From Thermoflexus sp. (lineage in GTDB: Bacteria; Chloroflexota; Dehalococcoidia; Tepidiformales; Tepidiformaceae): DNA of 30,412 nt. The notes beneath the pieces are model-generated. The model was not told the origin of the DNA and ran no database searches. It was given only the letters and a program-made list of their open reading frames with translations. This document shows positions 1 to 30,412 of the stretch, in pieces; the first letter of the stretch is position 1; the number at the start of each line of letters is the position of its first letter. The position numbers were made by a program, and so were the translations under genes. Location: contig JBBIVC010000001.1 in the NCBI GenBank assembly GCA_037439905.1, forward strand, positions 1-30,412, written 5' to 3'.

Positions 1-137
1 AACCAGCCCTGGGCGTAGAACTGGAACATCATCGTGGCCGAGGAAAAGAACATCCCCGCCCAGAGGATGCGGAAGTCCCGGTGTTGGAGTGCCGGCACAC
101 GCTCGCGCCACCCGGCCCCCGGGCTTGCGGCCATCAT
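1..137 (-). CDS. MFS transporter, N-terminal part (continues beyond the left edge)
   Basis: Manual translation of the minus strand from ATG 137/134: (M)MAASPGAGWRERVPALQHRDFRILWAGMFFSSATMMFQFYAQGW, matching the typical 'aL.hRdFRllW.g' MFS (H+ antiporter/DUF894-like) start; GGAGG RBS upstream. Confidence 0.7.
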   Translation of the reverse strand, partial: MMAASPGAGWRERVPALQHRDFRILWAGMFFSSATMMFQFYAQGW

Positions 138-276
138 CCGGTTACCTCCCCAACTTGCGGTCCCGCCGGGGCCTGGCGTCAGGCGCCACCATAGGGGCCC
201 CGGCCCGTTTCGTCACCCGGCCTCCCTCGCAAAAGGCCCGGTAAGCTCGCGTTGCGCGGCGCTTGCCCGAGCGATC

Positions 277-311
277 TATACTGCGGCCCTCCTGAATCGC
301 AGCGAAAGGAG
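277..311 (+). promoter_or_regulatory. Putative -10 box (TATACT 277-282) and RBS (AGGAG 307-311) of aor
   Basis: Near-consensus -10 hexamer 38 nt before the ATG at 320; AAAGGAG 8 nt before the start. Confidence 0.5.
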
Positions 312-319
312 TTCTTCAT

Positions 320-2134
320 ATGGCACTCGGCGGTTACGCGGGACGAGTCGGCAACGTCGACCTCACCACCGGCACAGTCGACTACAGGCCCATTCCCGAG
401 GAGTGGGCGCGCAAGTACATCGGCGCGCGGGGCGTCGGTGTCCGCTACGTCTACGAAGCTGGCCCCACGATCGACCCGCTGAGCGGCGAGAACGTGCTCT
501 GCTTCATGAACGGGCCCCTCACCGGCAGCGAAGCAAGCATGAGCGGCCGCATCGCCGTCGTCACCAAGAGCCCCCTCACGGGCACCGTCACCGATAGCCA
601 CATGGGCGGCTGGAGCGCTGCCCGGTTGCGCTGGGCCGGGTTCGATGGTCTCGTCTTCAAAGGCAAGTCCTCCAAACCCGTCTACGCCTTCGTTTCGAAC
701 AACACTGTCGAACTGCGCGATGCCTCGGACCTCTGGGGCAAGGGCGTCCACGAGACCGTCAGGCTCCTCAAGGAGCGCCACGGCGCCGATGACCTGAGCG
801 TCATGGCCATCGGCCCGGCGGGCGAGAACCTCGTCCGGTTCGCCTCGTGGATCAACGAGAACGACCGCGCCTCCGGACGCGGCGGCACTGGCTGCGTCGG
901 CGGCTCGAAGATGCTCAAGGCCGTTGTCATCAAGGCCGCCCGCAACTACCCCCGCGCGGCCGACCGCGACGCGTGGCGCACAGCCCACTCCAACGCCCTC
1001 AAGAAGATCATGGACGAGGCGAACATCACCTCTCCCAAGAAGGGCGGCCTCTCCGTCTACGGCACCAATATGCTCATGAACGTGAGCAACACCATCGGCG
1101 GCCTGGGCGCCCGCAACAGCCAGGACACCTCCTTCGAGCATGCCGAGCTCCTCGGCGGCGAGTACGTCAAGGAGCACTACCTCATCGACGACCCGACCTG
1201 CCACGCCTGCCCGGTCGCCTGTAAGAAGGAAGTCGAAATCAAGGAAGGCCCCTACAAGGTCAAGATGGAATCCGTCGAGTACGAGCCTGCCTGGTCGCTC
1301 GGCGCCAATTGCGGCAACGACGACATCGCCTCCGTCGCCTACATGATCGACATGGCGAACGACCTCGGCTACGACGCGATTGAGATCGGCCAGGTCTGCT
1401 CCATGGTGATGGAGGCCACCCAGCGCGAGTACATCCCGGCGAGCGTTGGCATCGTCTGGGGTGATAAGGACCGGATGATCGAGGTCGCCCGCCTCATCAC
1501 CTACCGCCAGGGCATCGGCGACCAGCTCGCCAACGGCATCGACTCGTTCGCGAAATCGATCGGCCACCCGGAGATCGCCATGACGGTGAAGGGCCAGGCC
1601 ACCCCGGCCTACGACCCGCGCGGCTTCAAGGGCATGGGGCTCGGCTACGCCACCTCCAACCGCGGCGCCTGCCACCTCCGCGGCTACAGCCCCGCCAGCG
1701 AGCTCGGCGTCATCGGCCTCAAGACCGACCCGCTGGCCTACCAGGGCAAGGGCGAGCTCCTCAAGCTCCTCCAGGACATCCATGCCTTCTCCGATAGCCT
1801 GGACCTCTGCAAGTTCAGCGCCTTCGCCGAAGGCCCCGACGAATACGCCGAGCAGTACCGCGTGATGACCGGCATCGAGAAGTTCGACGCCGACGACGTC
1901 CTCCGCACCGGCGAGCGCATCTACAACCTCGAACGCCACTACAACAACCTGGCGGGCTTCCGCGAAGGCTCCGACTACCTCCCGAAGCGCTTCACCGAGG
2001 AACCCTCGAACGCGAAGGGCTCCCTCGGCCAGGTCTGCGAACTGAACGCGATGCTCGAGGAGTACTACCGCGTCCGCGGCTGGAAGAACGGCGTTGTGCC
2101 GGAGGAGAAGCTGAAGGAACTCGAAATCGTCTGA
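320..2134 (+). CDS. aor: Aldehyde:ferredoxin oxidoreductase (W/Mo-pterin, AOR family)
   Basis: 604 aa; AOR N-terminus (GRVGNVDLTTG, KSPLTG, GGWSAARLRWAGFDG), GRGGTGCVGGSKMLKAV, CHACPVAC 4Fe-4S ligands, GMGLGYATSNRGACHL, DSLDLCKF, EYYRVRGW. Confidence 0.93.
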   Translation: MALGGYAGRVGNVDLTTGTVDYRPIPEEWARKYIGARGVGVRYVYEAGPTIDPLSGENVLCFMNGPLTGSEASMSGRIAVVTKSPLTGTVTDSHMGGWSAARLRWAGFDGLVFKGKSSKPVYAFVSNNTVELRDASDLWGKGVHETVRLLKERHGADDLSVMAIGPAGENLVRFASWINENDRASGRGGTGCVGGSKMLKAVVIKAARNYPRAADRDAWRTAHSNALKKIMDEANITSPKKGGLSVYGTNMLMNVSNTIGGLGARNSQDTSFEHAELLGGEYVKEHYLIDDPTCHACPVACKKEVEIKEGPYKVKMESVEYEPAWSLGANCGNDDIASVAYMIDMANDLGYDAIEIGQVCSMVMEATQREYIPASVGIVWGDKDRMIEVARLITYRQGIGDQLANGIDSFAKSIGHPEIAMTVKGQATPAYDPRGFKGMGLGYATSNRGACHLRGYSPASELGVIGLKTDPLAYQGKGELLKLLQDIHAFSDSLDLCKFSAFAEGPDEYAEQYRVMTGIEKFDADDVLRTGERIYNLERHYNNLAGFREGSDYLPKRFTEEPSNAKGSLGQVCELNAMLEEYYRVRGWKNGVVPEEKLKELEIV

Positions 2135-2157
2135 CGGCTCGTGCCCCATCGGCAGCG

Positions 2158-2190
2158 AGAAGGCCCTTCCCTTCCCGGAAAGGGCCTTCT
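2158..2190. terminator. Hairpin between convergent aor and PIG-L genes (probable bidirectional terminator)
   Basis: AGAAGGCCCTT...AAGGGCCTTCT, 11-bp inverted repeat between two convergent stop codons. Confidence 0.6.
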
Positions 2191-2191
2191 G

Positions 2192-2923
2192 CTATTCGTG
2201 GACGGGGTCTTCCTCCAGGATGAACCGCCGGAAAGCCTCGGCGAACTCGAAATCCTGCCCCTGCGCGGCCATCCGGGCGAACGCCTCCGCGAACTCCACC
2301 ACGTCCGGCCCGAGCTGGCTCGGGTGCTCCAGGAGCGCCGCCTTTTTCAGCTCCAGCGTCTCGCCGATATCGACCCACACGTTCGGCTTGTCCGAACCCG
2401 AAAGCCACACCTGGCGCACTTTCCACGGCTGGTAGCCATCGACCAGGAGCTCCGGGAACGTCAGCCGGTCGCGGGCCGTCGGGAAGGTCGCATCGAGCGC
2501 GACATCGCCCGCCACCCGGTGGTCCGGGTGGTTCACATAATTGTCGCTGAAGAACCGGTTCGTCGGGTCGAACGTGAGCAGCACATATGGCCGGTACTTC
2601 CGGATGAGCCGCGCCACATCGCGGCGCAGCTCCAGGCTGTGCTGCAGGTAGCCATCGGGGTAGCCCATGAACTCGTAGTTCGCCACGCCCAGCACGGCGC
2701 CGGCGTTGCGCTGCTCGGCCTCGCGGATGGCGGTCAGCCGCTCGCTCGTCATGTTCGGGTCGTCGCTGCCCTTGTCGCCCTTGGTGATGATGACGTAGGT
2801 GACCTCGCAGCCCCTGCGGGCCCACCGGGCAACTGTCCCGGCCACCATGAACTCCGCATCGTCCGGGTGGGCGACGACGACCATGGCGGAAGGTGGGACG
2901 AATCCTTCGACGTTCGAGGGCAT
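2192..2923 (-). CDS. PIG-L/LmbE family deacetylase (MshB/BshB-like)
   Basis: VVVAHPDDAE metal motif, TKGDKG, R..EQRNA, HPDH; start moved to ATG 2923, which has an AGGAG RBS. Confidence 0.88.
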   Translation of the reverse strand: MPSNVEGFVPPSAMVVVAHPDDAEFMVAGTVARWARRGCEVTYVIITKGDKGSDDPNMTSERLTAIREAEQRNAGAVLGVANYEFMGYPDGYLQHSLELRRDVARLIRKYRPYVLLTFDPTNRFFSDNYVNHPDHRVAGDVALDATFPTARDRLTFPELLVDGYQPWKVRQVWLSGSDKPNVWVDIGETLELKKAALLEHPSQLGPDVVEFAEAFARMAAQGQDFEFAEAFRRFILEEDPVHE

Positions 2924-2979
2924 GGGGCGCGCTCCTGGCTCAGGATGCAATCGAGCGTAGCAGGTGTGCCGCCCCGGCT

Positions 2980-3216
2980 TCAGCCGCCCGTTTCGCTCGC
3001 ACTGGCCGGTGCGACAACATACTCGACCACGGTGCGCGGCTCGGGGATAGGCAGCCCGTCCTCACGGAGCCCCTCGATATGAAACTCGATGGCCTCTGCG
3101 ATTTCCCGTTCCGCCTCTGCGATGGTGTCCCCAACGGCGACGCACCCGGGGAGGTCCGGGACATATGCGGAGTAGTTCTCCCCCGCCAGCTCAATCACAA
3201 CGGCGTACTTCTTCAT
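2980..3216 (-). CDS. hicB: HicB-family antitoxin (short form, no hicA adjacent)
   Basis: MKKYAVVIELAGENYSAYVPDLPGCVAVGDTIAEAEREIAEAIEFHIEGLREDGLPIPEP is the canonical HicB RNase-H-like signature; GGAGG RBS. Confidence 0.85.
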   Translation of the reverse strand: MKKYAVVIELAGENYSAYVPDLPGCVAVGDTIAEAEREIAEAIEFHIEGLREDGLPIPEPRTVVEYVVAPASASETGG

Positions 3217-3319
3217 CCCGGTCCCTCCGCGCGAATCCCGCCAGCCTCGAACTGACGCAGGAGCTCCCCTCCGCCGGTCGACGCAACCTGCCGCCGGCTC
3301 CATCGAACGGAAGAGGCTC

Positions 3320-3568
3320 TCACCTCAGCTTCAGATCGTCCCGCGGACGGCACTCGCCTCGCTCGGCCAGTCGCTGCAACACCGAGACCCCGTCACGTTC
3401 GTACGCCTTTCGGGTTTCCCGGTCCAGCACTACCTCCACCTCGAACATCCCCACCGAACCGCAGAGCACCGAAAGCACCAGCTCTCCGCTCGCCTCACGC
3501 AACAGCATCCAGTCCCAGGGACGCTCCGCCACCGGCGGCCGTCCCGGTCCCAAATCGCGAGCCTCCAT
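3320..3568 (-). CDS. Small hypothetical protein (82 aa)
   Basis: 3' part of ORF 3320..4717: MEARDLGPGRPPVAERPWDWMLLREASGELVLSVLCGSVGMFEVEVVLDRETRKAYERDGVSVLQRLAE...; protein-like amphipathic strand pattern; TAGGCT -10 box 7 nt before the ATG. Confidence 0.55.
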   Translation of the reverse strand: MEARDLGPGRPPVAERPWDWMLLREASGELVLSVLCGSVGMFEVEVVLDRETRKAYERDGVSVLQRLAERGECRPRDDLKLR

Positions 3569-3622
3569 GCCGCGTAGCCTACCCGACACGCCAGGCCGGC
3601 CGCTCGCCCCTACCATATCCCC

Positions 3623-4561
3623 ATGCAGCCCCGGGTCCAGGCCCTCACCACCGATGAGCGTGGCTACGCCGAGGTCATCTCGGTTGGTCTCCTCCTGGCC
3701 GTCCTCATCGGCTTCGCCCTCTTCCTCTACTGCCGCGCAGAGGAGCAGACCGTCCCCATCACCGGCCGCACCCAGCGCGTCGCCCTCTCCGAGGAGGACC
3801 AGGCCCGGCTTGGGGCCGATGCCTACCGCGAAATCCTCGCCGAATCCGAAGCCGAGATCGTGCGCTCCGGCCCTGAAGCCGAGCTCGGCCAGCGCGTCGG
3901 CCAGCGCATCGCCGCCGTCGCCGATGACCCCGGCTTCGAATGGGAGTTCACCCTCATCGCCTCGCCCCTGAAGAACGCCTGGTGCCTGCCCGGCGGCAAG
4001 GTCGCCGTGTACAGCGGCATCCTCGAAGTCGCGCAGGACGAGGAGGGGCTGGCCGTGGTGATGGCGCACGAGATCGCCCACGCCATCGCCCAGCACGGCG
4101 CCGAGCGCATGCTCCAGGAACAGCTCACCCAGGTCGGCCTCCTCGCCGTCTCGGCCACCCTCGGCGGGCTCGACCCCGCGACCCGCGGCACCGTCCTCGC
4201 CCTCTTCGGCGCCGGCGCGCAGCTCGGCGTGCTCCTCCCTTTCAGCCGCGACATGGAAAGCGAGGCCGACCGCATCGGCCTCATCTACATGGCCCGCGCC
4301 GGGTACAACCCGGAGGCGGCAATCGGCTTCTGGGAGCGCACGGCTGCCGCCCGTGAAGGTCCGGAGCCGCCCGAGTACGCCTCCACCCACCCCTCGAACG
4401 CCAGCCGCATCGCGGGCATTCAGAAGTGGCTCCCGGAGGCGATGGAGGAGTACCGCAAGACGCTCGGCGCCCGCCCTACGACGCGGCCGCTGCCCCTGGC
4501 GTGGCGCCGGCCTCTTCCAGCGCCCGCTCAGCGAATGGCCGCAGCATTTGCATGGGGCTGA
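3623..4561 (+). CDS. M48 family zinc metallopeptidase (LoiP/Oma1-like)
   Basis: NAWCLPGGKV, HEIAH zinc motif, PFSRDMESEADRIG, STHPS; N-terminal transmembrane helix. Confidence 0.88.
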   Translation: MQPRVQALTTDERGYAEVISVGLLLAVLIGFALFLYCRAEEQTVPITGRTQRVALSEEDQARLGADAYREILAESEAEIVRSGPEAELGQRVGQRIAAVADDPGFEWEFTLIASPLKNAWCLPGGKVAVYSGILEVAQDEEGLAVVMAHEIAHAIAQHGAERMLQEQLTQVGLLAVSATLGGLDPATRGTVLALFGAGAQLGVLLPFSRDMESEADRIGLIYMARAGYNPEAAIGFWERTAAAREGPEPPEYASTHPSNASRIAGIQKWLPEAMEEYRKTLGARPTTRPLPLAWRRPLPAPAQRMAAAFAWG

Positions 4562-5786
4562 GCGGTGTGCCAAGCGAAGCGCAGACCCCGCGCAGCAGCC
4601 CGATGACCCTCCCCAGCAACACCAGGTCCCCCGGGATCGCCTCCACCGGGTTCGCCCGCATGGCGCCCCGCCGCTCGGCAATCTCGCTCTCCGCTGGCCG
4701 GTCGATCGGCCGCGCATCGAACATCAGCTGCATCAGCGGCAGCACATCTCCCGGCGATTCCGACTTCACCTTCACGCCCAGCTCGCGGAACGCCTCGACG
4801 ATGCCGTGCGGGTCGCGGTCGCCGGCAGCGACGACGAGCTTTGCGAACCCCAGCCGGGCCCGCTCCGGGAGCTCCTTCGTGAGTCCGAAGTCGAGCAGCC
4901 CGGCGCGGCCGCCCGGCAACACCAGGATGTTGCCCGGGTGCGGGTCGGCCTGGAACAGCCCGTCGACCATGATCTGGTGGCCGTAGGCCTCGGCCACCGT
5001 CCTGGCGAACGCGACCCGGTCGATGTTCATCGATGCGAGCCGTTCGCGGTCGAGCAGCCGCGCCCCGTGGATGTACTCGGTAACGATGACCTTCCGTGCC
5101 ACGTGGTCGTCGATCACCTGCGGCACCACCACACCCGGCACCCCGCGCAGGTTCTCCCGGATGCGCCGCGTCATCTCCGCCTCGCGCTCGAAATCGAGCT
5201 CCAGCGGCACCTGGCTGGCGATCTCATTCACCACCGCCCGGAAGTCGAAGTTCGGCTCGCGGCGGGCCACAATCCCCACGATGGTCCGCAGGTTGCGGAT
5301 ATCCAGGCGCACCAGCCCCGCTACCTCGGGGTACTGCACCTTCACCACCACCTCGCGCCCGTCAGGGAGCGTGGCCCGATGCACCTGCGCGAGCGAAGCC
5401 GAGCCGATCGGACGCTCATCGAAGGTCGCGAACAGCTCTTCGATGGGGCGCTTCAGCTCGCTCTCGATGGTCTGGCGCACCACCGCCATCGGCCGCGCCG
5501 GGACCTGGTCCTGCAGCCGCGAAAGCGAACGGCTGTACGGCTCTGGCACGACGTCGGTCCGCGTGCCGATGAACTGCCCCGACTTGATGTACAGGCCTTT
5601 CAGGTCGACAGCCAGGCGGTAGAGCGATTCGGCGGCCGCCTCGTGGCGGCGCTCCCAGTGCCCGGCAGCCACCTCGGGCGGCAGCTTCCGCACGGCGCGC
5701 TGCGTGCGCTTGTACCCGAGGTAGATCCGCGCGCCGGTGCGGGCCACGCGAAGGCTGCGGCGAAAGCGTTTGGCGTGTTCGAACAT
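4476..5786 (-). CDS. ABC1/AarF/UbiB family atypical kinase
   Basis: LKGLYIKSGQFIGTR, LSRLQDQVP, PIGSASLAQVHRA, VVVKVQYP, QADPHPGNI, LLDFG; start MFEHAK at 5786. Confidence 0.9.
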   Translation of the reverse strand: MFEHAKRFRRSLRVARTGARIYLGYKRTQRAVRKLPPEVAAGHWERRHEAAAESLYRLAVDLKGLYIKSGQFIGTRTDVVPEPYSRSLSRLQDQVPARPMAVVRQTIESELKRPIEELFATFDERPIGSASLAQVHRATLPDGREVVVKVQYPEVAGLVRLDIRNLRTIVGIVARREPNFDFRAVVNEIASQVPLELDFEREAEMTRRIRENLRGVPGVVVPQVIDDHVARKVIVTEYIHGARLLDRERLASMNIDRVAFARTVAEAYGHQIMVDGLFQADPHPGNILVLPGGRAGLLDFGLTKELPERARLGFAKLVVAAGDRDPHGIVEAFRELGVKVKSESPGDVLPLMQLMFDARPIDRPAESEIAERRGAMRANPVEAIPGDLVLLGRVIGLLRGVCASLGTPLSPMQMLRPFAERALEEAGATPGAAAAS

Positions 5787-5931
5787 GATTCGGGGTCCCG
5801 TCCGCGCCCAGTGTGCCCGCAGCGGGCGCCGCCCCGCAACAAAAGTGAAGCCGTCTTCCCGAAAAACGCGTCGCAATTTGCCGGGCCCGTCTGGCATGCT
5901 GTTTGCAGCAGCAACTACTGGCAGGCCTCCT

Positions 5932-6462
5932 GTGCACACCCTCCGCATCTCCCATCCCGCCATCTCCGGGCGCAACGCCCAGGCCACCATCGACTTCTAT
6001 ACCGGCGTCCTGGGCATGGAGCTCGTCCTCCGCCAGCCCAATCTCGATTACGAGCCCGAGGAGCACCTCTTCTTCCACGCCGGCAACGACAACTTCATCG
6101 CCTACTTCGTCCCCAGGCCCGGCGTCGACCCGGCGAGCTACCCCGAGGCCCAGGGCGGCTCCGGCCACATGGACCACGTCGCCCTCGATGTCCGCCTGGC
6201 CGACCTTCCCGCCTGGGAAGCTCGCCTCCGCGAGGCGGGCATCGATTACGAGGGGCCCATCGACCGCGGTTACGAGCGTTCGCTCTACTTCAAGGACCCC
6301 AACAACGTGACCGTGGAGCTGCTCGCGTGGATCACCGAGCCCCCGGCCGGCATGCCGCAGGCAGCCATCATCAAGCGCGCCCAGGCGATCCGCGAGGCCC
6401 GCGGCGCAGCGTTCATCGAAGACCGCGACGTCCGCCAGGCCATCGCCGAACTGTCCCGTTAG
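5932..6462 (+). CDS. VOC/glyoxalase family protein
   Basis: ISHPAI..TIDFYTGVLGM, MDHVALDV, RSLYFKDPNNVTVELL; start may be GTG 5932 or ATG 5896. Confidence 0.8.
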   Translation: MHTLRISHPAISGRNAQATIDFYTGVLGMELVLRQPNLDYEPEEHLFFHAGNDNFIAYFVPRPGVDPASYPEAQGGSGHMDHVALDVRLADLPAWEARLREAGIDYEGPIDRGYERSLYFKDPNNVTVELLAWITEPPAGMPQAAIIKRAQAIREARGAAFIEDRDVRQAIAELSR

Positions 6463-6735
6463 AACCCAACCCGGCCGTGGGGAGTTGAAGCTGCCGGGCC
6501 GTTTGGTCCCTGGTTGGGAAACCGTCCCGATGCCCAACCCTGGCGGCCCAACGCATCTAGCCCGGCCCGCGTTCCCACCCTCCACCTCTCCCTCCCAACC
6601 GGGAACCCACCCCGGAGCCAAACGCACCGCTGGCCATCGGCCGAATCTGCGCCGGGCCGTTTCCCAACACCCCAACCGGTCCATCAGCATCATCAACCTT
6701 CCTTCATTCCCCGGTATCTGTTCAGATGGATGGAG

Positions 6736-7998
6736 ATGCTTGATGCGGTCGAGATCCATGTGGAAGGCGGCAACGGAGGCCACGGGCTGGTCAGCTACCA
6801 CCGCGAGAAGTTCGTCCCCCAGGGAGGGCCGGACGGGGGGGATGGCGGCCGTGGCGGCCGGGTCTACCTCCGTGCGGTCGACGACGTGTACACGCTGGAG
6901 CAGTACCGCTCGAAGAAGAAGTTCAAGGCAGGGAACGGCGGAAACGGCGGGCCGAACCTCCGTCACGGCGCGAACGGGGCCGACCTCTACCTCGAGGTGC
7001 CGGTTGGCACGGTCGTCCACGAAGTTGATACGGGAGACCTGATCGCCGACCTGGAGACCGTTGGCCAGGAGGTGATCGTCGCCTTTGGCGGCCGTGGTGG
7101 CTGGGGCAACAAGCGGTTCGCCACCGCGACCAACAAGACACCCGGGTATTCGCAGAAGGGCCAGGAAGGCGAGTCGGTCAACATCCGCCTGGAGCTCCGG
7201 CTCCTTGCCGATGTTGGGCTCATTGGCCTTCCGAACGCTGGTAAGTCCACCTTCCTCGCGACCGTTTCGAACGCGAAGCCGAAGATCGCCAGCTACCCGT
7301 TCACCACGCTCGAGCCGATGCTTGGCGTTGTCAACGTTGGCTACGAGCGATTCACCCTGGCCGACCTCCCGGGCCTCGTCGAGGGCGCCTCGGAGGGGTA
7401 CGGTCTCGGTTTCGAATTCCTGAAGCACATCCGCCGCTGCCGTGTCCTTCTCCATGTCATCGATTGCAGCTCGCCCGACCCCGTCACCGACTACGAGCTC
7501 ATCGAGAGCGAGCTCCGCGCCTACGACCCCAAACTGGACGAGGTTGCCCGGGTGGTCGCCGTCACAAAGGCAGACCTGGCGCCGGAAGTGGCCTGGGAGG
7601 CAGCGAACATCCTCTCGCGCCACCTGGGCGGCACGCGCGTGTGGGTCGTGTCGGCGGAGACCGGGCAGGGCGTGGAGGAACTCACGGCCGAACTGATGGC
7701 CCGGGTCAACATCGAAAAGGCCCGTGCCGCCGCGGCGCCGCCCGAAGAGGTGCCCGTCATCCGCCCGCCATCGGAGGAGCGCTTCAGCGTGATGCGCGTG
7801 GGCGAAGGCCGCTACCTGGTCGAGGGCTACCGGCCCGTCACCTTCGTCCAGATGATGGATACGGGCATGCCCGGCGCCGAGGACGAGATCCTGCGGCGGC
7901 TGGAACGCTGGGGCATCGCGAGGGCGCTGCGCCAGGCCGGCGCCGAACGCGGCGACACCATCGTCTTCGGAGACGTGGAGCTGACCTGGCAGGGCTGA
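6736..7998 (+). CDS. obgE: GTPase ObgE/CgtA with C-terminal OCT domain
   Basis: GGNGGHG..REKFVPQGGPDGGDGGRGG Obg fold; G1 GLPNAGKS, YPFTTLEP, G3 DLPGL, G4 TKAD, G5 SAETG; C-terminal GIARALRQAGAERGDTIVFGDVEL. Confidence 0.96.
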   Translation: MLDAVEIHVEGGNGGHGLVSYHREKFVPQGGPDGGDGGRGGRVYLRAVDDVYTLEQYRSKKKFKAGNGGNGGPNLRHGANGADLYLEVPVGTVVHEVDTGDLIADLETVGQEVIVAFGGRGGWGNKRFATATNKTPGYSQKGQEGESVNIRLELRLLADVGLIGLPNAGKSTFLATVSNAKPKIASYPFTTLEPMLGVVNVGYERFTLADLPGLVEGASEGYGLGFEFLKHIRRCRVLLHVIDCSSPDPVTDYELIESELRAYDPKLDEVARVVAVTKADLAPEVAWEAANILSRHLGGTRVWVVSAETGQGVEELTAELMARVNIEKARAAAAPPEEVPVIRPPSEERFSVMRVGEGRYLVEGYRPVTFVQMMDTGMPGAEDEILRRLERWGIARALRQAGAERGDTIVFGDVELTWQG

Positions 7999-7999
7999 C

Positions 8000-9508
<1,509 letters not shown>

Positions 9509-9555
9509 GGCCGTGCTCCGGAGCGTGTGCGAAATGTGCGCTATTCTAGCCGCGC

Positions 9556-9801
9556 TCAGCCGCCTCCGCGCATCGTCCGCCGCCGGAGATAGGCCGCCAC
9601 CTCCGCCTCCCGCTCTCCGGAAACTACGAGAAACAGCACCGGGATCACCATGCGCCCCAGGCGGGCCGGCTCGCCTTGCACGAACTCCACCTGCCACCCA
9701 TCAGCGGTGACTCGCGCACCCTCGGCCACTCCACCCAGCTCCCGCAGCAGGTCGCGCCGGATCTCCTCCGCGGGGAGGTTCCGGACCTCCAGCCGGGTCA
9801 T
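9556..9801 (-). CDS. Small protein (81 aa) ending in MRGGG, probably DUF1952-like
   Basis: MTRLEVRNLPAEEIRRDLLRELGG...GWQVEFVQGEPARLGRMVIPVLFLVVSGEREAEVAAYLRRRTMRGGG; start overlaps the MoaD-like stop (ATGA). DUF1952 resemblance is from memory, not searched. Confidence 0.65.
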   Translation of the reverse strand: MTRLEVRNLPAEEIRRDLLRELGGVAEGARVTADGWQVEFVQGEPARLGRMVIPVLFLVVSGEREAEVAAYLRRRTMRGGG

Positions 9802-10073
9802 CCGCCGGCGGCCGGGGGAAAGATGTCGACATCCGCATCCGGCGGCACCGGGGTCTCGAGCATCTGCAGGTGCCGGATCTCCCGGCCGTCGACGAACACC
9901 TTGATGTATTCGCCCAGGGTGCCCTCGGCCGTCCAGATCATCGCCCCCAGCTCCGGGAACCGCTCCGTCACGGTGTCCAGCAGGTCCTTCACCGTCGCGT
10001 CCTCGGCCAGGTCCAGGTGGACGTTCTTGCCGCCCACGAGCGGCCGCAGCGTCGCGTAGAAGCGGACATCCAT
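9798..10073 (-). CDS. MoaD/ThiS (SAMP1-like) ubiquitin-fold sulfur carrier
   Basis: VRFYATLR, TVKDLL, VFVDGREI, DVDIFPPAAGG C-terminal di-glycine. Confidence 0.9.
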   Translation of the reverse strand: MDVRFYATLRPLVGGKNVHLDLAEDATVKDLLDTVTERFPELGAMIWTAEGTLGEYIKVFVDGREIRHLQMLETPVPPDADVDIFPPAAGG

Positions 10074-10186
10074 TGGTGGATCGTAGCAGGCCCGCGAGCG
10101 GCGGGTCGCGCCCGGTTACCGAGACACCACCGCGCCGATCGCGCATGCTTTGCGCCAACAAAACCCACCATCGTCCGCGAGGCCAC

Positions 10187-10690
10187 ATGCATCTCATCCT
10201 GAACGACCTCACCCCCTGGCATTGGGCGGCCGGCGGCGCCGTCATCAGCGCGGTCACCCTCACCCTCCTGTTCGTCGGCAACCGCCGGCTCGGCGTTTCG
10301 ACCGGCTTCGAGAACGTCTGCTCGCTCGTCGTGCAGACTCCCTACTTCCAGCGCGAGGCGCTGCGCGGCACGAACTCGTGGCGGCTGCCGTTGCTCGGTG
10401 GGCTTGTTGCCGGCGGGTTCCTCTCCGCTGTCCTCGGCGGCGGTTGGGAGCCGTTCTGGGACCTGGGCATGTTCGATGCCGAGATCGGCTGGGGGAACGG
10501 CGGCAAGCTCCTCTGGATGTTCGGTGGCGGGCTGCTCATCGGGTTCGGCACACGGCTGGCAGGGGGCTGCACCAGCGGCCACGGCATCTTCGGCATGTCC
10601 AACCTCGAACTGCCGAGCATCGTCTCCACCGTCAGCTTCATGGCCGCCGGGGCCGTCACCACCAACCTCATCTACCGCGTCATCGTCTAA
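10187..10690 (+). CDS. YeeE/YedE sulfur-compound transporter, N-half type
   Basis: LGVSTG, FGGGLLIGFGTRLAGGCTSGHGIFG signature; start MHLILN at 10187. Confidence 0.88.
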   Translation: MHLILNDLTPWHWAAGGAVISAVTLTLLFVGNRRLGVSTGFENVCSLVVQTPYFQREALRGTNSWRLPLLGGLVAGGFLSAVLGGGWEPFWDLGMFDAEIGWGNGGKLLWMFGGGLLIGFGTRLAGGCTSGHGIFGMSNLELPSIVSTVSFMAAGAVTTNLIYRVIV

Positions 10691-10703
10691 CAGGGGCACC
10701 GCC

Positions 10704-11150
10704 GTGATTCTCTTCTACCTCGTCCTCGGTTCCGTCTTCGGGTTCGCGCTCAGCCGTTCGGGCGCCGCCGATTACAACTTCATCCAGGGCATGTTCCTGT
10801 TCGAGGAGTTCCAGCTGTACGGCATCATCGGCACCGCGGTCGCGCTCACCGCCCCATCGCTGTGGGTGCTCAAGCGCTACGGCCGGTCGCTCACCGGGCA
10901 GCCGCTGCGCATCGAGAACAAGCCGGGCCACCGGGGCAACATCTACGGGGGCATCCTCTTCGGCATTGGCTGGTCGATCACCGGCATGTGCCCGGGCCCC
11001 ATCCTGGTCAACATCGGCGAAGGCAAGGTGTACGCCCTTGCGGCGCTGGCCGGCACGCTCGTTGGCGCGGGGGCGTTTGGCGCGCTCTACCCCCGCCTGG
11101 TCAAGCCGTTCGGGCTCCCGCCGCTCCAGGTCGGCACCGGCGAGGGATAA
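10704..11150 (+). CDS. YeeE/YedE family protein, C-half type (partner of the upstream gene)
   Basis: GSVFGFALSRSG, GGILFGIGWSITGMCPGP signature; GTG start at 10704, 13 nt after the upstream stop. Confidence 0.85.
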   Translation: MILFYLVLGSVFGFALSRSGAADYNFIQGMFLFEEFQLYGIIGTAVALTAPSLWVLKRYGRSLTGQPLRIENKPGHRGNIYGGILFGIGWSITGMCPGPILVNIGEGKVYALAALAGTLVGAGAFGALYPRLVKPFGLPPLQVGTGEG

Positions 11151-11151
11151 C
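11110..11151 (+). repeat. 42-bp direct repeat, copy 1 (3' end of the yeeE-like gene including its stop)
   Basis: TCGGGCTCCCGCCGCTCCAGGTCGGCACCGGCGAGGGATAAC, identical to 12369-12410. Confidence 0.95.
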
Positions 11152-11172
11152 CGACCGCAAGGGACCGTTTGC

Positions 11173-12147
11173 CTACGGGCCGGGCGAGCCCACGACCTTG
11201 AGCACGACGTTGCCGGTCTTCTGCCCACCGGAGACGTATCGGACCGCGGCAACGATGTCGTCGAGCTCGTACTCCCTGTCGATGACTGGCCGGTACAGGC
11301 CTGCGTCGATGAGGCCGCTCACGAGCAGCAAGTCCTCCTGGCGGTAACGGCCGAGGCCCAGTGCCGCACGCTTCGAGCGGGTGAGCCGGGTGAGCACGGC
11401 GAGCAGCGGCACGTGGTACATGAACCCAAGGTCGACAGTGATATAGACGCCGCCCGGCTTCAGCGCCCGCCGGCAGCGCCGGAACGAGTGCTTCCCCACG
11501 GCGTCGAACACGACGTCGAATTTCCGCGGTCCTTCCGTGAAGTCCTCGCGAAAGCGGTCAACCACACGATTCGGCCCCAGCGCCTCCACTACGCCGGCGT
11601 CTCTGCCGTCGCAGACCGCGGTCACGTCAGCCCCGAAATGGTGCGCCAGCAGCTGCACCGCGGCGCTGCCGATGGAACCCGCGGCGCCGTAGACAACCAC
11701 ATCCTTGCCATGAAGTGGATACCCCGGTTGCAGACATGTGAGCGCCAGCAGCGCTCCATCCGGCACCGCGGCTGCCTCGGCGAACGTCAGTCCCGCCGGC
11801 TTCCGCGCGATCACTCCTCCTTCGCGGACAGCCACGTACTCGGCGTTCGCTCCGGGCTGCCAGCCGAATACCTCGTCGCCGGCCTGGAAGCGCGTCACTG
11901 CCGCGCCGGCTTCCTCCACGATCCCGGAGAACTCCGAACCCGTGGACGGTCGCCTCGGCCGGCGAATACCCGTGAACAGGCGTGTGAAGCGGTACTCGGT
12001 GCCGGCCACACCCATCGCGTCGCCCCGTGTCACCGTCGAGGCGTGCACCCGCACCAGCACCTCGTCCGCTCGTGGCACCGGCCGCTCGACCTCGGCGATT
12101 CGGAGCACCTCCGGCGGTCCGTAGCGATCCTGGACCACAGCTCTCAT
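11173..12147 (-). CDS. MDR-superfamily NAD(P)-dependent oxidoreductase (quinone-oxidoreductase/ADH-like)
   Basis: MRAVVQDRYGPPEVL, VLVRVHAS, FQAGDEVFG, GANAEYV, VVVYGAAGSIG, FDVVFDAVG, GQKTGNVVL; no catalytic-zinc Cys/His pattern seen. Confidence 0.9.
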   Translation of the reverse strand: MRAVVQDRYGPPEVLRIAEVERPVPRADEVLVRVHASTVTRGDAMGVAGTEYRFTRLFTGIRRPRRPSTGSEFSGIVEEAGAAVTRFQAGDEVFGWQPGANAEYVAVREGGVIARKPAGLTFAEAAAVPDGALLALTCLQPGYPLHGKDVVVYGAAGSIGSAAVQLLAHHFGADVTAVCDGRDAGVVEALGPNRVVDRFREDFTEGPRKFDVVFDAVGKHSFRRCRRALKPGGVYITVDLGFMYHVPLLAVLTRLTRSKRAALGLGRYRQEDLLLVSGLIDAGLYRPVIDREYELDDIVAAVRYVSGGQKTGNVVLKVVGSPGP

Positions 12148-12368
12148 CGAGGGACTCCCTTTCGCGCCGTGGCGCACAGTTTCGAGACGCGCGCAGTCTG
12201 ACCCACCGCTCGTTTCCGCGGATCCGCCATTCGGGCAGGTCGCCACCCCAACCTGGAGCGGCGGAAACCAGGCCCGGGGTTCGGCGGGGGCCGGGCCCCT
12301 TCAGCCCTGGCGGGCCACGGCAAGGAGAGCGGGGCCGTGCCGGGCGCATGCGGCGAGTTGCGACTCCA

Positions 12369-12410
12369 TCGGGCTCCCGCCGCTCCAGGTCGGCACCGGC
12401 GAGGGATAAC
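12369..12410 (+). repeat. 42-bp direct repeat, copy 2 (non-coding)
   Basis: Identical to 11110-11151. Confidence 0.95.
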
Positions 12411-12452
12411 GCGCTTCCCCGGAACGCCCATGCCAGCTACCGTGGGTGTGAA

Positions 12453-12546
12453 CCGAAGGGGAGTAGCCCTCTCGCGTGACATCGACAGGCTCCCTCGTTA
12501 GAGGGCGGTGTCACGGCTTCAGCAACGAAGCGGGCGAGACTTTCGG
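12453..12546 (+). ncRNA. yybP-ykoY (Mn2+-sensing) riboswitch
   Basis: Conserved AAGGGGAGTAGC 5' and GGCGAGACTTT 3' ends; P1 CCGAAGG/CTTTCGG, CGTGACATCG/CGGTGTCACG stem, GCTTC-AGCAAC-GAAGC loop; TACCGT -10 at 12438-12443; directly upstream of a GDT1-family gene, the known context. Confidence 0.85.
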
Positions 12547-12607
12547 CCAGCACACATTCGCGTGTGCCGGCCGAGGCTTGCCCCGCCGGCGCCGCGCAGG
12601 AGTCACG

Positions 12608-13177
12608 GTGTCGGCGTTTGCCCTTTCCACAGCCCTCATCTTCCTCGCTGAGCTCGGCGACAAGTCCCAGCTCGTCGCCCTCTGGTTTGCCACCAGGCAT
12701 CGCTGGTGGCTCGTCCTCGCGGGCGTGACCATCGCTACCCTGGTGGTCCACCTCGGCTCCGTCGCCATCGGCCGGGCCTTCGATGAGATCATCCCCGAGC
12801 GCGCGCTCTATGTTGCCGTCGGCCTCTCGTTCTTCGTTTTCGCCGCCTGGAGCATCCGCGGCGACTCGCTCGACGAGGAATCGGGGCCCGAGCGGCGGCT
12901 CCCGGTGTTCGGCGCCCTCGGCATCGTCACGGTCTCGTTCTTCCTCTCCGAACTGGGGGATAAGACCCAGCTCGCGACCGTGTCGCTCGCCGGAAACCAC
13001 GACTCCGTGACCGGGGTGTGGCTCGGGTCGACGCTCGGCATGGTCGCGGCCGATGCGGTCGCGATCGGCGCGGGCCTGGCCGCAGGCAAGCGGCTGCCAC
13101 AGCGGACCATCGGCTACGTCTCGGCCGCGCTGTTCATCGCCTTCGGCGCGTACACGCTCTATTTGGCCATCCGGTAG
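12608..13177 (+). CDS. TMEM165/GDT1 (UPF0016) Mn2+/Ca2+ transporter
   Basis: Two E-x-G-D-K motifs (LAELGDKSQL, LSELGDKTQL), about 6 TM helices; GTG start with CAGGAG RBS. Confidence 0.92.
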   Translation: MSAFALSTALIFLAELGDKSQLVALWFATRHRWWLVLAGVTIATLVVHLGSVAIGRAFDEIIPERALYVAVGLSFFVFAAWSIRGDSLDEESGPERRLPVFGALGIVTVSFFLSELGDKTQLATVSLAGNHDSVTGVWLGSTLGMVAADAVAIGAGLAAGKRLPQRTIGYVSAALFIAFGAYTLYLAIR

Positions 13178-13205
13178 CCCGGGGGCGGTTGCGGCCGGGG
13201 GCCGG

Positions 13206-13248
13206 TTGACACCTCGTCCAACAAATGGCACGGTCGGTGCCACAAATG
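13206..13248 (+). promoter_or_regulatory. TTGACA box followed by an ACAAATG direct repeat flanking a TGGCAC/GTGCCA inverted repeat (possible operator)
   Basis: TTGACA 13206-13211; ACAAATG at 13221 and 13242; TGGCAC-ggtcg-GTGCCA 13226-13242. Confidence 0.35.
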
Positions 13249-13298
13249 AAGCAGCGCGCCACGGCACCCCGCGCCGCCGGCCCGGCAGGGCTGCCGCG

Positions 13299-14594
13299 AT
13301 GAGTGCCATCCTCGACGGGTACTGGCCGAGCCCCTGGCCCGGGGAGGATGGCGGCCCCGCGCGTCTCCAGGCGCCCGCGCCCGGCACGCCGGCCCTCGCC
13401 GGCGGCGCGCTCGTCGTCACCAGCCGGCCCGCCTTCGCCGGCTGCATGCCCATCCTGCGGGAGCCCGGCGAGGTGTACCTCCAGGGACATACACCGGGGG
13501 GCGACCAGTCCACCGCCTGGGTCGAGCGGATCGACCCGCACACCCTCGCGTCCATCGAGCGCTCGCCGGACCTGCCCGGTGGCAGGCCGTGGCCCGGCGG
13601 GCTGGCCGCCCACGCCAACGGTTCCCTCTACGTGACGTTCGGCCGCTGGTGCCACCGGCTGGCCCCGGATTGCTCGGTGCTCGCCGCCCGGCAGCTTCCG
13701 CGCGAACGGCCCTACAACTCCCTGCTCATCCTCCCCGATGGCCACCTGGTGATGAAGGACTTCGCCGGCGGCACAGGCGTCCATGCCCTGCCCCCGGGCG
13801 TCCGGGGCTCGGAGCTGGTTGTCCTTGAGCCCGGGCGCCTGGACATCGTCGCGCGGCTCGAACTGCCCGAAGGGTCCATCGCCCGCCTCTCCGCCGCGGT
13901 GGATGCCAGTGGCGTGAGCGTCTTCGTGGTCGGCGAAAGGAGCCTCTTCCGGCTGGCGTGGGACCCGGCGGCGGCCGCCCTCTCCCTCGATGAGGCGTTC
14001 ACAACCCGCTACCTGGAACAGCCGGGCCAAACGTTCGGCTGGGACGCCGTGATCGCGGATGGCAGCGCGTGGTTCCTCGATGACGGCGAAGGGACCACGG
14101 GCTTCGGCCCTTCGCTCCGCGGAAAGGGAGTCTCGACCGCTCCCCTCCACCTGGTCCGTGTACCGCTCACTGGCGAGCGTCGCGCCGAATTCACCGAAAT
14201 CTGCGGCCTCCCCAACGGGATCGTCGCCAACCCTCCCTGTGTCGACCCCGGCCGGAAGGTGGTGGCCGGCTTCGATTCCGGGAACGGGGTGATCGCGGCC
14301 TTCCGCTACGGCGACCCCGGCGACCCGCTCGAACCCCTCTGGCGCCACGAGCAGAACCAGGCGGGACACATGCTCTTCTACCCGGACACGGGCGAGCTCG
14401 TCTCGTTCGATTACGACCACGAACGGGGCACGGAGCAGGTGGTGGTTCGCGACATCGAGTCGGGCCGCGAACGGGCGCGCGTGGCTATCGGCTCGCCGCT
14501 GCAGTGTGTGGTGTTCCCGGCCTGTGGGTTCGAAGGCGACCTCTACGTCGCCACGTTCTCCACGATTGCCCGGGTCAGCGCCGCGGCCAGCTGA
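13299..14594 (+). CDS. Hypothetical protein (431 aa), probable beta-propeller
   Basis: Coding-like composition; repeated short beta-strand/turn units (WPGGLAAHANGSLYVTFG, YNSLLILPDGHLVMKD, ANPPCVDPGRKVVAGFDS, HMLFYPDTGELVSFD); no family recognised. Confidence 0.7.
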   Translation: MSAILDGYWPSPWPGEDGGPARLQAPAPGTPALAGGALVVTSRPAFAGCMPILREPGEVYLQGHTPGGDQSTAWVERIDPHTLASIERSPDLPGGRPWPGGLAAHANGSLYVTFGRWCHRLAPDCSVLAARQLPRERPYNSLLILPDGHLVMKDFAGGTGVHALPPGVRGSELVVLEPGRLDIVARLELPEGSIARLSAAVDASGVSVFVVGERSLFRLAWDPAAAALSLDEAFTTRYLEQPGQTFGWDAVIADGSAWFLDDGEGTTGFGPSLRGKGVSTAPLHLVRVPLTGERRAEFTEICGLPNGIVANPPCVDPGRKVVAGFDSGNGVIAAFRYGDPGDPLEPLWRHEQNQAGHMLFYPDTGELVSFDYDHERGTEQVVVRDIESGRERARVAIGSPLQCVVFPACGFEGDLYVATFSTIARVSAAAS

Positions 14595-14600
14595 CCGGCC

Positions 14601-15587
14601 CTACACGCGCGCCCAGTTGTTCGTCGTGAAGATGTCCTCGTCCAGCGGGCTGCGTTCGCCCAGCTCCAGCCGGAACCCGGCCACCGCCCCGATCATCGCC
14701 GCGTTGTCGGTGCAGAATTTCGGAGGCGGGATGCGGACCGGCACCGGGCAGCGGCGCTGCAACTCCTCGCGCAGGCGGGTGTTCGCGGCTACCCCACCGG
14801 CCACCAGCACGTTCCTGGCGCCCATCTCGCGGGCCAGACGGGTGGTCTTGCCCGCGAGCACGTCCACCACCGCTTCCTGGAACTCCCAGGCGATCTCCGG
14901 CACCGGGTACTGGCCCTCCCGCACCACGTGGAGCACCGCCGTCTTCAGCCCGCTGAAGCTGAAGTCGAACGTCCCGTGCATCCAGGCGCGCGGGAGGTCG
15001 AGATTGCTCGGCCCGCCTTCGAGGGCTGCCTTTGCCACGTGCGGACCACCCGGGAACGGCAGCCCCAGCAACCGCCCGACCTTGTCGAACGCCTCGCCGG
15101 CCGCGTCATCGCGCGTGCCTCCGAGCCGCTCGTACTGCCCGTGCGAACGCATCAGCACGAGGTCGGTGTGGCCGCCGCTGACCACCAGGCAGAGCGCGGG
15201 GAACTCCGGCTCCGGGCCTTCCACCAGCCAGTTCGCATAGATGTGCCCTTCGAGGTGGTTGATGCCGATGAACGGGAGCCCCCGCCCGAAGGCGATGGCC
15301 TTGGCCGCGTTGTAGCCAACCAGCAGCGAACCGGCGAGGCCCGGCCCGCGCGTGCCCGCCACCGCGTCGATGTCATCGAGCGTGCACCCGGCGCTGTCCA
15401 GCGCCTCGGAGATGACCGGGACGATCTTGCGCAGGTGCTGGCGGCTCGCCACCTCGGGCACCACGCCGCCGTACTTCGCGTGCAGGTCGACCTGTGACGC
15501 CACCACCGAAGAGCGCGCGACGCGCCCATCCTCGATGACCGCGGCAGCCGTCTCATCGCACGAAGACTCGATAGCCAGGACTCTCAC
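14601..15587 (-). CDS. tsaD: tRNA t6A threonylcarbamoyltransferase TsaD
   Basis: VLAIESSCDETAAA, YGGVVPEVASRQH, GPGLAGSL, INHLEGH, VSGGHT, DDAAGEAFDK, FSFSGLKTA, GGVAAN, CTDNAAMIG. Confidence 0.96.
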   Translation of the reverse strand: MRVLAIESSCDETAAAVIEDGRVARSSVVASQVDLHAKYGGVVPEVASRQHLRKIVPVISEALDSAGCTLDDIDAVAGTRGPGLAGSLLVGYNAAKAIAFGRGLPFIGINHLEGHIYANWLVEGPEPEFPALCLVVSGGHTDLVLMRSHGQYERLGGTRDDAAGEAFDKVGRLLGLPFPGGPHVAKAALEGGPSNLDLPRAWMHGTFDFSFSGLKTAVLHVVREGQYPVPEIAWEFQEAVVDVLAGKTTRLAREMGARNVLVAGGVAANTRLREELQRRCPVPVRIPPPKFCTDNAAMIGAVAGFRLELGERSPLDEDIFTTNNWARV

Positions 15588-15681
15588 GTCCCCAGCGTAC
15601 CATTACATACGCTCTGCGTGACGTCTTTTGCTGGCCCGGGCAGCGGGTATGCTTCGCAAACGTTTCGCCCCGAGGGACAGG

Positions 15682-16764
15682 ATGGCTGCTTCTTCCGAAC
15701 CCGATACCCGGCCGCGCTTCGCCGCCGCGGCGCTGCGGGAGTTCACCGCGGCCGTGTTCGAACGCCTGGGCATGGCGCCCATGGACGCTGCCGAAGCCGC
15801 CGAAGTCCTCATCGATGCCGACCTCGCCGGGATCGAATCCCACGGCATCGCCCACCTGCCCTGGCACCCGGGCTATGCCCCGGGGTTCGCGCGCGGGCTG
15901 GTGAACCCGGGGCCCCGGGTCCGGGTGCTTCGCGAGAGCCCCGTGGCCGCCACCTGGGACGCCGATGGTGGGCTCGGGGTGCTCATCGCCCGGAGGGCCA
16001 TGCTCGCCGCCATCGTGAAGGCCGAGGCGACCGGGATGGGCATGGTCGCCGTCCGCAACGGGCGGCACTTCGGCGCGGCCGGGTATTACGCGCGCATGGC
16101 CGCCGAGCGGGACATGATCGGCATGGCCATGTGCAACGTCCCGCCGCTCGCGGTGGCGGCTGGCAGCCTCGACCGGGCCTACGGGACGAACCCGATCGCG
16201 ATGGCCGCCCCGGTTGAGGGCAGCCACCCGTTCCTCCTCGATATCGCCACCACCGCCGTCGCGGGCGGCAAGCTGGAGATCGCCCTGCGCCAGGGCCGGG
16301 ATATCCCCTCCGGATGGGCGGTCGACGCGGCCGGCGAGGACAGCCACGACCCGGAGATCCTGGGCAAGGGCGGCGCCCTGTTGCCGCTGGGGAGCTACCT
16401 CGAAACCAGCTCCCACAAGGGCTACGGGCTTGGCCTCATGGTCGACATCCTCACGGGTGTCCTCCCCGGGATGGGGTCGGCCCTGTTCTCCCCGCGCCAC
16501 GAACAGGGGTGGTGGTTCGCGGCCTGGCGGATCGATGCCTTCCGCGATGCGGCGGAGTTCAAAGCCGATATGAAGCGCATGGTGGACCACCTCCACGCGC
16601 TCCGTCCCGCCCCCGGCGTCGAACAGGTGTTGGTGCCGGGCGACCCCGAGGCGCGCGCCCGCCAGGAGCGCACCCGCCTGGGCATCCCGCTCGACGAGCC
16701 GACGATCGAGCAGCTGCGCGAGCTCGGGGCATCGCTTGGCCTGGAGATGCCCGGCCCCCTCTGA
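15682..16764 (+). CDS. Ldh_2 family oxidoreductase (malate/L-lactate/sulfolactate dehydrogenase-like)
   Basis: ADLAGIESHG, HFGAAGYYA, GTNPIA, LDIATT, SHKGYGL, VLVPGDPE. Confidence 0.9.
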   Translation: MAASSEPDTRPRFAAAALREFTAAVFERLGMAPMDAAEAAEVLIDADLAGIESHGIAHLPWHPGYAPGFARGLVNPGPRVRVLRESPVAATWDADGGLGVLIARRAMLAAIVKAEATGMGMVAVRNGRHFGAAGYYARMAAERDMIGMAMCNVPPLAVAAGSLDRAYGTNPIAMAAPVEGSHPFLLDIATTAVAGGKLEIALRQGRDIPSGWAVDAAGEDSHDPEILGKGGALLPLGSYLETSSHKGYGLGLMVDILTGVLPGMGSALFSPRHEQGWWFAAWRIDAFRDAAEFKADMKRMVDHLHALRPAPGVEQVLVPGDPEARARQERTRLGIPLDEPTIEQLRELGASLGLEMPGPL

Positions 16765-16883
16765 CCGTGCCCGGGACAGCGGGAAGCAGGCCACGCGCAC
16801 TGCCGGCCTGGTTTGGTGGCCGTTGGCCGAATTACCCGGGCCTTTCTCGTCCCGGGAGAGAACCCTGTGGTACGGTTTCGCTG

Positions 16884-17444
16884 ATGGAGTCCGAACAGTA
16901 CGTGTCGCCGGTCCTGGCCGCGGCCTCGATCGCGGTCGTCTTCGCCATCCTCATCGGCATCATGGTGGCCGAGCTTCCCTCCGGCGAGCGGGTCCGCGCC
17001 CTGTTCGACCAGCACGCGCAGAAGCTGATGCTGGCCGTGGCCCTGACGGCCACGCTGGGCTCCCTGTACTACTCGGAAATCGTCGAGTTCATCCCCTGCG
17101 AGTTCTGCTGGTTCCAGCGCATCGCGATGTACCCCATCGCCATCCTCCTCATCGTCGCGCTCGTCACCCGCAGCCGGATCGACCCGAAATACATCGTCAC
17201 CCTGGCCGCCATCGGCGTGCCGCTCTCCATCTACCACTACCAGCTCCAGCTGTTCCCGGACCAGGCCCAGGTCTGCTCGGGCGTCATCTCCTGCACCGAC
17301 AGGAACGTCGAGGAGTTCGGGATCGTGTCCATCCCGTTCATGGCGGGCGCCGGCTTCATTTCGATCCTCCTGCTCCAGCTCGCGGAGTGGCGCGCCGACC
17401 TCTACTACCGGCGCGCGCTCGAGGCAGAGGCCGCCGGCCGGTAG
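16884..17444 (+). CDS. Disulfide bond formation protein B (DsbB/BdbC-like)
   Basis: GSLYYSEI...PCEFCWFQRIAMYP, second Cys pair (CSGVISC), SIPFMA; 4-5 TM helices. Confidence 0.85.
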   Translation: MESEQYVSPVLAAASIAVVFAILIGIMVAELPSGERVRALFDQHAQKLMLAVALTATLGSLYYSEIVEFIPCEFCWFQRIAMYPIAILLIVALVTRSRIDPKYIVTLAAIGVPLSIYHYQLQLFPDQAQVCSGVISCTDRNVEEFGIVSIPFMAGAGFISILLLQLAEWRADLYYRRALEAEAAGR

Positions 17445-17456
17445 GAATCGCGCGCG

Positions 17457-17723
17457 TCAGCGCGGGTCCGGGTCGGGCTCCATCGTGACCTCCACCTCGT
17501 CGCCGGGGCGCTTCCCGGCCGCCTCGATGGTCGCCTTGTGCACGCCCAGGACCAGGCGCCCGCCCATCTTCGCCAGGTTGCTGCGATAAGGCGCGCCTGC
17601 GAGGGTCCCGCGCACGCGCGACAGGTGCTTGCCGCCGATCGCGGCGGCCGCGGCGCCTGGCACGGCCACGATGTGCCCGCCGCGGCCCACCGCTTCGATC
17701 CTGCCCGTGAAGGCTGTCTGCAT
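17457..17723 (-). CDS. DUF1905-domain protein
   Basis: RVRGTLAGAPYRSNL, LGVHKAT, GKRPGDEVEVTME match the DUF1905 pattern; 5 nt after the aldolase stop. Confidence 0.75.
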   Translation of the reverse strand: MQTAFTGRIEAVGRGGHIVAVPGAAAAAIGGKHLSRVRGTLAGAPYRSNLAKMGGRLVLGVHKATIEAAGKRPGDEVEVTMEPDPDPR

Positions 17724-17728
17724 GGCCG

Positions 17729-18511
17729 CTACCCGTAGATAGCCTTGCCTTGCCCCGCCGATTCCCGTACCGAGCGGATATCCGCTGCGGCGCCGGCGGC
17801 GAGTGCCGGCACATCACCGCTGATGGTGATCATCCGGTAGCCGGCCGCCGCATGTTTCGCCGCGAGCCCGGCATTGGCGTGGATGCCGGCGGTCACGCCG
17901 TGGGCCGCGCACTGTTGCGCGATGAGCACCCGCGCCTCTTCGAACGCGCCGCCGTTGTTCATGCCAGGGGGCAGCCCAAGGGTGATGCTCAGGTCAGCCG
18001 GGCCGACGTAGACGGCGTCGATCCCGGGCACGGCGAGGATGGCGTCGAGCCGCTCGACCGCCTGCCTGGTCTCGATCATCGGGATGCAGGCGATTTCACG
18101 GTTGGCGTGGGCGAAGTAATCGGCCCCGGCGTAGTACGCGGCCCGGGTCGGCCCGTAGCTGCGCGCCCCTTCGGGGTAGTAGCGGCACGCCGAAACCGCC
18201 GCCTTCGCCTCGTCGACGCTGTTCACCATCGGGATGATGACGCCCATGGCGCCCGCATCCAGCACCTTGCCGATGATGCCGGGCTCGTTCCAGGGCACCC
18301 GGACGATGGGGATCGCCGGCGTCGAGCCGATAGCCTGGAGCATCGTCACCGCCGCCTGGTAATCCACCACCCCGTGCTGCATGTCGATGCACACCCAGTC
18401 GAACCCCTGGTGGGCCATCACCTCGGCCGAGAACGAGCTCGGGATGGAAAGCCAGCCACCGTAGGTGACCTCGCCCCTCGCCCACTTTTCCTTCACGGTG
18501 TTTGTTCGCAT
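17729..18511 (-). CDS. HpcH/HpaI aldolase family protein
   Basis: GFDWVCIDMQHG, VRVPWNEP, LDAGAMGVIIPMV, YYPEGARSYG, MIETRQAV, YVGPADLS. Confidence 0.9.
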   Translation of the reverse strand: MRTNTVKEKWARGEVTYGGWLSIPSSFSAEVMAHQGFDWVCIDMQHGVVDYQAAVTMLQAIGSTPAIPIVRVPWNEPGIIGKVLDAGAMGVIIPMVNSVDEAKAAVSACRYYPEGARSYGPTRAAYYAGADYFAHANREIACIPMIETRQAVERLDAILAVPGIDAVYVGPADLSITLGLPPGMNNGGAFEEARVLIAQQCAAHGVTAGIHANAGLAAKHAAAGYRMITISGDVPALAAGAAADIRSVRESAGQGKAIYG

Positions 18512-18535
18512 GGGTCGCCTCCAGGCAGGTGACTG

Positions 18536-18955
18536 TCACGGTTCGGGGAGCAAACGCAGGGACTGAACGTGACGGGGTCGAAGCGTACCAAAGTGGCGTC
18601 GATCCAGCGTCGCGAGCTTCGACTCTCCGAGGCGTTCCACTATCGCGAGCACCGCGGCATCGACGAATCCGATGTCCGCATCTGCGTAAGCGGCGCACAA
18701 AAGGCGCACGCGCTCATAGTCCCCAGGCTCGAGATCCTCGATCCCATAGGCGCCAGAACGTATGTCGTCCAGCAGTGCCAGCATCACGCCTGGATGGAGT
18801 CGCTGGTGGATCCAATAGTCCACCTCGACAAGCACCGGTGACGGTATCACCAGCTGCTCTTCACAATCTTCGATGAGCCGGCGGCACGAGGCGTACGCCG
18901 CGTCACTCCGGTCGAGCGAGGCATGGAGCGGGCCAGTGTCCAGGATCAGCGCCAA
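18536..18955 (-). CDS. vapC: PIN-domain VapC toxin
   Basis: LILDTG, VLVEVDY, IGFVDAAVLAIVE, LATLDRRHF; TTG start overlapping the antitoxin end. Confidence 0.9.
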   Translation of the reverse strand: MALILDTGPLHASLDRSDAAYASCRRLIEDCEEQLVIPSPVLVEVDYWIHQRLHPGVMLALLDDIRSGAYGIEDLEPGDYERVRLLCAAYADADIGFVDAAVLAIVERLGESKLATLDRRHFGTLRPRHVQSLRLLPEP

Positions 18956-19170
18956 CTTCGCGGCTCGGCCCGTTCGTCTCCGGTCCGGGCGGCGGTGTCA
19001 CTGAATCCTGAGGCAGCGATGCCGAGGCTGCGCGGCTTGCGGTGGGCTCGAAGAAGCATTTCGCTTACTGCTTCGCGCAGGATTTCTGCCACCGGGACGC
19101 CGCGCTCCGCCGCCAGGCGTTCGAGTTCCTGCAGCTCGGCGTCGTCCAGCTCGATGGAGGTGTAGCCCAC
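18946..19170 (-). CDS. vapB: CopG/RHH-type VapB antitoxin
   Basis: YTSIELDDAELQELERLAAERGVPVAEILREAV ribbon-helix-helix pattern, C-terminal SLGIAASG..DTAAR; directly upstream of vapC. Confidence 0.8.
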   Translation of the reverse strand: MGYTSIELDDAELQELERLAAERGVPVAEILREAVSEMLLRAHRKPRSLGIAASGFSDTAARTGDERAEPRSWR

Positions 19171-19176
19171 GGGCCG

Positions 19177-19185
19177 ATTATACCA
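19177..19185 (-). promoter_or_regulatory. Extended -10 promoter TGgTATAAT of vapBC (leaderless)
   Basis: Perfect TATAAT with TG extension ending 6 nt before the GTG at 19170. Confidence 0.7.
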
Positions 19186-19194
19186 GTGGGCTGT

Positions 19195-20187
19195 CTACCG
19201 CCGCCCCAGCGCCTGCGGCAGCGCCCCGGGGTTCACACAGGCCGGTGGCTCTTCTCCCCGCAGGACTGCTTCCAGGTTGCGCATGGCAAGGTCCAGCATC
19301 GCCGCGCGCGTCTCAACGGTCGCCGAGCCAACGTGCGGCAACAACACCACGTTGGGCAGGCCCAGGATCGGTTCATCCGCTGCCGGCGGTTCGGTCTCGA
19401 GGACGTCGAGCGCGGCCCCGGCGATGGCGCCCGCCCGGAGCGCTTCCACCAGCGCCGCCTGGTCCACCACCGGCCCGCGCGAGGTGTTCACCAGCCATGC
19501 CGATGGCTTCATCAGCGCCAGCTCCCGCGCGCCGATCATGTGCTGCGTCGCGGGCGTCAGGTTCACATGGAGCGAAACGATGTCCGACTCGCGCAGGAGA
19601 TCGTGGAGGCTGCGGAACGCGCAGTACGCGAAACCGCCCGGCGGTGTTTCGAACGTGTCGTGGTAGATGACGCGCATCCCGAAGGCCTGCGCCCTTCGCG
19701 CCACCGCCTGGCCGATACGGCCCAGCCCGATGAGCCCGAGCGTCTTGCCGGCCAGGTCGAACCCGAGCGGTGGAGGCGGCTGGCGCGCGGCCCAGCCCCC
19801 GCCAGCCACATACGCCGCGTTTTCGAGCAGCCGGCGCGAAGCCGCGAGGATCAGCCCAATCGTGAGGTCGGCGACGGCCTCGCTCAGCACACCGGGGGTG
19901 TTGCAGACCACGATGCCGCGGCGGTCGAGCTCGGCGAGGTCGACATTGTTGTAACCCACGCCGAAGTTCGAAATCACCCGCAACCGTGGCGCGGCATCGA
20001 GCAGGCCGCTATCGACGGGGAAGGGCGCCGGGCAGAGCAGGCCCTCGGCCTCCGCCAGGGCGGCTACCACCGCCTCGCGGTTGCTCCCCGGCGGGAGCAT
20101 GACCAGGTCGCACGATTCGCGGAGCCGCGCCTCTGCCTCGGGAGGCAGCGAGATAACGACGCATGCGAGCGGGCGCCTGGTGGACAC
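19195..20187 (-). CDS. D-2-hydroxyacid dehydrogenase (glyoxylate reductase-like)
   Basis: SNFGVGYNNVD, NTPGVL, GLIGLGRIG, SDIVSLH, VNTSRG, ALDVLETEP, PHVGSAT. Confidence 0.92.
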   Translation of the reverse strand: MSTRRPLACVVISLPPEAEARLRESCDLVMLPPGSNREAVVAALAEAEGLLCPAPFPVDSGLLDAAPRLRVISNFGVGYNNVDLAELDRRGIVVCNTPGVLSEAVADLTIGLILAASRRLLENAAYVAGGGWAARQPPPPLGFDLAGKTLGLIGLGRIGQAVARRAQAFGMRVIYHDTFETPPGGFAYCAFRSLHDLLRESDIVSLHVNLTPATQHMIGARELALMKPSAWLVNTSRGPVVDQAALVEALRAGAIAGAALDVLETEPPAADEPILGLPNVVLLPHVGSATVETRAAMLDLAMRNLEAVLRGEEPPACVNPGALPQALGRR

Positions 20188-20262
20188 GGGCCAACCCTAC
20201 AGGCTGGTGGCTCGCGCGCCAATCCGCCCCGCCCGTCCGCGGCCGTTCGCTACACTCGGTGC

Positions 20263-21039
20263 ATGCCCTTCACGCGCCGCAGCGGGCTGCGCATCCACTA
20301 CCGGGTCGCGGGGAAAGGCCAGCCCCTCGTCCTGGTGCACGGCTACACCTCGAGCGGATGGACGAACTGGGTATCGTCGGGCTGGGTTGAGTTTCTTTCC
20401 GCCAGGCACACGCTCCTGGTGCCCGACCTGCGGGGCCACGGCCTGAGCCAGAAGCCCTATTCGACGGCCGCCTACACCATCGGTTCGCTGGCCGAAGACG
20501 TCCTCGCCGTGATGGACCGTGAAGGTTTCGAGCGGTCGCCGGTCTTCGGGTACTCGATGGGCGGCATGGTCGCGATCGAGCTGCTGCTTTCGCACCCGGA
20601 GCGTATCCCCGCGGCGATCATCGGGGGCATGGGCAGCTACTTCCCGCGCGGCCGGGGCCGCTTTTCGCTGGAACGGCAGCCCGCCGCCAGCACCGCCCCG
20701 CGCCGCACGCCGCTGGAGCTCGCCCGCTTCCTGGGCGGGTACTTCGCCCAGTTCGACCCCATCGCCCTCGACCGCGTCTTCCGGGGCGTGTTTCGCGGCA
20801 ACCAGCCCGTCGACCGGGGCCGCCTTGGCGAAGTCCATACGCCCGTGCTCGTGGCTGCCGGCACGCGGGACCCGTTCTTCGCGCCGGCACGGGACCTCGC
20901 CGCCGCCATCCCCGGGGGGCGGTTTGTCCCCCTGCCGGGGGAAGGCCACCTGAGCGCGATCCGGAACCCGCTGTTCCGGGCCGAGGTGGTGGCCTTCCTG
21001 GACGGGCTGGACGGGCACGGTACTGGGCCGGGTCCGTAG
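20263..21039 (+). CDS. Alpha/beta hydrolase
   Basis: LVLVHG, DLRGHGLS, GYSMGG nucleophile elbow, GTRDP, GEGHL. Confidence 0.88.
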   Translation: MPFTRRSGLRIHYRVAGKGQPLVLVHGYTSSGWTNWVSSGWVEFLSARHTLLVPDLRGHGLSQKPYSTAAYTIGSLAEDVLAVMDREGFERSPVFGYSMGGMVAIELLLSHPERIPAAIIGGMGSYFPRGRGRFSLERQPAASTAPRRTPLELARFLGGYFAQFDPIALDRVFRGVFRGNQPVDRGRLGEVHTPVLVAAGTRDPFFAPARDLAAAIPGGRFVPLPGEGHLSAIRNPLFRAEVVAFLDGLDGHGTGPGP

Positions 21040-21074
21040 GAAGTAGCTACCTGGTGGCCACATGGGCCCCTGGT

Positions 21075-21593
21075 TCACCGCCCCGCGGCGAAGGACCCGA
21101 CATCCCTCCAGACCAGCTGAGCGCCGGAGTGCCCCGCGATGACCATGGTGATGAGGGCGATGCCCGCGGGCACGAGCGCCACCGCGTAGGTGGCCATGGG
21201 CGCCCACGCCGGCAGGTTGAAGCGCTTCCCCCAGCGTTCGGCCGCCCACACGGCCACCGCGGCCAGCGCCAGCAGCACCGCGAACACGAACGCGGCATCG
21301 CCCTGTTCGGGGTGTTCGCCAAAGCGAGCGCGCACGCCGCCCTGCTGGGCCGCCCGCTTCACGGCGTCCTCGAGCGGTTCGCCGCTCTCCTTGGCCAGGA
21401 ACGCGGCCGCCGCGCCGGCGATCGCCAACAGCGCCACCGGCAGGCTGTACGACCGCCGCCACGAAGCCTTCCAGCAGGTCAGCCCGAGCGCGACCGCCGC
21501 CAGGGGCACGAGGACCACCGCGGCGTGGACCACCAGCGCATGCGCGGGCAGGCCCGCGATCCTGGAAATCTCAAGAAAGACCATGTACTCCAT
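21075..21593 (-). CDS. Membrane protein, DUF2231-like (HxxxxH putative heme-binding helix)
   Basis: GLPAHALVVHAAVVLVP, KESGEPLE, EHPEQGD, AGHSGAQLVW; 4 TM helices; start 21593 or 21584. Confidence 0.7.
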   Translation of the reverse strand: MEYMVFLEISRIAGLPAHALVVHAAVVLVPLAAVALGLTCWKASWRRSYSLPVALLAIAGAAAAFLAKESGEPLEDAVKRAAQQGGVRARFGEHPEQGDAAFVFAVLLALAAVAVWAAERWGKRFNLPAWAPMATYAVALVPAGIALITMVIAGHSGAQLVWRDVGSFAAGR

Positions 21594-21861
21594 CCCGAAG
21601 AGCGTGGGTGCCAGGTGAAAAAGCTCCCCACCAGATCCATAAATCATGGACGGTAAACATCGAGTACTGCCGCGGATAGCGGCACAATTCTTGTGACAAC
21701 CAGAAGGGTGCTGCTCGTTGCACATGATCCCGGATATTCGTACTGCCTAATAGTGCACGAATGGAGACACATTCCGCGCCCCGTTGGCCCTCCGGCCCCC
21801 CAATCGACAATCGCCCGCCGGCAATCCACAATCGGGCCACCTTCCCAACCCGGAGCGCTCC

Positions 21862-23064
21862 ATGGAATTCCGAGACAACGAACGCGAGGCTGCATTCCGC
21901 GCCGAGGTCCGCTCCTTCCTCGACGCCGAGTTCCCTCCTGAGTTCAGCGACCGCCCGACGGAATGGGGGCTGTTCAACGGCGCTGGCCGCGCCCTCCCCG
22001 GTTTCATGGAGTTCATGCGCGGCTGGACCGCGAAGCTCAACCAGCGCGGCTGGGGCGCCCCGGCCTGGCCGAAGGAACACGGCGGCGGCGGCCTGAGCGT
22101 GAAGGAACAGTTCATCCTCAGCGAGGAGTTCGCCTGGCGCCGCGCTCCCCGCCCCGGTGGCATCGGCCACGGCTGGGCCGGGCCCACCATCATGGTCTAC
22201 GGCACCCCCGAACAGAAGGCCGAGTACCTCCCGAAGATCATTTCCGGCGAGCACATCTGGTGTCAGCTCTTTTCGGAACCCGGCGCCGGCTCCGACCTCG
22301 CCTCGCTCCAGACGCGCGCCATCCGCGACGGCGACGACTATGTGGTGAACGGCCAGAAAATCTGGACCTCCGGCGCGCAGCACGCCCACATGGGCATCCT
22401 CATCGCCCGGACCAACCCGGATGCCCCGAAGCACCGGGGCATCAGCTACTTCCTGGTCGATATGAAGACGCCGGGCATCCAGGTCCGCCCGCTTATCAAC
22501 ATGCTCAACAGCCACGAGTTCAACGAGGTGTACTTCGAGGATGTGCGCATCCCCGCGAAGAACCTCCTCGGCGAGGAGAACCGCGGCTGGTACCTCGCGA
22601 CCACCACCCTCGATTTCGAACGCTCAGGCATCGCGACGAGCGTCGCCCACCAGCTCATCGTGCGCGACCTGGTGAGGTACGCGAAGGAGTCCCGGGTAGG
22701 TAGCCACACGGTGGCTACAACGCCCCAGGTGCGCAACGAGCTCTCCGACCGCGCCATCGAAGCCCAGGTCGAATCCCTGGTCTGCTACCGCATCATCTCG
22801 ATGCAGGAACGCGGCGAGATCCCGAACAAGGAGTCGTCGATCGCCAAGCTCTTTTCCAGCGAGCTCGATGTCCGCCTCGCGACCACGGCCATGCACCTCG
22901 GCGGCCTCTACAGCCAGCTCACCGGCCGCGACGATCCCCACACGATGGGCGGGCGGTTCGCGCGCTTCTACATGCACAGCACCACCAGCCCCATCGGCGG
23001 GGGAACCAGCGAGATCCAGCGCAACATCATCGCCATGCGCGGCCTCGGCCTGCCGCGGGGCTAA
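21862..23064 (+). CDS. Acyl-CoA dehydrogenase family protein
   Basis: WPKEHGGGG, WCQLFSEPGAGSDLASL, VNGQKIWTS, FNEVYFEDVRIP, GEENRGW, IGGGTSEIQRNIIA. Confidence 0.93.
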   Translation: MEFRDNEREAAFRAEVRSFLDAEFPPEFSDRPTEWGLFNGAGRALPGFMEFMRGWTAKLNQRGWGAPAWPKEHGGGGLSVKEQFILSEEFAWRRAPRPGGIGHGWAGPTIMVYGTPEQKAEYLPKIISGEHIWCQLFSEPGAGSDLASLQTRAIRDGDDYVVNGQKIWTSGAQHAHMGILIARTNPDAPKHRGISYFLVDMKTPGIQVRPLINMLNSHEFNEVYFEDVRIPAKNLLGEENRGWYLATTTLDFERSGIATSVAHQLIVRDLVRYAKESRVGSHTVATTPQVRNELSDRAIEAQVESLVCYRIISMQERGEIPNKESSIAKLFSSELDVRLATTAMHLGGLYSQLTGRDDPHTMGGRFARFYMHSTTSPIGGGTSEIQRNIIAMRGLGLPRG

Positions 23065-23104
23065 ATCTAAATATGGGTGCACGGCGATATGGCGACATGG
23101 GTCG

Positions 23105-23308
23105 ATGAAGACGACGGCCGATATCGATGACGAGTTCCTGAAACCCGCGAAGAAGGCCGCAATCGATGAAGGAGTCACCCTCCGGGAACTCCTGGAAGCG
23201 GCCCTGCGCGCCAGGCTCGAGGCGGCGCCGCCCCGCAGCTACGCCGGGTTCGAAACGCGCGGTGGGATCCACGAAGAGGGCACGTTTCAGATCCTCGACG
23301 TTTCTTGA
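23105..23308 (+). CDS. Orphan VapB-like antitoxin (possibly degenerate)
   Basis: MKTTADIDDEFLKPAKKAAIDEGVTLRELLEAALR matches the 'MkTT..idDeLl..AK..A...g.tl..liE.AL' antitoxin N-terminus; no PIN gene follows. Confidence 0.6.
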   Translation: MKTTADIDDEFLKPAKKAAIDEGVTLRELLEAALRARLEAAPPRSYAGFETRGGIHEEGTFQILDVS

Positions 23309-23314
23309 ACGGCT

Positions 23315-23851
23315 CTAGCCTGCCCGCCGGACCTCGCCAGCCCCACGCCCGGCGCTCTGCCTGCTCAGCAGGCCCTGGAGCCAGCCGATATCGGCCCGCA
23401 GGTGCGCGATGCGCCGTTCCCGGGCCGCCTGGCCCCAGGCGTCCGCGGCTTCTTCGCGCAGGGCGCGTTCCTCATCCGTGAGCCTGCGCGCTGCCGCCGC
23501 CATCCGCGTACGCAGGACGCCGAGCGCGTCGTCGAGGCCGGAGATGCCTGCGGCGGAGACCGCCAGCGCGAACAGCGGCGATTCGAGCGGCTCGCGCTGC
23601 AGGATGCCTGCGGCTGCGCGGCCCGCGGCGGCACGGCCCGCCGCCGTGAGCCGCAGGACCCGGCGGAAGTGCCCATTCTCGCCCCGGGTGTCCTCGGCCT
23701 CGATGAACCCCTTCGCGACGAGCGCATCGACGCGCCGGTAGAGCGTGCTGCGCGTGGCGCGCACGCCCAACCCTTGCAGGTGGTCCAGCAGTTCGTACGG
23801 GTGCGTGGGGTTGACGGCAACGGCGGCGAGGATGGGGAAGTCGTCGGTCAT
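23315..23851 (-). CDS. PadR-like winged-helix regulator with C-terminal helical extension
   Basis: ILAAV...PTHPYEL, STLYRRVDALVAKGFI, RRVLRLTAAGR wHTH; C-terminal RIAHLRADIGWL like the PadR C-domain. Confidence 0.7.
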   Translation of the reverse strand: MTDDFPILAAVAVNPTHPYELLDHLQGLGVRATRSTLYRRVDALVAKGFIEAEDTRGENGHFRRVLRLTAAGRAAAGRAAAGILQREPLESPLFALAVSAAGISGLDDALGVLRTRMAAAARRLTDEERALREEAADAWGQAARERRIAHLRADIGWLQGLLSRQSAGRGAGEVRRAG

Positions 23852-23880
23852 GGCGTGGAGTATCGCCGCGCCTGGCCGTG

Positions 23881-24010
23881 CTTCCGTATCCGGAAGTTTC
23901 CCGATTGGGAGCAGGCGAAATGCCCATTCGGGAACGGCGCCGGGAAGAGTCGCAAATGGCGCCACGGGCTGTTCCCACCCGGGAACGCGAGCATATTCCC
24001 GTATGGGATT
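23881..24010. promoter_or_regulatory. Array of five TTCCC-N4-GGGAA-like palindromes (putative operators)
   Basis: CTTCCG-tatc-CGGAAG 23881-23896; TTCCC-gatt-GGGAG 23898-23911; TGCCC-attc-GGGAA 23921-23934; GTTCCC-accc-GGGAAC 23971-23986; ATTCCC-gtat-GGGATT 23995-24010. Confidence 0.55.
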
Positions 24011-24240
24011 CCGGCAGGCTGGAGAGTCCGGATGAGGGCGCCGCCGCCTTCCCCGGCCCGGGCGCGGGAAGCCTCCCACGCTCTTCCGCGGCAGGAGCTT
24101 CCGCCGCGCGCGAGGAACCTCACCGGATACCCCCGCCCGGCTGCCGTGTTACGGGGGCCACGGTGGAGTGACGGTGACAGCGCAGTGACAACCGGGCGGA
24201 ACCGCTTGAGAAGGCGCCGCCCGGTGGTACGTTTTGCGGC

Positions 24241-24465
24241 ATGGAAAACACCGCGGCGGCGGTGGTCTGCGCATGGTGCGGCGCCCTGGCCTCGGGGTCG
24301 CTGCCGGCGGAGCGCGTCTCGCACGGGATCTGCGTGGACTGCGTGATCGGGTTCCTCCGCCGCCTCCCGCCCGAGTACCTCCGGTCGATCGCCGAACCCG
24401 ATGGCGCGGTGACGCTGTTCTCGGGCTACCGGTTCGAGTTGCCTCCGCTGGTCCCGGCCGACTGA
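24241..24465 (+). CDS. Small putative zinc-binding protein (CAWC...SHGICxDC)
   Basis: 74 aa with CxxC-x17-CxxC; promoter TTGAGA (24206-24211) and TGgTACGTT (24225-24233) ending 7 nt before the ATG. Confidence 0.55.
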   Translation: MENTAAAVVCAWCGALASGSLPAERVSHGICVDCVIGFLRRLPPEYLRSIAEPDGAVTLFSGYRFELPPLVPAD

Positions 24466-25082
24466 GCGCCCCGTGTCCATCCAGCGCTGCCGATGGATGC
24501 CCGCCAGCCCACCTCGGTAACCACGATGCCAACGCCGGCTGCCAGGAGGTGTTGCCAGTCGAACTCCTTTCCGTAGCACACGACGCGGCAGGCGAGGAAC
24601 CCGAACAGCCCGGCGATGCCCATCGCGCGGAGCCACCACCGGGGCGCAACCCACACCAGGGCAGCTGCCACGGCGAAGAGGGCCGAAGACGACCCGGAAT
24701 CCAGCGTTTCGGCTGCCGCCAGCGCACCCGCGCGCCACTCACCTGCAACCCGCAGGAGTACGAGGATCGGGACTGTGCTCAGCCAGTCGCCCAGCCAGAA
24801 CACGGCCAGCGTCATCCGCGAACCAGCTCTCCACTCCAGCGCCGGCAGGAGCAGGACCAGGTACTGGTTCAGGCCGCTAAACCCCGGGCCATGCTGAAAC
24901 AACGGACTCACCGCCAACCGGTACCACTGCCCCCGCTGGAACGTGTCCCAGTCCACACCAAAGTGGGCGGTTAGCCACGCATGCAGCCCGGGGTCGAGGG
25001 CGGTCGCCACCTGCAACCCCACGATGACCGCCATGAGGATCAATGACACAGCGAACCGGCGTCCGGCCCGTACCGCTATCAC
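24426..25082 (-). CDS. Rhomboid-like intramembrane protein
   Basis: GQWYRLAVSPLFQH (WR motif), LEWRAG, DSGSSSALF (GxSS) and DWQHLLA (His); GTG start overlapping the upstream stop (GTGA). Confidence 0.65.
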   Translation of the reverse strand: MIAVRAGRRFAVSLILMAVIVGLQVATALDPGLHAWLTAHFGVDWDTFQRGQWYRLAVSPLFQHGPGFSGLNQYLVLLLPALEWRAGSRMTLAVFWLGDWLSTVPILVLLRVAGEWRAGALAAAETLDSGSSSALFAVAAALVWVAPRWWLRAMGIAGLFGFLACRVVCYGKEFDWQHLLAAGVGIVVTEVGWRASIGSAGWTRGAQSAGTSGGNSNR

Positions 25083-26824
25083 GCCGCGCTTCCCGGCAAC
25101 CGACGGCGCCAGGGCAGCAGGGTCGCTGCCTCCGCCTTCCACGACCACGGCAGCCGGCCTGTCGTTTCGCCCACCCGGGCGACGGCCAGCACGAGTTGCG
25201 GCAGTTGCAGATCGCTTCGATACACCAGGTAGCGCGGCTCCCAGCGCGGCTTCCACTTCTCCTTGTACGCGCGGAGCCCTTCATAGCTGAAGAATCGCGA
25301 GCCGCGACTGTAAAGCAGGCGCAAAGCTGCCGCGACCAGCCCTCCGCCCTCGAGGTTTGCGAGCGGAGCCATGCCCAGGTTCATCCCCTCCATGCCTGCG
25401 GCGCGGAAATGCTGAATCAGGTGCAGAAAGAGGAAGTCCATCACCCCGTCTTCAGCATCGGGGCGGTGCCGCATGAGGTCGAAATTGCCCTCCTTCGATT
25501 GGAAGGACGGGATCACGTTCGCGAACGCTTCGATTGCCCCATCCGGCGCGCGGACCACGTGCACCTCCGTCTCATTGAGGTAGTCGCGGCTGAACTGTCC
25601 AAGCGTGAATCCCCGTTCCCTGCGCTCCCTGGCGGCGAGCCATGCATTCGAGACCTCCTCGAGCTCGTTCATCGTCCCGGGTGGCACCGGGCATGGAAGC
25701 ACCTCGCAGCGGTACCCCTCCCGCTCGAGCCGGTTTGCGGCATTCCGGATGTGCTTGAAGGACTTCCCGGCGAGCGAGAACTCCGGGAGTGGAATCACCG
25801 CCTCCTCGCCGATCTTCAGCGCTTTCAGCCCCGCCTCCCGGAGGTCCGGCACACCCGCTTCGGTAACCTGGTGGAAGCAGAAGGCCCAGCCGTTCAGGTC
25901 ACAGAACTCCGCGAATTCCCGCACCACGAGCTTCCGCGCGAAGGGCTCGCCGATGGGCTCCCCGAGGGCCACTGCCGTCGCCCCTGCCATCCGGTAGCCG
26001 ATGAACGCCTCGCCCGAGCTGGCGAAGAAGTAGGTCTTGTCGTCGAGCAAGTGAAAGTAGGCGACGGAGTTGGCCGCGTACCGTTCGAGCATGGCCCTGA
26101 CGCGAACTCTTTCCAGGCGACCCGCGCCGGCCCGGTGCAAAGCGGGCCGGAGGAGCTGCCAGATCCCCGCGGCCAGGACTCCGCTTGCCAACAGCCGGGC
26201 AGAGTGAATGAACCATGTGCCGTGCCGGCTGGCCGGTTCGATCGTTGTTGCCGGCACAACGAAGAGCAGGCGGAGGGCATTCTCGGCCGGAGCCTGGAGG
26301 AGCTGCGCGGCATTCTCGGCCGACTCCGAAAAAGACGTGGTGTCCCGGAAATGGGAATCCAGCAAGTACAGACCGGCGAACCCATAGGCCAGCACACCCA
26401 GCTCGCCGAGGGCCAGCCAGAGCAGCCCGCGCCTCGCCCGTGCCGGGTCGCTGCGCGCCGGGAACTGGCCGACCGTGGCGATAAGGGCCGCCAGGACGAA
26501 CCCCGCTGCGCCAACCCCGAGGTAATCCACACGCTTGAACGGGTGCGCCATCAGCGAAACCAGCGTCGCAAACGCCGCCACTGTCCAGGCGTGCCGCTTG
26601 CCATGCAGCAACCCCATTGCACTGCTCAGCAACGCCACCCCTGCGGCCAGCAGTACGTACCGGGCCCCGTCTACCACCTCGATGGGTAGCCGGTTGTGAA
26701 CTCTCCCGAACGAGATAATGGGCTGGTGGACGAGCGCCAGCATGATGTTGAGCAGGCCCAGCGCAGCCACCATCCCGCTCACCGCGCGCCGCGCCGCTCT
26801 TCCCGGGACCCCCACCCGCTTCAT
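25079..26824 (-). CDS. Aminoacyl-phosphatidylglycerol synthase (MprF/LysX TM + DUF2156 catalytic domain)
   Basis: N-terminal TM helices with GLLHGKRHAW; DKTYFF, ALGEPIG, KIGEEAVI, ERGFTLG, DLMRHRP..DGVMDFL, NLGMAPL, GLRAYKEKWKPRWEPRYLVY. Confidence 0.88.
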   Translation of the reverse strand: MKRVGVPGRAARRAVSGMVAALGLLNIMLALVHQPIISFGRVHNRLPIEVVDGARYVLLAAGVALLSSAMGLLHGKRHAWTVAAFATLVSLMAHPFKRVDYLGVGAAGFVLAALIATVGQFPARSDPARARRGLLWLALGELGVLAYGFAGLYLLDSHFRDTTSFSESAENAAQLLQAPAENALRLLFVVPATTIEPASRHGTWFIHSARLLASGVLAAGIWQLLRPALHRAGAGRLERVRVRAMLERYAANSVAYFHLLDDKTYFFASSGEAFIGYRMAGATAVALGEPIGEPFARKLVVREFAEFCDLNGWAFCFHQVTEAGVPDLREAGLKALKIGEEAVIPLPEFSLAGKSFKHIRNAANRLEREGYRCEVLPCPVPPGTMNELEEVSNAWLAARERRERGFTLGQFSRDYLNETEVHVVRAPDGAIEAFANVIPSFQSKEGNFDLMRHRPDAEDGVMDFLFLHLIQHFRAAGMEGMNLGMAPLANLEGGGLVAAALRLLYSRGSRFFSYEGLRAYKEKWKPRWEPRYLVYRSDLQLPQLVLAVARVGETTGRLPWSWKAEAATLLPWRRRLPGSAA

Positions 26825-27882
26825 CGCACCCGCCCGTTCCTCAGCGTCGCAACCGCCCACGCTCCCGCCACGAGCGGGAGCCAGACTTCGAAAAGCCGGT
26901 ACATGATGACCGCCGCTGCCGCGGTCGCAGCCGGCACGCCGAACGAAATGAAGACCGCTCCGAGCGAGGCCTCAGCGAAGCCCAGCCCCGCCGGAAGCAC
27001 CCCCACAATCGTGAACAGCACACCAATCGAATAGGCGACGAGCGCTACATCGAGGCCCTTCCCCGCGCCCAGGGCAAGCAGTACGGCCCAGATCGTCGCC
27101 ACCCCAACGGCCTCCACCACCAGCGCGTGGAGCACGGGCCGCCCGATGACCCGCAGGTCATCCCTCAACCACGAGACAGCGTCATACAGCTCGTCGGCGG
27201 CCTGTGCGGAGTCGCTGGCGGCGTCGGCACCGCGCCCAGTCCACAGCCGCATGCGCGCCTTCACCCGGGCTGGCAGCGCGTAGAGCGTTCGCAAGGCCGA
27301 CCGGCTTCGCAGCGCGGCCACGGCGAGAACCACCTGGCTCGCGAGGTAGACCCCGAACGCGGCGGTAGCCAGCGCTTCGCCACGGTTGAACTTGCCGTCG
27401 ATCATCACGACCACAAGCGCTGCCGCCAGTGTCGCCGCGAATGCGGCCTGGCCGAGGACGTGCGCGAGGAGATATCCCGTGATGACCTGTCCACGCGGCC
27501 AACCCCTTCTTCCCCCCTCGCGGAGGAGAACGGCCAATCCGCCCATGCCCCCCGACTTCGCCACCGTGTTGAGGAACAGCCCCGCGGTTGCGAGGCGGAG
27601 CTGGCTGGAAAACGAGTCGGAGACGCCGACGCTGCGGAACGCCGTGCACTGGAGCGCTGCGTAGTTCACCACGAACAGCAGGCTCAACCCCGCTGCCACC
27701 GCCACATACCACGGGTTGGCAGCCCGCAATGTCGAGGCCATCGCGGGCAGCTCCGACCGGCTCGCCCAGGCGAACGCGCCGGCAAGCACGAGGAGGGCTC
27801 CAATGCCTGCAAGTTGGAGGTAAGGGAGGCGGTGCGGGAGCTTTGGCATGTCGACGGGAGTAGCCCCCGGAGGCTGGGTCAC
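26821..27882 (-). CDS. Lysylphosphatidylglycerol synthase TM / flippase-like domain protein (UPF0104)
   Basis: LRAANPWYV, FLNTVAKSGGMGG, VLPAGLGFAEASL, AAVIMYRLFEVWLP; stop overlaps the next ATG (ATGA). Confidence 0.82.
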   Translation of the reverse strand: MTQPPGATPVDMPKLPHRLPYLQLAGIGALLVLAGAFAWASRSELPAMASTLRAANPWYVAVAAGLSLLFVVNYAALQCTAFRSVGVSDSFSSQLRLATAGLFLNTVAKSGGMGGLAVLLREGGRRGWPRGQVITGYLLAHVLGQAAFAATLAAALVVVMIDGKFNRGEALATAAFGVYLASQVVLAVAALRSRSALRTLYALPARVKARMRLWTGRGADAASDSAQAADELYDAVSWLRDDLRVIGRPVLHALVVEAVGVATIWAVLLALGAGKGLDVALVAYSIGVLFTIVGVLPAGLGFAEASLGAVFISFGVPAATAAAAVIMYRLFEVWLPLVAGAWAVATLRNGRVR

Positions 27883-28128
27883 CGTTCCATTGTTGGCCCG
27901 CCGACGGGCGATGAAATAGATCGCACGCCTTTACCTGTGGGAACCCGGGCCGCGGCTGCGCCCCGCGGCTTGCTGCAGGGTTTCCCCCGATTTCTCCGTG
28001 ATTCGTGAAGAATTTCCCATGCCTTTCGGCGGGCGGCGCTTTGCCGTGGTACGGTTCGACCACGGGTAGAACCGGGGAGCGCTTCGCGGCGTCTGCTGCG
28101 CGCGCCCCAGCCTGCCGTTACTTTCTCT

Positions 28129-29460
28129 GTGAGACAGCTGGTGGTGGTGCGCGGGACGGTTGGGAAGGTGGGGCAAGGCCTCATCCTCTATTACTCGGCA
28201 AGGTTTTTCGCCCAGGTTGCCCAGAACCTGCTGTTCGCGGCGCTCTTCGTGGCAGCGGGCACCAGCGAGAATGCGGCCATCGGCCTGAGCTCGCTGCTCA
28301 TCGCCACCACGGCGGCATCGCTCATGTTCGGCGTCCCGGGTGGCGCGCTGGCCGACCGCATCGGCCCCGGGCGGGGCATGGCCCTCGGCGCCATCCTGCG
28401 CACCGCGGTCATCGTCCTCTGCTGCCTCCAGTTCAATGCGCCTTCCCTGGCGGCCGTGGTGATCTTCGCCTACTCGGCCGTCTCGCAGGTGTATTCGCCA
28501 TCGGAGATGGCGATGGTGCGCGTGCTCTGCGGGAAGGGCCGCGGCGCGGGCCACTCGCTCGGCATCGCTCTCCAGTACGCGGGCCAGGGAGCGGGGATGC
28601 TGGTGCTGGCGCCGCTGCTGTTCTTCCTCGGTGGCGCCCAGGGCATGCTCATCGGCGCCTCGATTGCCGGGCTGGTGCTTTCCGCCATCACGGCCGCGCT
28701 CTCGCTGCGCCACGGACGGCCCGTGCGTGTTCCCATGGGCGACCATTCTTCCATCCGTGATTCGCTTCGCGTCTTCAAGCGCTCGGCGATGGCCCGCGAT
28801 GCACTCGCCGTGCTCGCCGTCCAGACCATGATCGTCCAGGGCATCGTGGTCGCCCTGCCGCTGTACATCCGGAACGACATCTCTCTCGGCGAGGAGTGGG
28901 GCCTGTTCCTGGTCGCGCCCGGCGCGCTTGGCGTGGTCGCGGGCCTGGCCTGGTCGGCCGCGGCGGTCACGTCGGAGGTCGCGCAAAAAACCATGCGCCT
29001 TGCCCTCGTTTCGATGGTGGTGGGAGTGTTCGCGCTGGCCGCCCTGGACTACGGCCTCAATGCGGTACTCACCATCACCCGGTTCGGGCCACTCATCGAC
29101 CTGGAAGCCGACCTGAATACGACGTTCATCGTCGCCTTCCCGGTAGCATTCCTCGTCGGCTTTGCTATCGCGCTGGCCCTCGTCTCGGCGCGGGTGGCGC
29201 TCACGGCCGCGGCGCCGCTCGGCCACCAGTCGCGCGTGTTCGCCGTGCAGGCCACGCTGACCGACTCGTTCGTGGTGCTGCCGCTGCTGCTGATGGGCGT
29301 CGGCGTCGAAGTCGCCGGGGCGCGCCCGGTGCTTGCCGCGATGGGGCTGGTTGGGCTCGCGACGCTGGCCTTCATCGAGCACCCGCGCTTCCGGCCGCTG
29401 GCCCTCCACGCCCACGAACCGCAACCGGTGCTCGCGACGGCCCACGCCCGGTCCGACTGA
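28129..29460 (+). CDS. MFS transporter
   Basis: About 12 TM helices; GGALADRIGPGR motif A, GRVFAVQ-like QSRVFAVQ; exact start uncertain. Confidence 0.8.
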   Translation: MRQLVVVRGTVGKVGQGLILYYSARFFAQVAQNLLFAALFVAAGTSENAAIGLSSLLIATTAASLMFGVPGGALADRIGPGRGMALGAILRTAVIVLCCLQFNAPSLAAVVIFAYSAVSQVYSPSEMAMVRVLCGKGRGAGHSLGIALQYAGQGAGMLVLAPLLFFLGGAQGMLIGASIAGLVLSAITAALSLRHGRPVRVPMGDHSSIRDSLRVFKRSAMARDALAVLAVQTMIVQGIVVALPLYIRNDISLGEEWGLFLVAPGALGVVAGLAWSAAAVTSEVAQKTMRLALVSMVVGVFALAALDYGLNAVLTITRFGPLIDLEADLNTTFIVAFPVAFLVGFAIALALVSARVALTAAAPLGHQSRVFAVQATLTDSFVVLPLLLMGVGVEVAGARPVLAAMGLVGLATLAFIEHPRFRPLALHAHEPQPVLATAHARSD

Positions 29461-29466
29461 GGCCCC

Positions 29467-30006
29467 TCAGTCCGGCTGTGCCACGAACCGGGCAAGCTCC
29501 CGACGGAAGCCTTCTTCGTCCTGGATATAACCGAAGCGGCCAAGTTCCTTCCCGCTCGCATCGATCACGAGGAACGCGGGCGTGGCGTCGATGCCGTAGC
29601 GTTCACCGGCGGTATCGCGGCCAATGGACTTCTCGACGAACACGAACTGCTCGCGGTACCCGGACATCACACGATGGACGAAGAGCATGCCGTCGCAGCG
29701 TGCGCAGCTGGGGCTCGTGAACCAGACCACAGTGCGGCGGCCGTCGGCGCGTGGTTCGGCCGCCGTGGGGAGCGGCGCCGGGGAGTGGTAGATCGTGTGC
29801 TCGGTGCCCGAAATGGCGACAACCGGTCCGCCGGCGTTGGCCTCGGCAAGCGCCTGGAGCCCGGGGTCGATGGGTGATTCACCGCCAGCTTCAAGCAGCA
29901 CCCAGACGGCGAAGCCGAGCGTCGGGAGGACCATGAGGGCGGCGACCGCCCAGGTTTTCCAGCCCCAGCGCGGGTTCCACCACCCGCGCCGGGGCGTGGT
30001 TGTCAT
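29467..30006 (-). CDS. Membrane-anchored thioredoxin-fold protein (CxxC)
   Basis: N-terminal TM helix, VVWFTSPSCARC, YGIDATPAFLVIDASGKELGR (cis-Pro loop); TACACT -10 6 nt before the ATG. Confidence 0.75.
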   Translation of the reverse strand: MTTTPRRGWWNPRWGWKTWAVAALMVLPTLGFAVWVLLEAGGESPIDPGLQALAEANAGGPVVAISGTEHTIYHSPAPLPTAAEPRADGRRTVVWFTSPSCARCDGMLFVHRVMSGYREQFVFVEKSIGRDTAGERYGIDATPAFLVIDASGKELGRFGYIQDEEGFRRELARFVAQPD

Positions 30007-30022
30007 GGCCCCAGTGTAGCGT

Positions 30023-30292
30023 TGCGAGGCCCGACCGTGAGGGAGGGTGACCGCCGCCCGGCCCACCCGCGCAAGCCAACCGCCGGGACCGCGTTGTCCC
30101 ATGCGAGGCCCGACCGTGAGGGAGGGTGATCGCCGACCGGCACACCGGCGCAAGGCAACCGCCGGGACCGCGTTGTCCCGTGCGAGCCGCTCGGGCCCCT
30201 CCGAGTGCAATCGCCTGGTGGCGCCGCACCACGAACGCGGGACGCCCCACGCGGCGCCATGCATCGCACCCTCCCTCACGGTCGGGCCTCGC
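30023..30292. repeat. REP-like repeat cluster: two tandem 79-bp units plus an inverted 26-bp core
   Basis: TGCGAGGCCCGACCGTGAGGGAGGGTGA at 30023 and 30102, a third unit starting TGCGAG at 30181; reverse-complement core CACCCTCCCTCACGGTCGGGCCTCGC at 30267-30292. Confidence 0.78.
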
Positions 30293-30315
30293 CCGGGTTG
30301 GGGTAGACTCCGCCA

Positions 30316-30412
30316 ATGAGTGGGCCGGCGGGATACTTCCTCACCTTCACGACCTACGGGACCCGGCTCCACGGCGACGCTCGGGGAAGCGTTGACCGGC
30401 GGCACAACCTTC
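30316..30412 (+). mobile_element. 5' end of a REP-associated tyrosine (Y1/IS200-like) transposase, truncated by the window edge
   Basis: Manual translation MSGPAGYFLTFTTYGTRLHGDARGSVDRRHNL matches the 'Y.lTw.tYG..L.GD.RGsv' N-terminus recalled for RAYT-like proteins; TAGACT -10 6 nt upstream; adjacent to REP-like repeats. Confidence 0.65.

Follow-up and report, generated by a model that had tools for sequence, protein, structure and literature searches.

Aldehyde:ferredoxin oxidoreductases (AORs) interconvert carboxylates and aldehydes. Tungsten enzymes of the AOR family attract interest as biocatalysts and for the reduction of acids, and the maturation of their cofactor site is poorly understood. 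In MPT synthase, the Gly-Gly tail of the carrier threads into the active site of the partner protein. MoaD genes linked to AOR genes were proposed to encode helpers of the tungsten cofactor and were placed in a 'tungsten cofactor' MoaD class, with Thermus thermophilus among the organisms listed, and fused MoaD-MoaE forms were noted in the same work (Iyer, Burroughs, Aravind, 2006; PMC1779556). Since 2006 such genes have been tungsten-cofactor makers by assumption, the mechanism being lacking. The aorDE genes of Aromatoleum aromaticum raise the specific activity of AOR (PMC9295118), and deletion of the AOR-adjacent Ubl, UblC (TK1065), in Thermococcus kodakarensis lowers both AOR and FOR activities (PMC11323500), experiments that support a part of such genes in the making of active enzyme. 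The "MoaD related protein" of T. thermophilus HB8 (PDB 1V8C) is a structural-genomics entry for which no published function was found.

The window analyzed here, a stretch of 30,412 nucleotides from a Thermoflexus sp. contig, has two overlapping small genes on the reverse strand. The first (P0002, 9798-10073) encodes a MoaD/SAMP1-type, beta-grasp, sulfur-carrier-like protein of 91 amino acids ending in PPAAGG, and the second (P0001, 9556-9801) a DUF1952/MoaD_arch protein of 81 amino acids with a TBP-like fold, ending in TMRGGG. The stop codon of P0002 and the start codon of P0001 overlap in ATGA at 9798-9801, so that coordinates and translations bear out the two small ORFs with Gly-Gly ends and an ATGA overlap of the preliminary description. 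Both are regarded as real genes because their third-position GC pattern is compatible with coding, they have clusters of homologues (26 close and about 60 more distant), and the predicted fold of P0001 is confident (pLDDT 91.5). Head-to-head with the pair, across a 113-bp spacer, lie two YeeE/YedE-type half transporters on the forward strand, one of 167 amino acids with the motif GCTSGHG (10187-10690; PF04143, 50.5 bits) and one of 148 amino acids with GMCPGP and a GTG start (10704-11150; DUF6691; PF20398, 42.9 bits; PF04143, 41.6 bits). Both belong to the PF04143 family, and their divergent orientation and Cys motifs are as first described. No Rfam family, Moco/Wco riboswitch included, reached threshold in an Rfam scan of the window.

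The AOR that had been noticed in the window was located at 320-2134 on the forward strand. It is a tungsten-type enzyme of 604 amino acids with AFOR_N (PF02730, E 2.4e-74) and AFOR_C (PF01314, E 4.9e-124) domains, and its start codon, ATG 320, is preceded by AAAGGAG. The Fe-S ligands C294, C297, C301, and C497, in the family pattern CxxCxxxC...C, and H452 are conserved; His452, which aligns to His448 of PfAOR and His464 of AorB, is the catalytic His (PMC10413684). The closest solved structure is one chain of WOR83 from Haloferax volcanii (9Q1T). The AOR gene is convergent with the small-gene pair at a distance of about 7.4 kb, and six unrelated genes intervene.

P0002 scores above the cut-offs of Pfam ThiS (PF02597, 46.9 bits, cut-off 22.5), NCBIfam SAMP1 (NF041918, 85.1 bits, equivalog cut-off 60), and NCBIfam moaD_arch (TIGR01687, 51.6 bits, cut-off 49.5), and has Gly-Gly at its exact C-terminus, as ThiS/MoaD carriers do. 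Its C-terminal motif P-P-x-A/G-G-G is kept in 25 orthologues, with G90 and G91 invariant. The canonical moaD-moaE of the same genome is on another contig, apart from P0002, and the single ThiF-type E1 gene (contig 33) also lies on a different contig from the window; the genome, which is 84% complete, has no JAMM/Prok-JAB protease scoring over the cut-off, a result that does not imply absence.

P0001 was suspected from the start to be DUF1952 and not an obvious beta-grasp protein, and structure comparison agrees on both counts. In the Pfam copy used, its match to PF09189 (14.8 bits) falls below the gathering score of 22; the precomputed Pfam annotation in the protein database places PF09189.16 on P0001 and on all 26 homologues. 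The AF2 model, with secondary structure beta-alpha-beta(4-5)-alpha, matches 1V8C by Foldseek (1v8c_A, TM 0.75, rmsd 1.4 A) and by VIA-align (Z 13.3, rmsd 1.1 A, 77 residues; runner-up Z 9.3), and the C-terminal domain of 1V8C is also found by phmmer (E 0.013). After 1V8C, the nearest structural neighbours are the TBP-like domains of RNase H3 and phosphoglucomutase, and the model does not have the beta-grasp (ubiquitin-like) fold. P0001 is a DUF1952 protein (Pfam PF09189, "MoaD_arch") with a fold of TBP and not of ubiquitin type. The tail is poorly resolved in the monomer model (pLDDT 36 in the last block). A literature search found no paper describing DUF1952, its tail, or its docking on AOR, and none of relevance for 'MoaD-related protein' or 'WOR83'.

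The overlapping gene pair is the split form of 1V8C. The top match of P0002 among solved structures is to 1V8C residues 3-87 (E 5.8e-15), the alignment stopping at the internal GG of 1V8C, with FPPVAGG of the latter placed over the C-terminus of P0002; residues 1-78 of the P0001 model superpose on residues 88-165 of the same chain. Thermus and the window share both modules and their order. The MoaD-like domain at the N-terminus of 1V8C ends in FPPVAGG and the chain in RGGG, as does P0001, and the DUF1952 parts share about 23-29% sequence identity. The difference is that in Thermus the modules are joined directly after Gly-Gly in a single polypeptide of 168 amino acids, and this Gly-Gly is internal, whereas in the window two translationally coupled genes leave a free Gly tail on each product. 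Searches for other fused forms, word-indexed among longer proteins with P0001 and P0002, and by profile among 1.84 billion representatives at E <= 1e-3, gave no genuine fusion and no Thermus-type fusion, respectively, each result being weak evidence. P0089, the sole match in the word-indexed searches, was rejected as a frameshifted artefact. The AOR neighbourhood of the Thermus 1V8C gene is taken from PMC1779556; tblastn of a plasmid collection gave no Thermus match.

The YeeE/YedE halves were initially linked to the pair in a candidate sulfur relay. As an uptake and relay unit, YeeE would import thiosulfate or sulfur and pass it to the Gly-Gly proteins. The head-to-head layout across the short spacer and the conserved Cys motifs of both halves fit such a relay, and so does the preservation of the arrangement in eight close relatives of the window (L001, L017-L023). 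These eight loci are near-syntenic across the whole region, however, and for this reason their agreement is not independent evidence; in the 23 more diverse loci the YeeE halves are absent throughout. As the linkage is confined to the close clade, it provides no evidence for a sulfur relay, and the halves are lineage-specific neighbours outside the conserved module. The neighbourhood survey largely refutes the relay, which we consider extremely improbable.

The only genes recurring in the 23 diverse neighbourhoods are those of the MoaD-like protein, DUF1952, and AOR. In one survey all of 32 loci had the MoaD-like gene upstream of DUF1952, at a spacing of -4 to +11 nt, and it is upstream in five of six distant DUF1952 members, the remaining one having none. 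P0001 accordingly has the adjacent or fused MoaD-type module of DUF1952 proteins, as seen from the ATGA overlap, the 32 loci, and 1V8C. A convergent AOR gene lies no more than 213 bp from the pair in 13 loci; one locus has it at 1.8 kb, and in the clade of the window the distance is 3.6-7.3 kb. Several pairs have no AOR inside 8-10 kb. In a sample of 301 genomes of the phylum, all 14 solid DUF1952-positive genomes have an AOR. The six distant DUF1952 members are all beside single-subunit AORs, not AorABC operons. The 730-aa AOR of locus L048 was considered as a MoaD-fused form, and no fused MoaD domain was found.

Fifteen pair-linked AORs, that of the window included, form one clade with 100/100 support, separate from the further AOR paralogues that these genomes encode; the small-gene pair belongs to this orthologous clade. 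In the preliminary description the second protein might feed W-pterin synthesis for the AOR. The tie to the AOR of the window stands by neighbourhood, tree, and co-occurrence, and the implied breadth does not: since the linkage is limited to a single AOR clade, tungsten-cofactor synthesis for all AORs is ruled out in favour of one orthologue group. Within this group DUF1952 is absent from 7 of the 20 orthologue-bearing genomes, and from one more with an orthologue at 57% identity, the MoaD-like gene alone being kept; DUF1952 is dispensable for the clade. In haloarchaeal and some Chloroflexota loci a second ThiS-like gene takes the place of DUF1952, and haloarchaeal SAMP1-like genes are also convergent with AOR genes.

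Prediction of the complex of AOR and DUF1952 gave an ipSAE of 0.86 (best of three controls, 0.00). Among 80 solved complexes 58 attain this value, as do 2 among 110 mismatched pairs, a calibration that is only rough here because the alignments were our own. At least 91% of contacts are shared between runs, and the pLDDT of DUF1952 is at least 88, the complex being modelled without cofactors. The predicted contacts of DUF1952 (residues 4-9, 46-55, and 73-81) are its most conserved segments, including the N-terminal strand and the tail, and on AOR the predicted interface covers parts of domains 2 and 3 that surround the catalytic His and the stretch following the fourth Fe-S cysteine. His452 is among the AOR contacts; that the tail would reach it is read from the contact list only, the complex being predicted cofactor-free and without coordinates, and the tail being of low confidence in the monomer model.

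Comparison of orthologues points to the same surface. In eight AOR orthologues without DUF1952, novel residues (never seen in DUF1952-linked orthologues) occur at 9 of the 35 columns in the interface and at 9 of the remaining 330 (Fisher p 6.5e-6), a test in which the eight represent about three independent losses and surface loops evolve fast anyway. Columns 258 and 505, which changed more than any others, both belong to the interface; no column perfectly separating DUF1952-linked from DUF1952-less orthologues was found. Two contact pairs co-vary, AOR K468 with DUF1952 E5, and AOR G/P466 with N or a small residue at position 8 of DUF1952. Direct binding of DUF1952 to the AOR cleft surface is therefore a prediction with independent comparative support.

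The reading that we favour, and hold to be somewhat better than an even bet, is that the pair are accessory proteins of one AOR clade and that DUF1952 is an AOR-docking adaptor or plug, not a second E1-activated carrier. DUF1952 would dock on AOR where a cleft separates domains 2 and 3. Its N-terminal strand L4-L9, which is invariant, would pair with AOR segment 462-468, and its invariant, flexible R-G-G-G tail would thread into the enzyme up to His452. The small Gly residues would fit the tail to a narrow channel, and an E1 activation site would not be required. As an adaptor, possibly a removable plug, DUF1952 may keep the MoaD-like carrier at the entrance of the AOR active site, a role suggested by the direct joining of the Thermus MoaD-like domain to the N-terminus of DUF1952. 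This may serve to protect the tungsten-pterin site, or to mature it by delivering sulfur or inserting the cofactor. We infer that P0001 and P0002 would form a heterodimer acting in maturation, P0002 being thiocarboxylated by the single ThiF-type E1 of the genome. If uncleaved, the Thermus fusion would fit a classical sulfur-carrier role of its MoaD domain poorly, as the GG of this domain would then not be activatable.

Alternatively, DUF1952 could be a stably bound small subunit of mature AOR, or its gate, and have no part in cofactor biosynthesis, the MoaD-like protein being a separate matter. The position of the predicted interface, which involves domains 2 and 3 and lies around the catalytic His, would fit this. 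Such a subunit might cap the channel to regulate access, block it as a pseudo-substrate, or shield tungsten from oxygen in these largely aerobic lineages. DUF1952 is restricted to a single AOR clade, further AORs of these genomes being without it, and the docking surface diverges upon its loss, both as would suit a subunit. Its strict coupling, to the point of fusion in Thermus, to a MoaD-type carrier nevertheless suggests sulfur or cofactor chemistry, solved AORs (including the closest, 9Q1T) have no such subunit, and DUF1952 has been lost in about a third of the orthologue-bearing genomes. A gate of this kind is rather unlikely in our assessment.

The C-terminal R-[G/A]-G-G is found in about 90 of 95 DUF1952 family members (74 RGGG, 16 RAGG). 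One member each ends in RTGG, GGGG, and RGGA, RAGA occurs in three genomes, all of one genus, and the tail is invariant in close homologues. The terminal glycines are thus near-invariant among homologues, with few RAGA and RGGA exceptions. This conservation at the exact C-terminus, reminiscent of LRGG of ubiquitin, is an argument for the originally proposed second carrier or modifier of non-ubiquitin fold, which would be adenylated by a ThiF/MoeB-type E1, thiocarboxylated or conjugated to lysine, and would act alongside the MoaD-like protein in supplying sulfur for tungsten-pterin. DUF1952 is constantly paired with a genuine MoaD-type carrier, its RGGG is the only free C-terminus in the Thermus fusion, and the one ThiF-type E1 of the genome presumably serves several carriers. 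A TBP-like fold, on the other hand, lacks the E1-binding surface of known carriers, and no E1, MoaE, or JAMM gene recurs in the 23 diverse neighbourhoods (a ThiF gene lies 4 kb from the pair in one locus). The RAGA tails of one genus and the RGGA tail of one cluster also count against a carrier, as does the predicted AOR interface, which accounts for both the tail and the conserved N-strand. We know of no carrier that tolerates a terminal Ala. An E1-activated DUF1952 is now less likely, and we rate it as distinctly improbable.

As AOR acts on carboxylates and aldehydes, the Gly tail of DUF1952, and maybe that of its MoaD-like partner, might enter the AOR channel as a protein substrate or pseudo-substrate, with the C-terminal carboxylate beside tungsten. 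The tail would then be reduced, sulfurated, or, as a thiocarboxylate, a sulfur donor to the metal site. We regard this as a long shot.

On the adaptor reading, DUF1952, a domain with a 20-year-old orphan structure, may gain a concrete and testable role as a clade-specific AOR-binding adaptor. If this is true, Gly-Gly at the C-terminus of a protein without the ubiquitin fold marks a channel-threading tail and not an E1 substrate, and the MoaD-like carrier may act at the assembled enzyme, beyond pterin synthesis. In practice, active recombinant AORs of the pair-linked clade may require co-expression of the pair.

Among described systems, the window resembles H. volcanii SAMP1 in the score of P0002, which exceeds the equivalog cut-off for SAMP1, and in its AOR, which is nearest to the WOR83 structure; bacterial SAMP1-type members are not known to carry out protein conjugation (sampylation). 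The AOR-linked MoaD systems (AorD/AorE, UblC) likewise have a MoaD/SAMP1-type gene, directly beside AOR and apart from canonical moaD-moaE; those descriptions concern beta-grasp proteins, to which the pair in the window adds a DUF1952 partner. The likeness to MoaD-MoaE MPT synthase lies in the order of carrier then partner, the overlapping stop and start codons, and the occasional fusion. DUF1952, in contrast to MoaE, is a TBP-like protein of 81 amino acids with a Gly tail of its own and without similarity to MoaE, and the pocket receiving the tail is predicted in AOR, not in DUF1952.

P0002 (positions 9798–10073, minus strand), a MoaD/SAMP1-type protein of 91 aa ending in FPPAAGG, and P0001 (9556–9801, minus strand), a protein of 81 aa ending in RRRTMRGGG, are encoded by reading frames sharing an ATGA overlap. 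A 113-bp spacer separates this pair from two divergent YeeE/YedE-type half genes (10187–10690 and 10704–11150) with Cys motifs (GCTSGHG and GMCPGP). The tungsten aldehyde:ferredoxin oxidoreductase (AOR) gene lies at 320–2134, and PIG-L deacetylase, M48 peptidase, ABC1 kinase, glyoxalase, Obg, and carboxylesterase genes stand between it and the pair. Coordinates and translations bear out the preliminary description of overlapping genes with Gly-Gly ends, YeeE halves with Cys motifs, and an AOR in the window. The window is chromosomal (GC about 69%) and derives from a Chloroflexota MAG (2.48 Mb, 387 contigs, 84% complete), which sits closest to MAGs of the Tepidiformaceae and Dehalococcoidia. 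An identical stretch of 42 bp, the 3′ terminus of the second YeeE half, stands as a direct repeat at 11110–11151 and 12369–12410, on either side of an inverted MDR-type alcohol dehydrogenase gene (11173–12246); because this gene and a GDT1 gene are both missing at the same place in syntenic relative L001, the segment looks inserted.

P0002 belongs to the MoaD/ThiS beta-grasp family (ThiS 46.9 bits, NCBIfam SAMP1 85.1, moaD_arch 51.6, each above cut-off) and is an additional paralogue, since a canonical moaD adjoins moaE on a different contig of the genome. Further ThiS-type genes adjoin a threonine-synthase-like gene, a CysM-like gene with a ThiS-ThiF fusion, and a molybdenum hydroxylase. The sole ThiF-type E1 of the genome (contig C33) is C-terminal to a fused ThiS-like domain and is flanked by a CysM-like gene and a ThiS-like gene ending in GGC, an arrangement resembling CysO-CysM cysteine synthesis.

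P0001 matches the DUF1952 HMM (PF09189) at a sub-threshold 14.8 bits. Among solved structures, PDB 1V8C is its best relative, a 168-residue chain from Thermus thermophilus HB8 named "MoaD related protein", and the AlphaFold model of P0001 (pLDDT 91.5) superposes on 1V8C residues 88–165 (Z 13.3, rmsd 1.1 Å; Foldseek TM 0.75), which together uphold the earlier guess of DUF1952. P0002 aligns with residues 3–87, its C-terminus facing FPPVAGG(87) of 1V8C, and both P0001 and the 1V8C chain end in RGGG. The window genes are therefore two halves of the Thermus protein, which is a single chain there, whereas in the window it is split exactly after the Gly-Gly of 1V8C. After 1V8C, P0001 structurally most resembles TBP-like domains, those of RNase H3 and phosphoglucomutase; as had been suspected, the fold of the model is not ubiquitin-like but TBP-like. 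In the literature found, 1V8C serves only as a beta-grasp search seed; the search returned no paper on DUF1952, and the current Pfam name, MoaD_arch, comes with no function.

Searched by profile against 1.84 billion representative proteins (E ≤ 1e-3), DUF1952 gave just 62 clusters, nearly all of 78–90 aa with the match extending to the final residue. The domain is rare: of 301 Chloroflexota genomes sampled, 15 carry it (14 solid hits). The expected conservation of the terminal glycines holds among 26 close homologs of P0001 (54–86% identity, 81–83 aa), in which the TMRGGG end is invariant and the N-terminal MTRLEVRN conserved. Family-wide the tail is RGGG in 74 sequences, RAGG in 16, and RTGG, GGGG, and RGGA in one each (two sequences are truncated); RAGA ends the protein in three genomes of one genus. 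As a rule the protein thus ends in Arg plus three small residues with nothing beyond, the last two nearly always Gly-Gly.

In a survey of 33 loci from species-representative genomes and metagenomes, a MoaD-like gene ending in PPxAGG or similar precedes DUF1952 by −4 to +11 nt in every one of the 32 loci with upstream DNA. AOR is downstream and convergent, at most 213 bp away at 13 loci, 1.8 kb at one, and 3.6–7.3 kb in the window's own clade; it was not found within 8–10 kb at six distinct pair loci. Six distant DUF1952 members (profile E 1e-5 to 1e-3) show the order ThiS, DUF1952, convergent AOR, except L048, where DUF1952 stands by itself beside a divergent AOR, without a MoaD-like gene. The partners of two distant members (L049:6723–7004 and L050:2167–2448) end in GGGK and GGGQ, one residue past the Gly run, and would require C-terminal trimming to expose Gly-Gly. 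The AOR gene beside the pair at L038:7343–9169 holds one in-frame stop codon, for which sequencing error, pseudogene formation, and recoding are all conceivable. When ORFs within 6 kb were clustered at 23 diverse loci, MoaD-like, DUF1952, and AOR were the sole recurring families, and E1, MoaE, JAMM, or YeeE genes did not recur. Hence the proposed linkage to aor and moaD stands in other taxa and that to yeeE (0/23) does not, the YeeE halves being limited to eight near-syntenic relatives of the window.

AOR is widespread among Chloroflexota, occurring in 126 of the 301 genomes (the only figure here to draw on the unpublished genome G038), often as 4–6 paralogs, and is found in 14/14 solid DUF1952-positive genomes. 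Maximum-likelihood analysis placed 15 pair-linked AORs, among them the window AOR 7 kb from its pair, in a single clade (support 100/100) and the remaining paralogs of those genomes in three others. This placement marks the window AOR as the cognate enzyme of the pair, which does not serve AORs at large. Orthologs of the window AOR (at least 66% identity) occur in 20 of 301 genomes; DUF1952 is present in 13 and missing in 7, plus one genome with an AOR at 57% identity. All eight DUF1952-less genomes retain a MoaD-like gene convergent with AOR, in tandem double form in three. At L091, L092, and L096 (G043, G067, G193) a same-clade AOR is accompanied by two tandem overlapping MoaD-like genes instead of DUF1952, and AOR loop 462–468 is rebuilt (AEVVGNVLGPSTV). 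Mapped on the AOR tree, DUF1952 is ancestral to the clade, with about three losses; the MoaD-like protein is therefore the constant partner, and DUF1952 frequent but dispensable.

The window AOR (604 aa) and DUF1952, modeled from custom alignments of each protein, gave an ipSAE of 0.86 (runs 0.85–0.88; best of three controls 0.00), and the calibration of the ipSAE mark (reached by 58/80 solved complexes and 2/110 mismatched pairs) is approximate because custom alignments were used. Runs share at least 91% of contacts, with partner pLDDT at least 88. No solved complex of this type is known to us, which makes it unlikely that the score stems from a memorized structure; the model supports binding and is not a demonstration of it. 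The predicted interface comprises DUF1952 residues 4–9, 17, 46–55, and 73–81, including the invariant N-terminal strand and tail, and AOR residues 234–258 (domain 2), 452–468, 479–488, 498–507, 524, and 528. Thr249 is invariant across every AOR paralog aligned, and 498–507 directly follows Cys497, the fourth Fe-S ligand. His452 aligns to PfAOR His448 and AorB His464, the histidine that forms hydrogen bonds to the tungsten oxo ligand and substrate (PMC10413684); given this entry in the contact list of a cofactor-free model, DUF1952 would have to reach into the AOR channel. The alternative of the preliminary description, that DUF1952 is itself E1-activated, as a non-ubiquitin-fold sulfur carrier or modifier, is weakened by its fold, by the RAGA and RGGA tails, by the lack of E1 linkage in the neighborhoods, and by the predicted AOR interface, which already accounts for tail conservation.

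If DUF1952 binds at this surface, AORs without it are expected to drift there. Columns 240–604 were scored as drifted when at least 4 of 8 DUF1952-less orthologs show a residue absent from 24 linked orthologs, as in 9/35 interface columns and 9/330 others (Fisher p = 6.5e-6; Mann-Whitney p = 1e-4, and 4e-4 over columns conserved among linked orthologs only), and 258 and 505, the two columns with the greatest change of all, both belong to the interface. Two contacts co-vary: AOR Lys468 with DUF1952 Glu5 (joint change in L050 and L090), and AOR Gly466 with Asn8, or Pro466 with Gly/Ala/Ser8. Behind drift and co-variation stand only some three losses and one or two substitutions, and surface loops are quick to evolve.

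The best-supported reading is that DUF1952 may be an AOR-docking module, its main rival being a pure gate or subunit of AOR. As a docking module, DUF1952 would thread its Gly tail, slim for this reason, through the narrow channel, and its N-terminus, continuous in Thermus with the MoaD-domain Gly-Gly, would carry the MoaD-like protein to the channel mouth. What follows there may be sulfur delivery, aid in inserting the cofactor, or capping of the site, going by the literature on AOR-linked MoaD genes. Dedicated W-cofactor synthesis was proposed for AOR-linked MoaD genes (Iyer et al.; PMC1779556), aorDE raised the specific activity of recombinant AOR from 4.5 to 16 U/mg (PMC9295118), and deletion of the AOR-adjacent Ubl in T. 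kodakarensis left about 54% of AOR activity and abolished FOR activity (PMC11323500).

A radical-SAM/SPASM gene (L090:5422–6675) lies upstream of, and divergent from, a MoaD-like/DUF1952/AOR triad, a placement recalling Thermococcus, where a radical-SAM gene adjoins AOR and UblC. Among solved structures, WOR83 of the haloarchaeon Haloferax volcanii (9Q1T) comes closest to the window AOR, at 664 bits against about 410–460 bits for the other AOR structures from archaea and bacteria, and on haloarchaeal plasmids a SAMP1-like gene is likewise convergent with AOR.

Follow-up and report, generated by a model that had tools for sequence, protein, structure and literature searches.

The characterised MprF/LpiA proteins (S. 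aureus MprF; R. tropici, 6lvf/7duw; P. aeruginosa, 9goe) are without a rhomboid component. The two halves of the S. aureus enzyme, comprising residues 1-320 and 328-840, stay functional when co-expressed separately (PMC8131360). Genes for aminoacyl-phosphatidylglycerol synthases (aaPGS) occur in operons with hydrolases of aminoacyl-phosphatidylglycerol (aa-PG) that act outside the membrane, the precedent invoked by the original prediction for this DNA, and the review of these systems names three hydrolase types only, with no rhomboid among them (PMC6103681). One of them, AcvB/VirJ, works on the outer, periplasmic side of the cytoplasmic membrane and tunes aminoacyl-lipid levels (PMC6103681), a role also described for aaPGS-linked hydrolases in two other papers (PMC13197417, PMC13135905). 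In the uncultured Chloroflexota bacterium described here, MprF is encoded as two separate polypeptides together with a third gene of predicted rhomboid fold. The cassette thus differs from the characterised MprFs both in its two-polypeptide MprF and in its third component.

In this wholly computational analysis, open reading frames in the window, the whole 30,412-nucleotide stretch, place the three genes head to tail on the minus strand in the order gene 1, gene 2, gene 3 (Table 1). Coupling of the three genes through ATGA and GTGA stop/start overlaps had been proposed, and both overlaps are present in the sequence. The full open reading frames of genes 2 and 3 extend over 25079-26860 and 24426-25256, respectively, with an ATG and a GTG as probable starts. 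The public gene call for gene 3 begins at an internal ATG (residue 17) and gives a protein of 202 residues. The upstream GTG at 25082 is preferred as the probable start because residues 5-16 (RAGRRF...) align with orthologues and because a four-nucleotide overlap recurs in 8 of 10 orthologous loci. Promoter and terminator scans gave matches at chance level.

Table 1. Features of the three-gene cassette, in coordinates of the window.
Feature	Position	Strand	Description
Gene 1	26821..27882	-	353 aa; MprF flippase subdomain 1 as its own polypeptide
Gene 2	25079..26824	-	581 aa from ATG at 26824; MprF TM subdomain 2 and cytoplasmic aminoacyl-PG synthase domain
Gene 3	24426..25082	-	218 aa; divergent six-helix, predicted rhomboid-fold Ser/His protein of the MprF-linked family
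ATGA overlap, gene 1/gene 2	26821..26824	-	TGA stop (26823-26821) over ATG start (26824-26822); read directly
GTGA overlap, gene 2/gene 3	25079..25082	-	TGA stop (25081-25079) over probable GTG start (25082-25080); read directly; equivalent ATGA or GTGA in 8/10 orthologous loci
G130-S131-S132 codons	24687..24695	-	GxS motif at TM4 start; putative nucleophile Ser132
His178 codon	24549..24551	-	TM6; putative general base; aligns to GlpG His254
Asp99 codon	24786..24788	-	TM3; family-specific near-invariant acidic residue

Judged by profile matches, one MprF is divided between genes 1 and 2, which jointly span its whole architecture. Gene 1 matches PF03706 (LPG_synthase_TM; E-value of 1.6e-23 over profile positions 3-302 of 302) as well as the flippase-like family TIGR00374, while gene 2 contains the DUF2156/LPG_synthase_C domain (PF09924; E-value of 1.5e-87 over positions 1-298 of 298). 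Residues 21-563 of the gene 2 protein align to positions 320-838 of the 841-position bifunctional MprF profile NF033480, revealing that the six-helix TM subdomain 2 precedes the catalytic domain, with a score of 423.6 bits that lies below the 600-bit equivalog cut-off. The soluble domain of gene 2 matches the solved lysyl-PG synthase 4v36 (2.7e-62) and alanyl-PG synthase 4v34 (8.5e-55). These matches bear out the predicted split between flippase and aminoacyl-PG synthase. Flippase subdomain 1 is absent from the synthase polypeptide, residing in the separate overlapping gene, and the split point coincides with the boundary between subdomains 1 and 2. The split is not universal, since flippase and synthase are fused in frame in 4 of 10 species of the source genus. 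An assembly frameshift was rejected as its origin, because the split is found again, with junction sequences that differ, in six species, in genomes G409 and G377 and in the metagenome contig L036.

The AlphaFold (AF2) model of gene 3 (pLDDT of 94.4) displays a divergent six-TM rhomboid fold, which aligns with GlpG with a Z score of 16.2 and an rmsd of 3.2 Å over 170 of the ~180 GlpG residues (VIA-align). The best 36 Foldseek matches of the model are all rhomboids, in agreement with the predicted rhomboid-type third gene. Profile-profile alignment by hhalign related the gene 3 family to canonical rhomboids (probability 85%, E-value of 6e-6), while the family profile against the single GlpG sequence gave a partial alignment of low probability. 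Rhomboid identity was detected by structure comparison and profile-profile alignment only: PF01694 gave no match to gene 3 even at E ≤ 10, and thus none reaching its gathering threshold, PF20401 (Rhomboid_2) scored 9 bits (E-value of 1.3) against a gathering threshold of 27 bits, and sequence searches of the PDB with the gene 3 protein or the family profile found no rhomboid. Weak matches to PF01694 or PF20401 are seen in 31 of 66 relatives at E ≤ 1 (best E-values of 4.2e-8 and 5.2e-6, respectively). In common with GlpG and the S54 rhomboids (PF01694), gene 3 has the six-helix fold, a Ser within a GxS motif where TM4 begins, a TM6 His followed by small-xxx-Gly, a WR-like motif in L1 and an E-x3-G motif in TM2/3. 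By language-model features, the clusters nearest to gene 3 belong to PF20401, a rhomboid-like family found mainly in Actinomycetota (score of 0.95, Atlas), for which the literature yielded no published function.

The Ser (GSSS) and His (QH) motifs that had been pointed out in the third gene correspond to G130-S131-S132-S133 (codons 24695-24684) and Q177-H178 (codons 24554-24549), and the dyad proved essentially invariant. G130, S132 and H178 occur in all 66 stand-alone homologues, and among representatives with a residue at the respective position Ser132 is found in 136 of 138 and His178 in 134 of 135. A helix begins at residue 132 in the model, and the hhalign register at the GxS motif is off by one residue. 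Invariance of Ser, His and Gly130 argues for a catalytically active enzyme, unlike iRhoms and derlins. The latter share the fold (Z scores of 9.5-15.7 to the gene 3 model) and act as partners devoted to another membrane machine, yet they have lost the Ser/His dyad that the gene 3 family keeps.

The oxyanion region is different. His150 and Asn154 are the oxyanion residues of GlpG, whose activity is abolished by N154A (PMC6400518). As judged from the family alignment, these TM2 residues are not conserved in the gene 3 family: the His150 position falls in an alignment gap, and that of Asn154 is occupied by Ile, Asn, Val or Leu (Asn in 14 of 66 members, gene 3 itself having N72). The family has in their stead its own Asp99 (64 of 66 stand-alone homologues; 129 of 138 representatives), and near-invariant Gln63 and Asp128 are likewise new relative to GlpG. 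Asp99 aligns by hhalign to GlpG A182, adjoining S181 of the S1/water-retention cavity (PMC4253528). The failure to keep the oxyanion residues is more readily reconciled with a labile ester as substrate than with a peptide bond. With regard to topology, the rhomboid comes after the cytoplasmic synthase domain in fusion proteins, so that TM1 would start inside in the canonical orientation, with which the Lys/Arg distribution of gene 3 agrees. On this view the Ser/His site should open towards the outer leaflet, to which aa-PG is delivered by flipping.

Conservation of the third gene with the synthase, a further element of the original prediction, is observed at several levels. A gene 3 homologue adjoins the MprF synthase in all 16 inspected loci, from at least six genera, a count that is distinct from 105 of the 142 representatives, which are stand-alone metagenomic proteins. 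Genome contigs were searched with the gene 2 protein, and a search of metagenome contigs gave one useful locus, L036, carrying the same three-gene cassette. The order flippase-synthase-rhomboid is found in 10 of 10 loci of the source genus, and the same 11 genomes among the sampled relatives carry both gene 3 and the orthologous synthase. Across 401 Chloroflexota genomes, strong matches in G409, G377, G329 and G194 and a weak one in G040 all show linkage to MprF, which takes four different forms, the partner being tandemly duplicated in G377. Natural synthase-rhomboid fusions account for 37 of the 142 representative clusters, and four of these are flippase-synthase-rhomboid proteins of 1120-1160 residues that retain the flippase subdomain. 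A region search for fusions yielded six proteins, and one fusion derives from Hoyosella sp. YIM 151337 (WP_265123369.1). If gene 3 is a hydrolase, a one-to-one fusion with the synthase whose product it would break down seems wasteful, a point against that reading. Canonical PF01694 rhomboids are encoded in 13 of 15 genomes of the source genus, with or without the cassette, and a housekeeping role for gene 3 was rejected on these grounds.

Like gene 3, several serine-type hydrolase candidates are encoded with aaPGS: AcvB/VirJ (lpiA-acvB), P. aeruginosa PA0919, Enterococcus AhyD and PesT of the Corynebacterium AlaDAGS operon. Gene 3 resembles them in its operon arrangement, overlapping the synthase gene and adjoining it throughout the inspected loci. 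These are soluble or anchored proteins with folds unrelated to rhomboids, whereas gene 3 is predicted to be an integral six-helix protein, of a family often fused to the synthase; it has no sequence or fold homology to any of the three known hydrolase types and no Pfam hydrolase match. A search of genome G000 with PF06057 (VirJ) found no match, the control of the same search being likewise silent.

We put at even the chances that gene 3 is a rhomboid-fold aminoacyl-lipid esterase or transacylase within a modular MprF-type lipid-aminoacylation system, forming a fourth MprF-linked class. Gene 2 would transfer an amino acid from aminoacyl-tRNA to a membrane lipid, probably phosphatidylglycerol, in the inner leaflet, whereupon gene 1, together with the membrane portion of gene 2, would carry the aminoacylated lipid across to the outer leaflet. 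Gene 3, presumed to be co-translated with the synthase and to have its Ser132/His178 site open to the outer face, would attack the ester bond between amino acid and flipped lipid, with Asp99 possibly binding the amino group. Hydrolysis would allow turnover and keep levels in check, the task of AcvB/VirJ, PA0919 and AhyD in other bacteria; alternatively, the aminoacyl group may be handed to another acceptor. Linkage and fusion to MprF suggest that the rhomboid acts on the modified lipid, and its substrate is probably not a protein. Slightly less probable, at somewhat under even chances, is the wider proposal that MprF-linked rhomboids are the first rhomboid-fold enzymes with a natural lipid substrate. 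They would be intramembrane Ser/His, possibly Ser/His/Asp99, aminoacyl-lipid esterases or aminoacyl-transferases that take flipped aa-PG directly from MprF at the outer leaflet, a fourth class of enzymes for aa-PG turnover and one of new structure. A literature search found no paper on an MprF-linked rhomboid, nor on any rhomboid acting on a lipid.

The fold and the Ser/His dyad are also those of S54 proteases, and to our knowledge all characterised active rhomboids are proteases. Gene 3 may accordingly be a true intramembrane serine protease, co-expressed with MprF for regulation, conceivable substrates being MprF itself, some regulator and a charge-dependent envelope protein. The family retains the WR, E-x3-G and small-xxx-G motifs, and the name given automatically in IMG to part of the family is 'membrane associated rhomboid family serine protease'. 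We consider a protease unlikely, if the most serious of the alternatives, as the oxyanion residues, one of them essential in GlpG, are not conserved, most genomes of the source genus have a separate canonical rhomboid, and the cassette harbours no conserved gene for a candidate single-pass substrate. The fusions in 37 clusters and the tandem duplication in G377, moreover, are hard to account for if a protease acts on an unrelated protein.

Derlins and iRhoms, which appear among the structural matches, act without catalysis, and a non-hydrolytic role can be envisaged in which gene 3 thins or distorts the bilayer, or offers a lipid-binding groove near MprF, thereby aiding release or translocation of the aminoacyl lipid or steadying the split MprF. 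A homologue, P0150, may carry an N-terminal rhomboid at the usual place of the flippase subdomain, as such a partner might. We regard this role as improbable: Ser132, His178 and Gly130 are near-absolute across ~140 clusters, unexpectedly for a scaffold, known pseudoproteases having lost these residues, and a flippase subdomain accompanies gene 3 in the window as it does its homologues in all inspected loci and in the triple fusions. That gene 3 is simply an unrelated membrane protein lying downstream of mprF in one lineage is scarcely credible, even though only ~5% of the sampled MprF-bearing Chloroflexota genomes have the partner. Adjacency persists across genera while the outer neighbours of the cassette vary, the four-nucleotide overlaps recur, presence and absence of synthase and gene 3 match exactly among sampled relatives, and the many independent fusions contradict incidental linkage.

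For most bacterial rhomboids no substrate or function has been assigned, and fusion together with strict linkage in the inspected loci ties the gene 3 rhomboid to one concrete, testable partner pathway. Should gene 3 prove to be a protease, it would still be a rare rhomboid with an identifiable client system. Membrane surface charge governs tolerance to cationic peptides and acid stress. If gene 3 acts on aa-PG, genes 1 and 2 would offer a natural case of an MprF that operates as separate flippase and synthase polypeptides, divided precisely where the laboratory constructs were. Gene 3 would then represent a new enzyme class controlling this charge, would give Rhomboid_2-like proteins a function and would show that rhomboid chemistry reaches beyond peptide bonds to the esters of lipids.

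The minus-strand genes 1, 2 and 3 lie in a window of ~68% G+C and form a cassette that we class as an MprF system joined by an accessory enzyme of rhomboid fold. The three genes of the original prediction and the ATGA and GTGA overlaps that join them were borne out by the ORFs and the sequence, as were the flippase-like and aminoacyl-PG synthase identities of the first two. P0001, the gene 1 protein, comprises a complete LPG_synthase_TM domain (PF03706; E 1.6e-23), and P0002, the product of gene 2, matches PF09924 (E 1.5e-87) and aligns to positions 320-838 of the bifunctional MprF model NF033480 (841 positions). Solved structures matched by the soluble domain of gene 2 include LysPGS (4v36; 2.7e-62), R. 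tropici MprF (6lvf) and AlaPGS (4v34; 8.5e-55), from which its amino-acid specificity is not readable. By domain content, genes 1 and 2 together make up an MprF in two pieces, divided at the boundary between subdomains 1 and 2 as defined in the RtMprF structure. They resemble, as two polypeptides parted at this boundary, the S. aureus MprF pieces 1-320 and 328-840, which still support Lys-PG translocation when co-expressed separately (PMC8131360). The split is genuine and recurs, since it is seen in six of ten loci of the genus with differing junction sequences, as well as in the Chloroflexota genomes G409 and G377 and the metagenome contig L036, and an assembly error is thereby ruled out; at the other four loci of the genus flippase and synthase are fused in one frame of ~920-970 aa.

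Features of the cassette and its surroundings, in window positions
Feature	Position	Strand	Remark
665-aa protein	19042-21039	+	
PadR-family regulator	23315-24079	-	~350 bp downstream of cassette
74-aa ORF	24241-24465	+	convergent with gene 3
Terminator-like hairpin	24264-24249	-	inside 74-aa ORF
Gene 3	ORF 24426-25256	-	likely start GTG at 25082
GTGA overlap	25079-25082	-	gene 2 TGA stop with GTG of gene 3
Gene 2	ORF 25079-26860	-	likely start ATG at 26824
ATGA overlap	26821-26824	-	gene 1 TGA stop with gene 2 ATG start
Gene 1	26821-27882	-	ORF
MFS transporter	28129-29460	+	divergent, upstream of cassette

The public call for gene 3 (P0005, 202 aa) begins at an internal ATG, residue 17. The upstream GTG is favoured as the probable start because the Arg-rich residues 5-16, which precede this ATG, are alignable with orthologues and because at 8 of 10 orthologous loci the synthase stop and the rhomboid start share a 4-nt overlap (ATGA or GTGA), the other two displaying a TAATG junction and no overlap, respectively. 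The poorly conserved 3' end of gene 3 overlaps by 40 nt with the 74-aa ORF, which carries CxxC...CxxC motifs (CAWC ... SHGICVDC); terminator-like sites such as the hairpin within it occur at chance frequency.

P0004, the 218-aa gene 3 protein, has no Pfam or NCBIfam match at normal thresholds, its match to PF20401 Rhomboid_2 being faint (E 1.3), and PDB sequence searches revealed no rhomboid. HMMER, run over all 1.84 billion representatives, identified 142 relatives; among 66 stand-alone ones, weak matches to PF01694 (best 4.2e-8) and to PF20401 (best 5.2e-6) were each found in 31. The nearest neighbours in the Atlas language-model search are PF20401 clusters from Actinomycetota. The rhomboid fold and the Ser and His motifs proposed for the third gene both held up. 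As modelled with AlphaFold2 from the family alignment (pLDDT 94.4, pTM 0.89), the protein is a rhomboid fold: the best 36 Foldseek matches are all GlpG or iRhom, and VIA-align gives a Z score of 16.2 against GlpG (170 residues, rmsd 3.2 A), compared with 9.5-11 for derlins and <6 for unrelated folds. Profile-profile alignment of the family with a set of ten canonical rhomboids, E. coli GlpG among them (Prob 85%, E 6e-6, 162 columns) equates R55, E83, G87, H178, A181 and G185 of P0004 with GlpG R137, E166, G170, H254, G257 and G261, respectively.

In the 66-member alignment G130, S132 and H178 are invariant, and with all representatives included, fusions among them, the Ser is present in 136 of 138 and the His in 134 of 135. 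Although the hhalign register at the GxS motif is off by one residue relative to canonical rhomboids, the invariant pattern and a helix that begins at residue 132 in the model agree with GlpG G199-L200-S201. Gene 3 resembles GlpG in its fold, G-x-S and His, but the oxyanion residues His150 and Asn154 are not conserved. In GlpG these residues and the Ser201 backbone amide constitute the oxyanion hole, and N154A is inactive (PMC6400518). Neither the alignment of 66 nor the profile-profile alignment revealed a counterpart of His150, and at the Asn154 position most members have Ile, Val or Leu, with Asn in 14/66, P0004 among these. Near-invariant polar residues comprise Asp99 (129/138), Gln63 and Asp128. 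Asp99 aligns beside GlpG S181, and S102 aligns to S185; the two GlpG residues belong to a water-retention site that merges with the S1 pocket (PMC4253528). As an acidic residue predicted to lie on the S1 side, Asp99 could bind an aminoacyl group through its ammonium.

Among 41 relatives, the 11 other genomes that carry the orthologous synthase (ten in the genus, plus G040) are also the ones with a gene 3 homologue, which always adjoins the synthase, in agreement with the expectation that the two genes are conserved together. G016 contains a distant synthase paralogue only and lacks gene 3. Synthase and rhomboid identities drop together across loci (80/66%, 58/41% and 54/35%), which fits inheritance as one unit. 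The outer neighbours of the cassette (MFS, thioredoxin-like, PadR and acyl-CoA dehydrogenase) are common only to the two closest species, so the PadR regulator and MFS transporter probably lie outside the module. Some 3.4 kb from the gene 3 end, the 665-aa protein displays an alpha/beta-hydrolase domain in its C-terminal third only (residues 428-639), its first ~400 residues having no Pfam match.

Strong family-HMM matches occur in 5 of 401 Chloroflexota genomes, the source genome G000 included, and all five are MprF-linked with differing layouts: three separate genes in G409; a separate flippase gene and a synthase-rhomboid-rhomboid fusion of 1059 aa in G377; flippase and synthase preceded by one rhomboid-like gene, with a second one convergent downstream, in G329; and a fused MprF with the rhomboid-like gene lying ~860 bp upstream in G194. 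The G377 frame (L041, G377:C37, 1588-4764, minus strand), with the separate flippase gene upstream, carries the MprF synthase and, after it, two rhomboid-like domains in tandem (E 2e-46 and 2.8e-42). At the G329 locus (L042, G329:C1, 2776-7176) the rhomboid-like genes flanking the split MprF match at E 6.9e-15 (upstream, same strand) and 7.6e-49 (downstream). Weak matches (E ~1e-9) belong to other rhomboids, none of which has a synthase within 1.5 kb; for G067, G119 and G193 the synthase is on another contig. As PF09924 is found in 106/401 genomes, a count that takes in one unpublished genome (G182), the partner accompanies only ~5% of MprF-bearing genomes in this phylum sample; within class Dehalococcoidia all sampled synthase-bearing genomes have it. 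Of the 142 representative clusters, 37 are natural fusions in which the synthase domain precedes the rhomboid domain, such as WP_265123369.1 of the actinobacterium Hoyosella sp. YIM 151337, and four of the 37 (1029-1159 aa) also contain the flippase. Some family members bear the IMG automatic name 'DUF2156 family / membrane associated rhomboid family serine protease'.

Because the rhomboid domain of the fusions lies C-terminal to a cytoplasmic synthase domain, its first helix has to begin on the inner side. The distribution of charges in P0004, with K/R residues clustered at the N-terminus, TM2/3 loop, TM4/5 loop and C-tail and acidic residues located in L1, L3 and L5, agrees with this orientation, pointing to a canonical rhomboid topology, in which Ser/His would open to the outer face. 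Synthesis of aminoacyl-PG takes place at the inner leaflet, after which MprF releases the lipid on the outer side (PMC8131360). Known aaPGS-linked hydrolases share an operon with the synthase, and the anchor of AcvB/VirJ is periplasmic; the three aa-PG hydrolase types reviewed, AhyD, VirJ and PesT, do not include a rhomboid (PMC6103681). Gene 3 is like these in its operon placement and unlike them in its rhomboid fold. In the proposed mechanism gene 2 would make aminoacyl-PG at the inner leaflet, MprF would release it to the outer leaflet, and the outward-facing Ser/His of gene 3 would act on the aminoacyl-lipid as an esterase or transacylase. The predicted outer-face Ser/His, the proposed outer-leaflet substrate and the precedent of operon-encoded hydrolases lead us to rate this reading the most likely, with middling confidence.

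That gene 3, with its GlpG-like dyad and altered oxyanion positions, is a true protease that acts on a protein appears rather unlikely, and a non-catalytic partner that helps to handle the lipid or stabilises the complex, in a family where Ser and His are so widely kept, seems less probable still. That a gene so regularly found beside or fused to the synthase is linked to MprF by chance is highly improbable; the remaining probability is reserved for unforeseen explanations. A housekeeping rhomboid was rejected because canonical PF01694 rhomboids are present in 13/15 genomes of the genus with or without the cassette; none was found in G000 (MAG 84% complete), probably reflecting an assembly gap.

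A literature search revealed nothing relevant on a rhomboid with MprF, DUF2156, lysylphosphatidylglycerol or aminoacyl-phosphatidylglycerol, nor on PF20401. The window contributes the fully unfused, translationally coupled three-gene form of the system, together with within-genus co-occurrence data, a family-wide active-site signature and evidence for the fold.
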